The notes under the pieces: generated by a model
What the model saw: the letters and a program-made list of their open reading frames with translations, nothing else
Databases searched by the model: none
Told to the model about the DNA's origin: nothing
Source of the DNA: Ilumatobacteraceae bacterium
GTDB lineage: Bacteria > Actinomycetota > Acidimicrobiia > Acidimicrobiales > Ilumatobacteraceae
NCBI GenBank assembly: GCA_049454015.1
Contig: JBMTYA010000001.1
Span: 1-60,836, forward strand
DNA length: 60,836 bases
Direction: 5' to 3'
Shown here: positions 1-60,836 of the stretch, piece after piece
Layout of the letters: each line of letters starts with the position of its first letter
Position numbering within the stretch: position 1 is the first letter of the stretch
Program-made: the position numbers and the translations under genes

Positions 1-698
1 CCGAGTCGGTCACGCAGCCGTGCCGCCTCTTCGAAGTTCTGCTCGGCCGAAGCATGCTTCATCGTTTCGGTGAGCGTTTCCCGAACGTGGTCGGTGTCGC
101 CACCGAGGAATCTCACCAAGCCATCGACGTGACCGCGGTACGCCTCTTGCTCGACTTCGCCGACACAGGGTCCCGCGCACTTCTCGATATGGAATAAAAG
201 ACAAGGCCGCCCGAGTCGTTCGTGCTGGCGGAATTTTGCCGGCGAGCATGTGCGCACTGGGAACGTGCGCAGGAGTGCATCAAGCGTGTCGCGGATGGCC
301 CAGGCGTGCGCGTACGGGCCGAAGTACTTAGTTCCCCTTCGCTTGCGGCCGCGCATCACCACGGCGCGCGGCCACTCCTCATCCAGCGTGACAGCTAGGA
401 ATGGATAGCTCTTGTCGTCGCGCAGTCGCACGTTGAAACGCGGTCGGTGTTGCTTGATGAGGTTGTACTCGAGCAAGAGGGCGGCTACTTCGCTCTCAAC
501 CTCGATCCAGGTAACGTCGCGCGCCGCTGCAACCATCGCAGCCGTGCGCGAATGCAGCTGTGCGGGGTCGGCGAAGTACGAAGAGACGCGTGAGCGCAGA
601 TTCGCGGCCTTGCCTACATAGATGATGCGGCCGTGCTCGTCTTTGAACTGATACGAGCCGGGCCCCGTGGGAATCGTGGCGGTATCTGGACGTCGCAT
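1..698 (-). CDS. uvrC: Excinuclease ABC subunit C (UvrC), N-terminal part; the gene continues past the window start
   Basis: The ORF runs off the window edge, so it is absent from the ORF track. My translation of the minus strand from ATG at 698-696 gives MRRPDTATIPTGPGSYQFKDEHGRIIYVGKAANLRSRVSSYF...IEVESEVAALLLEYNLIKQHRPRFNV, the GIY-YIG N-terminus of UvrC. It starts 12 nt after the uvrA stop. Confidence 0.85.
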   Translation of the reverse strand, partial: MRRPDTATIPTGPGSYQFKDEHGRIIYVGKAANLRSRVSSYFADPAQLHSRTAAMVAAARDVTWIEVESEVAALLLEYNLIKQHRPRFNVRLRDDKSYPFLAVTLDEEWPRAVVMRGRKRRGTKYFGPYAHAWAIRDTLDALLRTFPVRTCSPAKFRQHERLGRPCLLFHIEKCAGPCVGEVEQEAYRGHVDGLVRFLGGDTDHVRETLTETMKHASAEQNFEEAARLRDRL

Positions 699-710
699 CA
701 CGACCCGAGG

Positions 711-3554
711 TCAGCTACGAAGCATGTCAACGAGAAACCGACCAGTGTGGCTGGCTTTCACCTTGGCAACTTGTTCTGGCGTGCCCTCGGCGACGATGGT
801 GCCACCTCCGTCACCACCCTCAGGTCCGAGGTCGATCAGCCAATCCGCTGTCTTTATGACATCGAGGTTGTGCTCGATGACGAGCACCGTGTTGCCTTGG
901 TCCACTAGGCGGGCAAGCACAATCAACAATCTCCGCACGTCCTCGAAATGCAGACCGGTCGTTGGTTCGTCAAGCAAATAGATGGTGTGGCCGGTGCTAC
1001 GCCGAGCAAGTTCGCTCGCGAGTTTCACGCGCTGCGCTTCGCCGCCCGAGAGCGTCGGCGCGGACTGGCCGAGCCGCACGTAACCCAAACCGACGTCAAC
1101 GAGAGTCTGCAAATGTCGTGCGATTCTCGGCTGGTTGGAGAAAAACTCGAGTGCTTCGCTGATCGGCATGTCGAGTACTTCGGCGATATTCTTTCCTTTG
1201 AAGCGAATCTCGAGGGTGTCTCGGTTGTAGCGCGCCCCTTTGCACACTTCGCACGGCACATAGACATCGGGCAGGAACTGCATTTCAATGCGGATAGTGC
1301 CGTCGCCCGAACACGCCTCGCATCTGCCGCCCGACACGTTGAAAGAGAAGCGACCAGGTTGGTAGCCGCGCACCTTTGCGTCGGGTGTGTTGGCGAACAG
1401 TTTGCGAATCTCGTCGAACATTCCGGTGTAGGTGGCCGGGTTCGAGCGAGGAGTACGGCCGATTGGCGACTGGTCCATATCAATCACCTTGTCGAGCTTG
1501 TCCATGCCAGTTACTGACTTGTGACGGCCCGGTGACTCCTTGCTCTTGTAGATCTTCTGCATGAGGGCTGGGAGCAGGATGTCTCGCACGAGCGTGCTCT
1601 TGCCGCTGCCAGATACACCCGTGACGGCGACGAAACAGCCGAGCGGAATGCGAACATCAATCTGTTTCAGATTGTGCTCGCGCGCCCCTTTCACCACGAG
1701 AGCATCTGCGCCAATTTGGCGCCGCTTTGCTGGCACAGCTATCGATTTCTTCCCGGAGAGGTATGCACCCGTCACTGAATTGTTCGATTTTTCGATGCCC
1801 TTCACGGGGCCGCTGTAGACCACTGCCCCGCCGTGCTCGCCGGCACCAGGGCCGATGTCAACGATCCAGTCGCTGGCTCGGATGGTGTCTTCGTCGTGCT
1901 CCACCACGAGCACCGTGTTGCCGAGGTCTCTCAACCGGTGCAATGTGTCGATTAAACGGTGATTGTCGCGTTGGTGTAAACCAATTGAAGGTTCGTCGAG
2001 CACATACAGGGTGCCGACGAGCCCTGAGCCGATCTGGCTTGCGAGTCGAATGCGCTGTGCCTCGCCGCCGGCCAGTGTGCCCGCAGACCTCGACAAGGTG
2101 AGGTAGTCGAGACCCACGTCGAGAAGAAATCCGAGTCGGGCGTTGATCTCCTTCGTTATGCGTTCAGCGATGATCTTTTCTCGCTTGTTGAGCGTCAACC
2201 CCGAGAGAAACTTTGCAGATTCACCGATCGACATGTCGCAAACGTCGGCAATCGACATGTCGTTGACTTTGACGGCAAGCGATTCGGGCTTCAGTCGAGC
2301 GCCCTTGCACTTGGAGCATGGCTTCTCGCGCATGTAGCTCTCGTATTGTTCGCGCTGGTAATCGCTCTCTGCGCTCTCGTGTCGACGCTTCAACCACGGG
2401 ATAACGCCTTCGAACGTCGTGCTGTACTCCCGCACTCGTCCGTAGCGATTGCGGTATTTGACGATGACGTTGTCGCCGAGACCGTTCATGATGATTTTCT
2501 GTTGTTTCGCGGTCAGCTTGGCCCAGGGTTTGTCGGTATCGATGCCTTCTTCCTCGGCGACGGCCTCGAGCATGCGGGTGAAATACATCGTGTGTGCGCT
2601 GCGCCAGGGTGCAATCGCCCCCTCGGTGATGCTGAGGTCGGGATCGGGCACGACGAGTTCTTGGTCCACCTCGAAGGTGGTGCCCAACCCGAGGCACTTA
2701 TCGCACGCACCATACGGCGTGTTAAATGAAAAATTGCGCGGCGCGAGTTCTTCATACGACGTACTGCACTTCGGGCACACGAGCTGCTGGCTGAAGTTGA
2801 GCACCTCAGCGATTTCGTCACCCTTGCCCATCACCTCGACGGTTGCGACTCCGTTGGCGAGCCGCAGTGCGGTCTCCATACTGTCCGTGAGGCGTCGGGT
2901 GATGCCGTCCTTGCGCACCAATCGGTCGACAACCACGTCAATGGTGTGTTGTTCGTAGCGGGCGAGTTTCTTGCCGCTCTTTTGGTGTTCAGCGATATCC
3001 GTTACCACTCCATCGACCCGCACGCGGGTGAAGCCCTGTGCGAGCAAATCTGCGAGGAGGGAGTCGTATTCCCCTTTGCGACCGCGTACCACCGGCGCGA
3101 GCACCTGGAATCGGGACCCTTCCTTTAGTTCGAGCACCTGGTCGACGATCTGCTCAGGGGTCTGCTTTGCCAGACGTGCACCGTCGTTCACACAATGTTG
3201 GATTCCGACTCGCGCGTACAGCAGTCGCAGGTAGTCGTACACCTCGGTGATGGTGCCAACCGTCGAACGCGGGTTGCGCGACGCAGACTTTTGGTCAATC
3301 GAGATCGCCGGCGACAAACCTTCGATGACGTCTACATCCGGTTTGTCCATCTGCCCAAGGAATTGCCGGGCGTACGCGCTGAGACTCTCCACGTACCGAC
3401 GTTGGCCTTCTGCGTAGATGGTGTCAAAGGCGAGGCTGCTCTTGCCCGAGCCCGACAAACCTGTGAGCACGACGAGCCGATCGCGAGGAATCTCCAGGTT
3501 GATGTTCTTCAGGTTGTGCTCACGCGCACCCCTGATGATGATCGAATCGGTCAC
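711..3554 (-). CDS. uvrA: Excinuclease ABC subunit A (UvrA)
   Basis: 947-aa ORF with two ABC ATPase modules ([47 protein letters not shown]) and Cys-pair zinc modules (CPKC..., CEAC...). GTG start 9 nt after the uvrB stop. Confidence 0.97.
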
Positions 3555-3563
3555 GACGTCACG

Positions 3564-5609
3564 CTAATTCTCAGGTTTGCCTTCGCGAAGTTCGCGTCGA
3601 AGCTCACGGATCTCATCACGCAACCGAGCTGCCTGTTCAAAGTGCAAGTCGGATGCCGCCTGATGCATCTCTTCTTCGAGCGTCCGAATGAGCCGTTCGA
3701 GATCGCTCGCCCCAAGTGACTTCAGGTCGCGAATCACCTTGTCACGCTCGCGTGACTGTCGTCTGCCCTTACCTGGATACGGAGCAGTTTCATCGGGTCG
3801 AAGGATGGACAGAATGTCGCCAACTGCCTTGCGGATGGTCTTGGGCTCGATACCTCGCTCTTTGTTGTAGGCAACCTGTCTCTCGCGGCGCGCGTTGGTG
3901 AGGGCGATTGCCGAATCCATCGCCGCGGTGTGCTTATCGGCGTACATGATCACCTGACCGTCGACATTTCGGGCTGCGCGACCAATCGTCTGGATGAGCG
4001 ACGTCTCACTCCGCAAGAAGCCTTCTTTGTCGGCATCGAGTATCGCGACAAGCGACACTTCAGGCAGGTCGAGGCCTTCGCGCAACAAGTTGATGCCTAC
4101 GAGCACGTCGAACTCCCCAAGCCTCAAGGCGCGGAGAATCTCGATTCGTTCGATTGTGTCGATGTTGGAGTGCAGATATCTCACGCGCAGACCCTGCTCC
4201 AGGAGGTATTCGGTCAGGTCTTCGGCCATCTTCTTGGTGAGCGTGGTGATGAGTATGCGGTCGCCCTTCTCGACTCGCTGACGCACGTTGAGGATGATGT
4301 CGTCGATTTGGCCCTTGGTCGGTTTGACGATGACTTCAGGGTCGACGAGGCCGGTCGGTCGCACGATCTGTTCCACCACCTGCGCCGAGTTCTGCAGTTC
4401 GAATTTGGCGGGCGTGGCCGACATGAAAATGCACTGGTTGACCCGCTCGAGCGTTTCTTCGAATCGCAACGGACGGTTCTCCATCGCACTCGGCAGGCGG
4501 AAACCGTGTTCAACGAGAGTGCCTTTTCGTGCGCGGTCTCCTGCGAACTGGCCATAGAGCTGCGGCACCGCCACGTGGCTTTCGTCAATGACGAGGAGGT
4601 AGTCATCCGGGAAGTAGTCGAGGAGTGTGAAGGGCGGATCACCGAAAGTGCGACCGTCGATGTGCATGGAGTAGTTCTCGATGCCGTTGCAGTACCCCAT
4701 CTCCTGGATCATCTCGATGTCATACCTCGTGCGCATGCCGAGGCGCTGGGCCTCAAGCAATTTGCCGTTCGCGTTGAAGAACTGCAGCCGCTCGGCGAGC
4801 TCGCCCTCAATTTTTTCGATTGCGCCTCGCATTCGTTCTTCGCCTGCCACGTAGTGCGTGGCAGGGAACACCACTACCTCGCTCGGTGTCGAAAGCGTCT
4901 CTCCTGTCACTGGGTCGACCACGGTGATGCGATCAACGGTGTCGCCGAACATCTCAATACGGGTCACGCACTCCTCGTAAGCAGGGTGAAGTTCGATGGT
5001 GTCGCCGCGTACGCGGAAGTTGCCGCGACCAAGCGCAGTGTCGTTGCGCTCGTATTGCAGGTCAACCAACCTGCGCAAGATGCTCTGCTGGTCGTAATCC
5101 ACGCCTTGGTGAAGTTCGAGCAGGTGACCCTTGTACTCGTCGGGGTCGCCCATGCCATAGATGCAGCTCACCGATGCCACGACGATGACGTCGCGTCGCG
5201 TGAGCAGTGCTGCCGTAGTGCTATGGCGGAGCCTGTCGATCTCGTCGTTGATGGACGAGTCCTTTTCGATGTAGGTGTCGCTCGAAGGTATGTACGCCTC
5301 GGGTTGGTAGTAGTCGTAGTACGAGACGAAGTATTCCACTCGGTTATTCGGGAAGAATTCCCTCATCTCCTGCGCGAGCTGCGCAGCGAGGCTCTTGTTC
5401 GGAGCCAAGATGAGTGTCGGTCGCTGCACCTTCTCGATCGTCCATGCAATCGTCGCTGACTTGCCCGATCCGGTGATGCCAAGGAGCGTCTGGAACCTCT
5501 CTCCACGTTCGATCCCCGCCGCGAGTTGTTCGATGGCGCGCGGCTGGTCACCTGCAGGCTCGTACTCGGACACCACCTTGAGGGCGTGCTTGGCGCGCGT
5601 GTCCACCAC
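3564..5609 (-). CDS. uvrB: Excinuclease ABC subunit B (UvrB)
   Basis: 681 aa with helicase motifs GITGSGKS and VIDESH, and a C-terminal UVR motif ([20 protein letters not shown]). Confidence 0.97.
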
Positions 5610-5618
5610 GCGGCAAGG

Positions 5619-6257
5619 CTACGAGTCGGCTGTTCTGGCGATGCGACCGGCGTCGGCACTTGCCGGTGGCAACGAACACATCCAGCGCCAGGCTTGGCTC
5701 ACCTGACGCGCGAGGTCGAGTCGCGAACCCGAGTTGTCGATAATCCAGTCCGCCACGGCACGGCGCGCCAAACGCGAAGACTGTCGGGCAACGCGAGCCC
5801 GAGCATCTGCTTCGGTGAGTCCCCGTTGTCCGACAAGGCGCTCGACTGCAATCTCTGTGTCAAGGTCTATGACAAGGATTCCGCATAGACCCGTGCGAGG
5901 ATTCTCCACGAGCAGAGGTACATCGAGTACGACGACTGCATCGGTGTCGCGCCGTTCGTCAATCTGGCGCATCATTTCTCGTCCGACGGCCGGGTGCACG
6001 ATTGCGTTGAGGTCGGTCAGGGCCTGTTGGTCGCCGAACACCGTCTCGGCGAGCGCGGCCCGATCGAGATGACCGCTCTCCATCAGGATGCCGGTGCCGA
6101 ATCGCTCGACGATTTTGCGCAGAACCTCTTGGCCGGGCTGCTGCAATTGCCGCACGATGACATCGGCATCAACAATCACAGCACCGTGTGCCGCAAGTTG
6201 TGCGGACACGACTGACTTGCCGGACCCGATACCACCGGTGAGCCCGACGAGAATCAT
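5619..6257 (-). CDS. coaE: Dephospho-CoA kinase
   Basis: 212 aa with N-terminal P-loop MILVGLTGGIGSGKS. It sits between rpsA and uvrB, as in other Actinobacteria. Confidence 0.9.
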   Translation of the reverse strand: MILVGLTGGIGSGKSVVSAQLAAHGAVIVDADVIVRQLQQPGQEVLRKIVERFGTGILMESGHLDRAALAETVFGDQQALTDLNAIVHPAVGREMMRQIDERRDTDAVVVLDVPLLVENPRTGLCGILVIDLDTEIAVERLVGQRGLTEADARARVARQSSRLARRAVADWIIDNSGSRLDLARQVSQAWRWMCSLPPASADAGRIARTADS

Positions 6258-6281
6258 CGGATCACTGCGGCAATCTTGTGG

Positions 6282-7550
6282 TCAGCTGTTCTGTTGACCC
6301 TCGGCCTGGTACATCTCGCTCCACGCAGCTTCACGTGATGCTTCGTCTGCACCGACCCAGTTGCCCTGCTCGTCAGCCTTGAACTGGTCGCGATACTCCG
6401 GCGCCAATTCGCCACCTTCGGCAGCCTGCTTGATCGACAGGCTGATTCGGCGTCGCGCCAGATCGAGGTCGATGATCTTGACCCACAGCTCTTCACCTGG
6501 GGTGACCACTTGCTCAGGTGCTTCAACGTGGTGCGTCGACATCTCGGAGATGTGGACGAGACCTTCAATGCCGTCACCGACTTGCACGAACGCGCCGAAC
6601 GGCACGATCTTGGTGACGCGGCCGTAGACGAGCTGGTTAACGGCGTGCGAACTGGCGAATGCCTGCCATGGATCCTGCTGAGTTGCCTTCAGCGACAAGC
6701 TGATTCGCTCGCGCTCGTTGTCGATTTCGAGCACCTTCACTTCAACCTCGTCGCCAATCTTCACGATGTCGGCAGGGTTGTCGACGTGCTTCCAGGAGAG
6801 TTCGGACACGTGGATGAGGCCGTCCATGCCGCCGAGGTCGACGAACACACCGAACGCAACGATCGACGACACGCGACCCTTGCGAACCTCTCCGACCTTC
6901 AGGTTGACGAGGAAGCCGTCGCGGCTCTCGCGCTGCGTGGCCTCGAGCACCGCTCGGCGCGACAACACAACGTTGTTGCGGTTGCGGTCGAGCTCGAGGA
7001 TCTTGGCTTGCACCTTCTGGCCGACGTAGGGCGATAGCTCCTTCACGCGACGCAACTCGACGAGCGAAGCCGGCAAGAAGCCGCGGAGTCCGATGTCGAC
7101 GATGAGGCCGCCCTTCACTTCTTCGATGACGAGACCTTCGACGATGCCGTCTTCGTTCTTGATGCGCTCGACGTCGCCCCACGCGCGCTCGTATTGCGCG
7201 CGCTTCTTGGAGAGCAGCAAGCGGCCCTCTTTGTCTTCAAGCGTGAGCACGAGAGCTTCGACTTTTTCTCCGAGCTTCACGACCGTGTTCGGGTCGACAT
7301 CTTGGCGAATTGTGAGTTCTCGGTTGAGGATGACACCTTCGGTCTTGTAGCCGATTTCGAGAAGCACTTCTTCGCGGGTGATGCGCACGACTGTGCCCGT
7401 GACGAGCTTGCCTTCCTTGATTTCGACGAAGGTGCTTGCGATCTCGTCGGCGAACGATGCGTCTCGTTCGGTTACTTTGCGAGGAACGTAATTGCCGCTT
7501 TGATCAAAGGTGCCCATAGCGGACGCTGGGCTGAGAGTGGTTTCGGACAC
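6282..7550 (-). CDS. rpsA: 30S ribosomal protein S1
   Basis: 422 aa with repeated S1 OB-fold motifs (GTVVRITREEVLLEIG, GLVIEEVKGGLIVDIG, GRVSSIVAFGVFVDLGG, GRVTKIVPFGAFVQVGDG). GTG start at 7550; an in-frame ATG at 7517 is an alternative start. Confidence 0.92.
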   Translation of the reverse strand: MSETTLSPASAMGTFDQSGNYVPRKVTERDASFADEIASTFVEIKEGKLVTGTVVRITREEVLLEIGYKTEGVILNRELTIRQDVDPNTVVKLGEKVEALVLTLEDKEGRLLLSKKRAQYERAWGDVERIKNEDGIVEGLVIEEVKGGLIVDIGLRGFLPASLVELRRVKELSPYVGQKVQAKILELDRNRNNVVLSRRAVLEATQRESRDGFLVNLKVGEVRKGRVSSIVAFGVFVDLGGMDGLIHVSELSWKHVDNPADIVKIGDEVEVKVLEIDNERERISLSLKATQQDPWQAFASSHAVNQLVYGRVTKIVPFGAFVQVGDGIEGLVHISEMSTHHVEAPEQVVTPGEELWVKIIDLDLARRRISLSIKQAAEGGELAPEYRDQFKADEQGNWVGADEASREAAWSEMYQAEGQQNS

Positions 7551-7614
7551 GGGATGCTTTCAGTGGATAGGAAGAGTAGGAATAGGACAGTTCCCGCCCC
7601 GAGAGGCGGATGGG

Positions 7615-10398
7615 TCAGGCTACCTTCGCGCCCGCCCAACTCCTTCCCCACGACGCATTCACCACAAGCGGCACATCGAGGCGCGCGGCTCCTTGCATTG
7701 CCTCGAGTGCCAACGGCCCGACGACGCTCTTTTCTGCCTCGGGCACCTCGAGGATCACTTCATCGTGCACCTGGAGCACGATCTGACTCGAAAACCCACC
7801 CGCCTCGAGTTGCCGGTCGATATCTACGAGTGCAATCTTGAAGATGTCCGCGGCCAGACCTTGGATGCCGGCGTTCATCGCCATGCGGGCAGCCGCAGCG
7901 TCGACGTTCCGGTTGCCGCCGAAGCCTTCGATCTGTCGGCGTCGCCCAAAGAGCGTCATCGTGTATCCGAGTTTTCGAGCGCCCGCCACCGCGTCATCCA
8001 TGTATTTGCGCACTTTCGGAAATGCGTCAAAGTATGCGTCGAGAATCTCCTTTGCCTCGCCAACATCAATCGCCAGCCGCTGTGAGAGGCCGTATGCCTC
8101 CATTCCGTAAGCGAGACCGTACGACACCATCTTGGCTTTGGATCGCTGCTCGGACGTCACGTCGGTGACCTTCACTCCGAACACCTGCGCGGCGGTTGCG
8201 CGATGGATGTCGAGACCTTCGTTAAACGCCCGCAGGAGACCCGGATCTTGTGCGAGATGAGCGATGCACCGAAGCTCGATCTGGTTGTAGTCGGCTACCA
8301 AGAACTCGCAACCAGGAGCAGGCACGAATGCTTCCCTGAACACGCGTCCGGCCTCTGAGCGAACCGGAATGTTGTGCAGATTCGGTTGGTCGCTCGAAAG
8401 CCGACCGGTGCGCGCGACAGTCTGATTGAAGCTGGCGTGGATGCGATCGTCACTCGCCACTGCAGCGAGCAGACCTTCTGCGTAGGTTGCGCGCAATTTC
8501 TCCGTCTCGCGATACTCAAGCAACGGTCCGATGAACGCGGGCCATTCGTCACGAAGCTTCTCAAGCGTTGCAGCATCAGTGCTCTGCTGTTTGGTCTTGG
8601 TCTTCTTCCCACCGGTGAGGCCTTTTTCCACGAACAAGATCTCGGCAAGCTGCTTGGGTGAATTCACGTTGAATTCGCGACCAGCTTCCTTGTGCAGGGT
8701 GACAACGAGGGCGTCACTCTTTTTCTTCAGCTCTCGTTCCAACGAGACGAGACGCTTTCGGTCTACGCCGATACCGACGTGCTCCATCTTCGCTAGCACT
8801 CTCACGAGCGGAAGCTCCGTGCGCTCATACAACGACATCAGCTTGGTTTCCACAAGTGCAGCGCGGAGTACGGGCTCGGACATGGCTGCGATGGTCGCTT
8901 CGACAGCAGCTTCCTCGAGGGCAGCTTCGTGCGGATTGGCGTCGAAATTGAGTTCGCCCTCTGGTGCACCTTGCGTCGTTGCAATGCGACGCTTCAACCA
9001 TCTCCGGGCGATGCTCTCTGCGTCGTAGGAGCCCGATTCTGCTTCCACGAGGTAGGCGGCAATCGCCGTATCGAATGCCAATGCCGAGAGATCGATCCCG
9101 AGGGCAAGCAGCCCGCGCAACAAGTTACGTGCGTCGTTTGCTACGAGCCGTTTGCTCAAAGTAAGAACATCGCGCACGGCAGGATCCGACAACAGCTCGG
9201 CAACAATCGCCGTGCAGGGCACCGGTTCGCTCGCGCGGCTAGCCCCAGCGCGGTCGGGTGAGCTGGCAGTGTTCGACACAAGCAGTGCGATGATGCTGCT
9301 TCGACCCGGTTCTCCGTCCCAGGCCGCAGCAATTCCAACGTGCGCATCGCCCGTGGTGAGCGCCTTCACGGCTTCCTGCGTCGAATTCGTCGTCGTCACC
9401 GAACACCGCAGCGTGTTGTCGACTACCCCGGTCACCGAATTCGTCGTTGCCCCCTTTTCGGCGTTACCGGCTGCAGTTTTGCTTGTGGCGGCGTCGGTGA
9501 GCCCTGTCGCGTCACTCGCGGTCGAGCCGCCGAACTTGGCAAGAAAAGGCTTCCATCGCCCGAGCATGGTGGAGAATTCGAGCCGTGCGAACATCGCCGA
9601 CAAAGCGTGTGTGTCAGGCTTCGGCGTCAGGCTCGTACGTTGGATCTCCACTGGCACGTCACGAACGAGGCGCATCAGTGAAGCGTTACGCAGCACTCGT
9701 TCTCGAGATGCGTGCAATGCCTCTCGAAGTTTGGGAGTTTGATCGTCGGCGTGGTCGAACACCGCGACAAGTGAGCCGTATTGGTTGATGAGTTTCGCGG
9801 CAGTCTTCTCCCCGACCCCTGGAACACCGTCCAAGTTGTCGCTGGGGTCGCCGCGCAGCGCCGCATAGTCGGCGTACTGCGCTGGTGTCACGCCAGTGCG
9901 CTCCTTGATTCCCGCTTCGTCGTACAGGGCGTAGTCGGAGACCCCGCGCTTGTTGTAGAGCACCCGCACTTTCGGATCGCGAACCAGTTGATATGAGTCG
10001 CGGTCACCCGTGACGATGATCAAGTCATCTTCACTGCCGAGCTTGTCGGCGATCGTCGCAATAATGTCGTCGCCTTCGAATCCGGCGCGATCAAGCACCG
10101 CAATGCCGGCTGCCGAAAGCAACTCCTTGATCACATCCAGCTGTGAGTACAAGGTGTCGGGCTGTTTCTCGCGCTGCGCCTTGTATTCGGGTGCCTGTTC
10201 GTGGCGGAACGTCTTCTCCTTTCGGTCGAATACCACGACGATGCCGTCAGGGTCGTGATCTTTCACCAGATTGGCGAACATCGAGCAAAATCCGAAAACG
10301 GCGTTAGTGACTTCTCCCTCGACGGTCGTCATCGTGTCGGGCAACGCAAAGAACGCTCGGTAAGCAAGCGAGTTGCCGTCGAGGGCCATCAACTTCAT
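7615..10398 (-). CDS. polA: DNA polymerase I
   Basis: 927 aa with a 5'-nuclease N-terminus (LDGNSLAYRAFFALP) and polymerase motifs (LVADYNQIELR, RSKAKMVSYGLAYG, LQVHDEVILE). Its ATG overlaps the upstream gene's stop (ATGA). Confidence 0.97.
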   Translation of the reverse strand: MKLMALDGNSLAYRAFFALPDTMTTVEGEVTNAVFGFCSMFANLVKDHDPDGIVVVFDRKEKTFRHEQAPEYKAQREKQPDTLYSQLDVIKELLSAAGIAVLDRAGFEGDDIIATIADKLGSEDDLIIVTGDRDSYQLVRDPKVRVLYNKRGVSDYALYDEAGIKERTGVTPAQYADYAALRGDPSDNLDGVPGVGEKTAAKLINQYGSLVAVFDHADDQTPKLREALHASRERVLRNASLMRLVRDVPVEIQRTSLTPKPDTHALSAMFARLEFSTMLGRWKPFLAKFGGSTASDATGLTDAATSKTAAGNAEKGATTNSVTGVVDNTLRCSVTTTNSTQEAVKALTTGDAHVGIAAAWDGEPGRSSIIALLVSNTASSPDRAGASRASEPVPCTAIVAELLSDPAVRDVLTLSKRLVANDARNLLRGLLALGIDLSALAFDTAIAAYLVEAESGSYDAESIARRWLKRRIATTQGAPEGELNFDANPHEAALEEAAVEATIAAMSEPVLRAALVETKLMSLYERTELPLVRVLAKMEHVGIGVDRKRLVSLERELKKKSDALVVTLHKEAGREFNVNSPKQLAEILFVEKGLTGGKKTKTKQQSTDAATLEKLRDEWPAFIGPLLEYRETEKLRATYAEGLLAAVASDDRIHASFNQTVARTGRLSSDQPNLHNIPVRSEAGRVFREAFVPAPGCEFLVADYNQIELRCIAHLAQDPGLLRAFNEGLDIHRATAAQVFGVKVTDVTSEQRSKAKMVSYGLAYGMEAYGLSQRLAIDVGEAKEILDAYFDAFPKVRKYMDDAVAGARKLGYTMTLFGRRRQIEGFGGNRNVDAAAARMAMNAGIQGLAADIFKIALVDIDRQLEAGGFSSQIVLQVHDEVILEVPEAEKSVVGPLALEAMQGAARLDVPLVVNASWGRSWAGAKVA

Positions 10399-10973
10399 TG
10401 GCTGGGTGCGGTCTCACCTTTCAACACCGACTCCGCAATCGAGCGCATTGAAGCACGCTTAGCCATCGCCGACTTCTGAATGAACGAGAACGCCTCTGAC
10501 TCCTTCATCCCGTGTGCATCGATGAGCATCCCTTTGGCGCGGTCGATGAGTTTGCGAACCTCGAGGCGCTCGGTCAACTCGATGACTTCGGCTGCCAGTG
10601 CTTTGGTCTCTGCAAATCTTGCAATGGCGAGCTCGATAGCCGGCACGAGATCTGTTTTTTGAAACGGTTTGACGAGATACGCAAGCGCACCTGCATCTCG
10701 GGCCTGCTCAACGACTTCACGTTGGCTGAAGGCTGTGAGCATGAGCACTGCGCAGATGGCCTCGCCACTGATTCGCTTAGCTGCCTCAATGCCGTCCATC
10801 CCTGGCATCTTCACGTCGAGGATCACGACATCTGGCTTCAGATTTCGCACCAATTCGACCGCTTGATCGCCGCGGCCTGCCTCGCCGACGACGCTGTACC
10901 CCTCTTCCTCGAGCATCTCGCGCAAATCGAGACGGATGATTGCTTCATCCTCGGCGATGACGATGGTGGTCAC
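10395..10973 (-). CDS. pdtaR: Response regulator with ANTAR RNA-binding output domain (PdtaR-like)
   Basis: 192 aa with a receiver domain (IVIAEDEAIIRLDL...VVILDVKMPGMDG) followed by an ANTAR-type helical C-terminus (RKLIDRAKGMLIDAHGMKESEAFSFIQKSAMAKRASM). It neighbours polA as pdtaR does in mycobacteria. Confidence 0.85.
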   Translation of the reverse strand: MTTIVIAEDEAIIRLDLREMLEEEGYSVVGEAGRGDQAVELVRNLKPDVVILDVKMPGMDGIEAAKRISGEAICAVLMLTAFSQREVVEQARDAGALAYLVKPFQKTDLVPAIELAIARFAETKALAAEVIELTERLEVRKLIDRAKGMLIDAHGMKESEAFSFIQKSAMAKRASMRSIAESVLKGETAPSQ

Positions 10974-10996
10974 GAGACGACTCTAGAACTCGCGAG

Positions 10997-11317
10997 TCAC
11001 TTCGACTGCTGTCGACCGATCTGGTCGAGCAGGTCGTCCTGCTCGCGTTCAAGTTCGGCGATCGATGTCTCCAAGTGCTCTAGGTGTCGTTTGATCGCGA
11101 CGAAGTGGCTCTGAGCTTCGCGGTGGTCGGCTTCTGCGCTCGGAGTTTCTGAGACGATCGCGCGCAGTTCTGCGTCGGCGGCATCATCGTGCATGACGTC
11201 GTACTGTTCGCGAGTTACTCGGAGGTCTTCGCGCAGCTCACGCAGCGTCGCCGTGCAGCGAGTGAGTCGGTGGCGGGCCAAACGCTCCCCGATACCCATC
11301 GGTAACTGCAGTGTCAT
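10997..11317 (-). CDS. Hypothetical small coiled-coil protein
   Basis: The track ORF 10997..11392 overlaps tRNA-Leu, so I trimmed it to the in-frame ATG at 11317 (MTLQLPMGIGERL...). The sequence is acidic and heptad-rich (HLEHLETSIAELEREQDDLLDQI). I recognise no family. Confidence 0.45.
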   Translation of the reverse strand: MTLQLPMGIGERLARHRLTRCTATLRELREDLRVTREQYDVMHDDAADAELRAIVSETPSAEADHREAQSHFVAIKRHLEHLETSIAELEREQDDLLDQIGRQQSK

Positions 11318-11367
11318 TGGAAAACGAATTCTACGAGTGGTGTACCCGCCGCCGTGTCGTACAGGAG

Positions 11368-11451
11368 TGCCCGAGGTGGGAGTCGAACCCACACGCCCTT
11401 ACCAGGCAACGGATTTTGAGTCCGTCGCGTCTGCCATTTCGCCACTCGGGC
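11368..11451 (-). tRNA. tRNA-Leu (anticodon CAA), long variable arm, CCA not encoded
   Basis: The reverse complement reads GCCCGAGTGGCGAAATGGCAGACGCGACGGACTCAAAATCCGTTGCCTGGTAAGGGCGTGTGGGTTCGACTCCCACCTCGGGCA. It has a 7-bp acceptor stem GCCCGAG/CTCGGGC, a T-arm GTGGG-TTCGACT-CCCAC and an anticodon loop CTCAAAA. Confidence 0.9.
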
Positions 11452-11545
11452 AATGCTCGGTCAGGCTACTGCCGACGCTTATGGTGCAGTCTCGTTTCTC
11501 GTAGCCTGAGCAGAGCGACACCGCACCAACAGGGAGGTCGATTCG

Positions 11546-12721
11546 TTGCTCGCGTTCTTGTTCCCCGGACAGGGCTCGCAGCGCCCGGGCATGGGTCGCC
11601 CGTGGGTCGGTCACGAGAGTTGGGAGCTTGTCGACGAGGCGAGTGCGATTGCTGGTCGGGATGTGGGTCGCCTGCTGCTTGATGCCGACGCCGACGAACT
11701 AAAAGACACCCGCAACGCCCAGTTGACCACCTTCGTCAGCAGTCTGATGGTGCTCGATGCCGTGGAACGACTCGGCATCGAACCAAGCGTGTGCGCAGGC
11801 CACAGTCTCGGCGAATACACCGCGCTTACTGCCAACGGGTCACTTGGTTTCGACGATGGCGTCCGCCTCGTTCTCGAACGCAGCGACGCCATGCACGAGG
11901 CAGGGTCGCAATCGCCTGGCGTTATGTCAGCTGTGCTCGGACTTGACGACGACCAGGTGGAGATCGCATGCCGCCGTGCCGATGCCGACGTCTGGGTCGC
12001 TAATTACAACGCACCAGGGCAAGTGGTCATTGCTGGTGCACCTGATGCCGTTGCTGGCGCCTCGCAGCACGCAAAAGATCTCGGCGCAAAGCGAGTGATG
12101 TCTTTGCCCGTCTCTGGAGCATTTCACACTCCCTTCATGACTCCGGCTCGCGATCGCCTGCGTGCGGCGATCGCCGAAGCGCAACCACGCGACTCCGACG
12201 TTCCGATCATTTCCAATGTCGATGCGCTGAGCCATCAGCAAGGAAGCGAATGGGCAGCATTGCTCTCCGCACAGTTGTGCAGCCCCGTGCGCTGGAAACA
12301 CTCGCTCGTGGAACTGGCACGCCAAGGAGTCGCTGGGTACGTCGAGCTTGGACCCGGTGGCGTTCTCACCGGCATGGTGAAGCGCACGGTGGAGAACTCA
12401 CGCTCCATCAGCGTGTCGACACCCGAAGAGCTCGACAAATTGCTGGAGTGGGTGACGCAGGTGTCACCTCCGCCTAGTGCCGTTCACGAAGGCGAACATC
12501 TCTTTGTCGCGGAGCGTCTCATCGTCGCGCCTTCGGCGGGTGTGTTCGAACCGGTCAACGGTCTCGGAGACGGAGCTCGCATCGAAGTGGGCACGGTCAT
12601 CGGTCATATTGGCGACGTCGAAGTGCGCTCCCCTTTCGCCGGAGTCTTGCAGAACTTCATCGCACACTCTGGCGAGCGCCTCGCGTTACGCGAACCAGTC
12701 GCATGGATGCGTACGACCTGA
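11546..12721 (+). CDS. fabD: Malonyl-CoA:ACP transacylase (FabD) with an extra C-terminal biotinyl/lipoyl-like domain lacking any lysine
   Basis: 391 aa with N-terminal FLFPGQGSQ, active-site GHSLGE and AFHTP. TTG start is preceded by AGGGAGG (11531-11537). Residues about 315-389 (RLIVAPSAGVFEPV...IEVGTVIGHIGDVEVRSPFAGVLQNFIAHSGERLALREPVAWM) resemble a BCCP/lipoyl hybrid barrel. Confidence 0.9.
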   Translation: MLAFLFPGQGSQRPGMGRPWVGHESWELVDEASAIAGRDVGRLLLDADADELKDTRNAQLTTFVSSLMVLDAVERLGIEPSVCAGHSLGEYTALTANGSLGFDDGVRLVLERSDAMHEAGSQSPGVMSAVLGLDDDQVEIACRRADADVWVANYNAPGQVVIAGAPDAVAGASQHAKDLGAKRVMSLPVSGAFHTPFMTPARDRLRAAIAEAQPRDSDVPIISNVDALSHQQGSEWAALLSAQLCSPVRWKHSLVELARQGVAGYVELGPGGVLTGMVKRTVENSRSISVSTPEELDKLLEWVTQVSPPPSAVHEGEHLFVAERLIVAPSAGVFEPVNGLGDGARIEVGTVIGHIGDVEVRSPFAGVLQNFIAHSGERLALREPVAWMRTT

Positions 12722-13650
12722 TGGCCGGCAGTCGCATTACTGGCTGGGGCACCGCACTGCCGGAGAAAGTGCTCACGAACGACGACCTCTCCGCAATGAT
12801 GGACACCAACGACGAGTGGATCACTGAGCGCACCGGCATCAAGCAGCGCCATGTCGGCGGCTCTACAGCTTCTCTCTCGGTTGAATCTGCCCGCAAGGCA
12901 ATCGCAATGGCAGGCGTCGATCCTGAGTCAATCGACGGACTGATTCTTTCGACTACTACCCCCGACCGAACCGTGCCCGCAACGTCAGCGACGGTACAAG
13001 ACGCTCTTGGGCTTCGTTGTGGGGCATTCGACGTCAATGCTGCATGTTCGGGCTTCGTCTACGCCTACGTCGTAGCCAATGGGCTCCTAGCCATAGGCGC
13101 AAAGCGGCTTCTCGTCATCGGCACCGACACGCTCTCTCGTATCACGGATTGGTCCGATCGTGGAACGGCGATTCTTTTCGCCGACGGCTCGGGTGCTGCG
13201 GTCGTCGAAGCGACGAGCGACGCCGGACAGTTGCTCGGATGGGATCTCGACGCAGACGGTTCCGTCGAGCACCTGTTGTACGCCGAAGTCGGCGGATACA
13301 TCCACATGGATGGCAAAGAAGTGTTCCGTCGTGCTGTGCGAATCATGGTCGACTCGGCACAGAAGTCTCTCGCGAAGGCCGGGCTTACGGCTTCCGATGT
13401 CAAGTTGTGTGTACCACACCAAGCCAATTTGCGAATCATCGATGCAGCGTGCAGACAGCTCGGGGTCCCATTGGAACGCACGGCAGTCGTTTTGCACAAG
13501 ACGGGCAACACGTCGTCGGCATCAATCCCACTTGCTTTGTTCGACGCTGCGGATTCCGGACGGCTCAACGACGGCGACATCGTGCTTCTGGTCGGATTCG
13601 GAGCAGGCATGACCGCGGCGAGCGCCGTCATCGAATGGAGGAAACCATGA
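12721..13650 (+). CDS. fabH: 3-oxoacyl-ACP synthase III (FabH)
   Basis: KAS III motifs are present (AACSGFVYA active-site Cys, VPHQANLRII, GNTSSASIPLAL). The ATG at 12721 shares one nt with the fabD stop (TGATG). The track ORF starts at 12703, an alternative start. Confidence 0.93.
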   Translation: MAGSRITGWGTALPEKVLTNDDLSAMMDTNDEWITERTGIKQRHVGGSTASLSVESARKAIAMAGVDPESIDGLILSTTTPDRTVPATSATVQDALGLRCGAFDVNAACSGFVYAYVVANGLLAIGAKRLLVIGTDTLSRITDWSDRGTAILFADGSGAAVVEATSDAGQLLGWDLDADGSVEHLLYAEVGGYIHMDGKEVFRRAVRIMVDSAQKSLAKAGLTASDVKLCVPHQANLRIIDAACRQLGVPLERTAVVLHKTGNTSSASIPLALFDAADSGRLNDGDIVLLVGFGAGMTAASAVIEWRKP

Positions 13651-14351
13651 GTCGCATCGTTCTTATCACTGGTGGCAGTCGCGGCATCGGTCTTGCTACT
13701 GCCCGAAGGTTCGTAGCGCTCGGCGACAAAGTTGCCGTCACTTACAACACGACGAAACCCGAGGGCGACTTTCTCGCAGTGCAGTGCGATGTCACAAAAC
13801 AAGAAGATGTCGATCGAGCATTCGACGAGATTGAGTCAAAACTTGGCCCAGTCGAAGTATTGGTGTCGAACGCTGGAATCACGAAGGATGGCCTGCTGCT
13901 CCGAATGAAAGAAGCCGACTTCGAGAGCGTCGTCGACGCCAATCTCACTGGGGCGTACCGCGTCTGCAAACGAGCCGCGCAGTCGATGCTGCGCGCACGC
14001 AAGGGCCGAATGGTGCTCGTGTCGAGCGTGGTCGGTCTCTTGGGTCAGGCCGGACAGGCAAATTATGCCGCATCCAAAGCCGGACTCGTCGGTTTTGCGC
14101 GGTCATTGGCGCGTGAACTCGGCAGTCGCAGCATCACCGTCAACGTCGTTGCGCCCGGGCCAGTAGACACAGACATGACTCGAGCACTTGGCGACGACAA
14201 ACTTGCAGCGTTTGCAGAACTCGTGCCGCTCGGTCGCATTGCGTCACCCGACGAAGTCGCCGGTGTGATCGCATTCCTAGCCTCCGCGGATGCCGCCTAC
14301 ATCACAGGCGCCGTCATACCAGTGGACGGCGGTCTCGGGATGGGTCACTAG
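13647..14351 (+). CDS. fabG: 3-oxoacyl-ACP reductase (FabG)
   Basis: The real start is MSRIVLITGGSRGIG (ATGA overlap with the fabH stop). SDR motifs are NAGI and YAASKAG. The track ORF 13017..14351 has a spurious 5' extension inside fabH. Confidence 0.92.
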   Translation: MSRIVLITGGSRGIGLATARRFVALGDKVAVTYNTTKPEGDFLAVQCDVTKQEDVDRAFDEIESKLGPVEVLVSNAGITKDGLLLRMKEADFESVVDANLTGAYRVCKRAAQSMLRARKGRMVLVSSVVGLLGQAGQANYAASKAGLVGFARSLARELGSRSITVNVVAPGPVDTDMTRALGDDKLAAFAELVPLGRIASPDEVAGVIAFLASADAAYITGAVIPVDGGLGMGH

Positions 14352-14375
14352 TATCGTCACGAAAAGGAGCCCACT

Positions 14376-14615
14376 GTGAGCCAAGACCTGTTTGATCGTT
14401 TCACCAAGTGCGCCGTCAGCATGCTGTCGGTCGATGCCTCGAAGGTAACCCCCGAAGCCCGTTTCAAAGAAGACCTCGATGCCGACAGCCTCGACCTTGT
14501 CGAGTTTGTGATGGAGCTTGAGTCCGAATTCGGTATCGAGGTGCCCGAACAAGAACTTGAGGGCATCACCACCGTCGGTCAAGCCTTCGACCTCATCAAG
14601 GCCAAAGCGAAATAA
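14376..14615 (+). CDS. acpP: Acyl carrier protein
   Basis: 79 aa with the phosphopantetheine site LDADSLDLVE. GTG start is preceded by AAAAGGAGC. Confidence 0.93.
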   Translation: MSQDLFDRFTKCAVSMLSVDASKVTPEARFKEDLDADSLDLVEFVMELESEFGIEVPEQELEGITTVGQAFDLIKAKAK

Positions 14616-14623
14616 CGCTCCCG

Positions 14624-15808
14624 ATGCAGGGAGCAGGTCATCGAGTCGCCATTACTGGCTACGGCGTTCTTGCGCCGTGTGGAGTTGGCAAGGAAGCGTT
14701 CTGGAAGGGCCTGCTTGGCCCTGGAGTGAACGGTGCAAAGACCGTCGAACTCGCTGATTGGGACCCCCAGCCCTACTTTGCTAACCCGAAAGAAGCTCGC
14801 AGAGCCGACCGCGTGGAGCAATTCGCCTTGGCTGCCGCAAGCGAAGCCTTTGCCCAGTCCGGTGAACTTCCCTACGACCGTGCGCGGATTGGCACGATTT
14901 TTGGCACCGGCATCGGCGGCCTACGCACGCTCGAAGACCAAGTCATCGTCAGGGTCGAAAAGGGTGAACGACGCGTGTCACCGTTTCTCGTACCAATGAT
15001 GATGGCCAATGCCTGCGGTGCAGCAATATCAATGCGTTACGTGCTGCAGGGCCCGGCCGAGACAATCTGCACTGCATGCGCGGCAGCGACGCACGCCATC
15101 GGATACGCGGCGCGTCTCGTTGCCTGGGGTCGATGCGATGCTGTCGCCACCGGCGGAGCCGAGTCGGCCGCCACCATCACCGCGGTAGCCGGTTTTGCGA
15201 ACATGACTGCGCTCTCGTCATCGGGATGCAGCAAGCCTTTCGATGCGACGCGTGACGGCTTCGTCTTCGGAGAGGGTGCCGCCGTGTTCGTTCTCGAGCG
15301 ATATGACCTTGCAAAAGCTCGTGGTGCAAGGATCCTGGCCGAGGTCTTGGGGGCTGCGAGCAACGCTGATGCCCACCACATCACCGCGCCATCCCCCGGC
15401 GGTGTCGGCGCGATGTCATGCATGCAGCAGGCACTTGACGACGCCGAGCTGACGGTGAGCGACATCAAGCAAATCAACGCCCACGGCACATCGACTCCCC
15501 TCAACGATCGAGCCGAATCGGAGGCCGTATCGGCGCTCTTTGGCAGCCCGACTCCGCCTGTCACATCGATTAAGGGTGTGACCGGTCACCCGCTCGGTGC
15601 CGCTGGTGCTCTCGAAGCCGCAGCGGTTTTGTTGTCGTTTGAACACGGTCTCATCCCACCGACCGCCAACACGACGAAGTTGGGCGACGACATCACCTGT
15701 GACGTCGTGTACGGGGCGCCGCGCAAGTGGACCCCGGGCCCGACAATCTCCAACAACTTCGGCTTCGGTGGACACAACGGCTCCGTCATACTTTCGCCAG
15801 TCGACTAG
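14624..15808 (+). CDS. fabF: 3-oxoacyl-ACP synthase II (FabF/KAS II)
   Basis: 394 aa with active-site TACAAATHAIG, the His pair (DAHHITAP, INAHGTSTPLND) and a C-terminal NFGFGGHNGS. Confidence 0.93.
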   Translation: MQGAGHRVAITGYGVLAPCGVGKEAFWKGLLGPGVNGAKTVELADWDPQPYFANPKEARRADRVEQFALAAASEAFAQSGELPYDRARIGTIFGTGIGGLRTLEDQVIVRVEKGERRVSPFLVPMMMANACGAAISMRYVLQGPAETICTACAAATHAIGYAARLVAWGRCDAVATGGAESAATITAVAGFANMTALSSSGCSKPFDATRDGFVFGEGAAVFVLERYDLAKARGARILAEVLGAASNADAHHITAPSPGGVGAMSCMQQALDDAELTVSDIKQINAHGTSTPLNDRAESEAVSALFGSPTPPVTSIKGVTGHPLGAAGALEAAAVLLSFEHGLIPPTANTTKLGDDITCDVVYGAPRKWTPGPTISNNFGFGGHNGSVILSPVD

Positions 15809-15915
15809 TCAAGGCCGACCGGCCATGATCTACTAGCCGAGGCTGCCCCGCGCTAATCTCTTGAACTCGATTGACCGGCGGCCGGCGAGTCCCAAGCGCG
15901 CTGTATCGAATGGTC

Positions 15916-16344
15916 TCAGGCGTCGACGAGCACGAACATCAACTCACATTCGCAGGCGAGTTCACCATTCACGCTCGCCGTGCCGCCGCCCTTACCCGCG
16001 CGCGCACTCATGCGCCCGAGTTCGACGCTGATGACGAGCTCATCTCCCGGCACGACTTGGCGGCGGAAACGAGCTGAGTCGAGACCGCCAAAGAGTGGGA
16101 GTTTCCCGCTGCGGGCGGGATCGCTCAACAGCGCGTAGGCGCCAACTTGAGCAATCGCCTCGCACATCAACACCCCGGGCAAGGTCGGCCGACCGGGAAA
16201 GTGACCGGGGAAGAACCATTCATCGCCGCGCAACTTCCATCGCCCGACTGCACGCTGCCCTGCGACGAGTTCGTCAATTGCGTCAACGAAGAGAAACGGC
16301 GAGCGATGCGGGAGAACCGTTGACGGAGCTGGATGACTAGCCAT
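15916..16344 (-). CDS. fabZ: 3-hydroxyacyl-ACP dehydratase (FabZ-type hotdog)
   Basis: Motif PHRSPFLFVD...FFPGHFPGRPTLPGVLMCEAIAQVG. I trimmed the start to the ATG at 16344, which lies 1 nt after the bcp stop. The track ORF extends to 16434, inside bcp. Confidence 0.85.
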   Translation of the reverse strand: MASHPAPSTVLPHRSPFLFVDAIDELVAGQRAVGRWKLRGDEWFFPGHFPGRPTLPGVLMCEAIAQVGAYALLSDPARSGKLPLFGGLDSARFRRQVVPGDELVISVELGRMSARAGKGGGTASVNGELACECELMFVLVDA

Positions 16345-16345
16345 G

Positions 16346-16798
16346 TCAGGCTTCGAGCGCCTCAAGCAGAAACTTTGGCGTGTCCTTGGGTGAAATCTTG
16401 TACCAGGCATGGAGAATCTTGCCGTTTCCGTCAATCAAGAAAGCCGATCGTTCGATGCCCATGTATTCACGGCCGTACATCGATTTCTTCTTCCACACTT
16501 TGTAGGCCTTTGCTACCGCATGCTCCTCGTCGGCAAGAAGCGGGAAGCCGAGTTTGTATTTCGTGTCAAACTTCAATTGTTTTGCGGGGCTGTCTGGGCT
16601 GATGCCGATTATCGCGGTGCGACCGATATCGCTCTTAATTTCACTCAACAGGCACGACTGCTGCGTGCATCCTGGAGTGTCAGCCTTTGGATAGAAGTAC
16701 ACGAGCACTTTGCGCTTGGCGAACTCTTTCAGCGACCGCTTCTTGCCATGCTGGTCGAAAAGCGAGATCGCTGGGGCCTTGTCGCCTTGTTTAAGCAT
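16346..16798 (-). CDS. bcp: Thiol peroxidase / peroxiredoxin Bcp
   Basis: 150 aa with VLVYFYPKADTPGCTQQSC (peroxidatic and resolving Cys). By eye, its GC is lower than that of its neighbours. Confidence 0.9.
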   Translation of the reverse strand: MLKQGDKAPAISLFDQHGKKRSLKEFAKRKVLVYFYPKADTPGCTQQSCLLSEIKSDIGRTAIIGISPDSPAKQLKFDTKYKLGFPLLADEEHAVAKAYKVWKKKSMYGREYMGIERSAFLIDGNGKILHAWYKISPKDTPKFLLEALEA

Positions 16799-16807
16799 GG
16801 GGCAAAA

Positions 16808-17575
16808 CTACTCGTCGAGTGCACGACGAACATCGGCGACAAACTTTCCAACGGAGTCAGCACCCTCGTCAAGCAGCCTGCGCATGATCGCCGCACCTTG
16901 GATGACGCCATCAGCGACCGAGCAAGCCTCAACGGCCTGAGCTGCGTCAGAAACTCCGACACCGACGAGTACGGGAAGGTCGGTTGCATTTTTAACACGC
17001 CGCGCGATGGTGGTCGCCGACGACGCGAGAGTCTCCCGCTCCCCCGTGATGCCGAGAAGTCCGACGGCATATACGAAGCCGCGCGATCGTTGCGCAATGA
17101 GCGGCAATCGTGCGTCGGGTGCTGTCGGCGCCGCGAGCATCACCGTTGCAAGCCCCGCAGTATCAGCCGCGGCGCACCACGGTGCAGATTCTTCAAGCGG
17201 CAGATCCGGCACGATCACCCCGCTTACGCCCGCCTTTCGGACGAGCGACGCAAATCGCTCGTGACCCGCGCGAAACACGGTGTTGTAGTAACACATCACC
17301 ACAAGCGGCACGTCGACGTCGAGTTCTCGCACTTCGTCGAGGATTGCGTTGACCGTTGCCCCGCGTTGCAGAGCGATCGTTGATGCGCGCTGGATGACTG
17401 GTCCGTCCATGACCGGGTCAGAGAATGGAAGACCGATCTCGATTGCGTCGGCACCGTTGGCAACCGCTGCATGGATTGCCTCGACCCAACTGGGCGCAAA
17501 ACCCGTCACGTACGGAACGAGAAGCTTTCTGCCACTCGCTCGCAGTGTTCGAAATCGCTCCTCGAGATCAATCAT
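16808..17575 (-). CDS. trpA: Tryptophan synthase alpha chain
   Basis: 255 aa with LVPYVTGF...ADAIEIGLPFSDPVMDGPVIQ and GFVYAVGLLGITG. Confidence 0.93.
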   Translation of the reverse strand: MIDLEERFRTLRASGRKLLVPYVTGFAPSWVEAIHAAVANGADAIEIGLPFSDPVMDGPVIQRASTIALQRGATVNAILDEVRELDVDVPLVVMCYYNTVFRAGHERFASLVRKAGVSGVIVPDLPLEESAPWCAAADTAGLATVMLAAPTAPDARLPLIAQRSRGFVYAVGLLGITGERETLASSATTIARRVKNATDLPVLVGVGVSDAAQAVEACSVADGVIQGAAIMRRLLDEGADSVGKFVADVRRALDE

Positions 17576-17584
17576 TGATCTTCG

Positions 17585-18823
17585 TCAGCCCTCGACTCGC
17601 GACCCGAGCACCTTCATCATCTGTGCGACGTCCTTGTCACCGCGGCCGCTCAAGTTCATGAGCACCGTCTGGCCCTGAATCTTGGGTGCCTCGCGCGCGA
17701 TCCATGCGACAACATGTGCACACTCCAACGCCGGGATGATTCCTTCCGTGCGCGAGAGCAACTGGAATCCTGCGATGACTTCGTCGTCCGTGACGTTCGG
17801 ATACTCCGCGCGCCCAATCGACGAAAGATACGAATGCTCCGGACCAACTCCCGGATAGTCGAGACCCGCCGAAATCGAGTGCGCTTCTTGCACTTGGCCT
17901 TCTTCGTCTTGCATGAGAAAGCTCTTCATGCCATGAACGACTCCTGGCACGCCGCGACCAACTGCTGCGCCCCCTGCAGGCTCGACGCCGACGAGTCGAG
18001 CCTTCGTGTCGACAAATCCACTGAAGATACCGATGGCGTTGGAGCCACCGCCTACACACGCCGTGACAACGTCTGGGTCACGACCGGTCAACTCCTGCAT
18101 TTGCGTGCGGGCTTCATCGCCGATGATGCTTTGGAACTGTCTGACCATGTACGGGTACGGATGTGGACCCATGACCGAACCGATGCAGTAGTACGAGTGC
18201 TCAACGCTCGCAACCCAATCGCGCATCGCTTCGTTGACTGCATCTTTAAGCGTGCGACTGCCTGACTGAGCGGCTTCGACTTCTGCGCCAAGCAATCGCA
18301 TGCGAAAGACGTTGAGGGCTTGTCGTTCGACATCGACAGCGCCCATGTACACCTTGCAGGTAAGATCAAGTAGCGCGGCAGCAGTTGCCGACGCCACACC
18401 GTGCTGGCCCGCGCCAGTCTCGGCAATGAAGCGTCGTTTGCCCATGCGCTTGGCGAGGAGGGCCTGGCCAAGCACATTGTTGATCTTGTGGGAGCCAGTG
18501 TGATTGAGGTCTTCGCGCTTCAGGATGAGCCGTATGCCGAGTTGACGCCCGAGGTTGTGACACTCCGTCAAGATCGAAGGACGTCCTGCATATTCGCGCT
18601 GCAGACGCGCTAGTTCGCCGCGAAACGTCGCGTCATTCCACGCATCATCAAACGCACGCTCCAGCTCTTGGCAAGCGGGTACGAGCGTCTCGGGGACGAA
18701 TCTTCCACCGAACTCACCGAATCGACCGTCAGACGAAGGCGCTGTGAGTCTGGCGTTCACCGTTTCACTGTACAAGTGCGTCGAACGATCACTGCCCCAG
18801 TGAATCGAACGCGAGCTGTGCAT
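17585..18823 (-). CDS. trpB: Tryptophan synthase beta chain
   Basis: [18 protein letters not shown]-lysine region [11 protein letters not shown], and GGGSNAIG. The start is uncertain: the track gives 18871, the ATG at 18823 overlaps trpF by 35 nt, and the GTG at 18760 leaves a 28-nt gap. Confidence 0.9.
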
Positions 18824-19406
18824 TCTGTACGAAGCGGCGAACTTTCGTCGCATCCTTGCGACCGGGCTCACGTTCGACGCCCGTGCTTACGTCAACGCCG
18901 TACGGAGAGGTCATTGAGATGGCTTCTTTCACGTTCTCCGGCGTCAAACCGCCAGAGACGACGTAGCGCACCCCCTTGGGCATAGATGCAAAAATCGACC
19001 AGTTGTATGACTCCCCCGAACCGGGCTGGGCGGAATCAACGAGGATCAGATCCGTCCGATAACGGTCACAAGTTTCCGCATCGCGCGAACCTGCGACCAC
19101 CGCCTTCATTACCCAGCCGACTTCTGCAGTAATCGTGTCCACCTCCGTCGCTGTTTCGCGCCCGTGCAGCTGGGCACCGCGCAGCCCAACTTCGCGCATG
19201 ATGCGCGCCACCGACTTTGCGTCATGGTCGCGAAACACTCCGACGGTGATGATTCCCGAAGGCAAACGCTTCACGATGTCCGCAGCTCGCCCCGGTGTGA
19301 TCTGACGCTTTGACGGGGCGAACACGAAGCCAAGTGCAGTCGCACCCATGGCGACGCTCAAGAGCGCGTCCTCTTCGTTGGTGATGCCGCAAATTTTGAC
19401 GAACAT
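18789..19406 (-). CDS. trpF: Phosphoribosylanthranilate isomerase (stand-alone TrpF)
   Basis: 205 aa with [15 protein letters not shown]...[12 protein letters not shown] and a C-terminal GVDVSTGVE. It lies between trpC and trpB. Confidence 0.88.
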
Positions 19407-19411
19407 CCTGC

Positions 19412-20200
19412 TTACGAAGGTAGTGCGACCCGCAATTCGCGCAGTGCTTTGCCGCGATCCGAGCTGCGAACGAGGTGTTCGCCCACCAATACTGCGCGGT
19501 AACCCGCCGCGGCCAGTCGTCGCGCGTCCTCCGATGAACGAATGCCAGACTCGGCGACCGCCACAACTCCTGTTGGAATCCTCGTCATCATCCGTTCGGC
19601 TCTGTCTTGGTCAACCTCAAAGGTATGCAGGTTTCGCTGGTTCACTCCAATCAGTTTCACATCGACGGAAAGGGCACGATCAAGTTCGACTTCATCGTGC
19701 ACCTCGACCAAGGCGTCAAGTGAGAGCTGCATCGCAAGAGAGCTAAAGCTGCGCAATTCTGCATCAGACAAAGCAGCGACGATGAGGAGCACTGCATCGG
19801 CACCCATTAACGCAGCATCGATGACGTCGAGTTCGCTGACTGTGAAGTCTTTACGCAGGACGGGCAATCTCGTTGCCGACCGCGCAGCCTTGAGGTCGTT
19901 CGCGCTACCCCCGAAGTGTGGCGTATCAGTGAGCACCGATAGGCATGCCGCACCACCCTGCTCGTACTCCTTCGCGAGCAAGATCGGGTCGAGCGACTCA
20001 TCAATTTCGCCTTTCGATGGTGAGCGTCGCTTGATCTCGGCGATCACTGCGAGGCTGGGGCCCGCTGTGAGTGCGTTAGCGAACCGGCGCGGTGCTGTGG
20101 TTCGTTCGTCAGCCGCACGCTCAATCAATGCTGTGGCATCTCGCGGATCTGTCGCAGCCCGCTTTCGGTGCCACGCGACGATGCCGTCGAGATACGTCAC
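19412..20200 (-). CDS. trpC: Indole-3-glycerol phosphate synthase
   Basis: 262 aa with AVIAEIKRRSPSKG, LSVLTD, VLRKDF, IGVNQRNL and VAESGI. Confidence 0.92.
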   Translation of the reverse strand: MTYLDGIVAWHRKRAATDPRDATALIERAADERTTAPRRFANALTAGPSLAVIAEIKRRSPSKGEIDESLDPILLAKEYEQGGAACLSVLTDTPHFGGSANDLKAARSATRLPVLRKDFTVSELDVIDAALMGADAVLLIVAALSDAELRSFSSLAMQLSLDALVEVHDEVELDRALSVDVKLIGVNQRNLHTFEVDQDRAERMMTRIPTGVVAVAESGIRSSEDARRLAAAGYRAVLVGEHLVRSSDRGKALRELRVALPS

Positions 20201-20205
20201 GCCGC

Positions 20206-21531
20206 TTAGAAGCCGAGAAGGCTGGCGAAATGTGCGAGCAAGCCGTCGATGGGCACTCGCACTTGGTTCGTCGAATCGCGGTCACGAACGGTGACAGCGT
20301 TATCTTCAAGCGAGTCGAAGTCGACGGTCACGCAATATGGCGTACCAATCTCGTCCTGTCGTCGGTACCGCCTACCAATCGCCTGGGTTTCGTCGTAATC
20401 GCACATGTACCGCGCCGTAAGCAGAGCAAATACCTTGTCTGCGAGCGGGGTTAGCGATTCCTTTTTTGACAGTGGCAGCACGGCCACCTGGTACGGCGCA
20501 ATTCGCGGATGCAAACGAAGCACCGTGCGGGGCTCGTCGTTCACCACGTCTTCGTCGTATGCGGCGAGCAAGAAGGCAGCCATCGTGCGATTGACGCCCG
20601 CCGCTGGTTCAACCACGTACGGCACGTAGCGCTCGTTGGACGCTTGATCGAAATAGTCAAGTTTCTGTCCGGAGTGCTGCGAGTGTTGCTTTAAGTCATA
20701 GTCAGTGCGTTGGGCGATGCCTTCCAGTTCTCCCCAGCCCCACGGAAAGAGAAACTCGATGTCGCAGGTTCCCGCCGAATAGTGCGAGAGCTCGTCTTTC
20801 TCGTGTTCGCGCAAGCGAAGCATGTCGCGCGGAATCCCGTGCGAGACATACCACTCAAGTCGTTCGTTCTTCCAGTAGTCGTACCACTGCGGACCCTCTG
20901 CTGGGGGCACAAAGAACTCAAGCTCCATCTGTTCGAACTCTCTGGTGCGAAAGATGAAGTTGCCGGGGGTGATTTCGTTGCGGAACGATTTGCCCACTTG
21001 AGCGATTCCGAATGGCGGTTTCTTTCGACTGGTAGCCAGCACGTTGGCGAAGTTGACGAACATGCCCTGTGCGGTTTCTGGGCGCAAGTACACCTCGGTG
21101 CCCGCGCCTTCGATTGGGCCGGCGTGGGTCTTGAACATCAGATTGAACGCACGCGCTTCGGTGAATGCGCAGCCTTTCATCTTCTGCGGGCAGTCGCGCG
21201 AATCGAGCTGGTCCTGGCGAAAACGTCGCTTGCACACCGTGCAATCGACGAGTGGATCGCTGAAGTTGGCGAGGTGGCCGCTCGCTTCGAATGTTTGAGG
21301 CGGGTTGAGGATCGCCGCGTCGATCAGCACCACGTCGTTGCGTCGCTGAACAACAGACCTGATCCAGGCGTCCTTCACATTCCGCAACATGAGCGCACCG
21401 AGCGGGCCGTAGTCGTACGAAGACCGAAATCCCCCGTAGATCTCCGCACTCGGAAAGGCGAACCCGCGGCGCTTCGAAAGATTGACGATTTGGTCCAAAT
21501 CCTTCGCAGGCATCTGTTTGAGGCTACTCAA
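20206..21531 (-). CDS. glyQS: Glycine--tRNA ligase (dimeric class II, GlyQS type)
   Basis: 441 aa with RRGFAFPSAEIYGG, LRPETAQG, FRNEITPGNFIFRTREFEQMELEFF and an anticodon-binding C-terminus. Confidence 0.93.
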   Translation of the reverse strand: MSSLKQMPAKDLDQIVNLSKRRGFAFPSAEIYGGFRSSYDYGPLGALMLRNVKDAWIRSVVQRRNDVVLIDAAILNPPQTFEASGHLANFSDPLVDCTVCKRRFRQDQLDSRDCPQKMKGCAFTEARAFNLMFKTHAGPIEGAGTEVYLRPETAQGMFVNFANVLATSRKKPPFGIAQVGKSFRNEITPGNFIFRTREFEQMELEFFVPPAEGPQWYDYWKNERLEWYVSHGIPRDMLRLREHEKDELSHYSAGTCDIEFLFPWGWGELEGIAQRTDYDLKQHSQHSGQKLDYFDQASNERYVPYVVEPAAGVNRTMAAFLLAAYDEDVVNDEPRTVLRLHPRIAPYQVAVLPLSKKESLTPLADKVFALLTARYMCDYDETQAIGRRYRRQDEIGTPYCVTVDFDSLEDNAVTVRDRDSTNQVRVPIDGLLAHFASLLGF

Positions 21532-22259
21532 CCTGCTCTTGGGGCCTCGAACAACGATGTCGAGCGAATCCTTCGTTCGAGGTGATGTTCAGTAGTCGCC
21601 CTCGCAATCTCCACCACTTCGCGTGTCGCATGCGCCGCTACACCCGTGCGGTTCAGCACTTCTGCCACACGCCCGCCGAGTACGCCTTGCATGATTTCAA
21701 GTGCCTCGGTAGAAAGCGACAAGCCACGCCTGTGGTCGCGACACTGCACACCGCCAGCCGCCACGTCAAATGCGCACAAGTCGTGTGCGCCCTGGCAGAC
21801 GATGCACGTGTCGACACGAGGGCCGACACCTTCGACCTCGAGCAATCGCAATTGCAACGCTGGGAGTACGAGAGGCGAGAACTGTTTGTCAAGCTGCCGC
21901 AGCGCACCGACCAGCATTCGATACAGGTGCTTGCAGGGCACCCTGTCGTGGCAGAGCTGTTCGACGACTTCGCACATGGCGAGTCCGTCGGTCGTGCACT
22001 CAAGACTGGAGCGCACATTGTTGGCAACTTCCACGAGTTCGACCTGATTCACAATGTCAAGCTCCCGACCTCTGTACAGCTGAACTTGCACGTGACTCAT
22101 GGGTTCGAGTCGGGAACCGAATCGAGACCCTGTCTTGCGGACGCCTTTGGCAACAGCACGCACTTTGCCCGAGTCCTGAGTGATGATGGTGACAATCCGG
22201 TCGGACTCCCCCAACTTGTGGGTGCGCACCACCACGCCGACGTCGCGGTAGACCGGCAT
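21528..22259 (-). CDS. recO: DNA repair protein RecO
   Basis: 243 aa with an N-terminal OB (VVRTHKLGESDRIVTIITQDSGKVRAVAKG) and a Cys cluster CIVCQ...C. It overlaps its neighbours at both ends (TGATG upstream, ATGA downstream). Confidence 0.9.
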   Translation of the reverse strand: MPVYRDVGVVVRTHKLGESDRIVTIITQDSGKVRAVAKGVRKTGSRFGSRLEPMSHVQVQLYRGRELDIVNQVELVEVANNVRSSLECTTDGLAMCEVVEQLCHDRVPCKHLYRMLVGALRQLDKQFSPLVLPALQLRLLEVEGVGPRVDTCIVCQGAHDLCAFDVAAGGVQCRDHRRGLSLSTEALEIMQGVLGGRVAEVLNRTGVAAHATREVVEIARATTEHHLERRIRSTSLFEAPRAG

Positions 22260-22831
22260 CAGGAATCGATTCCTCCGAAGCGTCGATCACGACGTGCAAA
22301 GTCGTCGATGGCCATCTCGAGGTGCTCGGCGTTCAAGTCACCCCATGGCGCATCGAGGAAGACGAGCTCTGCATACGCGATCTCCCACACCAACGAGGCG
22401 GGCATCGCGCTTGCGCTTCCGAGCACGATGACGAGGTCTGGTTCGCCCGGCGCCGGCGCGCTCAACGTCGCTGCGAGGCGCTGCTCGGTTACGTCGTCAG
22501 TCGTCATTCGGTTTACTGCATCCGCTATGCGCTGCCGGCCGTCGGCGCACAAATCGACGATCACTGTCACCCCTTCGTCCCCCAGTACGACGACTCGGTC
22601 GGCGTACTGAACACCTCCGCACGACTCAACGAGGAGCTGGCGAATATGGGAAACATCTGACTCGCTGCCAGACCCGTGCGGGATGATCGTGGCCCATTCC
22701 GCACCGCCGCCGTGCGCTACCTGAGACACAAGGGTCAGTCGCGCGCGCCATGCATCAACACTCGTCTGCGCCCACTCATGCAGGCTTCCGGCACAAAGAA
22801 GCACATGGGAAAGACTCGTTCGTGCAGCCAC
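22259..22831 (-). CDS. Degenerate cis-prenyltransferase (UPP-synthase-fold) paralogue; catalytic motifs lost, C-terminal RRFGG kept
   Basis: 190 aa, GTG start. HVLLCAGSLHEWA aligns with HVAIIMDGNGRWA. PDLVIVLGSASAMPASLVWEIAYAELVFLDAPWGD...FARRDRRFGG aligns with the C-terminal half of UPPS. Confidence 0.65.
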   Translation of the reverse strand: MAARTSLSHVLLCAGSLHEWAQTSVDAWRARLTLVSQVAHGGGAEWATIIPHGSGSESDVSHIRQLLVESCGGVQYADRVVVLGDEGVTVIVDLCADGRQRIADAVNRMTTDDVTEQRLAATLSAPAPGEPDLVIVLGSASAMPASLVWEIAYAELVFLDAPWGDLNAEHLEMAIDDFARRDRRFGGIDS

Positions 22832-22863
22832 CGTTACATCCTCGCACTAGGAAGTAGTTTCTG

Positions 22864-23574
22864 ATGCGAATCATGCCCGATGGCCTGCACCTCGCCTGCA
22901 TCATGGACGGCAACGGCCGCTGGGCAAAACGCCGCGGTCTTCCGCGAACGGCAGGCCACACCGCCGGAGAAGAAGCCCTCGCCGAGGTCGTTCGCATCGC
23001 ATCACGCCGAAACGTCGGCTGGCTAACCGTCTTTGGCTTCAGCACGGAGAACTGGGTTCGCCCGCCGTCGGAGGTTCGCCACATTCTGGGTCTGCATCGA
23101 AAACTCTTCGGCCGAATCGAAGAACTCAACGCCAACAACGTGCGTGTCAATTGGATAGGGCGGCCCTTCGACGAACCAGGATCGCGTACCCCGGGCAACG
23201 TTCAGAAGTCAATTAGGCAGGCCATTGAAGACACGAAGCACAACAACGGCATGATGCTCACTGTCGCCTTCGACTACGGAAGCCGGGCCGAAATCGCCCG
23301 TGCCGCTAAGCACGCGCGTCGAGCCATACTCGCGACTGGCTCGGGAGGCGTAGCAGGCGCAATAACCCCTCACGACCTCGAAACACACCTCTACGACCCG
23401 ACCCTTCCGCCGGTCGACGTGCTCGTGCGTACGTCGGGTGAGACACGAATCTCCAATTTCATGTTGTGGCAGTCGGCAGGTGCACGCGTGTATTTCACCG
23501 ACTGTTCGTGGCCAGACTTCGGCGCAGCCGAGATCGATGAGGCAATCGCGCTGGCTCGGCCCCGCTCCGCATGA
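22864..23574 (+). CDS. uppS: Undecaprenyl/decaprenyl diphosphate synthase (cis-prenyltransferase), catalytic paralogue
   Basis: 236 aa with LACIMDGNGRWAKRRG, FGFSTENWVRP, VLVRTSGETRISNFMLWQSA and WPDF. It ends ...ALARPRSA, without a clear RRFG tail. Confidence 0.92.
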   Translation: MRIMPDGLHLACIMDGNGRWAKRRGLPRTAGHTAGEEALAEVVRIASRRNVGWLTVFGFSTENWVRPPSEVRHILGLHRKLFGRIEELNANNVRVNWIGRPFDEPGSRTPGNVQKSIRQAIEDTKHNNGMMLTVAFDYGSRAEIARAAKHARRAILATGSGGVAGAITPHDLETHLYDPTLPPVDVLVRTSGETRISNFMLWQSAGARVYFTDCSWPDFGAAEIDEAIALARPRSA

Positions 23575-25481
23575 CGCCTGCTGCAAAGAAGGCACTGGCC
23601 CTCCTGGAACGGGTGCTTGCGCATCTCGACAATGCCGAGCAACGCGAAGGCCAAGCCGACATGGTGCGTCACATCGCCGATGCTGTTGCCACTCGTGAGA
23701 CCGTAGTAATCCAGGCAGGTACCGGCACTGGCAAAACGCTCGGCTATCTCATCCCGATTCTTGCCGCCGGTCAGACAGCCGTAATTGCTACGTATACGAA
23801 GGCGCTGCAAGACCAGTTGGCAAGCGTCGACCTTCCGCTCTTGCACGAGGTGTGCAATAACGATCCAGATCTTGCGTTTCAGTGGGCAGTGTTGAAAGGT
23901 CGCAACAACTACCTCTGTCGTCAACGTCTCGCCGAGATTGAGAACGGCCAAGATCAGCTTGACCTTGACGCCTCTTCGAAAGAGTTGCGTCAAGACGTGC
24001 AGAAGCTCCTGAAGTGGTCAGCGAGCACACCATCTGGAGACGCTTCAGACGTCCCGTTTGCCGTGAGCGACTCCGCCTGGCGAAAGGTAAGCCTCTCATC
24101 CGAGGAGTGTCCTGGTGCCGCGAAATGCGAGTACGGCGAAACATGCTTCACCGAGACAGCACGCCGCAATGCCGCCGAGTCGAACGTCATCGTGGTGAAT
24201 TTCACCCTCTATGGCCTCGACCTTCAGCAAGATCGCGAGTTTCTACCTGAACACGACGTCGTGGTATTCGACGAGGTTCATGAACTTGAAGATGTCATCA
24301 GCGACACCGCTTCGATCGTGCTCAGTCCGCGTACGTTCTCCAATGTCGCCGAGAGCGCAAGAAAGGCTCTCACCACCCAAAAGGTGGCCAATGCCCTTGC
24401 CAAGACGGCCACAGAGTTTGAAGAAGTTCTCGAACGCCATGTCGGGGTGCGCTTCCGCGAGAACCTGGCAACTGACATCACCGATACATTGACGACTTCG
24501 CTAGCGCAGATTGAGTTGCTCATCGATCAAGTAGCGCAGAAGAACGATGAATCTCCAGACGTGCTCCGTGCGTCGTCGACACTGAATCGCGCAAAGAGCG
24601 ACGTCGAGAGCGTGTTGGCATCGGGCAGCGACATTGTCTCGTTCGTCACCGACCAGCGCGGCTCGCCACGACTCACCTCGGCACCGTTACGAGTGAGCGG
24701 TGTACTTGCACCGGTCTGGGCCGAGAACGTCGCAATCTTGACGAGTGCCACCATTCCTCCTGGGCTACCCCAACGGCTCGGTCTCGCCAAGCCCGACGAA
24801 GACATTATTCAGGTGAAGAGTCCCTTTGACTACGCGAGAAACTCACTGCTCTATCTCGGCGGGGACCTCCCTGCCCCCAACGAGTCACGACGTGCTGAAG
24901 CAGTCCACGTTCGAATCAAAGAACTGATCTCGATGTCGAATGGTTCGGCCCTCGTACTCTTTACCAGTTGGGCTGCGCTCAACGAAGCTGTCGCTGCCCT
25001 CCGTGGCGACCTCGGCGACGACATTGTGCTCTACGCACAAGACGATATGCCGAAAAAGATGCTCCTCGAGCGTTTCCGCGAAGAACAGAAGTCGTGCTTG
25101 TTTGCAACGCGTGGGTACTTCCAAGGAGTCGACGTGCCAGGCGATGCCCTGCGTCTCGTCATCATCGATAAGGTTCCGTTTCCTGCACTACAGGATCCGC
25201 TACTCGACGCCCGTCGCGAGCAGGCTGGCAAAGATTCCTTCCTGCGCATCGATGTGCCAATTGCGGCCGCATCCCTTGCCCAAGCTGCAGGCAGGCTCAT
25301 ACGCACCGCCTCCGACCACGGTGTAGTAGCAATCCTCGATCCGCGTCTCGCGACGAAGCGCTACAAGCCGCTCGTGCTGCACGGTGTGTCGCACATGCCT
25401 GAGACGAACTCTCTGCGAGAAGTCGAGGAGTTCTTCATCAAGCGTCTGGGTGGAAGCGGTACCCGAGTCCGCGGTTCGTGA
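23571..25481 (+). CDS. dinG: DinG/Rad3-family ATP-dependent DNA helicase
   Basis: 636 aa with Walker A QAGTGTGKTLGYL and a DEAH-like VVFDEVHELED. Four Cys fit an Fe-S module (YLCRQ, CPGAAKCEYGETC). C-terminal helicase motifs are FATRGYFQGVDVPG and QAAGRLIR. ATGA overlap with the uppS stop. Confidence 0.85.
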   Translation: MTPAAKKALALLERVLAHLDNAEQREGQADMVRHIADAVATRETVVIQAGTGTGKTLGYLIPILAAGQTAVIATYTKALQDQLASVDLPLLHEVCNNDPDLAFQWAVLKGRNNYLCRQRLAEIENGQDQLDLDASSKELRQDVQKLLKWSASTPSGDASDVPFAVSDSAWRKVSLSSEECPGAAKCEYGETCFTETARRNAAESNVIVVNFTLYGLDLQQDREFLPEHDVVVFDEVHELEDVISDTASIVLSPRTFSNVAESARKALTTQKVANALAKTATEFEEVLERHVGVRFRENLATDITDTLTTSLAQIELLIDQVAQKNDESPDVLRASSTLNRAKSDVESVLASGSDIVSFVTDQRGSPRLTSAPLRVSGVLAPVWAENVAILTSATIPPGLPQRLGLAKPDEDIIQVKSPFDYARNSLLYLGGDLPAPNESRRAEAVHVRIKELISMSNGSALVLFTSWAALNEAVAALRGDLGDDIVLYAQDDMPKKMLLERFREEQKSCLFATRGYFQGVDVPGDALRLVIIDKVPFPALQDPLLDARREQAGKDSFLRIDVPIAAASLAQAAGRLIRTASDHGVVAILDPRLATKRYKPLVLHGVSHMPETNSLREVEEFFIKRLGGSGTRVRGS

Positions 25482-26127
25482 CGATGAACTTCGGGTCGTT
25501 CGGGGTGTCCTCAATCTTCACGCGCAAACGTCGGATGTGGGCATCGACCAGCCGACTATCCCCCAGGTAGTCGTACCCCCAGACGCGTTCCAACAATTGA
25601 TCCCTGCTGAGCACAACGTTCGGATGGTCCGCAAACTCAATAAGCAAACGCAGCTCGGTCTTGGTGAGAGCGAGTTCATGGCCGCCTTTCATCACGATTC
25701 CCGCTTCACGTCGAAGTTCAACATCGCCGAACCGTGTCACGTCAGGCGCGCGGTTTGATGCTTCACGAACGAGACGGCGCAGAGCAGCTCGAATTCGAGC
25801 TGCGAGCTCTTTGGTGTTGACAGGTTTTGTCACGTAGTCGTCGGCGCCGGCTTCCAGACCCGCCACGAGGTCGTGAGTGTCGGTTTGTGCAGTGACGATG
25901 ATGATTGGCACGTTGCTGCGCTGGCGAATCTCCCTGCACACCTCAAAGCCAGAGATGTCAGGCAGCCGAAGATCAAGCAAAATGAGATCTGGCTGCTCGG
26001 TCGAAGCGAGTGATAACCCCAGCTGGCCGCTTGGTGCCTGCAACACTTCATAGCCCTCGTCTTCGAGGGCCAGGCTGAGTGCTCCCCGGATACCGGCATC
26101 ATCCTCGACTAAGAGAATTTGTGCCAT
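25438..26127 (-). CDS. mtrA: OmpR/PhoB-family response regulator (MtrA-like)
   Basis: I trimmed to MAQILLVEDDAGIR (ATG at 26127). It has a receiver (LILLDLRLPDISG) and a winged-helix output (LTKTELRLLIEF...RGLGYRF). The symbol is tentative and rests on the adjacent mtrB-lpqB-like pair. Confidence 0.8.
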   Translation of the reverse strand: MAQILLVEDDAGIRGALSLALEDEGYEVLQAPSGQLGLSLASTEQPDLILLDLRLPDISGFEVCREIRQRSNVPIIIVTAQTDTHDLVAGLEAGADDYVTKPVNTKELAARIRAALRRLVREASNRAPDVTRFGDVELRREAGIVMKGGHELALTKTELRLLIEFADHPNVVLSRDQLLERVWGYDYLGDSRLVDAHIRRLRVKIEDTPNDPKFIVTNRGLGYRFHPDA

Positions 26128-26218
26128 GGCACGAAGTCTGCCAAAGACATCCCAACTGTTACACAAAACGCACACTTTCGCAGGCGTCTCGTCACATGGA
26201 CTGAGCATTCTTTTACAA

Positions 26219-26260
26219 GAGCCGGCGCGGGGTCATGCTCCCCCTTGACCCCGCCGGCTC
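26219..26260. repeat. GC-rich imperfect inverted repeat / hairpin in the mtrA-mtrB divergent spacer
   Basis: GAGCCGGCGCGGGGTCA (26219-26235) pairs with TGACCCCGCCGGCTC (26246-26260). That is 15 bp with two single-nt bulges and a 10-nt loop, ending 20 nt before the kinase ATG. Confidence 0.6.
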
Positions 26261-26280
26261 GATATTGCGGCGGTCGTGAG

Positions 26281-27684
26281 ATGCGCAATGCTGGTCACAT
26301 GCGAATTCCGCGGGCCCTGCGTCCTGGACTGCGCACGCGCATCGTCGCCTATTTCTCGTTTGCGACGTTCATTGGTGTGCTCATCTTGAGCATTGTTACG
26401 TTCGCGGCCACGCGCAACTATCTGGTCGACAAGGCAACGACATCCGCTCGCGACCAGGCACTCGCCAATGCGCAGCTCGTACGAACACTTGTCGGAGCGA
26501 GTCGAGTCGACGCTGGCGAGGTGGTTACCGACCTTCGAACCCAGCCCGGCGGTTACGCGGTCTTGCATCTCGGTGCCGAGAACTTGTTCTATGCGCAGGC
26601 ACCTCTGCGGTTTACACAGTCAAACCTCCCGACCGATTTCGTGCGCAGCGCAATCGCTGGTCAGAGCGGCGTGCAACGCGTGGACTTCTTGGGTCGTCCA
26701 TACGAGGCTGTCGCCATCGACGTTCCCGCAATTGACGCCACGTACTTCGAGGTGTTTCCGATCAGTGACGTAGCCGACACACTCGGAACGATTCGCTCGA
26801 TTCTCGTAGTCGCAGTGTTGATCATCACCATTTCTGCCGGCCTCATCGGTTTCCTATTGAGCGGAAACGTGCTGTATCCGTTGCGCCGAGTGACAGAGGC
26901 GGCAACCACCATTGCCGAGGGAGCACTGGCGACTCGCCTCGAACCCGAACCAGACCCCGAGCTGCAACAACTCGTCGACAGTTTCAATGGCATGGCAGAC
27001 GCTGTGCAGGAGCGCATCGAACGCGAAGAACGCTTCGCAAGCGACGTGAGCCACGAGCTAAGGTCGCCCATCACGTCGCTCGGGGCTGCAGTGGAAGTGT
27101 TGAAGGGTCGCTCCGAGGAATTATCCGAGCGCAATCGACAAGCCCTTGACATCATCGCCACCCAAGTACGTCGTTTCGACCGCACTGTCCTCGATCTCCT
27201 TGAATTGAGCCGCCTCGACGCTCGAGCCGGGCAGGACAACCGTGAGGAACTCCATCTCGGTGCCTTGGTGGAGAGAATCGCTGGACGCCACGGTTACGGA
27301 TCGGTTCTCGTCGTCTCTGACCTTGGCGACGACGACGTCGTGTATCTCGACCGACGTCGAGTCGAACGCATCCTGCTTAACCTGCTCGATAATGCCCGTG
27401 ACCATGCCGGAGGAGCGTCCGAGATACTCCTCAGCAGCGACGACTCGGGAAATCTGCTACTCATCGTCGATGACAACGGTCCTGGCATCGGCGTCAGCGA
27501 ACGCGACAGAATCTTCGAGCGATTCGCACGAGGCACTGCCTCGCGTAACAGCGTGGGCAGCGGGCTCGGTTTGGCCATCGTTTCCGAACACGCAAAAGCA
27601 CTAGGTGGCCGCGCCTACGTGGATACCTCGCCAAGCGGCGGCGCACGCTTCGTCGTCGTGATTCCGCCAGGAGGCACGGAATGA
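26281..27684 (+). CDS. mtrB: Sensor histidine kinase (MtrB-like: 2 TM, HAMP, HisKA, HATPase)
   Basis: I trimmed to MRNAGHMRIPRAL (ATG 26281; ATG 26299 is also possible). TM helices are present, the H-box is FASDVSHELRSP, and ATPase motifs are LLDNARDH, DDNGPGI and GSGLGLAIV. Confidence 0.82.
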   Translation: MRNAGHMRIPRALRPGLRTRIVAYFSFATFIGVLILSIVTFAATRNYLVDKATTSARDQALANAQLVRTLVGASRVDAGEVVTDLRTQPGGYAVLHLGAENLFYAQAPLRFTQSNLPTDFVRSAIAGQSGVQRVDFLGRPYEAVAIDVPAIDATYFEVFPISDVADTLGTIRSILVVAVLIITISAGLIGFLLSGNVLYPLRRVTEAATTIAEGALATRLEPEPDPELQQLVDSFNGMADAVQERIEREERFASDVSHELRSPITSLGAAVEVLKGRSEELSERNRQALDIIATQVRRFDRTVLDLLELSRLDARAGQDNREELHLGALVERIAGRHGYGSVLVVSDLGDDDVVYLDRRRVERILLNLLDNARDHAGGASEILLSSDDSGNLLLIVDDNGPGIGVSERDRIFERFARGTASRNSVGSGLGLAIVSEHAKALGGRAYVDTSPSGGARFVVVIPPGGTE

Positions 27685-28322
27685 ACATCAACCCCAGCCG
27701 GTTGGCGAAGCTGACCGCGGCAGCCGTGCTCGCATCCTTGGCCGTCGCATGCGGGGTGCCCGAAGAGGGACGCTTCGTCGCCCTCGACCCGCAGGACATA
27801 CCGGACGTACTTTCTGCAACCACCACAGTCGCTGCCCCGACAACGACGGTTGAGCCAGTAGTCGACAACACCACGACGTCGGTCGTCGACGTGCTGTACG
27901 ACAACGTGGAGCTGTATTTCGTGAGCGCGAACCGCGTCGTTCGATCCGAACGCCGAATCGTCAGTCCCGCTACTCCTACGCAAGTGCTCGACACCCTGCT
28001 TGCGGGTTTGGATCCGTCCACCGAGAGCGCGGGCTTGCGCAGTGCCCTGCCCCGTGCCCTTACTGCGACCATCGACGTACGCCGTGGAGTGGCACGAATC
28101 GAGTCGACCGCACCATTCCTCTCTGAGTTGGAGCCGCTCGATCAGCGCCTTGCCATCGCGCAACTCGTCCTCACCCTGACGAGACGACCGGGCATCGGAC
28201 AAGTCGTCTTCAGCGTGGATGGAGAAATTATTCAGGTTCCACGCGGTGGCGGTGACTTGACGGCGCCGGGCGCCGCAGTTACGTACGACGACTACCTGGC
28301 TGTGCTCTCAACGCGCGATTAG
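27681..28322 (+). CDS. lpqB: Lipoprotein with a single GerMN domain (short LpqB-like)
   Basis: 213 aa with signal peptide and lipobox LASLAVAC, a Thr-rich linker, then a GerMN-like core (VELYFVS...LLAGLDPSTESAGLRSALP...QLVLTLTRRPGIGQVVFSVDG). ATGA overlap with the kinase stop. Confidence 0.6.
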   Translation: MNINPSRLAKLTAAAVLASLAVACGVPEEGRFVALDPQDIPDVLSATTTVAAPTTTVEPVVDNTTTSVVDVLYDNVELYFVSANRVVRSERRIVSPATPTQVLDTLLAGLDPSTESAGLRSALPRALTATIDVRRGVARIESTAPFLSELEPLDQRLAIAQLVLTLTRRPGIGQVVFSVDGEIIQVPRGGGDLTAPGAAVTYDDYLAVLSTRD

Positions 28323-28338
28323 CAGGGCGAGACGTTAC

Positions 28339-29178
28339 TCAGTACCCGAGTCGTTCGATTCGATCTGGACGCTGCTGCCAGTCTTCATCCACCACGACAT
28401 GAAGCTCCACAAATGCTCCTGGTGCGAGCTGCTTGCGCACGGCAGTACCCACGGCTTTCAACATCGCACCCCCCTTGCCGATCACCATGCCTTTCTGGCT
28501 CTCACGCTCCACGATGACCTCACATCGAACTCTCGGCCATTCATATTCCGTGACCCGGGTGGCAATCGAATACGGCAGTTCTTCTCGCATCGCATCCAAC
28601 AGCTGTTCACGCACCAACTCTGCGACCCACACCATGTCGGGTGTCTCGCGCACGATGTCGGCAGGAAACATCGGCTCTCCCTCTGGCAGGCGACTTGCGA
28701 GCCAATCCACGAACACCGACAACCCATCCCCCGTCTTTGCTGACAGCGGAAAATAGGCAGCTGCGTCCAACTCGGCGAGCGCTGCCAGTTGTTTGGCGAT
28801 CTTCTCTCGGGGTGCCCGATCGATCTTGTTCAGCACGACCGCGCTCTTGCTGATATCTAAACGTTCTGCGACGAACATATCGCCGCGTCCGAAGGCCATC
28901 GTCGCATCCACGACGAGGACCGAAACATCAACTTCGCCCATCGCCTCGAACGCTGTTGAATTGACGCGTTTTCCCAACTCCGTCACTGGTTTATGGATGC
29001 CGGGAGTGTCGACAAACACCACCTGTGCGTCAGGCCGGTGTAGCACCGCCCGCACACGTGTGCGCGTGGTCTGCGGTTTGTCCGAAACAATCGTCACCTT
29101 GCGTCCGCAAGCTGCATTAATGATGCTTGATTTGCCGACGTTGGGCCGCCCAACCAGGCTCACAAATCCGCTGTGCAT
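28339..29178 (-). CDS. era: GTPase Era
   Basis: 279 aa with G1 GRPNVGKSS, DTPG, NKID and a KH C-terminus (KGMVIGKGGAMLK). Confidence 0.95.
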   Translation of the reverse strand: MHSGFVSLVGRPNVGKSSIINAACGRKVTIVSDKPQTTRTRVRAVLHRPDAQVVFVDTPGIHKPVTELGKRVNSTAFEAMGEVDVSVLVVDATMAFGRGDMFVAERLDISKSAVVLNKIDRAPREKIAKQLAALAELDAAAYFPLSAKTGDGLSVFVDWLASRLPEGEPMFPADIVRETPDMVWVAELVREQLLDAMREELPYSIATRVTEYEWPRVRCEVIVERESQKGMVIGKGGAMLKAVGTAVRKQLAPGAFVELHVVVDEDWQQRPDRIERLGY

Positions 29179-29212
29179 TCTGCTTCACGCTACGGTCTGC
29201 CATACTCGTCGC

Positions 29213-29629
29213 ATGCTCGACAGACGCAAATGGCTTGATCGCATGCAGCCTCAGACGCTGCAGATTGCAACGTGGTTGCTCTATATCAATGCATTTTTTG
29301 CTCTTGTTGAACTCGTGGACGGCGGCGGGGTCTTGCATTACTTCCGTGAGCGCTACGCGCTCGGCTTTCTCTTCGGTCTGCTGGTCGTTGCTGCATGTGT
29401 CGTAGGCGGGTTTCTCATGGCCAACGAGCGGAAGCTTGGTTGGCAGGTTTCGGTCGCGGCCGCAGCTTCACCCTTCGTCCTCACTTTTATTGCCTACTCC
29501 CAAATCGGGGCATCACTTCGATTTCGCCTCTTCGGCGCCAGCCTTCTGTCGTTCGCGTTCGATGCTGCCCTCTTGGCGTTGTTGCTCCATCCCCAGAGCC
29601 GCGAGCACCAGCGAATCTGGTATCACTAG
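29213..29629 (+). CDS. Hypothetical integral membrane protein (about 4 TM)
   Basis: I trimmed to MLDRRKWLDRMQ (ATG 29213). The upstream part of track ORF 28793..29629 is antisense to era. Hydrophobic segments include IATWLLYINAFFALVEL and GFLFGLLVVAACVVGGFL. Confidence 0.5.
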   Translation: MLDRRKWLDRMQPQTLQIATWLLYINAFFALVELVDGGGVLHYFRERYALGFLFGLLVVAACVVGGFLMANERKLGWQVSVAAAASPFVLTFIAYSQIGASLRFRLFGASLLSFAFDAALLALLLHPQSREHQRIWYH

Positions 29630-29632
29630 ACC

Positions 29633-30094
29633 ATGACCAAAACCATCATGAAAGGCGCCGAGGGCGTCAAAGCCCACGTCGGCCAGCATCTCGGCTATAG
29701 CGACTACATCACTGTGACCCAGGAGATGGTGAACACGTTTGCCGACGCCACCGGTGACCACCAGTGGATCCACATCGACGTGGAGAAGGCAAAGAATGGT
29801 CCATTCGGGGCGCCGATTGCGCACGGCTACCTCACGTTGTCACTAGGGCCATCGTTGCTTCCGCAGATTTACGGCGTAGAAGGGGCTGTGATGGGCGTCA
29901 ACTACGGCACTAACAAGGTGCGATTTCCATCGCCCGTGCCGGTGGGCTCACGGTTGCGTGTCGGCGCCAAGCTGCTCAGCGCCGAAGACGTTACCGGTGG
30001 TGTGCAGATGACGCTCGAGGCCACCTTCGAGATCGAAGGCGCCAAGAAGCCCAGCTGCGTAGCTGAACTCGTGTTCCGCACGTACTTCGCATAG
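29633..30094 (+). CDS. MaoC-like (R)-specific enoyl-CoA hydratase/dehydratase
   Basis: 153 aa with the hotdog motif FADATGDHQWIHIDVEKA...GAPIAHGYLTLSL. Confidence 0.85.
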   Translation: MTKTIMKGAEGVKAHVGQHLGYSDYITVTQEMVNTFADATGDHQWIHIDVEKAKNGPFGAPIAHGYLTLSLGPSLLPQIYGVEGAVMGVNYGTNKVRFPSPVPVGSRLRVGAKLLSAEDVTGGVQMTLEATFEIEGAKKPSCVAELVFRTYFA

Positions 30095-30137
30095 GCGTTT
30101 CAGGTCGAGTCCAGACGCGCCGCCATTAGGCGGTGCA

Positions 30138-31097
30138 TCAGCGAAAGTTTTTGGCTACCTTCGCAAAGAGATCAAGCGTCGTGGTCTCTGGGTAGTCGGC
30201 ACACCACGGCACGAAACCGACGCATCCCATCGAGACATACTGCGAGATCTTCTCGCTGACTTGGTCGGGAGTGCCGACGAGCGAGGAGGCTTTCCACTGC
30301 TCGAGCGGATGCCCCCACAGGCTCCGTGATCCTGCAGCGTCGAGCTCGGATTGCGACTCGCGAATAAAAATCTCGGGCGACCACGTGAGGCCGATTTCGT
30401 CGAAATCGCGACCAACGTCCTTACAGTGCGCAGCCAAGATCTCCTTCTTGCGCTTGAAATCCTCGATTGTGCCGCCGAAGTTCGCGTAATCGGCGTGGCG
30501 CGCCACAACCCGCAGCGTCAGTTGTTCTCCGCCGCCGCCAATCCAGATCGGAGGTCGCGGCTTCTGCACCGGTTTGGGGTCGCAGTTGCCACGGTCAAGC
30601 GTGTAGTACTTGCCGTGGTAGGTGGTTTCTTTCTCCGACCACATGGACTTCACGATTTCCACGCATTCTCGCAACATGGCGATGCGTTCTTTTGGCAAGG
30701 GGAACGGATACCCGTAGCCGCGACACTCGTTCTCGTACCAACCCGCACCGATTCCCCAGTCGAGCCGCCCTCCGCTGATGACGTCAACCGTCGAAGTGAT
30801 TTTTGCCAGCATTGAGGGCTCGCGATACAGGTTGCATCCAACCATTTGCCCAAGACGAATCCTCGAGGTCCGCTGGCTGATTGCAGCAATCGTCGTCCAA
30901 CATTCAAAGACCGCTTCGTGAGCGGGCTTGGGCACATTGTGAAAGTGGTCGTACACCCAGATGGAATCAAAGCCGAGTTCTTCTGCGCGCACCGCAATCT
31001 CCACCGCCTTGGCCCACTTGGCTTGGTCATCTGCGATTCCTGAGAGTTCCATCTTCCAGCCCTGCGGCATGAAGACTCCGAATATTGGTTTGGTCAT
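30138..31097 (-). CDS. LLM-class (luciferase-like) F420-dependent oxidoreductase
   Basis: I trimmed to MTKPIFGVFMPQGW (ATG 31097). Motifs include GFDSIWVYDHF, LGQMVGCNLYREP, GGRLDWGIGAGW and PPIWIGGGGEQ. Confidence 0.8.
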   Translation of the reverse strand: MTKPIFGVFMPQGWKMELSGIADDQAKWAKAVEIAVRAEELGFDSIWVYDHFHNVPKPAHEAVFECWTTIAAISQRTSRIRLGQMVGCNLYREPSMLAKITSTVDVISGGRLDWGIGAGWYENECRGYGYPFPLPKERIAMLRECVEIVKSMWSEKETTYHGKYYTLDRGNCDPKPVQKPRPPIWIGGGGEQLTLRVVARHADYANFGGTIEDFKRKKEILAAHCKDVGRDFDEIGLTWSPEIFIRESQSELDAAGSRSLWGHPLEQWKASSLVGTPDQVSEKISQYVSMGCVGFVPWCADYPETTTLDLFAKVAKNFR

Positions 31098-31128
31098 GAT
31101 GCTGTGTCTCCTTGTGTTTTGATCAATC

Positions 31129-32349
31129 TCACAACGGAAGATCGCCGGTGGCGCCCTTGGTGGTGCCGTGATCTTTGAACGCTGCGATCGTGCGTTGTGC
31201 GATTCGCATTTGGTGAATCTCGTCGGCCCCGTCAGCGAAGCGACTCCAACGCGCCTGTTGCAGCATGTGCGCAAGCGGAGTGTCGTTTGAATAACCCAAC
31301 GCACCGTGAACCTGTATGGCGCGGTCGACGATCTGCCAAAGACTGTTTGCCACAAAGTGCTTCGCCATCGACACCTCCGAAGTGAACGGCAACCCGCGCT
31401 CAATCTTGAAGGCAGCATGCAGAACCATCAACTTGCACTGGTAGAGCTCCATCGCCGAATCGGCGATCAACCACTGGATGCCCTGCTTCTCGGCAAGAAG
31501 CGAACCGTGGGAATAGCGGTTCAGCGCTCGGTCGACCATCATGTCGAGGGCAGACTCTGCTTGCCCGATCCAGCGCATGCAGTGCGCGAGACGGGCTGGC
31601 CCGAGTCGGTACTGCCCGAGCAGGTGCCCTTGTCCTCGCCCACCGAGCATTTGCGATTTGTGCACTCGGAGGTCCTTGATCTCGATCTCGCAGTGATTGT
31701 GGCTGCCCGACATCGTCTCGATGTCACGAACAATGTTGAATCCCTCACTCGGTATGTCGACGATGAAGCACGAGTTGGCTGCTTGTGGAAGATCAGGATT
31801 CTCCTCGGTGCGAGCCACCAGCAGCGCGAATTGTGCGCCGCGCGCGCCTGAGATAAACCACTTGTGGCCGTTGATCACCCACTCGTCTCCGTCTTCGTAG
31901 GCGTGGGTGCGAATCAGCGTTGGGTCGCTTCCTGCCACCTCGGGCTCAGTCATGGCAAAACAAGACCTGGCCGTGCCTTCACACAGTGGTCGCAGGTACT
32001 TCTCCTTTTGCTCTGGTGTTGCCCAATGCAGAAGGGTGTGTTGATTCCCCTCGTCGGGGGCCTGAGCGTTCAACACGAAGGGGCCGATGCTCACTTTGGC
32101 TGCTTCGGCGGACACCGCCGCCATTGCAGTTGGCCCGAGCCCCATGCCGCCCCACTCAACTGGCATATGCGGAAGCCACAACTTGGCCTCATCGCGAGCC
32201 TGCTTGCGAAGTTCGACAATCGCCTTGACCACTTGTTTGCGGTCGTCTTGGTCAATGGATTCCCAGCGCGGTCGTACTTCTTCGTCCATGAAGGACCTCA
32301 CCCGCAAACGAACGTCTTCAACCTCGGGCGGGAATGTGAAGTCAATCAT
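31129..32349 (-). CDS. Acyl-CoA dehydrogenase
   Basis: 406 aa with CFAMTEPEVAGSDP, WFISGA and a C-terminal IQVHGALGYSNDTPLA...ADGADEIH. Confidence 0.9.
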   Translation of the reverse strand: MIDFTFPPEVEDVRLRVRSFMDEEVRPRWESIDQDDRKQVVKAIVELRKQARDEAKLWLPHMPVEWGGMGLGPTAMAAVSAEAAKVSIGPFVLNAQAPDEGNQHTLLHWATPEQKEKYLRPLCEGTARSCFAMTEPEVAGSDPTLIRTHAYEDGDEWVINGHKWFISGARGAQFALLVARTEENPDLPQAANSCFIVDIPSEGFNIVRDIETMSGSHNHCEIEIKDLRVHKSQMLGGRGQGHLLGQYRLGPARLAHCMRWIGQAESALDMMVDRALNRYSHGSLLAEKQGIQWLIADSAMELYQCKLMVLHAAFKIERGLPFTSEVSMAKHFVANSLWQIVDRAIQVHGALGYSNDTPLAHMLQQARWSRFADGADEIHQMRIAQRTIAAFKDHGTTKGATGDLPL

Positions 32350-32375
32350 GTGACCAGTGTGCCTTACTTACGCCA

Positions 32376-33122
32376 ATGACAGCGAAGCGAGCCCACCGTA
32401 GCCTTTTCACGGTGACGGACGCTCGGCGCAGTTGGGACACGGAATCGTTGCCCAGCGGAGAAGAAAAGGCGCGCGCGGTACGGGAGATGTTCGATGCGAT
32501 CGCACCCCGCTATGACATCGTAAACCGCATCATGACCTTTCGGCTCGATGTGCGTTGGCGCCGTACGACGGTACGTGCTCTCAACCTTCCTGCTGGATCA
32601 ACCGTTCTCGATATCGCAAGTGGAACCGGCGACTTCTGCCGTGAGCTGCAACGACACAGGCTCGTCCCGCTCTCCTTCGACTTCTCCTTCGGCATGCTTG
32701 CCGCCGATACCAGTGGGGCGCCCCGCACACAAGCCGACGCACTCTCATTGCCGGTGCAAAATGGAGCTGTAGACGGTGTTTCCTGCGGCTTCGCACTGCG
32801 CAACTTCGTTGACCTCGCATCGTTCTTCGGAGAGTTGGCGAGAGTAACTCGCCCCGGTGGACGAATCGCCCTACTCGACGTCTCGGTTCCGACCAATCCG
32901 CTGATCCGACTAGGAAACTCCGTCTACTTCGGTCGTGTCGTGCCGCGAATCGGGGCGCTGCTCTCTGACGGACCTGCTTACCGATACCTGCCGCGCAGCG
33001 TGTCGTACCTACCCGAGCCGAGCCGACTGTGCCGGATGATTTCAGATTCGGGCTTCGTCGATGTATCGCATCGTCAGCTATCTGGCGGGCTAACTCAGCT
33101 TCTCACCGCCACGCGAGTATGA
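32376..33122 (+). CDS. menG: Demethylmenaquinone methyltransferase (UbiE/MenG family)
   Basis: 248 aa with VREMFDAIAPRYDIVNRIMTF, the SAM motif VLDIASGTGDF and FALRNF. Confidence 0.88.
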   Translation: MTAKRAHRSLFTVTDARRSWDTESLPSGEEKARAVREMFDAIAPRYDIVNRIMTFRLDVRWRRTTVRALNLPAGSTVLDIASGTGDFCRELQRHRLVPLSFDFSFGMLAADTSGAPRTQADALSLPVQNGAVDGVSCGFALRNFVDLASFFGELARVTRPGGRIALLDVSVPTNPLIRLGNSVYFGRVVPRIGALLSDGPAYRYLPRSVSYLPEPSRLCRMISDSGFVDVSHRQLSGGLTQLLTATRV

Positions 33123-34327
33123 CTCCACGATTTGTCACGCGTCCCCTCTCGGAGTTCACAGACGACGACCACGACCTCAATGATCTTGCAGGTGACGATG
33201 GAGTCTTGTTCGTTCGCAACGGTGTGGGCTTTGCCGGCGTCGGAGAAGCTGCGAGAGTCGCGTTGCGAAATGCGACTGCTCACCTGCGAGACACCATCAA
33301 CCACTCAACCGTTGACGCACCTGGCGCAACGGTCGTGGCGCTCGGTTGGCACCCGTTCAGCGGCTCGGGCGGTGAGGCAATTCTTCCGGAAATCTGTTTC
33401 GGCAAGGCCGCAAACGGCCAAGCATGGGTGACATTCCAACCGCACAACGAAGATGATGTGCTGAAACGCCTCTCGAACCGACTCGAACCAACCATAAACC
33501 CTGCCGACTACCACATTCGACCCGGAGTGAGCATCGAGCACTATTTGCAAGCGGTCACGCGTGCTCGTGACGCGGTCCGACGCGGAGATATCACCAAGGC
33601 CGTTATTGCGCGAGACATTTTCGTCGACTCAAGTACGCCGATCGCTGTGAATTCACTCCTGAAGCGGCTCAAGGCGTCGTTCGGTTCGAGCTATCGCTAC
33701 AGCATCGATGGCTTCGTCGGTGCTTCACCCGAATTGCTTGTTGAACGCGCAAGCGATGTAGTGCGCAGCCTGCCTCTTGCCGGCACGTGCCCGCGAACAG
33801 GTGATCCGACGACAGACGCGCGCCTAGCGGCAGAACTGCGCTCAAGTGAGAAGAATCAGATAGAGCACCGAGTAGTTATCGACATGGTTCATGACACTCT
33901 TTTGCCGCATTGCTCGTACCTCGACTGGCAGCCCGAGCCAGAAGTCATTGCAGTCGCCAACGTTCAGCACCTCGGCACCAGTATTGAAGGCCGGTTGTCG
34001 GCACCCCTCGCCTCCGTCATCGATCTCGTTCACTTACTTTCCCCCACGCCAGCACTTGGAGGCCACCCACGAGACGCAGCGCTGCGACTCATCTCCGAGA
34101 ATGAGGGCCTCGACCGCGGTCGATATGGCGGCGCAATCGGTTGGGTCGACGCGAACGGCAACGGCACATGGGCTGTTGCAATCAGATGCGCTCAGCTGTC
34201 GTCTGATCGCCGAACCGCGCATCTTTTCGCAGGCGGGGGCATCGTGGCCGACAGCGAACCGTATGCGGAATTAGCTGAAACGCAAGCGAAATTTCAGGCC
34301 ATGCTTGCGGCAATCATCAGACCGTAA
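33119..34327 (+). CDS. menF: Isochorismate synthase
   Basis: I trimmed to MTPRFVTRPL (ATGA overlap with the menG stop). Chorismate-binding motifs are GASPELLV, HPTPALGG and GRYGGAIGWVD...AIRCA. Confidence 0.85.
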   Translation: MTPRFVTRPLSEFTDDDHDLNDLAGDDGVLFVRNGVGFAGVGEAARVALRNATAHLRDTINHSTVDAPGATVVALGWHPFSGSGGEAILPEICFGKAANGQAWVTFQPHNEDDVLKRLSNRLEPTINPADYHIRPGVSIEHYLQAVTRARDAVRRGDITKAVIARDIFVDSSTPIAVNSLLKRLKASFGSSYRYSIDGFVGASPELLVERASDVVRSLPLAGTCPRTGDPTTDARLAAELRSSEKNQIEHRVVIDMVHDTLLPHCSYLDWQPEPEVIAVANVQHLGTSIEGRLSAPLASVIDLVHLLSPTPALGGHPRDAALRLISENEGLDRGRYGGAIGWVDANGNGTWAVAIRCAQLSSDRRTAHLFAGGGIVADSEPYAELAETQAKFQAMLAAIIRP

Positions 34328-36014
34328 GAGCTCGGCGTACCTCGCCAATGACTGCTTGGTGGATCTCTTCATGTCGCGAGACATTGTCATCTCTGTTGGT
34401 CTTGACGATGATGACGTGAGGTCCTTCGACTGCGATCGCCTGTTTCAGCTCACTAGTTGACGACACGACTTGCGCACGCAGGCCATGCGCTTGTGCAAGA
34501 AGCGCAAGGTCTGATGCGTGTGGGGTGCCGAACAATTTCTCAAATGTTTCTGCACTGAGCACGTTCCTTTGTGGAAGGAACGAAAAGATACCGCCGCCGC
34601 GGTTGTCGACTGCGACGATTCGAACGTCGAGACCTCGATCGGCAAGTCCGATGAGCCCATTCGAATCGTGGAGAAAAGCCACATCTCCGATCAAGAGACC
34701 CGTGCTTCTCCCCATCCCCAGTGCAACACCGACGGCCGTCGACACCACTCCGTCGATGCCGTTTGCCCCTCGGTTAGACAGCACCTCGAGGTGGTCGCAC
34801 GCTCCCGCATACCACTCCACGTCACGAATAGGCATGGAAGACGACACCACAAGCTGGGCCCCAACTGGAAGGGCGCTGACGACCGACCGAGCCGTCCCTG
34901 GTTCGGAAAGTTGTGTCTCGTCGTCGAGTATCCGTGCGATCGCTGCTCGAGCCGCGGTCTCGGCAGCCGTCCACCTCGCAAGCCAGTCGCCATCACAATG
35001 ATCCACTAGTGACGCGAGGTCCGCGCACAACGCATCTGCATCGGTGACGAGATGCATTGACGTTCGTCGGTCGGGGTCGATGAGAAACTGCGTGTTCGTG
35101 ATGGTCGTTGTCTCCGCTGCACAGTCACGCAGCCACGAGTTCACAACCTTTGATGCGGGAAGCGCACCGAAGCGAAGCACGGCTTGTGGACGCAGCGCAT
35201 TAGCAATCGCCTCTTCACGTAGCCAAGCATCAGCATGTCGGATCAAGAGGGTCTCTTCACCGCGGCAGCCGCCGGTGGGCTCAGCGATCACCGGCCAACC
35301 GAAAGCACGCGCCAAGCTCAGCACGGCCTCAAGACTCACTCCGCGTGCGCCGGCAACAATGACACCACGCTTTCCTCGTAGCCGTGCCGACAGCTTCGCC
35401 AAAGTTTCAGTGCCGAGAGGTTTGGATTTTTCAGCTTTCTTAGCCGCACCACTCGGTGATGACATCAGTCTCCCAGGCGTACCAACAAGAGGTTCACGGA
35501 AAGGCAAGTTCACCTGCACAGGTCCAAGTCGTTGCGATGTTGCGGCCTGCAGTGCACGCTGCGCCAAGCGGCGCCACTCGTCCTCTCGCCCGTCATCGGC
35601 GACACCAGCATCAAAGTACGCGCGCGCGGCAGAACCAAAGAGCTGTTTCTGGTCGATGGTTTGCGGAGCGCCGACTCCCTGCAACTCTGGGGGTCGATCT
35701 GCCGTAAGAACGATCAGCGGCACTTCGGCGTGCGAAGACTCCACGACTGCAGGATGAAAATTGACGGCCGCGGTTCCCGACGTGCAGAGCAGCAATGCCG
35801 GAACCCCAGTTGCCTTGCCACATCCAAGGGCAGCGAACGCGGCGGATCGTTCGTCGTGAAAGACCTCTGTTCGCAGGTTCGCTGCAGCGACGAGTGCCAA
35901 GGCCATTGGGGTCGAGCGCGACCCAGGTGCGATCACCGCAGTGCGAACCCCAAGGGCCACCCACTCGTCTACGAGCGTCGCGCAGAATGTCGCGGTCACG
36001 TCTGCCGATTGCAT
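34317..36014 (-). CDS. menD: SEPHCHC synthase (2-succinyl-5-enolpyruvyl-6-hydroxy-3-cyclohexene-1-carboxylate synthase)
   Basis: I trimmed to MQSADVTATFCATLVDEW (ATG 36014). It is a ThDP enzyme with PGSRSTPMALAL, TSGTAAVNFHPAV and the ThDP motif GANGIDG...GDVAFLHDSNGL...VDNRGGGIF. Confidence 0.9.
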   Translation of the reverse strand: MQSADVTATFCATLVDEWVALGVRTAVIAPGSRSTPMALALVAAANLRTEVFHDERSAAFAALGCGKATGVPALLLCTSGTAAVNFHPAVVESSHAEVPLIVLTADRPPELQGVGAPQTIDQKQLFGSAARAYFDAGVADDGREDEWRRLAQRALQAATSQRLGPVQVNLPFREPLVGTPGRLMSSPSGAAKKAEKSKPLGTETLAKLSARLRGKRGVIVAGARGVSLEAVLSLARAFGWPVIAEPTGGCRGEETLLIRHADAWLREEAIANALRPQAVLRFGALPASKVVNSWLRDCAAETTTITNTQFLIDPDRRTSMHLVTDADALCADLASLVDHCDGDWLARWTAAETAARAAIARILDDETQLSEPGTARSVVSALPVGAQLVVSSSMPIRDVEWYAGACDHLEVLSNRGANGIDGVVSTAVGVALGMGRSTGLLIGDVAFLHDSNGLIGLADRGLDVRIVAVDNRGGGIFSFLPQRNVLSAETFEKLFGTPHASDLALLAQAHGLRAQVVSSTSELKQAIAVEGPHVIIVKTNRDDNVSRHEEIHQAVIGEVRRALTV

Positions 36015-36032
36015 GCCTCTATCGTGGCAGCA

Positions 36033-36689
36033 GTGAAGGTGGAAATCGTCTCCGACGTCGTCTGCCCATGGTGTTATATCGGTAAACGGCGGTTTGAAAA
36101 GGCCGTTGATGACATGCGCCACGCCCACCCCGATCGCCAGATTTCCGTGAGCTACCGCGCTTTCCAACTAGATCCAACGGCACCGTTGGGCAACCCGACC
36201 CCCGTCATGGAGGCGTACGCCAGGCGATTCGGCGGTGAACAACGAGCGGCAGAAATCATCGGTCATGTGTCTTCTCTTGCTGCCGCGGAAGGCATCGATT
36301 TTCAGATGACGCGAGCCCTCCGCGCGAACACCCTTCCCGCTCATCGGCTCATCAAGTTCGTAGAGGCTCATGCTTCACATTTGCAGGCTGCTCTCAATGA
36401 GGCCTTGATGAAGGCCTATTTCGTGGATGGTCTCGACATTGCGAACTCGATCGTTCTTGCCTCGTTAGCACAAGACACAGGCTTCGACCATCCGCAACTC
36501 GACTCGGTGCTCGCATGGGATGGCAGTGACGATGAGTGGAGCAAGCGAGTTGACCTCGACATTGCGTGGGCGACGGAACGAGACATCACTGCGGTGCCCA
36601 CGTTCGTAGTCAATGACGTAATGACGATTCCTGGTGCTCAGGACACTGCCACGTTCGTGCGAATTCTTAGCAATATGGCCGAGCGATGA
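36033..36689 (+). CDS. Cytoplasmic DsbA-family (FrnE / HCCA-isomerase-like) thioredoxin-fold protein
   Basis: GTG start at 36033 (VKVEIVSDVVCPWCYIGKRRF), a CPWC motif, no signal peptide, and C-terminal ITAVPTFVVN. The 5' part of track ORF 35532..36689 is antisense to menD. Confidence 0.8.
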   Translation: MKVEIVSDVVCPWCYIGKRRFEKAVDDMRHAHPDRQISVSYRAFQLDPTAPLGNPTPVMEAYARRFGGEQRAAEIIGHVSSLAAAEGIDFQMTRALRANTLPAHRLIKFVEAHASHLQAALNEALMKAYFVDGLDIANSIVLASLAQDTGFDHPQLDSVLAWDGSDDEWSKRVDLDIAWATERDITAVPTFVVNDVMTIPGAQDTATFVRILSNMAER

Positions 36690-37465
36690 GCGTGCGGCTA
36701 GACCGCCTCGCAACAGCGAATGTCGGCGAGGGGTCGAGGACCGTTGTGTTCGTCCATGGATTCACCCAAACAAAGAAGTCATGGATGCCCCTACTTGACG
36801 AACTCGCACCGAGGATGCCGAACACTCGGTACCTCCTCGTTGACTTGCCCGGACACGGAGGCTCTGCAGCCATCTCGGCGAGCTTGCGAGACACTGCGGA
36901 ACTTCTCGTCGAAGTCGGCGGTTACGCAACATACGTGGGTTACTCGCTCGGAGCGCGCGTCGTGCTGCATGCAGCACTCGCCCATCCAGAACTGCTGCAA
37001 TCGTGTGTGTTGATTAGCGGTACGCCCGGCATCGAAGATGAAGACGAGCGCGCGCGACGGCGAGCAAACGACGAACAACTCGCCGACCGAATCATCACGA
37101 TCGGTACCAGAACCTTCATTGACGAGTGGCTCGCCCAACCGCTCTTCTCGAGCCTGACGCGCGAGCAGGCTGGCCGCGATGAACGTCTCGTAAACACCCC
37201 AGAAGGCCTCGCCAACAGCCTTCGTACATCGGGAACCGGAACGCAGAACAATCTGTGGCCCCGTCTTGGTGAAGTCTCCACGCGTACATTGCTCGTAGTT
37301 GGAGAACGCGATCAGAAGTTCTTGGAGATTGCACGACGTATGAGTAAGGCACTTCCGAATGCTCCACTTTCGGTGATTAGTTCTGCTGGCCACAGCACGC
37401 ACCTTGAGCAACCCGCAAAAGTTGCCGTAGATCTTGCGAGGTTTCTCAACCGCGAGGTCGCTTAA
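36686..37465 (+). CDS. menH: SHCHC synthase (alpha/beta hydrolase, MenH)
   Basis: 259 aa with VVFVHGFTQT, the nucleophile elbow GYSLGARV, and IDEWLAQPLFSSL. ATGA overlap with the upstream DsbA-like gene. Confidence 0.78.
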   Translation: MSVRLDRLATANVGEGSRTVVFVHGFTQTKKSWMPLLDELAPRMPNTRYLLVDLPGHGGSAAISASLRDTAELLVEVGGYATYVGYSLGARVVLHAALAHPELLQSCVLISGTPGIEDEDERARRRANDEQLADRIITIGTRTFIDEWLAQPLFSSLTREQAGRDERLVNTPEGLANSLRTSGTGTQNNLWPRLGEVSTRTLLVVGERDQKFLEIARRMSKALPNAPLSVISSAGHSTHLEQPAKVAVDLARFLNREVA

Positions 37466-37476
37466 ACCAGATTGCC

Positions 37477-38361
37477 TTAGCCGACGATCAGTCCAACTGC
37501 GTAGAGCACGCCGACCACCATTTGCACACGAGCCGTCATGCCCAGTGCCTTCACCAACTCTTTCGGTTCGTTCGACTCTCGAACTGTCGCAATGGCGGGC
37601 AATGCGGCGAGAAGACCGATGAGGCCGAGCAGCGCCCCCAACGACTGGGTGGAACTTGCGACGATCAACCCTCCCGTCACGACATATAGAGCCGCAAAGA
37701 GCCGCTTGCTTCGAACTACTCCGATTCGCACGGCGAGAGTGCGTTTTCCACTTCGCGAATCCCCATCGATATCGCGAATGTTATTCACCATCAATAGTGC
37801 TACCGCCAAGCAACCCGAAACTGCCCCGGAACACCACGCCAAGATACCCACCGACTCACTAACGACATACGTTGTACCTGCAGTCGCAACAAGCCCGAAG
37901 AAGACAAAGACGAACAGCTCGCCGAACCCTGCGTAGCCATACGGTCGTGGTCCACCGGTATAGAGCCATGCCGCAGCAACGCACGCAGCCCCGAGCAAGA
38001 CCAGCCACCACGTAGTAAGAGCCGCAAGCACCAAGCCTGCTACGCAGGCTGATGCAAGAGCCAGGATGGCAGCAGTTTTCACCGCCGTCGGAGTTGCCCG
38101 ACCGGCAGCGACGAGGCGCGTAGGGCCTTTGCGATCGTCGTCGGTTCCCCGCACCCCGTCGGAATAGTCGTTGGCGTAGTTGACGCCAACCTGCAAAGCG
38201 AGACTCACAAAGAGCGCCAATGCGACTCGCACCATCACATTCGAAACCCTTAACCCGTCGGACTCGCTAACGGCAACTGCAGTACCGATAATTACCGGCA
38301 CGATTGCCGCCGGAAGCGTGCGAGGACGCGCCCCGAGCCACCAATCCGCGGCGAAAGTCAC
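37477..38361 (-). CDS. menA: 1,4-dihydroxy-2-naphthoate polyprenyltransferase
   Basis: 294 aa, polytopic UbiA-family protein with NYANDYSDGVRGTD and NNIRDIDGD. GTG start. Confidence 0.88.
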   Translation of the reverse strand: MTFAADWWLGARPRTLPAAIVPVIIGTAVAVSESDGLRVSNVMVRVALALFVSLALQVGVNYANDYSDGVRGTDDDRKGPTRLVAAGRATPTAVKTAAILALASACVAGLVLAALTTWWLVLLGAACVAAAWLYTGGPRPYGYAGFGELFVFVFFGLVATAGTTYVVSESVGILAWCSGAVSGCLAVALLMVNNIRDIDGDSRSGKRTLAVRIGVVRSKRLFAALYVVTGGLIVASSTQSLGALLGLIGLLAALPAIATVRESNEPKELVKALGMTARVQMVVGVLYAVGLIVG

Positions 38362-38378
38362 AACGTGACGCTAATAGC

Positions 38379-39518
38379 GTGACGCGCGTGCCGCGTCTCG
38401 TCGCAATAGATATTCACGCAGGTCCGGAGTTCGAAGCCGCCGTGCGAAAGACTTGGACTGACGGCGACGTTGTGTTTCCGGTCGACCAGCGCCTGCCAGC
38501 GTACTCCAAACAACATCTGATCTCACGCTTTGGTGTCGACGCGATCATCAGCTCAGGTGAGACGGCACTTCGAACCGCTGTCATGCCATTGTTCGGCAAG
38601 CAAGAGCAACTTGTGCCCCTGCGCGAAGGTGATGCCCTGATGATCGCGACAAGCGGCTCCACGGGCGAGCCCAAGGGCGTGATACACACGCACGGTTCGC
38701 TCGGTGCCTCGGCAATGATGGTCGGCGAACGCCTTGGCCTCACGGCCGACGATCACTGGTGGCTATGTATTCCCGCCGCCCACATCGGTGGATTTGGCGT
38801 CATCGCTCGCTCCTTGCACTTCGCAAGCCGAATCACATACGCCGAAACCATTGATCAAGCAGCGATTCAAACTGCACTTTCCAGGGGCGCAACTCACACC
38901 TCGGTGGTACCCACCCTGATTGCTCGACACCAATTCGACGGTTGGCGCACCGTCTTGGTGGGTGGCGCCTCGAGTCAGAACCTTCCTGAGAACGCCATCG
39001 CTACCTACGGCATGACAGAAACCGCCGGCGGCGTGGTGTATTCAGGTCGTCCTCTCGCCGGTGTGCAAGTCACTGTCGATGCCGGTGAACTCATGGTGCA
39101 AACACCGTCTCTCGCGCGCACCTACCGCAACACGCCGCTGCCGCTTCGTAACGGTTGGTATGCGACTGGCGATCTCGGCCGAATTGTGGACGGTCACGTC
39201 CTCATCGATGGCCGCAAGGACGACCTCATCATCACGGGTGGCGTGAAGGTTTGGCCCGGAGTGGTCGAGTCTCGACTACGCGAGCATCCGCTGGTCAAGG
39301 ACGCCGTTGTGACTGGTGCTCCTGATTCCGAATGGGGGGCCGTGGTCGTTGCCTATGTGGTGTGTGCGAGTCCGCAAGCACCGTCGCTCGACCAGCTCCG
39401 TAACCACGTCAAAGAGACGCTTTCAGCCGCTCATGCACCAGTTCGCCTGAACATCGTCGACCGCATTCCGAGAACTACTCTTGGAAAAGTGCGTCGAAGC
39501 GAACTCCCTGGTGTCTGA
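38379..39518 (+). CDS. menE: o-succinylbenzoate--CoA ligase (short adenylate-forming enzyme)
   Basis: AMP-binding motifs ATSGSTGEPKGV, YGMTET, GDLG...DGRKDDLIITGG and a C-terminal LGKVRR. The start is probably GTG 38379 or 38388; the track start 38304 overlaps menA. Confidence 0.78.
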   Translation: MTRVPRLVAIDIHAGPEFEAAVRKTWTDGDVVFPVDQRLPAYSKQHLISRFGVDAIISSGETALRTAVMPLFGKQEQLVPLREGDALMIATSGSTGEPKGVIHTHGSLGASAMMVGERLGLTADDHWWLCIPAAHIGGFGVIARSLHFASRITYAETIDQAAIQTALSRGATHTSVVPTLIARHQFDGWRTVLVGGASSQNLPENAIATYGMTETAGGVVYSGRPLAGVQVTVDAGELMVQTPSLARTYRNTPLPLRNGWYATGDLGRIVDGHVLIDGRKDDLIITGGVKVWPGVVESRLREHPLVKDAVVTGAPDSEWGAVVVAYVVCASPQAPSLDQLRNHVKETLSAAHAPVRLNIVDRIPRTTLGKVRRSELPGV

Positions 39519-40764
39519 GTCGTCGACACCATCACTTCCCGCCTCGTACTGGCGTCATCTCGGTGCTTCCGCGATCTCTAACCTTGGCGACGGCATGGTT
39601 GCCGCTGCGGGACCACTCCTGGCGCTGAGTCTTACTGACGATGTGCGACTGATTTCGCTCGTCAGTTTTGCGACGATGCTGCCATGGCTGGTGCTCTCAC
39701 TGCCGCTTGGAGTCGTGATTGATCGCGTCGAGCGTCGTCGTCTGCTCGTGATTGCGTCTCTGGCGCGCGGCGCGCTCTATGCAGCCGTAGCCATACTTGT
39801 CGTCACTGAACAGATCAGTATCTGGTTCTTGATTGCTCTCATGGGCCTGATCGCCTCATTCGAAGTGGTTTTCGACATGGCGGCGCAGGCGTTCCTGCCT
39901 TCGCTCGTGGAGCCAGAGCAGTTGGAGCGTGCGAACGGTCGCCTGTATTCGGTGGAGGTCATCACTAACTCGTTCCTCGGCCTGCCCGTCGGAGCTCTGC
40001 TCTTCGCCGCGTCGATGTTCCTACCTTTCGGGTTGCACGCACTGGCCCTGATCATGGCCGCATCGTTAATAGCGACCCTCAAGCCACGTACACCGCACTT
40101 GCCGCAGAGCGACAGGCGCAACAGTCTCGCATCCGATATCGCATTCGGGCTCAAGTGGCTCGCACGTCACGAACTGCTTCGACTGTTGGCCGTGCTGCTC
40201 GGCATCGTCAACATGGCGCACATGTTTGCCGCCTCGGTATATGCAAAATTCGCACGTGACGAGCTCGATGTGGGCACCCGTGGCTTTGGATTGCTCCTTG
40301 GGGCGTCTGCGTGTGGAGCAATCGTCGGCGGTCTCATCGGTGATCGAGTCGCCAAACGACTCGGATACGCAGCCGCGTTAGTTACGTCTTATGCGATGTT
40401 TGCGGTGCTCGATCTATTGCCAGGCCTCTTTCCCAACGTCGCAGTCGTCGTGCTCGCCGGGACGCTCATGTCAGTGTTCGGCACCACATGGAACGTGCTC
40501 ACGGTGAGCCTGCGCCAACGGCTCATCCCACCCGACCTCTTCGGACGAGTGAACAGCGTCTACAGGTTCATCGGCACCGGCAGTACGGCAATCGGGGCCG
40601 TCATCGGCGGACAGATTGCTTTCAGATACGGCCTGCGAGCCACATACATCGTCTCGGGCTGCTTGCTTCTCGTCGTCCTGGCTCTGAGCGCGCCGTTGTT
40701 ACTTCGACACGCGAAGACTTATATGGCGCCCGAACGAACGCCCGCACCACCGTCAATTACATAA
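39511..40764 (+). CDS. MFS transporter
   Basis: About 12 hydrophobic helices, with DRVERRRLL after TM2. GTG at 39511 overlaps the menE stop by 8 nt; the track start is 39481. Confidence 0.78.
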   Translation: MSESSTPSLPASYWRHLGASAISNLGDGMVAAAGPLLALSLTDDVRLISLVSFATMLPWLVLSLPLGVVIDRVERRRLLVIASLARGALYAAVAILVVTEQISIWFLIALMGLIASFEVVFDMAAQAFLPSLVEPEQLERANGRLYSVEVITNSFLGLPVGALLFAASMFLPFGLHALALIMAASLIATLKPRTPHLPQSDRRNSLASDIAFGLKWLARHELLRLLAVLLGIVNMAHMFAASVYAKFARDELDVGTRGFGLLLGASACGAIVGGLIGDRVAKRLGYAAALVTSYAMFAVLDLLPGLFPNVAVVVLAGTLMSVFGTTWNVLTVSLRQRLIPPDLFGRVNSVYRFIGTGSTAIGAVIGGQIAFRYGLRATYIVSGCLLLVVLALSAPLLLRHAKTYMAPERTPAPPSIT

Positions 40765-41468
40765 GTCTCACCCGTAATCCAGCTGGCCATGTCCGAAGCC
40801 AGGAACAGGGCGAGGTTGGCGATGTCCGACGGTTCGCCGAGTCTTTTCGTCGGTAGTTGCGAAGCGAGCCGATCACCGAAATTTTCTACGAGAACGGCCG
40901 CGAAATCCGTCTTGACAAGACCTGGCGCGATACCAACCACTCGGGTGGGTCCGAGTTCACCAGCCAACTGCCTCGTCATGTGAATCAACGCAGCCTTGGT
41001 CAGGTTGTATACACCGAGATGACCTTCGGCCCGCAAACCGCCGACGGACGCGACGTTGATGATGACACCTGGGTGGTTCCTCAGATGCGCGTCCCAGGCA
41101 GCTTTGCACCAGAACAATGGTCCGCGCAGGTTGACCTGAAACGTTTTGTCGTAACGAGATTCGTCAATTCCCAGAGTCGGGCCCATGTACGGATTCGTTG
41201 CAGCATTATTCACCAACACGTCGAGTGATCCAAATCGCTCCAGCGTCGCATTTACGCAGGCATTGCCTGCGGCCACATCTCCTGCGTTGGCCGCGAAGAT
41301 CTCCACCTCGCCATTCATCTCGGCTGCTGCTGCACGCAATGCATCTTCTTTTCGCGAAGTAATCATCACCTTGGCACCTGCCGCGGCGTAGTGGCTGGCG
41401 ATGGCTTTGCCGATGCCGCGCGATGCACCAGTAACGAGCGCGACTTTGCCCTTCAAGCTGAGTTCCAT
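40719..41468 (-). CDS. Short-chain dehydrogenase/reductase
   Basis: I trimmed to MELSLKGKVALVTGASRGIGKAI (ATG 41468). Motifs are NNAA and YNLTKAAL. It starts 10 nt downstream of the corC-like gene. Confidence 0.88.
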   Translation of the reverse strand: MELSLKGKVALVTGASRGIGKAIASHYAAAGAKVMITSRKEDALRAAAAEMNGEVEIFAANAGDVAAGNACVNATLERFGSLDVLVNNAATNPYMGPTLGIDESRYDKTFQVNLRGPLFWCKAAWDAHLRNHPGVIINVASVGGLRAEGHLGVYNLTKAALIHMTRQLAGELGPTRVVGIAPGLVKTDFAAVLVENFGDRLASQLPTKRLGEPSDIANLALFLASDMASWITGETYVIDGGAGVRSGAI

Positions 41469-41478
41469 GGCTGGAACC

Positions 41479-42783
41479 CTAGTTGCTTGGTCTCTGCACC
41501 TTGTTGTCCGGCACGTAACGCACCAGCGCAACTCGCCGCCCGTCGAGCTCCTCAACCATCAGGCGAAAACCAGCCTCGTCTATTCCGTCACCAATTCGAG
41601 GCATACGACCAATCACCCCGAAAAGGTATCCGCCAATCGTGTCGTATTCCTCGTGCGAAATAGCGGTTCCTAGATGAGCGTTGACGTCGTCCAGGCTGAC
41701 CGCACCTTCAATGAGCAGCGCGCCGTCTGATTGGGGCCTGAAACGGTTGTCGACATCGTCGTGCTCGTCGCCAATCTCCCCGACCAGCTCTTCCAAGCAA
41801 TCTTCCAACGTGACAATGCCACTAAATGCGCCATACTCGTCGGCAACAATCGTGAGGTGAAACTGCGACCTCTGCATCTCGCGCATCAACTCAGCTACCA
41901 ACTTCCCTTCTGGAACCACGTGCGCCTCGCGCATCACCGATTCAACGAGGTCGTTGCCGTGACCGCTTCGCTCGAGTCGAACGAGATCCTTCGTGTTCAC
42001 GGTTCCCGAAACGTCAATGACATCGTCGCTATCTGTGCGAATCACAGGCATTCGACTGAATTGGTGCTCCAGAGCAATTTCGAGTGCTTCCCGCACCGTA
42101 GCGGCGTCGTAGACCGTGACCACCTCACCGCGAGGTCGCATGATTTCCCGCACCACAGTGTCACCAAACTCGATGACCGATTTAATCAGTTGCTGCTCTT
42201 CTACTTCAATTACGGATTCCTTGGCGGCAGTCTCAACGATGCCCAGGAATTCTGACTCGCTGATGAAGGGACCCTGATCCAGACCTCGACCCTTCACGAT
42301 GAGGTTCGTAACACGAATTAGCGCGTTCGATGCGAGACGCAGCGGCCAAAAAGCAGAGAGTGCAGAAACGATCGGAGCCGTCATCGTCGCACCGCGCACC
42401 GAGTACAAAACTGCGTAGGTCTTTGGCACGGCTTCTGCAAGCACGAAAAAAAGCAACACGTTCAGCAGCACTCCGACCACGACGCCGGGTGCTCCGAACA
42501 GGCGGTTCGACACCACACCTGTGAGAGTGGCCTGAACCGTCTGGAGGATATTCACTGTCAAGAGCAGCGGATTCACCCAACGCGTCGGATCACTGGCAAG
42601 TCGAACCAAGAGACCTCCCCTTTTGTGACCGTCAGCTTGAAGGGCCTCAGCCTTCTGCTTGGTGATGCGCGAAAGCGACATCTCGGCAAGCGCCAACAGA
42701 GTGAGAATCACCAGCAAGATGCCAATGGCAACCAGAATCCAGCCATCGGCAGAAGTGAATGTCAGGGCAAACATTTCAATCAT
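41479..42783 (-). CDS. CNNM/HlyC-CorC family transporter (DUF21 + CBS pair + CorC_HlyC)
   Basis: 434 aa with N-terminal TM helices, a CBS pair (IMRPRGEVVTV..., VVPEGKLVAELMREM) and a C-terminal transporter-associated domain. Confidence 0.88.
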   Translation of the reverse strand: MIEMFALTFTSADGWILVAIGILLVILTLLALAEMSLSRITKQKAEALQADGHKRGGLLVRLASDPTRWVNPLLLTVNILQTVQATLTGVVSNRLFGAPGVVVGVLLNVLLFFVLAEAVPKTYAVLYSVRGATMTAPIVSALSAFWPLRLASNALIRVTNLIVKGRGLDQGPFISESEFLGIVETAAKESVIEVEEQQLIKSVIEFGDTVVREIMRPRGEVVTVYDAATVREALEIALEHQFSRMPVIRTDSDDVIDVSGTVNTKDLVRLERSGHGNDLVESVMREAHVVPEGKLVAELMREMQRSQFHLTIVADEYGAFSGIVTLEDCLEELVGEIGDEHDDVDNRFRPQSDGALLIEGAVSLDDVNAHLGTAISHEEYDTIGGYLFGVIGRMPRIGDGIDEAGFRLMVEELDGRRVALVRYVPDNKVQRPSN

Positions 42784-42788
42784 CGCGA

Positions 42789-43373
42789 TCAGTATCCTTG
42801 TGAGAATCTTGCAGGTGCGGGTCCATTCCAGTACACCTGCTCCAATAGATGACGTTCGCGCTCGCGCATGCGCTCAGCATTCGTTTCGTTGTCATGGTCA
42901 TAACCCAGAACGTGCAGGATTCCGTGCGTAACGAGCAGCGCAATCTCGTCGTCGAGGCTGCCAGCATGACCGGCGGCCTGTTCGTCGGCCACACTGGGGC
43001 AAACGACGACGTCACCAACGAGCAGCGGCAATTCTCCAGCATCGACTCGCGACACCACCGGTGACGTGGAACGAGCCGTGGGACCCGCAGCTCGCGAGTT
43101 GTCGATCATGTCGATGGGGAAGGCAAGCACGTCTGTCGGAGAGTCGCTATCCATGTGAATCCTGTTCATCTCCGTGATTGCCTCACGCGTGACAAACAAC
43201 AACGCCATCTCTGCTTGACCGCGTACACCTTCCTTCTGCAGCACTGAAAGCGCGAGCGACTGCCACCGCTGTTCGTCCAGCGAGATGTCTGTTTGTTCGT
43301 TGGAGACAAAAACGTCGACGTGTCCGTCGCCTCCGGTACGGCGAGGTGCGGTCGATCGGGGCCGATTAGTCAC
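42789..43373 (-). CDS. ybeY: rRNA maturation endoribonuclease YbeY
   Basis: PTDVLAFP and the zinc motif HGILHVLGYDH. The GTG at 43373 overlaps the phoH stop (GTGACTAA); the track ORF extends to 43472. Confidence 0.85.
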   Translation of the reverse strand: MTNRPRSTAPRRTGGDGHVDVFVSNEQTDISLDEQRWQSLALSVLQKEGVRGQAEMALLFVTREAITEMNRIHMDSDSPTDVLAFPIDMIDNSRAAGPTARSTSPVVSRVDAGELPLLVGDVVVCPSVADEQAAGHAGSLDDEIALLVTHGILHVLGYDHDNETNAERMRERERHLLEQVYWNGPAPARFSQGY

Positions 43374-44355
43374 GCCGCTTGCCGGCTCGAAGACGCGCAC
43401 TGGCGTGCTCACCAGATCGTTCGTAAGCTGCGACGATGTCCGCCACAATCCTGTGACGAACGACGTCGCCATAGTCGAGGTGCACGAAAGTGAGGCCGTC
43501 GATGCCGGTTAGCACGCGCTCAAGCCCAGCCAATCCACTGCGGCCATCGGGCACGTCAACTTGCGTCGTGTCGCCGGTGATGACCACTTTGGATCCGAAG
43601 CCGATGCGTGTGAGAAACATCTTCATCTGTTCTGGCGTGGTGTTCTGGGCTTCGTCGAGAATAATAAAACTGTTGTTCAAAGTGCGCCCGCGCATGAATG
43701 CAAGCGGTGCGACTTCGACGACTCCACGTTCAAGATATTTCTGCGCGTGCTCCGCACCCACCATGTCGTGCAAGGCGTCGTAGAGAGGGCGCAAATAAGG
43801 GTCGATTTTTGCCATCAGATCGCCTGGCAAGAAACCCAGACGCTCCCCCGCCTCGACGGCAGGACGGGTCAGGATGATGCGGTTCACTGTTTTCGCGTGC
43901 AGCGCCTGGACTGCCATGGCGACCGCTAACCAGCTCTTGCCCGTGCCAGCGGGGCCGAGAGCGAACGTAATGACATGTTCTGCGATTGCATCCACATAAC
44001 GACGCTGGCCAGCAGTTTTTGCCCGCACCGGCTTGCTCTGGCCAACTTTCACGATGTCTGAGGTGAGGACGCTGCTTGGGCTCACATGGCTGCGCACCAT
44101 TTCGATGGCTCGACCGAGCACGGTTTGATCGACGTGTTCCCCGCGTTGAAGCAATTCGGTGAGTTCCTCAAATAGTCTTCCGACGATTTCGGCTTCCGTG
44201 CCGGTGGTCGCGATTTGGTTGCCGCGCACGACAATGTCGGCATTGGGGAACGCCTGCTCAATTCTGCGCAAAAGCTCGTCGCGCTCGCCAAGCAAAGCCG
44301 CCATGAGATGAGACCCGGGCACTACCACGGTGGTGGCTGGTGAAGCGACGCTCAT
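43366..44355 (-). CDS. phoH: PhoH-like ATPase
   Basis: 329 aa with Walker A GPAGTGKSWLA and Walker B FIILDEAQN, followed by GDTTQVD. Confidence 0.93.
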   Translation of the reverse strand: MSVASPATTVVVPGSHLMAALLGERDELLRRIEQAFPNADIVVRGNQIATTGTEAEIVGRLFEELTELLQRGEHVDQTVLGRAIEMVRSHVSPSSVLTSDIVKVGQSKPVRAKTAGQRRYVDAIAEHVITFALGPAGTGKSWLAVAMAVQALHAKTVNRIILTRPAVEAGERLGFLPGDLMAKIDPYLRPLYDALHDMVGAEHAQKYLERGVVEVAPLAFMRGRTLNNSFIILDEAQNTTPEQMKMFLTRIGFGSKVVITGDTTQVDVPDGRSGLAGLERVLTGIDGLTFVHLDYGDVVRHRIVADIVAAYERSGEHASARLRAGKRRD

Positions 44356-44960
44356 GTCGCGGGGGTGCCCATGGCCTCCTTCAGGTTATCTCCGGTCGAA
44401 TCAAGCCCTTCCCTACTGGAGAGCGCGAAATCCAGCGCAAAGAAGCGCTGAGACGAAAGCGGCAGCAAGTCTGCTTCTCCCACCATTCGCGCCATTCGCA
44501 GCATGAGCGCGGCTGCACCGCCTTCGTCCGAGGGTTGATGAGACTCGGGAAGATCAAACACCAACAGCGCCCCGTCGCGTGCTTCAGCTGCGAGCGCTTG
44601 CTTTGCCAGCGCGATGTTCGCACCGCGCAACTCGACGTCAGGATCAACGACCACCCACATCACATAATGAACCAGACCCTTTCGCATCCGTTCGGGAAAG
44701 TGTTTGCGGAAGTAGTCAGGGTTTAACCAACGAGTCGACGCGATGTCGGTGGCGATGAGAGTCATAACCGTCGGACGATCTTCTTCCCACACCACCCAGA
44801 CTCTGTTCGTGGAGTTCAGCAAACACTCGTCGAACTCAGCACGATTCACTAGCTCAGTGAAAGCATGCAGTGGGTTGTTCGCATAAGCACGGCGATAGAA
44901 GTTCCACAGACGGTCGCGAAGCTCGACGTCGCCGAGCCGGGTGTGCCTGGTTATGAACAT
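44352..44960 (-). CDS. Hypothetical protein, translationally coupled to phoH
   Basis: 202-aa ORF whose stop overlaps the phoH start (ATGA). I recognise no family motif. The coding call rests on length, position and codon bias. Confidence 0.5.
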   Translation of the reverse strand: MFITRHTRLGDVELRDRLWNFYRRAYANNPLHAFTELVNRAEFDECLLNSTNRVWVVWEEDRPTVMTLIATDIASTRWLNPDYFRKHFPERMRKGLVHYVMWVVVDPDVELRGANIALAKQALAAEARDGALLVFDLPESHQPSDEGGAAALMLRMARMVGEADLLPLSSQRFFALDFALSSREGLDSTGDNLKEAMGTPAT

Positions 44961-45074
44961 GGAGCTCCTCGTGACGACGACGAACGCCGTCTGGTGGATC
45001 TCCGCCCGCTATGAGAGTACCGAATATCGCGTCAAAACCTGTGGATTCTGTACGGTAATTGCAGTGATTTCGGC

Positions 45075-47369
45075 ATGAACTCCAACGTCGACCGGCGCCC
45101 GAACGAAAGAAATTCTTTCATTGTTGCTGGGTTGGGGCTTGTCTTCACGGTTGCGCACGCGATTCTGCCTTCAGACACCGTTGGCACGGGTCTCTACGCC
45201 TTCGGCGCTCTCGTGCTCGTGGTAGCAGCAATTACTTCTGCCCGAGTCAATCACACCGACAAGCGAGTGTGGGGAGGTCTACTCGTCATCGCGGTACTTT
45301 CCGGAGCGTCGCAACTGCTCTCTGCGCCCGACCTCGGGTCGAATGCCCACTTTGCCGCTGAGACGCTCGCGCTTGCAGTCCAATTCGTCTTGGTCTCTGG
45401 GCTGCTCGTCGTCGCTCAACGCCGTATTGGCAGGGAGCCTTTCGGTGTTCTCGCCGACTCTTCGATTCTCGCGCTCGGTGCGTGGCTGGTCTGCTGGATC
45501 TTGTTGATAAGACCACTCATCGAAACGTCCACCGATGGAGTCGGCACCGTGACCATCCGCGGGATATCACTTTCGATTGGCGTAATTGTCCTTTTGGTTC
45601 TTGCAACATTGCTGTTTGGCGATGCCGAAAACGGTCCGGTCATCTGGCTCGCAACCACCGCGGTAGTTGCGTCTCTCTTCGGAGACGTGCTCTGGGCGGT
45701 GCACGATGCAAACCTCGCCTCAATTGATCCGGCTTTCCGAAATGCGCCATATATTCTTGCCCTCTTTGCCGCGTCAGCAACCCTGCTCCATCCGTCAGTA
45801 AGCAATCTCGTGGCGCAAGGCCCGTACCGCTCCGCGCAACCTCTTGCTTGGCGTCTTGTCATTGTCACGGCTGGTCTTGCAGTACCCATTGGTGTTTTTG
45901 CGCTGACCGATGCGGTCGACACCCGCGATCGAATCGTGCGGACCGTAGCAATCCTGGTGCTCTCTGGTGCCGTACTTCTGCGTGTCGCGTTAGCAGTTCG
46001 GGCGAACGCCGCCCTGCAGCAACGACTGATCACGAGTGCCCAGACAGACGCGCTCACCGGGCTTCCGAATCGAATTCTGATGCTCGAGCACGTCGACACC
46101 GCACTGCGTACTGCCTGGCGCGACGGACGTCAACCTTCGGTGTTGTTCATCGACGTAGATCGCTTCAAGAACATCAACGACAGTCTCGGTCACGCCGCCG
46201 GAGACGACGTTCTGATGGCAGTTGCCGAGCGACTCCGACTAGTGCTGCCCTCCTACTGCGTCGTCGGACGTATCGCTGGAGACGAGTTCGTCGTGCTTGA
46301 CCCACGTGCCAACGACCAAGGCGACGCCATGGTCCTTGCAGATCGCGTTCTCGAGTCGTTCCACGAGCCGCTCGCTCTCACCCAAGGCGATGTGTTCGTG
46401 TCGGCAAGCATTGGTGTCTCGACCTATAGGCCACTCGTCACCAACAGTGCCGACGATCTCTTACGACATGCTGACACGGCAATGTATCGTGCAAAAGAAA
46501 GTGGCCGGAACTGTGTTGCCATCTTTGATGAATCCATGCTCGAGAGCGTGACCCAGCGTCTCGCAGTGGAGACAGCTCTCTACAGGGCTCTCGAACGCCG
46601 CGAACTTCGGCTCGTGCATCAGCCGATCATCGACGTCAATCTCGGCGAAGTTGTCGGGTTCGAGGCATTGATGCGCTGGGATCGTGAAGACGGTTCCACG
46701 GTGTCGCCTGCAGAATTCATACCGATCGCAGAGGAGACCGGCACCATCGTGCCGATCGGCGCATGGGCGTTGCTCGAGGCACTCACCCACCTCAGTGAAT
46801 GGATCTCAGCGGGTTGGTGCCAGCGTGACGCAACGATGGCCGTCAATGTGTCTCCGAGACAGTTGAATGACCCAAACTTTGTCAATGTGGTGAGCGAGGC
46901 CCTTACTCGAGCCCACATTCCGGCACGTCAACTGTGGCTCGAGGTGACCGAGAACGTGATGATCTCGCAACCTGATCAGGCGTTTCTTGCCCTCAGCAAA
47001 CTCGGGGATCTCGGAGTTCGCGTCGCCATAGATGATTTCGGCACCGGTTATTCCTCGCTCTCGCTGCTTCAACGCTTCCCTATCCACCGCCTGAAGATCG
47101 ACCGCTCCTTTGTCGCCGGCGTCGCCGACAAGCCCGAAGCACGCGCCCTCGTACGCACCATCATCGCAATGTGTAATTCGCTCGGCCTTGACACGGTCGC
47201 TGAAGGAGTGGAGAGCGTTGCCCAACTCCACGCACTCGGCGAGCTTCACTGCGCAAAAGCACAGGGTTACCTGATTAGCCACCCGGTGCCTCCGGAGCAG
47301 ATGGCAAGCACGATCGCTCTATTGAACGACGTCGGCTCCTGGCCTCGCATCCGAGGCCCGCGCAACTAA
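45075..47369 (+). CDS. Polytopic membrane GGDEF-EAL protein (c-di-GMP turnover)
   Basis: 764 aa. About 9 N-terminal TM helices are followed by a GGDEF domain (DALTGLPNR, RIAGDEFVV, so the signature is AGDEF) and an EAL domain with catalytic motifs intact (FEALMRW, VNVSPRQL, LEVTE, DDFGTGYSSL, LKIDRSF, AEGVES, QGYL). Confidence 0.9.
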   Translation: MNSNVDRRPNERNSFIVAGLGLVFTVAHAILPSDTVGTGLYAFGALVLVVAAITSARVNHTDKRVWGGLLVIAVLSGASQLLSAPDLGSNAHFAAETLALAVQFVLVSGLLVVAQRRIGREPFGVLADSSILALGAWLVCWILLIRPLIETSTDGVGTVTIRGISLSIGVIVLLVLATLLFGDAENGPVIWLATTAVVASLFGDVLWAVHDANLASIDPAFRNAPYILALFAASATLLHPSVSNLVAQGPYRSAQPLAWRLVIVTAGLAVPIGVFALTDAVDTRDRIVRTVAILVLSGAVLLRVALAVRANAALQQRLITSAQTDALTGLPNRILMLEHVDTALRTAWRDGRQPSVLFIDVDRFKNINDSLGHAAGDDVLMAVAERLRLVLPSYCVVGRIAGDEFVVLDPRANDQGDAMVLADRVLESFHEPLALTQGDVFVSASIGVSTYRPLVTNSADDLLRHADTAMYRAKESGRNCVAIFDESMLESVTQRLAVETALYRALERRELRLVHQPIIDVNLGEVVGFEALMRWDREDGSTVSPAEFIPIAEETGTIVPIGAWALLEALTHLSEWISAGWCQRDATMAVNVSPRQLNDPNFVNVVSEALTRAHIPARQLWLEVTENVMISQPDQAFLALSKLGDLGVRVAIDDFGTGYSSLSLLQRFPIHRLKIDRSFVAGVADKPEARALVRTIIAMCNSLGLDTVAEGVESVAQLHALGELHCAKAQGYLISHPVPPEQMASTIALLNDVGSWPRIRGPRN

Positions 47370-47384
47370 CGAATTCGAAGCACC

Positions 47385-48803
47385 TCAAACGCCCGTGAAT
47401 CGGGCAGCTTTTTTCAACTCTCGCCATGTGTGGACAGCCTGCTCGCGCTTGCAGACGGCCCCGACGTAACCGTCGGGACGCACAAAGACCACCTCGTCGC
47501 TGAGCAGCACCCCTGGATCGGCGACCACACCTCGGAGAATCGGGTCTCCATCAAGCTCAGCGAGGCTCGCATGGGTGACAACGGAGAACGAACCGACCGT
47601 CTCTGGCGGCAATACCTCCATCGCGCCGAAAGGAGCACCGACCCCAGCTCCCCCTTCGATGAGCGCACCAGTAGTAAAGGCAAGCGACCGCCGTGATCCT
47701 CCGTATCCGGCTTCGGATGACACCCCGTGGCTAGTCCGGCCGGCTAACTGATCAATGAGGCGACCGGTTTCGACTGACTCCGCAACCGTCCCGCGAGCAT
47801 GCGGTAGGCGTTCGGCCGAATAGGTGTCGAGCAATCCCTCTTCAGCGACACCACGTGCGACGAATGACAACTTCCAAGCAAGATTGAATGCGTCGCGCAT
47901 CCCGCTGTTCAGCCCCTGCCCCATAAACGGCGGCATCTGGTGAGCAGCGTCGCCCGCGATGAAGACGTTGCCTGTACGCATCGTGGTTGCCACGACAGCA
48001 TGAAAGCGATACGTCGCCGACCGGATAACCGTGGCACGGCTTGGCGATATCCATCGCGAGAGCAGTTTCCACACATGTTCTTCGGAGCGCATAAGAGCAG
48101 GCACTTCGCCCGGTTGGAGTTGAAATTCGAATCGGTAATAGTCCCGATGCCCGCTCACCAAGGTTGTCGGTCGCAGCGGATCACACACTTGGCGCGTGAC
48201 GTCTGGCAAACCGCTGGAAGCCTTGTCAGGAACCAACAGATCAACTACAAGCCAGTCCTGGTCGAAACCGAGATCCTCTAGTGGAATACCGGCAGATTTG
48301 CGCACGAAACTCGAAGCACCGTCGCAACCAACCAAGAATCGACTATCAATGACTGTGTCGTCATCGCAAGAAATACTGACTGAGGAGCCATCGTCGTGCA
48401 GGCTCGTGGCACTGACCCCCTTGCGTATCGAGGCTCCTCGGCGCTCGGCTTCCTCGCGGAGCATTACTTCAAGTTCAGGTTGATAGTGACGACTCACCGC
48501 GGGAACCCCGAACAACTTGATTCCGTCAAGATCAATACCCATGAGACGTGTCCCCGCCGCATCCACGAAGTCGGCAGCCAACATCGGAGTAAGGCGCTCC
48601 GCCAATGCAGACCCGAGGCCTTGACGCATCAAGCTTCGGTGCATCTCTGCATCCATCACAATTGCCCGCGGCAGCGGGAAGGGCTCGGGCTCGCGCTCAA
48701 CGACCACATTTTCGAGACCCAGATTCGACAACGCAATCGAAAGCGTTATCCCGACAGGACCGCCTCCGACAATGACAACGTCCGTTTTCAGGGCAGTCTT
48801 CAC
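47385..48803 (-). CDS. FAD-dependent aromatic-ring monooxygenase (MhpA/PheA-like)
   Basis: 472 aa with the dinucleotide fold DVVIVGGGPVGITLS, LVGCDGASS and FIAGDAAHQMPPFMGQGLNSG. Confidence 0.85.
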   Translation of the reverse strand: MKTALKTDVVIVGGGPVGITLSIALSNLGLENVVVEREPEPFPLPRAIVMDAEMHRSLMRQGLGSALAERLTPMLAADFVDAAGTRLMGIDLDGIKLFGVPAVSRHYQPELEVMLREEAERRGASIRKGVSATSLHDDGSSVSISCDDDTVIDSRFLVGCDGASSFVRKSAGIPLEDLGFDQDWLVVDLLVPDKASSGLPDVTRQVCDPLRPTTLVSGHRDYYRFEFQLQPGEVPALMRSEEHVWKLLSRWISPSRATVIRSATYRFHAVVATTMRTGNVFIAGDAAHQMPPFMGQGLNSGMRDAFNLAWKLSFVARGVAEEGLLDTYSAERLPHARGTVAESVETGRLIDQLAGRTSHGVSSEAGYGGSRRSLAFTTGALIEGGAGVGAPFGAMEVLPPETVGSFSVVTHASLAELDGDPILRGVVADPGVLLSDEVVFVRPDGYVGAVCKREQAVHTWRELKKAARFTGV

Positions 48804-48850
48804 ACTGTCTTCACTTCGGTCTTCACCTCGGAATTCGTGCAGCGCAACTA

Positions 48851-49381
48851 CTACTTGTTTGCGACATAGCCGGGGTACCGAACAATTGATTCTTCGTTCT
48901 CCCCGGACTCAAAACGCGAGATCAACGCCTCGAAATCGACGTCTACGCCAATGGGATTTGCGGCAAACACCGGCGAGTTCATGAAATCGTCGGCGATTTC
49001 GGGCGTCATCGCATCGATTTGCAGTTCAACCTGGTTGCCGTCTGGGTCTCGGTAATACGCCGAGAAGTTCATTCCATGATTGATGGTCCAGTACGGCTCA
49101 ATACCAGTTGCCTTCAATTCTTTGTACTTGTCAAACAAATCCGCGAGAGATGCAAACGTGAAGGCAAAGTGCTCCACCCCGCTCAAACCATCGTCGCGCT
49201 CCTTCAAATGCGGCAATTTGACAATCGCCATGCGATGGTGCTCGTCATCGTAAGAAAGGAACGAGATGAAGTCGTTGCCGTACCGAACCTGCGCAGATAG
49301 CACTTTCTTCCACCACGAGAGCATCTCTTCATAACGAGTGGTCTTCAGCACTACGTGCGCAAACTTGATTGGCCGTTTCAT
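48851..49381 (-). CDS. VOC-family protein (small extradiol dioxygenase/glyoxalase-like)
   Basis: 176 aa with FAHVVLKT...HHRMAIV...GVEHFAFTF...DPDGNQVELQ, the pattern typical of vicinal-oxygen-chelate folds. Confidence 0.72.
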   Translation of the reverse strand: MKRPIKFAHVVLKTTRYEEMLSWWKKVLSAQVRYGNDFISFLSYDDEHHRMAIVKLPHLKERDDGLSGVEHFAFTFASLADLFDKYKELKATGIEPYWTINHGMNFSAYYRDPDGNQVELQIDAMTPEIADDFMNSPVFAANPIGVDVDFEALISRFESGENEESIVRYPGYVANK

Positions 49382-49477
49382 GGCTATTCCCGACTCCCCC
49401 GACTGTTCATTTCAGAATAGGCTCTCCGCTGGCGGCAGACGAATTTTGCACCACTAACAGAAAGGCGGGGTCCGACG

Positions 49478-50320
49478 ATGCAACTGCGATTCGGCGTGGT
49501 AGGTGGACGTGCGGTGCTCGTCCACCCGGACGGTTCGCGAGTCTCTGATCTGGAGACCGTGAGCAATGGAACCTTCTCCAGTAATCCGATGGATTCGTTT
49601 TCTCGCTGGTCTGAACTCCGTTTGTTTGCAGCCAGCTGCTCCGACGCTGGGAAGACCGTAACGCCCGAGCAATTTGATGCTCCATCTCCTACGGCTCGCC
49701 AGGTGATCGGCATCGGTCTCAACTACCGCGAGCATGCGAAGGAAACGGGTGCGCCAATCCCAGACTCCCCGCTGACCTTCACCAAGTTTTCCTCGTCCAT
49801 CAACCGACCGCACGGAGACATTGCCGTCAACGTGCCAACTTGCGACTGGGAAGTGGAGCTCGTCGTAGTGGTCGGCAAAGGTGGTCGCGACATCTCGCGT
49901 GATTCTGCTTGGGATTCGGTCGCGGGTCTGTGTGTCGGTCAAGACATCAGCGACAGGCTTTTGCAGCGCGCAACCCAGCCTCCGCAATTCAACCTCGGCA
50001 AGAGTCGAGCGGGTTACACACCGTTCGGGCCATGGCTCGTCGACGCCCACATCGTCGCGGGCCGCGACGATCTTGAGATTGCGTGTTCCGTAAACGGTGT
50101 GGAGAAACAGCGAAGCAGGACGAGTGATCTCATTTTCGACGTGCCAGATCTAGTTGCCTACCTCTCCACCATCATTGAGTTACTGCCAGGCGACGTAATC
50201 TTCACCGGAACACCAAGCGGCGTTGGCGGGGCACGAAAGCCACCTGAGTTCCTCAAGCCTGGAGATGTGATCGTCTCCACCATTGAAGGCGTGGGAACCA
50301 TCACCAACCGCTGCGTTTAA
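49478..50320 (+). CDS. Fumarylacetoacetate hydrolase (FAH) family protein
   Basis: 280 aa with IGIGLNYREHAKE, WEVELVVVVGK and a C-terminal GDVIFTGTPSGVG...LKPGDV. Confidence 0.85.
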   Translation: MQLRFGVVGGRAVLVHPDGSRVSDLETVSNGTFSSNPMDSFSRWSELRLFAASCSDAGKTVTPEQFDAPSPTARQVIGIGLNYREHAKETGAPIPDSPLTFTKFSSSINRPHGDIAVNVPTCDWEVELVVVVGKGGRDISRDSAWDSVAGLCVGQDISDRLLQRATQPPQFNLGKSRAGYTPFGPWLVDAHIVAGRDDLEIACSVNGVEKQRSRTSDLIFDVPDLVAYLSTIIELLPGDVIFTGTPSGVGGARKPPEFLKPGDVIVSTIEGVGTITNRCV

Positions 50321-50911
50321 TCAACACCCGTCAATACTTGCCACATATGTCGCTTCGACATCATTTCCTTTCGTAAACAGAGTGACGCAATACTTCACTC
50401 CGTTGCCGTCAATATGCGGATCGGTGTCACCTTTGGTCAGCTCCTCTGACGGTTGATTTACGAATCTCAAATCTCGAATTGTTCCGTCGCTATACGACAC
50501 TCGGCACTCCTCGACTGGTCCACCTTCTACACAGACCACACCTTGGGGAATCGCACCAGAGTCAAGCGTTGTCGCGGTCGGTTCTGCGGAAGCTCCGCTA
50601 CCAGTGACAGCCGCACCGCAAGCACCCGCCTGATAAGTGGCAGTGACGTTTTGGTAAAGCGTCACGCAGTATTCATTGCCCAAGTCATCGCGTGTCGTCA
50701 CCTCGTCGAGCACAGTCTGACCTGGAGCAGGCACCTTCACGAAGACGATGTTGCGCGCTTTCCCATCACTGAACTTCGCTTTGCAGGCAAAAATCGACTG
50801 GTCTTCACCACAATTAAGCGTTTCCGCCTTCGGTACTGAACAAGCCGACATCGCGACCACGAGCAAGGCGAAGACGACCACTCTCCGCATGCACACGATC
50901 GTAGTTCGCAA
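50321..50911 (-). CDS. Secreted lipoprotein with two tandem 4-Cys repeats (unknown family)
   Basis: 196 aa with signal peptide and lipobox VVAMSAC. Two internal repeats share C-x8-C-x38-C spacing and FSDG/YSDG and YCVTL motifs. The alternative start at M8 is 50890. GC is lower by eye. Confidence 0.62.
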   Translation of the reverse strand: MRTTIVCMRRVVVFALLVVAMSACSVPKAETLNCGEDQSIFACKAKFSDGKARNIVFVKVPAPGQTVLDEVTTRDDLGNEYCVTLYQNVTATYQAGACGAAVTGSGASAEPTATTLDSGAIPQGVVCVEGGPVEECRVSYSDGTIRDLRFVNQPSEELTKGDTDPHIDGNGVKYCVTLFTKGNDVEATYVASIDGC

Positions 50912-50916
50912 GTTTG

Positions 50917-51705
50917 CTAGACGAGTGACGCCTTCAGCTCGGCAGTCAGCGTTGCGAATTCGGCACGTTCGGCAGGCGTAAGCGAACGCTCATAGATCGC
51001 ACTCATCAGCTTGGAGGTCGTCTCTTCGGCACGAGCTCGGTTGTCCTTCAGGTGCGAAACATCTGCATACGGTTCCTGGTATCCGTGCAATTTCGCAAAG
51101 AACTCCCCGTTCTCCGAAGCGAGCACCGCTTCCCTACCGTTCAAGCCCTCGGCAACAACAGCATTGATGTGTAGGCAACCACGCAGTTCGCGGAGCCACG
51201 TGACGAGGCGATACGACCGCGCGTGAGCATCGGTAGGCAGTGGCTCAGCGCGAAGACCCGCAAACAGCGACAGACCGACTGGATCAACAGATGCGACCAC
51301 TTTCTCAGCAAGTTCGTTAAAGCGATTTGCATTGGCGAACTTTGCAAGATGCGCCTTGCCCCAGGTATCTGCTGCGCCGGCATATCGTGTGCCCGCCTTG
51401 CGTGCCCCTTCCACCGCCACACCGCGCTCCCACATCTTGCGCACGATTCCCTGGTCGAAAAACATGAACGCGGCGTGAATCACATCTGCGTCCACGTCAC
51501 CCAACACACCTCCGCGACCAGCAAAATAAAACGAAAATCCGTCGGAATACCCAGCCGCCTTGCCGATTTCTGCGGTCGCTGGATCGAGCATGTACTTGCT
51601 ACCGATGTCACCAAACACTGGGCTTACGGCATCAGAGAGGGCACGGGATGTCATGGATGAGCTCATGGTCGCAACACTAGACGCGAGTTGCGTAACAAAC
51701 CCCAT
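50917..51705 (-). CDS. Hypothetical protein
   Basis: 262-aa ORF, soluble and helical in composition. I could not assign a family with confidence. In-frame alternative starts lie at M14 and M18. Confidence 0.5.
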   Translation of the reverse strand: MGFVTQLASSVATMSSSMTSRALSDAVSPVFGDIGSKYMLDPATAEIGKAAGYSDGFSFYFAGRGGVLGDVDADVIHAAFMFFDQGIVRKMWERGVAVEGARKAGTRYAGAADTWGKAHLAKFANANRFNELAEKVVASVDPVGLSLFAGLRAEPLPTDAHARSYRLVTWLRELRGCLHINAVVAEGLNGREAVLASENGEFFAKLHGYQEPYADVSHLKDNRARAEETTSKLMSAIYERSLTPAERAEFATLTAELKASLV

Positions 51706-51737
51706 TGCTCAATGAACTACCATGATGCGTGCTATAG

Positions 51738-51921
51738 CCGTCTCGGGAGAGTGATCCGCACAGCCAGCGTGGAGTCACACCGAAGGAGCAACCGCCCCGG
51801 AACCTCTCAGGTACCCGAACCGAGTCGGCTGGCAACGCTGGAAAGCGAGGAGATCGACGTCTCCTCCACCGACGGGGAAACGCGGTTCGCCGCGGAAGCT
51901 CTCAGGTGCGAAAGACAGCGG
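51738..51921 (+). promoter_or_regulatory. Tandem glycine riboswitch (two aptamers) in the gcvP leader
   Basis: Aptamer 1 reads CGGGAGAG...CACCGAAGGAGCAA...CTCTCAGGTACCCGAACCGAG. Aptamer 2 reads CTGGAAAG...CACCGACGGGGAAA...CTCTCAGGTGCGAAAGACAG. It is followed by hairpin 51923-51950, an AAGAGG SD and the ATG at 51975. Confidence 0.85.
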
Positions 51922-51974
51922 GGGTGGCAGGACGAATTTGTCGTGCCACCAACCAAGTCGCACCAAGAGGCATC

Positions 51975-54830
51975 ATGAACTTCGAATCGCGCCACATCGG
52001 TCCATCAACATCCGAATCGCTTCACATCGCGCGAGCGCTTGGCTACGCCTCAAACGAGGAACTTTTGCGTGCAGTCGTGCCCGCCGGAATCCTAGTCAAT
52101 GACCAACTCGACTTGCGACCTGCAATGTCAGAACACGAGGTGCTCGACGAACTGCGCACCATCGCTACCGAAAACGTCGTGCGCCGTTGCGCAATCGGGA
52201 CCGGCTACTACCCGACGATCACTCCACCGGTGATTCTTCGCAACGTGTTAGAGAATCCTGCTTGGTATACCGCTTATACGCCGTACCAGCCGGAGATTAG
52301 TCAGGGGCGGCTCGAAGCCCTACTGAATTTCCAGACGGTCATTACCGAAATCACTGGTCTCGACATCGCTAATGCCTCGCTGCTCGATGAATCGACTGCC
52401 ATCGCGGAGGCAGTCACCATGGCACGCCGAACCGCAAAGAACAACAGCCGCATCGTCGCCGTGCACGATGACACGCATCCACAGCACCTAAGCGTTTTGC
52501 GAGCACGTTGCAAGCCGGTCGGCATCAGCGTCGAGATACAGCCCATTGATCGATTGTCCTCAGTTGACGCCTTCTGCGTTGTCGTATCTCGCCCGTCCTC
52601 AAGCGGTCTCATCGCCGACGACGATACGACTCGCCGAGTGGTGCAGTCTGCTCACTCAGGCGGAGCCATTGCGGTGTGTGTGACTGATCCACTCGCCAGC
52701 ACCATCCTCACCACGCCGGCATCGCTCGGGTTCGACATCGCCGTAGGCAGCGCACAAAGATTCGGGGTTCCAATGGGAGGAGGCGGCCCACATGCCGCGT
52801 ATCTCGCAGCAACCGAGCAGTTCGCACGGTCGCTTCCTGGACGGCTCGTTGGCGTAAGCACCGACACCGCAGGCCGTCCGGCTCTCCGACTTGCGTTGCA
52901 GACCCGCGAGCAACACATCCGCCGCGAGAAGGCGACGTCCAATATCTGCACTGCGCAGGCGTTGTTGGCGAACATTGCTGGGTTCTATGCCGCGTGGCAC
53001 GGTCGTGATGGTCTACAAGCCATCGCGAGGCGCATCAGCGGATTTACTCAGGCTTCAGTGGCTTTACTGCGCAACGCCCGCATCGGCAGTATCGCCGAAG
53101 GGTCACGTTTCGACACGGTGACCGTAACGGGCGTTGACGCCAAGTCGGTACATCTTGCCGCACTCAGACGAAACATCGTCATGCGACATGTCGACGAGAC
53201 GACCGTTGCATTCAGCTGTGATGAGACGACTGACGCCCGCATGATTGTCGACATCGTCGGCTCGTTCGGCGTAGCGACGAACGTCGATGACGTTTCCGAG
53301 CGAACCATGATGCTCGGTGTCGTCGACTCGATGCTGCGAAGTGATGATTTCCTCTCCCAAGCGGTCTTCCGTCGACACCGTACCGAAACCGAGATGCTGC
53401 GCTATCTTCGCCGCCTCGCAGACAAAGATCTCGCACTTGACCGCACCATGATTCCCCTCGGGTCGTGCACGATGAAGTTGAACGCCACAACGGAAATGAT
53501 CCCCGTCACATGGCCAGAGTTCGCCAACATTCACCCGCACCAGCCAGTCGAAGACCTGAAGGGTTATCGACGGCTCGTGCACGATGTCGAGCAGATGATG
53601 TGTGCCGTGACCGGATATGACGCCGTCAGCCTGCAACCCAACGCCGGAAGCCAGGGAGAGTTTGCTGGCCTGCTCGCGATTCGGGCCTATCACGAAAGTC
53701 GAGGTGACCATCAGCGGACCATCTGCCTCATTCCTTCGAGTGCGCATGGCACCAATGCGGCTAGTGCCGTGATGGCAGGCATGGACGTCGTCGTGGTCGC
53801 CTGCGATGACGACGGAAACGTTGACCTAGCCGACTTGCGATTGAAGTGCGAGAAGGCTGGCAATCGGCTTGCAGCACTTATGATCACGTATCCCTCGACG
53901 CACGGCGTTTTTGAAACCGCAGTCGGCGAGATTTGCAATATCGTTCACGACCACGGTGGGCAGGTCTACGTAGACGGCGCAAACCTGAATGCGTTGGTCG
54001 GTGTCGCCAAGCCCGGCCTCTTTGGCGCTGACGTGAGTCACTTGAATCTCCACAAGACGTTCTGTATCCCGCACGGCGGAGGTGGACCTGGGGTCGGGCC
54101 AGTCGCAGTCAGGCACCATTTGTCAGCATTCCTCCCTGGCGATCCACTTGATGCGCGCCACGTTGTCGGGGAAGGTGGTGCTGCGGTTGGCCCGGTCTCG
54201 TCTGCGGTCTTTGGCTCTGCAGGCATTCTTCCCATCTCCTGGGTATACGTGCGAATGATGGGTCCTGACGGGCTTCGTCGCGCGACCGTGCAGGCCATTG
54301 CCAGCGCAAATTACGTGTCGCACCGGCTACGGGATCACTTCCCCACGTTGTATACCGGTTCGGCCGGTTTGGTCGCGCACGAGTGCATCCTCGATCTTCG
54401 TGACATCACCAAGCGCACGGGTGTATCCGTCGACGACGTCGCCAAACGTCTCATGGATTACGGATTCCACGCTCCGACTATGAGTTTCCCCGTCGGTGGC
54501 ACCCTGATGGTCGAGCCGACAGAGAGCGAGTCGCTCGTCGAACTCGACCGCTTCTGCGAAGCAATGATCGCGATCCGAGGCGAGATTGCGCGAGTTGAGG
54601 CCGGCGAGTGGTCGGCTGAGGCATCACCGCTGCGGCATGCTCCACATACGGTGCAAGATGTAACTGGTGAGTGGAACCGACAGTACGACAGGTCACTCGC
54701 ATTGTTCCCGCTCCCAAGCCTTCGTGGACGCGGCTACTTTCCCCCGGTGTCCCGCATTGATGCGGCACACGGCGATCGCAATCTGGTCTGCTCCTGCGAG
54801 CCACTCGAAGCCTTGGCGAGCACCAACTAA
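51975..54830 (+). CDS. gcvP: Glycine dehydrogenase (decarboxylating), single-chain P protein
   Basis: I trimmed to [10 protein letters not shown] (ATG 51975, SD AAGAGG); the track start 51906 lies inside the riboswitch. Motifs include [20 protein letters not shown] and the PLP-Lys region [16 protein letters not shown]. Confidence 0.95.
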
Positions 54831-54839
54831 AGTTGAGGC

Positions 54840-55214
54840 GTGTCATCTGAGCAGCAGCCGCAATTCGACATACAAAAAATCATCAGCGACCTCCTCACCC
54901 TCTTAAAGGGTGTCGATCCGGTCACTGAAGGTGTGAAGCTCGCCGAACAAGGACGACGCACCGTTGAGGCGCTCATCGTGGCGCTCGAGAACCTTGGCTC
55001 GACGATGGACAACCTCAACCAAGCCGCCTCACGAGTCAACCGTCTTCTCGATGACGTAGAAGATCCGATTCGGCGCATCGCCGGGATGGCAGACCAAGCC
55101 GGTTCGCTTGTCTCGTTTCTTCCATCCCTTGCCGGAAAGGCGATGTCCAACTTCGTGCCAAAACCGGCCGCTTCAGCTGTAACGAGTCCGCCGGAGGCCG
55201 GGACCGCGGGCTAG
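54840..55214 (+). CDS. Hypothetical small helical protein
   Basis: 124-aa ORF 9 nt after gcvP, with GTG start and poor SD spacing. Its composition looks more coding-like than the antisense ORF 54827..55150. I recognise no family. Confidence 0.4.
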   Translation: MSSEQQPQFDIQKIISDLLTLLKGVDPVTEGVKLAEQGRRTVEALIVALENLGSTMDNLNQAASRVNRLLDDVEDPIRRIAGMADQAGSLVSFLPSLAGKAMSNFVPKPAASAVTSPPEAGTAG

Positions 55215-55221
55215 ATACCCG

Positions 55222-56277
55222 TCAGCGGCGTACGAACGGGCGCTCCACTACGCGCGCCAGAAGATCGCTGTCCCTGACGCGAAGAATGACCTCGCTGCCG
55301 ACAGCTGCATACTCGGGCGACACCAGGGCGAGCGCGATGCCGACACCCAAAATCGGCGAAAAGTTCCCGCTCGTTACGACCCCGATGTCCACGCCGTTTC
55401 GCAGTACTCGTGCTCCATCGCGCGGCGGTCGACGGGACTCGGTTTGCAGGCCGCACAGCACCCTTGACACACCCTTCTCCCGCTGTGCCTCGAGGGCTGT
55501 TCTTCCACGGAATTGGGCCTTATTCCATCCGACGACCCAGCCGAGGTCTGCTTCAAGCGTGCTGATGTCTGGCGAGAGTTCGTGTCCGTGTAACGGCAGC
55601 GCAGCTTCGAGTCTCAATGTGTCGCGCGCGCCGAGACCAGCCGGAACCACTCCCGCGTCGATGATTGCTCGCGCCAACGAGGCGGCGATGTCGACAGGAG
55701 CCGCAATCTCGACGCCATCTTCTCCGGTGTATCCCGTACCCGCAACGACACACTCAGCGCCGAGCACTTCGTGCGTCTCAACACGAAATCGCTTGACGGC
55801 TGCGGCAGCCGGTGAGACTCTTGCGAGAAGAGCACGCGCTTTAGGCCCTTGCACTGCCAATACGGCGCGTGTCGACGTCGTGTCGGTTCCACCGATGACA
55901 CTAAGGATGCTCTCGGTATTCGAGGCGTTCGGCATTACATCGAAGCGCTGCTCGCTCACCCACCACACGATGATGTCGTCCACAACTCCGCCCCGGTCGT
56001 TGCAGGAGTGCGTGTACTGTGCGCGACCTGCCCCAATCTTGGTGAGATCGTTCGTGAATGCCGATTGGAGACGGTCAAAAGCCCCAGAACCCTCGAGTCG
56101 CACCGTTCCGAGGTGGGACACATCAAAGAGTGCTGCATGAGTGCGACAAGCGACATGCTCTGCAATCGTGCCGCTTGGATACGACAGCGGCATCTCCCAT
56201 CCGCCAAACGGCACCATCTTGGCACTCAACTCGCGGTGTAGCGAGTCGAGTGGCGAGTGACGGTTGCCCGTCATCAA
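55222..56277 (-). CDS. gcvT: Aminomethyltransferase (glycine cleavage T protein)
   Basis: 351 aa with MVPFGGWEMPLSY, ALFDVSHLG and GYTGEDGVEI. The track start is TTG 56277; the ATG at 56274 is more likely. It directly abuts the stop of the upstream MerR gene. Confidence 0.93.
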   Translation of the reverse strand: MMTGNRHSPLDSLHRELSAKMVPFGGWEMPLSYPSGTIAEHVACRTHAALFDVSHLGTVRLEGSGAFDRLQSAFTNDLTKIGAGRAQYTHSCNDRGGVVDDIIVWWVSEQRFDVMPNASNTESILSVIGGTDTTSTRAVLAVQGPKARALLARVSPAAAAVKRFRVETHEVLGAECVVAGTGYTGEDGVEIAAPVDIAASLARAIIDAGVVPAGLGARDTLRLEAALPLHGHELSPDISTLEADLGWVVGWNKAQFRGRTALEAQREKGVSRVLCGLQTESRRPPRDGARVLRNGVDIGVVTSGNFSPILGVGIALALVSPEYAAVGSEVILRVRDSDLLARVVERPFVRR

Positions 56278-56796
56278 CTACCGCGCGATGCCGTGCGGGG
56301 CTTGCCGAGCGCGCGGGCTCGCGACCGCAGAGTTGCGCTCAAGCCGCTTCATCTCAACGATTCGAGTATCGAGATCCTGCTTCACAGAAGCCAGTGGCAG
56401 CACGTTCAGCACGCCCTGACCGTTGCGAACCGCGTCGACGAGGTGCTCGCCATCGCACAACACCACGCTCTTGCCGCTGATCACGATGTGCGCAGCAGCA
56501 ACATCGGTGGTGACATGACGGCGCAAGTAGTTGAACACCTCGCGAACCGACTCCAGCTTGATTCCTGCATCAAGCAAATTCTTGATCACTTTCAGTTCCA
56601 AGAGATCCCGGTAGACGTACTCGCGTCGAGACCCGCTCCCCGCCGCATCCGTAGCCGACGGACGCACAAGGTCGGTACGTGCCCAGTAGTCCAACTGACG
56701 GTACGAAATCCCGACGATGTCGGCCGCTTGCGTGCCGCTGAAGGTGCGAGCCGAGTTGAACTGATTGGTTCGTGGCGCCGCCATAAGGTCTTTCAC
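56278..56796 (-). CDS. MerR-family transcriptional regulator (Rv1830-position)
   Basis: 172 aa with the HTH FSGTQAADIVGISYRQLDYWARTDLVRPS...REYVYRDLLELKVIKNL. Confidence 0.85.
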   Translation of the reverse strand: MKDLMAAPRTNQFNSARTFSGTQAADIVGISYRQLDYWARTDLVRPSATDAAGSGSRREYVYRDLLELKVIKNLLDAGIKLESVREVFNYLRRHVTTDVAAAHIVISGKSVVLCDGEHLVDAVRNGQGVLNVLPLASVKQDLDTRIVEMKRLERNSAVASPRARQAPHGIAR

Positions 56797-56829
56797 CCTA
56801 GGGCTGACCTGCCCCGAGAGCCAACCGCG

Positions 56830-57345
56830 CTACTTCTCTTGGAAATCCTCAGGGTTGATGCTGTCTATGAAGTCACGGAACTCTTCCAAGACTTCTTCTG
56901 CGTTCTCGTCTTCTCCCTCTTCGACCACTTGACCTACTTGGTCAAGTAACTCCCTGTTCGCCGTGATAGGCACTTCCGAGCGCACAGCGATTGCGACGGC
57001 GTCTGATGGTCGGCACGAAATGGCATGTCTTTGACCGTTGTGCACCACTTGTAGCTCTGCGAAGTACGTGTGGTTTTTCATCTCCGTGATAACGACACGA
57101 TTAAGGTGTGCGCCGAATTCTTCGAGCATTTCCACCATCAGATCGTGAGTCAGTGGTCGGGGCGACTTGTGTCCGTCAAGCACAATCCGAATAGCGCTCG
57201 CCTCTGCGACACCGATATAAATGCTCAGTACTCGCCGTTCACCTTCTTGTTCTCGGAGGTGCATCACAGGAACGTTCGCTGGAGCGTCAACAACGACACC
57301 GACGAGATCGAGCTCGACTGCTTCTGACGACTCGCCGGCGCTCAT
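56830..57345 (-). CDS. Bifunctional nuclease family protein (DUF151)
   Basis: 171 aa with VLSIYIGVAEASAI...PRPLTHDL...YFAELQV...ISCRPSDAVAIAVR, the hallmarks of DUF151/BFN. Acidic C-terminal tail. Confidence 0.85.
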   Translation of the reverse strand: MSAGESSEAVELDLVGVVVDAPANVPVMHLREQEGERRVLSIYIGVAEASAIRIVLDGHKSPRPLTHDLMVEMLEEFGAHLNRVVITEMKNHTYFAELQVVHNGQRHAISCRPSDAVAIAVRSEVPITANRELLDQVGQVVEEGEDENAEEVLEEFRDFIDSINPEDFQEK

Positions 57346-57365
57346 GGCGTCAGCGTAGCAACGCC

Positions 57366-58139
57366 CTACGAATCGGAACGAAGTTCTCGTGTCACACTAC
57401 GTAGAAGTGCAGTACGAAGCTCCTCGCCCAAAGATACGAGATCATCCAACAACTTCATCGCTTCATAACGACTTCCGGCACTGCGTGACGAGAGCATCGT
57501 TCTGACGAGCGGTTCGAATACATCTGCTTCTCTTTCGGCGGCAAGACGCCACGCCATCAATAGTCTTGGCTGTACACCGAGTGTCGCCAATCTTCCGGCC
57601 AGATGAACAATGTCGCGGTCAGTCTCGTCGTAATACGGATCGTTGCCCATCATCTGCGGACGAACGAACTTCATCTTTTCGAGTTGCTCAAGCACAGCAC
57701 CGTCGACTCCAGTTGATTCAAGCAAGTCAGACTTGCTCAGTTTCTGAGACCGTGTCTTTGACGCCGGCCGGGATGTCGGCGCCGGAGCCGCGCGTTCGGC
57801 GCCGATTCGATTCGTAGGGTGACCGGCCGAAGGCATTCGGATACCTCTCGGCATGCTCGGGTCTGTGATGTCGTCGGGTCGTAGGAGTCCGTCGCTCGTC
57901 TCGCCCTCGAGGCGGTCTCGAATCACGCGCAACGGTAAGAAATTATCCTTTTGCTCACGCAGGATGAAGCGCAATCGCTCAACTTCGGGTTTTGTGAACT
58001 TTCGGTAACCGGCATTGGTTCGCTCCGGCGCAATCAAGCCCTGACTCTCCAAGAACCGGATCTTGGAAATCGTGATGTCGGGGAACTCTTCCAAAAGAAG
58101 CGCTAGTACTTCTCCAATCGTGAAGTAGTGCTCGGGCAT
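57366..58139 (-). CDS. MerR-family transcriptional regulator (FtsR/Rv1828-position)
   Basis: 257 aa with the N-terminal HTH FTIGEVLALLLEEFPDITISKIRFLESQGLIAPERTNAGYRKFT. Confidence 0.85.
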   Translation of the reverse strand: MPEHYFTIGEVLALLLEEFPDITISKIRFLESQGLIAPERTNAGYRKFTKPEVERLRFILREQKDNFLPLRVIRDRLEGETSDGLLRPDDITDPSMPRGIRMPSAGHPTNRIGAERAAPAPTSRPASKTRSQKLSKSDLLESTGVDGAVLEQLEKMKFVRPQMMGNDPYYDETDRDIVHLAGRLATLGVQPRLLMAWRLAAEREADVFEPLVRTMLSSRSAGSRYEAMKLLDDLVSLGEELRTALLRSVTRELRSDS

Positions 58140-58144
58140 GTCCG

Positions 58145-58621
58145 TCAGCCGAAGAAGGCGACCAGGCGGAATCGGCCGATCTGCACCTCATCACCGTGCT
58201 GCACGGAAACTTCATCAACTCTGGCGCTGTTTACATATGTGCCGTTCAACGACCCAAGGTCACGCACGACCCAGGCCGAGCCCTGCTTGACCAAGACTGC
58301 GTGTTGCCGCGAGACAGTGAAGTCGTCCAGCTGAATATCGTTATCTGGAATTCGACCAATCGTGACTTGGTCACCCTCAAGGGTGAAGCGCGTTCCGATT
58401 TCTGGCCCCTGCCGAACCACCAACATCACTTCGCCAGGCGCCACTTCGCCGGCGTATACCACCGCGTTGTCGGCGTCTCCGATCGCATCCAACAGCGGGT
58501 CGGTTTTGGGCAACACGTTCGTTCGGAGACTCGGCTTGTCAAGTACTGCGCCACACGATGAACAGAAGGTCGAAGCTGGTGGGTTTCGATGCCCGCATTC
58601 GTTGCAGAACACGTAGAGCAT
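58145..58621 (-). CDS. FHA-domain protein with N-terminal zinc ribbon (GarA/OdhI genomic position)
   Basis: 158 aa with a 4-Cys ribbon (CNECGHRNPPASTFCSSCG) and an FHA core (TIGRIPDNDIQLDDFTVSRQHAVL...DLGSLNGTYVN). Confidence 0.88.
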   Translation of the reverse strand: MLYVFCNECGHRNPPASTFCSSCGAVLDKPSLRTNVLPKTDPLLDAIGDADNAVVYAGEVAPGEVMLVVRQGPEIGTRFTLEGDQVTIGRIPDNDIQLDDFTVSRQHAVLVKQGSAWVVRDLGSLNGTYVNSARVDEVSVQHGDEVQIGRFRLVAFFG

Positions 58622-58636
58622 GTTGTCGATCGCCCC

Positions 58637-59011
58637 TCAGCCGCCGACGAGCGCCTTGTACGCGGCCGCATTCATTAACACGGGCACGTCTCCCTCGATG
58701 GTGATCTCACAGATCCAGCCCGAACCATACGGATCCTTGTTCAGTAGCTCTGGCTGGGAAGAAAGTTGGTCGTTCACCGCCGAGATGCTCCCGCTGACAG
58801 GTGCGTAGATGTCTGAGACGCTTTTTGTGCTTTCCACTTCGGTGAACGACTGTTCTGCCGACACTTTCGCTCCGACTGCAGGCACACCGACGAACACCAC
58901 GTCGCCGAGTGCATCCTGTGCGTAGTCAGTGATACCGATGCGCGCGACTCCGTTCGTGATTCGCACCCATTCATGCTGGGCGGTGTACGAGAGATCTTCT
59001 GGAACCTGCAT
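58637..59011 (-). CDS. gcvH: Glycine cleavage system H protein
   Basis: The start is most likely MQVPEDLSYTAQHEWV (ATG 59011, 16 nt after the pgsA stop); the track ORF extends to 59062. The lipoyl-lysine motif is EVESTKSVSDIYAPVSG. Confidence 0.9.
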   Translation of the reverse strand: MQVPEDLSYTAQHEWVRITNGVARIGITDYAQDALGDVVFVGVPAVGAKVSAEQSFTEVESTKSVSDIYAPVSGSISAVNDQLSSQPELLNKDPYGSGWICEITIEGDVPVLMNAAAYKALVGG

Positions 59012-59027
59012 GCCCTCAACCGTAGCC

Positions 59028-59621
59028 TCAGGCGGAGTTCGCGGAAGCTTCATGACGGGCACGTCTTGCTGTTGTCACGCCGCTCACCACCCGTGGCACG
59101 TACCACAAAGCTGTGGCGTAACACATCACGAGACCGGGAATACCAATTGCCCATCCTGCGTTCCTGCCGCCAAGCGCCCACCCGGCATCGCTCGATCCGA
59201 TGAGCAAAAGCGGAAAGGCGAACATCAGCGCGAATGTGTAGTTCTTCCCCCATTGGTTTACCGCAAACCGTTGCATCCCAAGCGCGGTGCCGCCAAGCAT
59301 CAATACTCCGACGAACAGTTCACGTACCACAACCGAGAGTCCGAACCATGCAGGAACGGCACCATCGATGACGATTGAACCAACACCGACGATGAAGAGT
59401 AAGCGGTCGACAGCGGGATCGAAGACCGCACCGAACTCGCTGCGCTGGTCGAGACGACGCGCCAACCAGCCATCCACCCAGTCCGTTGCTCCGAGCGCTC
59501 CAAGAAGCCAAGCTGCAGCTTCTCTGTCGCCCCGCCCGAAGAGGAGCCACAAGAACACCGGCAGGCACGCCAGTCGTACGAGCGTGACGAGGTTCGGCCA
59601 CGTCGCAAGGTTGCGTGACAT
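59028..59621 (-). CDS. pgsA: CDP-alcohol phosphatidyltransferase (PgsA-like)
   Basis: Motif DWVDGWLARRLDQRSEFGAVFDPAVDRLL (D-x2-DG-x2-AR...G-x3-D-x3-D). The likely start is MSRNLATWPNLVTLVRL (ATG 59621); the track start is 59675. Confidence 0.85.
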   Translation of the reverse strand: MSRNLATWPNLVTLVRLACLPVFLWLLFGRGDREAAAWLLGALGATDWVDGWLARRLDQRSEFGAVFDPAVDRLLFIVGVGSIVIDGAVPAWFGLSVVVRELFVGVLMLGGTALGMQRFAVNQWGKNYTFALMFAFPLLLIGSSDAGWALGGRNAGWAIGIPGLVMCYATALWYVPRVVSGVTTARRARHEASANSA

Positions 59622-59665
59622 CCATGCGAAGGCTAGTTCGCAAGGTGGGGTACTCTTCACGTCTG

Positions 59666-60085
59666 ATGCCAACACTCTTCACCCGGATTATTGATGGTGA
59701 TCTTCCCGGACACTTCGCGTTAAAAGATGCCCACTGCGCTGTCTTCATGACGATTGCGCCAATACGTGAAGGTCATGCTTTGGTCGTACCGCGCCAACCG
59801 GTCGACAAGTGGACCGACCTTTCGCCCGAACTCAACTCCCACCTCTTCGGCGTCGCGCAGCAGGTCGCAGTGGCTCAACGTGCGGTATTTGGTACAGACC
59901 GCGTGGGGCTGATCATCGCAGGGTTCGAAGTTAATCACTGCCATTTGCACTGCATCCCAGCTGACACGATGGCCGACCTCAACTTCGCAAATCAGCAACA
60001 AAACGTTTCGGCTGAACAGCTCGCCGATGCCGCTCGGCGTCTCGCCGCCGGGCTGCGACAAGCAGGTGTCGAAGGCGCTCTCTAA
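59666..60085 (+). CDS. HIT-family nucleotide hydrolase/transferase
   Basis: I trimmed to MPTLFTRIIDGDLPG (ATG 59666). Histidine triad NHCHLHCIP. Confidence 0.88.
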   Translation: MPTLFTRIIDGDLPGHFALKDAHCAVFMTIAPIREGHALVVPRQPVDKWTDLSPELNSHLFGVAQQVAVAQRAVFGTDRVGLIIAGFEVNHCHLHCIPADTMADLNFANQQQNVSAEQLADAARRLAAGLRQAGVEGAL

Positions 60086-60792
60086 AACAGCGTCGTAGTC
60101 GTCGGCTCGACGAGCTCCGGCCCTTTGTTGCGCACATTGTTCACGGCGGTGCTCACCGTGACAGCATGAAGTCGATCGCTGGTAGCCGTTCGCAAGAGGT
60201 GCAGTGGCGGGGAATCAGCCGAAAGCCACTCATCAAGGTCATCGGATTCAAGGATGCAAGGCATGCGGTCATGAATGTTCGCGAGAACCGGATTCGGAGA
60301 GATCGTAATCAGCGAACAACTGTGCACTTCTTCGCCTCCGAGGTGAGGATCTCGCCATGTGGTCCACAAACCGGCCACCGCGAGCGGCGAATCATCCGCA
60401 GAGCGAATGAAGTACGGCTGCTTGGGTTGCTTCGCCCTCGGATCAACGTCAACCGTCTTCCATTCGTAGTAGCCATCTACCGGCACGACACATCGATGTG
60501 CTTTCAGTAATGGTCGAAAGCTCGGTTTTTCTGAAAGGGTTTCACTGCGAGCGTTGATCATGCTGGCGGCGCGACTTCGATCTTTCGACCAAGAAGGAAG
60601 CAGACCCCAGTGCATACGTCGAAGTACTCGTCCACTCAAGTCCGCTTGGTCCTCTGGTGTGAGCGCGAGAATTCGCGTGGTCGGAGCCACGTTGTAGTTC
60701 GGTGTGAACACTTCTCGTTCGTCGTCGAGTCGCGCATCAAACAGCAGTGCGAGCTGCTGGGGTGCGGTGGTGGCCACGAAGCGCCCACACAT
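60082..60792 (-). CDS. SOS-response-associated peptidase (SRAP/YedK family, abasic-site processing)
   Basis: 236 aa with N-terminal MCGRF (catalytic Cys2), plus NVAPT and PVDGYYEW. Confidence 0.88.
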   Translation of the reverse strand: MCGRFVATTAPQQLALLFDARLDDEREVFTPNYNVAPTTRILALTPEDQADLSGRVLRRMHWGLLPSWSKDRSRAASMINARSETLSEKPSFRPLLKAHRCVVPVDGYYEWKTVDVDPRAKQPKQPYFIRSADDSPLAVAGLWTTWRDPHLGGEEVHSCSLITISPNPVLANIHDRMPCILESDDLDEWLSADSPPLHLLRTATSDRLHAVTVSTAVNNVRNKGPELVEPTTTTLF

Positions 60793-60794
60793 CG

Positions 60795-60836
60795 TCGGGC
60801 TGGGGAGATTTGAACTCCCGACCTCTTGTCCCCCAG
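60795..60836 (-). tRNA. tRNA-Pro (anticodon GGG), 3' portion only; the 5' part lies beyond the window end
   Basis: The reverse complement reads CTGGGGGACAAGAGGTCGGGAGTTCAAATCTCCCCAGCCCGA. It shows an anticodon loop CTGGGGG, a T-arm GGGAG-TTCAAAT-CTCCC, the acceptor 3' strand CAGCCCG and discriminator A. CCA is not encoded. Confidence 0.72.

Follow-up and report, generated by a model that had tools for sequence, protein, structure and literature searches.

Undecaprenyl diphosphate synthase (UPPS), the textbook example of a homodimeric cis-prenyltransferase, makes the cell-wall lipid carrier; it is essential and a target of antibiotics. According to the reviews examined, which extend to 2026, all characterised bacterial cis-prenyltransferases are homomeric, and heteromers occur only in eukaryotes and some Euryarchaeota. 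A divergent pair of cis-prenyltransferase genes in an Ilumatobacteraceae genome raises the question of whether a bacterium may also divide this enzyme between two chains, one carrying out catalysis and the other donating the C-terminal RXG motif. The freshwater acIV/Ilumatobacteraceae are abundant and seldom cultivated. We analysed a 60,836-nucleotide stretch of this genome (the window), in which tblastn with 77 cis-prenyltransferase queries found two cis-prenyltransferase regions, here called cat and acc (Table 1). A preliminary description of the locus had suggested that their products may be an obligate heterodimer, and each of the computational tests suggested there gave a result in its favour. 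Our literature search found no described bacterial heteromeric cis-prenyltransferase.

Table 1. Positions of cat, acc, their motifs and the neighbouring genes in the window
Feature	Position	Strand	Basis and remarks
glycyl-tRNA synthetase (glyS)	20206..21531	-	tRNA-synt_2b, HGTP_anticodon; downstream of recO; context gene defining the conserved slot
recO	21528..22259	-	RecO_N and RecO_C; start overlaps acc stop, TGATG at 22257..22261
acc, non-catalytic cis-prenyltransferase paralogue (190 aa, GTG start), proposed RXG-donor subunit	22259..22831	-	PF01255, fold, homologues
acc RXG motif R184-F185-G186	22274..22282	-	codons read; within tail RRDRRFGGIDS (22262..22294)
acc degenerate region V PDLVIVLGSASAMPASLVWEIAYAELVF	22358..22441	-	equivalents of R194, E198, R200, S202, N203 gone; W-x-x-A-Y-x-E-L-V-F retained
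acc degenerate P-loop HVLLCAGSLHEWA	22769..22807	-	alignments; D26 to G, R30 to E; His before strand A retained
divergent spacer, acc start to cat start (32 bp)	22832..22863	.	sequence reading
cat, catalytic cis-prenyltransferase subunit (236 aa)	22864..23574	+	all catalytic motifs present, RXG tail absent
cat P-loop LACIMDGNGRWAKRRG	22891..22938	+	translation; E. coli D26/R30 equivalents intact
cat C-terminus, WPDF to final residue	23509..23571	+	alignments, C-termini of relatives
DinG-like helicase	23571..25481	+	Helicase_C_2, DEAD, DEAD_2; start overlaps cat stop, ATGA 23571..23574

Complementary motif loss in cat and acc

Reading of the sequence bore out the two ORFs and the narrow divergent spacing that had been described, and profile alignment likewise bore out the description of cat as having all catalytic motifs without an intact RXG tail. 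The PF01255 match to cat covers profile positions 1-209 of 219 (E 3.5e-66, 223.3 bits, cutoff 27), leaving the RXG-bearing last 10 positions unmatched. The catalytic residues that we scored were, in E. coli numbering, D26, R30, S71/N74, R194, E198, R200 and S202; the cat P-loop is invariant among 24 paired sequences. The protein, whose last residues before the stop are ...WPDFGAAEIDEAIALARPRSA, terminates 17 residues past WPDF, just where RXG would start, since in E. coli this motif occupies positions 18-20 counted from WPDF. Its ARPRSA end includes two Arg, which are not conserved in relatives.

The PF01255 match to acc is limited to residues 86-186, corresponding to profile positions 113-219, the latter being the profile end (E 1.1e-13, 51.7 bits, cutoff 27). 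Both proteins thus match the profile, with their functional motifs in complementary halves. Against the TIGR00055 uppS equivalog cutoff of 109.55 bits, cat scores 205 and acc 36.4, which places cat but not acc in that family. Missing from acc are the P-loop Asp/Arg, SxENW, RTxGE/RxSN and ~50 residues of the α2-α3 region: HVLLCAGSLHEWA stands where HVAIIMDGNGRWA is expected, and DLVIVLGSASAMPASLVWEIAYAELVF where DLxIRTxGExRxSNFLLWQxAYxEL is expected. These replacements had been pointed out for the single gene, and alignments A1 and A2 show them to be family-wide. The 190-residue protein nonetheless aligns to the cis-prenyltransferase fold, by the profile match and by its AF2 model (pLDDT 90.7, pTM 0.88); all 50 Foldseek matches listed for this model are cis-prenyltransferase-fold enzymes, with E. 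coli UPPS among the top.

The part of acc that best withstood change is its C-terminus, already described as preserved. No other segment of the acc family is as conserved as RRDRRFGGIDS, with R180, R181, R183, R184, G186 and D189 invariant and F185 nearly so among 93 sequences, and RRDRRFGG is almost invariant as a whole. Residues 181-190 have a mean pLDDT of 55 in the AF2 model, as expected for a segment that is ordered only on a partner. A homodimeric bacterial UPPS carries the catalytic residues and the C-terminal RXG on a single chain; cat lacks the RXG, and acc has it but has lost all of the catalytic residues.

Conservation of the pair and its surroundings

We surveyed related genomes, of each of which up to 20 kb was seen, against 60 kb of the source genome. 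RXG is absent from all 37 complete cat genes paired with acc (Ilumatobacteraceae/Acidimicrobiia genomes), and RR[FY]G is present in 40/40 ordinary UPPS genes from the same scan, so that the cat C-terminus is not typical of ordinary UPPS. Because the split between cat and acc recurs in 37 independent genomes, it is far beyond chance. Among the 120 closest cat homologues, 119 lack RXG. Of 37 related loci, 36 have the two genes side by side; in the remaining one (L008) 2.3 kb separates them, and the protein encoded by the insert has no Pfam match. Identity of cat between the window and related loci is 64-78% (mean pairwise 70%). Pairwise identities of acc and cat are correlated (r = 0.89), and the two proteins fall into similar-looking subclades; the paired alignment (A3) covers 24 genomes.

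As a family, acc is widespread and constrained. We found 459 homologues, and about 50 clusters (50% identity) reach E<=1e-30. Cluster representatives of 170 aa or more number 103, and 72 of them combine the absence of any catalytic motif with an RR[FY]G tail. The acc ORF is intact in 39/39 full-length loci (L001-L039), and its dN/dS of 0.03-0.15, similar to that of cat, indicates strong purifying selection.

The same 39 loci share the layout helicase<-cat<-|->acc->recO->glyS; in all related loci acc is followed by recO and then glyS, and cat by the DinG-like helicase. Distant members (L081-L083) have the layout and motif split of the window, again with a cat that lacks RXG. The spacer between acc and cat measures 41-222 bp in 36 related loci; a promoter scan of 22500..23200 in the window found no sigma-70-like site. 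The link to recO made in the preliminary description holds for the overlap of the two reading frames, but its mycobacterial parallel does not: acc lies upstream of recO, and M. tuberculosis uppS is downstream of it. The apter comparison is with outgroup Acidimicrobiia (L041, L042, L045), where an ordinary, full uppS with RXG fills the slot before recO-glyS that acc fills here; by this synteny acc occupies the position of the ancestral uppS. A second group within Acidimicrobiales (GCA_021791845.1) has a degenerate cis-prenyltransferase beside recO, with DGNGR and SxENW lost and RTGGDRR partly retained; a small ORF in this group has no Pfam match.

A proposed two-subunit enzyme

In our reading, cat and acc probably make up an obligately heteromeric cis-prenyltransferase, which would act as the polyprenyl diphosphate synthase of the cell (undecaprenyl or decaprenyl-type). 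The proposed cat subunit would supply the entire FPP/IPP condensation machinery and the product tunnel, but lacks the C-terminal RXG turn, which in every studied cis-prenyltransferase is given by the partner chain of the dimer and closes over the IPP diphosphate and Mg2+. As a shrunken, catalytically dead copy, acc retains the dimerisation block (LVWE-AY-ELVF) and the flexible RRDRRFGG tail, and this tail would cross the cat-acc interface to complete a single active site, at the IPP site of cat. From the NgBR/DHDDS and Methanosarcina precedents we infer that the heterodimer forms and that activity needs both subunits; donation of the acc tail in trans, inactivity of cat alone and the product chain length are to be read in the same way. 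NgBR/Nus1 for DHDDS and MaUPPS-B in Methanosarcina acetovorans would be the parallels to such a tail donation. The C-terminus of NgBR traverses the dimer interface and its RXG binds the IPP beta-phosphate, and each monomer of a homodimer receives its RXG from the opposite one (bioRxiv 10.1101/2020.06.03.132209); MaUPPS-A and MaUPPS-B are reported to be needed together (bioRxiv 10.1101/139675).

Three features of the heteromeric class are found here: a catalytic chain without RXG, an accessory chain without catalytic residues that carries RXG at its extreme C-terminus, and both genes in one genome. The catalytic subunit of DHDDS-NgBR (Rer2/Srt1-Nus1) similarly lacks RXG, and NgBR/Nus1, like acc, has the cis-prenyltransferase fold, no catalytic residues, a terminal RXG and a sequence match to UPPS mainly in the C-terminal half. 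In both systems the RXG donor alone retains the Glu that corresponds to E. coli E213 (E155 in acc, and in human NgBR), and this residue is replaced in the catalytic chain (R208 in cat, K/R across the clade; Cys in human DHDDS). The differences are that acc lacks both a transmembrane segment and an N-terminal extension and ends in a bacterial RRFGG-type tail, not RLGK, that cat has no C-terminal clamp helices, and that the two genes are adjacent and divergent.

The archaeal pairs (Methanosarcina MA3723/MA4402 and MM_1083/MM_0618; Archaeoglobus Af1219/Af0707) are likewise soluble prokaryotic two-subunit enzymes with an RXG-less catalytic chain and a short RXG accessory chain without transmembrane segments. 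Their accessory subunits are described as NgBR/Nus1-like, and the pairs occur in Euryarchaeota, which sets them apart from the bacterial pair, apparently derived from bacterial UPPS; the literature examined reports no gene adjacency for them. Homodimeric UPPS/DPPS (E. coli UppS, M. tuberculosis Rv2361c, Thermobifida fusca) share the fold and catalytic residues of cat and also use RXG in trans across the dimer, but carry both elements on the one polypeptide, whereas cat and acc hold them separately. If the proposed enzyme is real and derives from bacterial UPPS, the division into catalytic and RXG-donor chains arose more than once, and the completion of an active site by a partner's tail could be studied in a system that is small, soluble and free of transmembrane segments.

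Other readings of the locus

Of the alternatives, one supposes that cat is a self-sufficient homodimeric UPPS without RXG and that acc is a pseudoenzyme with another role, for instance in regulation or scaffolding tied to recO or to cell-envelope synthesis. Some irregular cis-prenyltransferases may function without a canonical RXG, so the missing motif is not absolute proof that cat is inactive, and cat does pass the uppS equivalog threshold. Moreover, acc is co-transcribed with recO and not with cat, and in the second Acidimicrobiales group, which has the degenerate copy on the recO side, no catalytic cis-prenyltransferase was found within 10 kb. We nevertheless consider this reading unlikely. 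The strongest constraint in acc falls exactly on the RXG tail, whose sole role, to our knowledge, is to complete a cis-prenyltransferase active site, and RXG loss in cat co-occurs perfectly with the presence of acc. Homomeric enzymes are also crippled by RXG mutations, as in E. coli and Giardia; E. coli UPPS G244A gave no growth support in a yeast complementation assay (bioRxiv 10.1101/139675).

It is quite improbable that the essential carrier is made by a complete third UPPS encoded elsewhere, with cat and acc, heteromeric or not, making a specialised polyprenyl; the heteromer mechanism itself would be compatible with this reading. The window of 60 kb, with its two cis-prenyltransferase regions, is the part of the genome that was seen, and many Actinomycetota have two cis-prenyltransferases (Rv1086 and Rv2361c in M. 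tuberculosis). Against this, acc sits where the outgroup Acidimicrobiia keep their housekeeping uppS, and the identity of cat across related loci is that of a housekeeping gene. Finally, the loss of all catalytic residues and about 50 others might mark acc as a functionless, decaying remnant of the ancestral uppS, a reading ruled out by the intact ORFs, the number and spread of homologues, the low dN/dS and the invariant tail.

Origin of the pair

The two-subunit enzyme proposed for cat and acc looks like a bacterial invention independent of NgBR, since acc resembles bacterial UPPS more than it does NgBR. The acc profile matches E. coli UPPS at 2.3e-17 and NUS1 at 4e-4, and together with the RRFGG tail, which is as in bacterial UPPS, this rules out acc as an NgBR/Nus1 orthologue. 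A fuller scenario, in which a bacterial obligate heteromer arose apart from the archaeal/eukaryotic NgBR lineage by inverted local duplication of uppS and complementary degeneration, with graded intermediates in Acidimicrobiales, we regard as evenly balanced between true and false. The duplication would have taken place beside recO and been followed by complementary loss, the old copy keeping only the interface and RXG tail (acc) and the new one only catalysis (cat). Synteny is the one line of evidence that suggests local duplication rather than horizontal acquisition of cat. In a neighbor-joining tree of 115 shared C-terminal columns, cat and acc are on separate long branches, neither of them with the Acidimicrobiia UPPS.

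If the scenario holds, these genomes would be a natural series showing how complementary loss turns a homodimer into an obligate heterodimer, and the path could be reconstructed and tested, for example from the second recO-linked group. A heteromeric enzyme would also allow better annotation of both families: in databases, the homologues of cat are named as ordinary UPPS, and those of acc "undecaprenyl diphosphate synthase (family protein)" or "hypothetical".

Complementary motif loss in a divergent gene pair

Two divergent cis-prenyltransferase genes 32 bp apart (spacer 22832-22863) with complementary motif loss had been proposed in the preliminary description, and the pair is borne out by open reading frames, the PF01255 profile and a MAFFT alignment with ordinary undecaprenyl-diphosphate synthases (UPPS). 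For the catalytic protein, cat, the PF01255 match spans profile positions 1-209 of 219 (E 3.5e-66), and its score against the NCBIfam uppS equivalog lies above the threshold (205 bits vs 109.55); every NCBIfam match ends ~10-15 model positions short of the model end. Cat terminates 17 residues past WPDF, and the R-F-G of RXG, the C-terminal motif completing the IPP site, occupies positions 18-20 past WPDF in E. coli UPPS; by alignment with E. coli UPPS and the profile matches, no RXG is present at the cat C-terminus.

The paralogue, acc, matches PF01255 only with residues 86-186, at profile positions 113-219, i.e. through to the profile end. In the MAFFT alignment its P-loop carries G for D26 and E for R30, F-S-x-E-N-W is not present, V-L-G-S-A-S-A-M-P-A stands in place of R-T-S-G-E-x-R-I-S-N, and ~50 residues (cat residues ~66-118) are deleted, a stretch that takes in much of the α2-α3 region lining the UPPS product tunnel. 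Retained are the His before strand A, the L-V-W-E-x-A-Y-x-E-L-V-F block and the tail R-R-D-R-R-F-G-G-I-D-S.

Features of the cat/acc region and of related loci
Feature	Coordinates	Strand	Remarks
acc	22259..22831	-	190 aa, GTG start; ORF listing and translation
cat	22864..23574	+	236 aa; ORF listing and translation
recO	21528..22259	-	Pfam-assigned; start overlaps acc stop (TGATG, as previously described; at 22257..22261)
glyS (glycyl-tRNA synthetase)	after recO		Pfam-assigned
DinG-like helicase	23571..25481	+	Pfam-assigned; ATG overlaps cat stop (ATGA, 23571..23574)
OmpR-type response regulator	25438..26208	-	similar gene, same position, in L081
521-aa ORF	26119..27684	+	sensor histidine kinase-like by eye and against L081
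E213-equivalent block, cat	23467-23496		W202-F211
E213-equivalent block, acc	22358-22387		W149-F158
Gene inserted between cat and acc	L008:1798-3885		695-aa protein
Second-group gene	L084:1757-2401
Second-group gene	L088:10001-10642		GCA_021791845.1 JAJYVT010000007.1
Second-group gene	L089:10001-10645

Pfam assignment covered five window proteins (acc, cat, recO, glyS and the helicase). The spacer is short (32 bp here, 41-222 bp in 36 related loci), and no sigma-70-like promoter was found in 22500..23200, around it; the acc and cat transcripts are probably leaderless or start within each other's coding region. The helicase gene follows cat in every related locus reaching that far, an unexplained conserved pairing of lipid-carrier synthase and DNA helicase genes that acc-recO mirrors on the other side. 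The response regulator lies beside the kinase-like ORF; such a pair also occurs near the cat/acc block in related loci L081 and L082, with no evident link to cat/acc.

Fold, constraint and family size of acc

That the paralogue has the cis-prenyltransferase fold, as first suggested, agrees with its AlphaFold2 model (93-sequence alignment; pLDDT 90.7, pTM 0.88): all 50 Foldseek matches listed from the PDB are enzymes of this fold, with E. coli UPPS first at E 1.8e-7 and a whole-chain TM of ~0.6. The last ten residues are of low confidence (mean 55), as expected of a segment ordering only on a partner. Invariant columns of the 93-sequence alignment cluster in the C-terminal third and include R180, R181, R183, R184, G186 and D189. 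Nei-Gojobori dN/dS among close relatives is 0.03-0.15 for acc, a range like that of cat (0.02-0.15), which rules out a pseudogene.

A search of 5.8 billion proteins yielded 459 acc homologues, the full-length ones ~190-200 aa and those with a named source from Acidimicrobiia, Ilumatobacteraceae or Actinomycetota MAGs. In public records they go under "undecaprenyl diphosphate synthase (family protein)" or "hypothetical", and the homologues of cat under ordinary UPPS names. When 1.84 billion cluster representatives were searched exhaustively by HMMER with an acc profile, ~50 clusters reached E<=1e-30 and 1052 reached E<=1e-10, a wider family than the GTDB-species scan (below) indicated; among the matches listed, 72 of the 103 representatives of at least 170 aa have no catalytic motif and an RR[FY]G end.

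Conservation of the split

A scan with patterns derived from acc, run over one genome for each GTDB species, gave 40 acc loci, all from Acidimicrobiia or Ilumatobacteraceae-type MAGs (one holding only the C-terminal part), and 40 ordinary-UPPS loci, matched via the UPPS C-terminal half only. By tblastn with the five window proteins, essentially every acc locus has cat followed by the helicase gene, divergent from acc, recO and glyS in that order. Cat and acc are adjacent in 36 loci. RXG is absent from all 37 complete cat genes, which stop shortly after WPDF..LD.AL.L.., and RR[FY]G is present in 40/40 ordinary UPPS, mostly after R-[ED]. Of the 120 database proteins closest to cat (216-247 aa), 119 show no R-x-G past WPDF; in the exception (…LARRGT) it lies at an earlier, non-homologous position. 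Two distant acc family members (P0266, P0255) show the same synteny, with neighbouring cat genes that end …LDRAIDLARRA* and …LDAAMSLVRS* and have no RXG.

Pairwise identities of acc (mean 47%) and cat (mean 70%) correlate across 38 genomes (r = 0.89), and a neighbor-joining (NJ) tree shows similar-looking subclades for both, consistent with long vertical co-inheritance.

Only in L008 is the pair non-adjacent. The intervening protein has no Pfam match and, with its many hydrophobic segments, looks like a polytopic membrane protein; it could conceivably be a polyprenyl-phosphate-dependent glycosyltransferase. Several MAG records with the Ilumatobacteraceae-type locus (L003, L008, L013, L019) bear the title 'Bifidobacterium breve' or 'Ferrithrix thermotolerans DSM 19514', apparently wrong organism names in the deposits.

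A candidate heteromeric UPPS

In the human enzyme the NgBR C-terminus crosses the dimer interface: the IPP beta-phosphate is held by the backbone amides of Leu291 and Gly292, and a Mg-bound water by Arg290, a part played in homodimers by the other monomer's RXG (bioRxiv 10.1101/2020.06.03.132209). E. coli UPPS G244A and Giardia enzyme G238A do not support growth in a yeast complementation assay, and Methanosarcina acetovorans requires MaUPPS-A (no RXG) and MaUPPS-B (RXG) together (bioRxiv 10.1101/139675). By these precedents cat is without an element normally given in trans, and acc retains little beyond that element, the fold and a block resembling an interface. Pairing of cat with acc would thus give a heterodimer with one complete active site; two cat chains would form none.

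A further parallel supporting this heteromeric reading concerns the Glu at the position of E. coli E213 (W-Q-I-A-Y-A-E): acc (W-E-I-A-Y-A-E) and human NgBR (W-H-I-R-L-T-E) retain it, and cat (W-Q-S-A-G-A-R; K/R clade-wide) and human DHDDS (W-Q-T-S-H-S-C; Cys) have another residue there, the human blocks checked against PDB chains. The asymmetry suggests a role for this Glu tied to the RXG-donating chain.

The cat/acc pair, earlier proposed to be an obligate heterodimer, is likely to be a heteromeric UPPS of catalytic subunit and RXG donor, to judge from sequence, structure prediction and comparative genomics. A third, complete cis-prenyltransferase elsewhere in the genome is possible; the 60-kb window itself contains none besides cat and acc. 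In its predicted function the pair resembles DHDDS/NgBR and the archaeal two-subunit enzymes. Orthology of acc with NgBR is rejected: the acc profile matches E. coli UPPS at 2e-17 vs 4e-4 for NUS1, and unlike NgBR acc has a bacterial RRFGG-type tail and no membrane segment. Reviews published in 2020, 2025 and 2026 describe bacterial cis-prenyltransferases as homomeric (one: "all characterized bacterial CPTs") and place heteromers in eukaryotes, Methanosarcina and Archaeoglobus. The literature searched describes no bacterial heteromer, which is not proof of absence; cat/acc would be an apparently independently evolved bacterial form of the two-subunit type.

Evolutionary origin

Three outgroup Acidimicrobiia-type contigs (L041, L042, L045) have one complete, RXG-bearing uppS immediately upstream of recO-glyS, exactly the acc position, and in L042 the helicase gene is divergent from it. 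The W-E (not W-Q) form of the LLW[EQ]xAYxELVF block is common to acc and the outgroup enzymes. On the simplest reading, acc would be what is left of the ancestral uppS beside recO, pared down once a second copy (cat) had arisen between uppS and the helicase gene; the NJ tree does not discriminate local duplication from transfer as the origin of cat.

Other Acidimicrobiales carry a second group of cis-prenyltransferases linked to recO (P0347, P0397, P0412, P0321), less degenerate than acc, with DGNGR and SxENW lost, R-T-G-G-D-R-R partly retained and the tail RRDRRYGG. There the gene is followed by a small ORF, recO, a radical SAM gene and glyS; no catalytic cis-prenyltransferase is encoded within 10 kb, and any partner would therefore lie elsewhere. 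This group may represent an intermediate step on the same path of degeneration.
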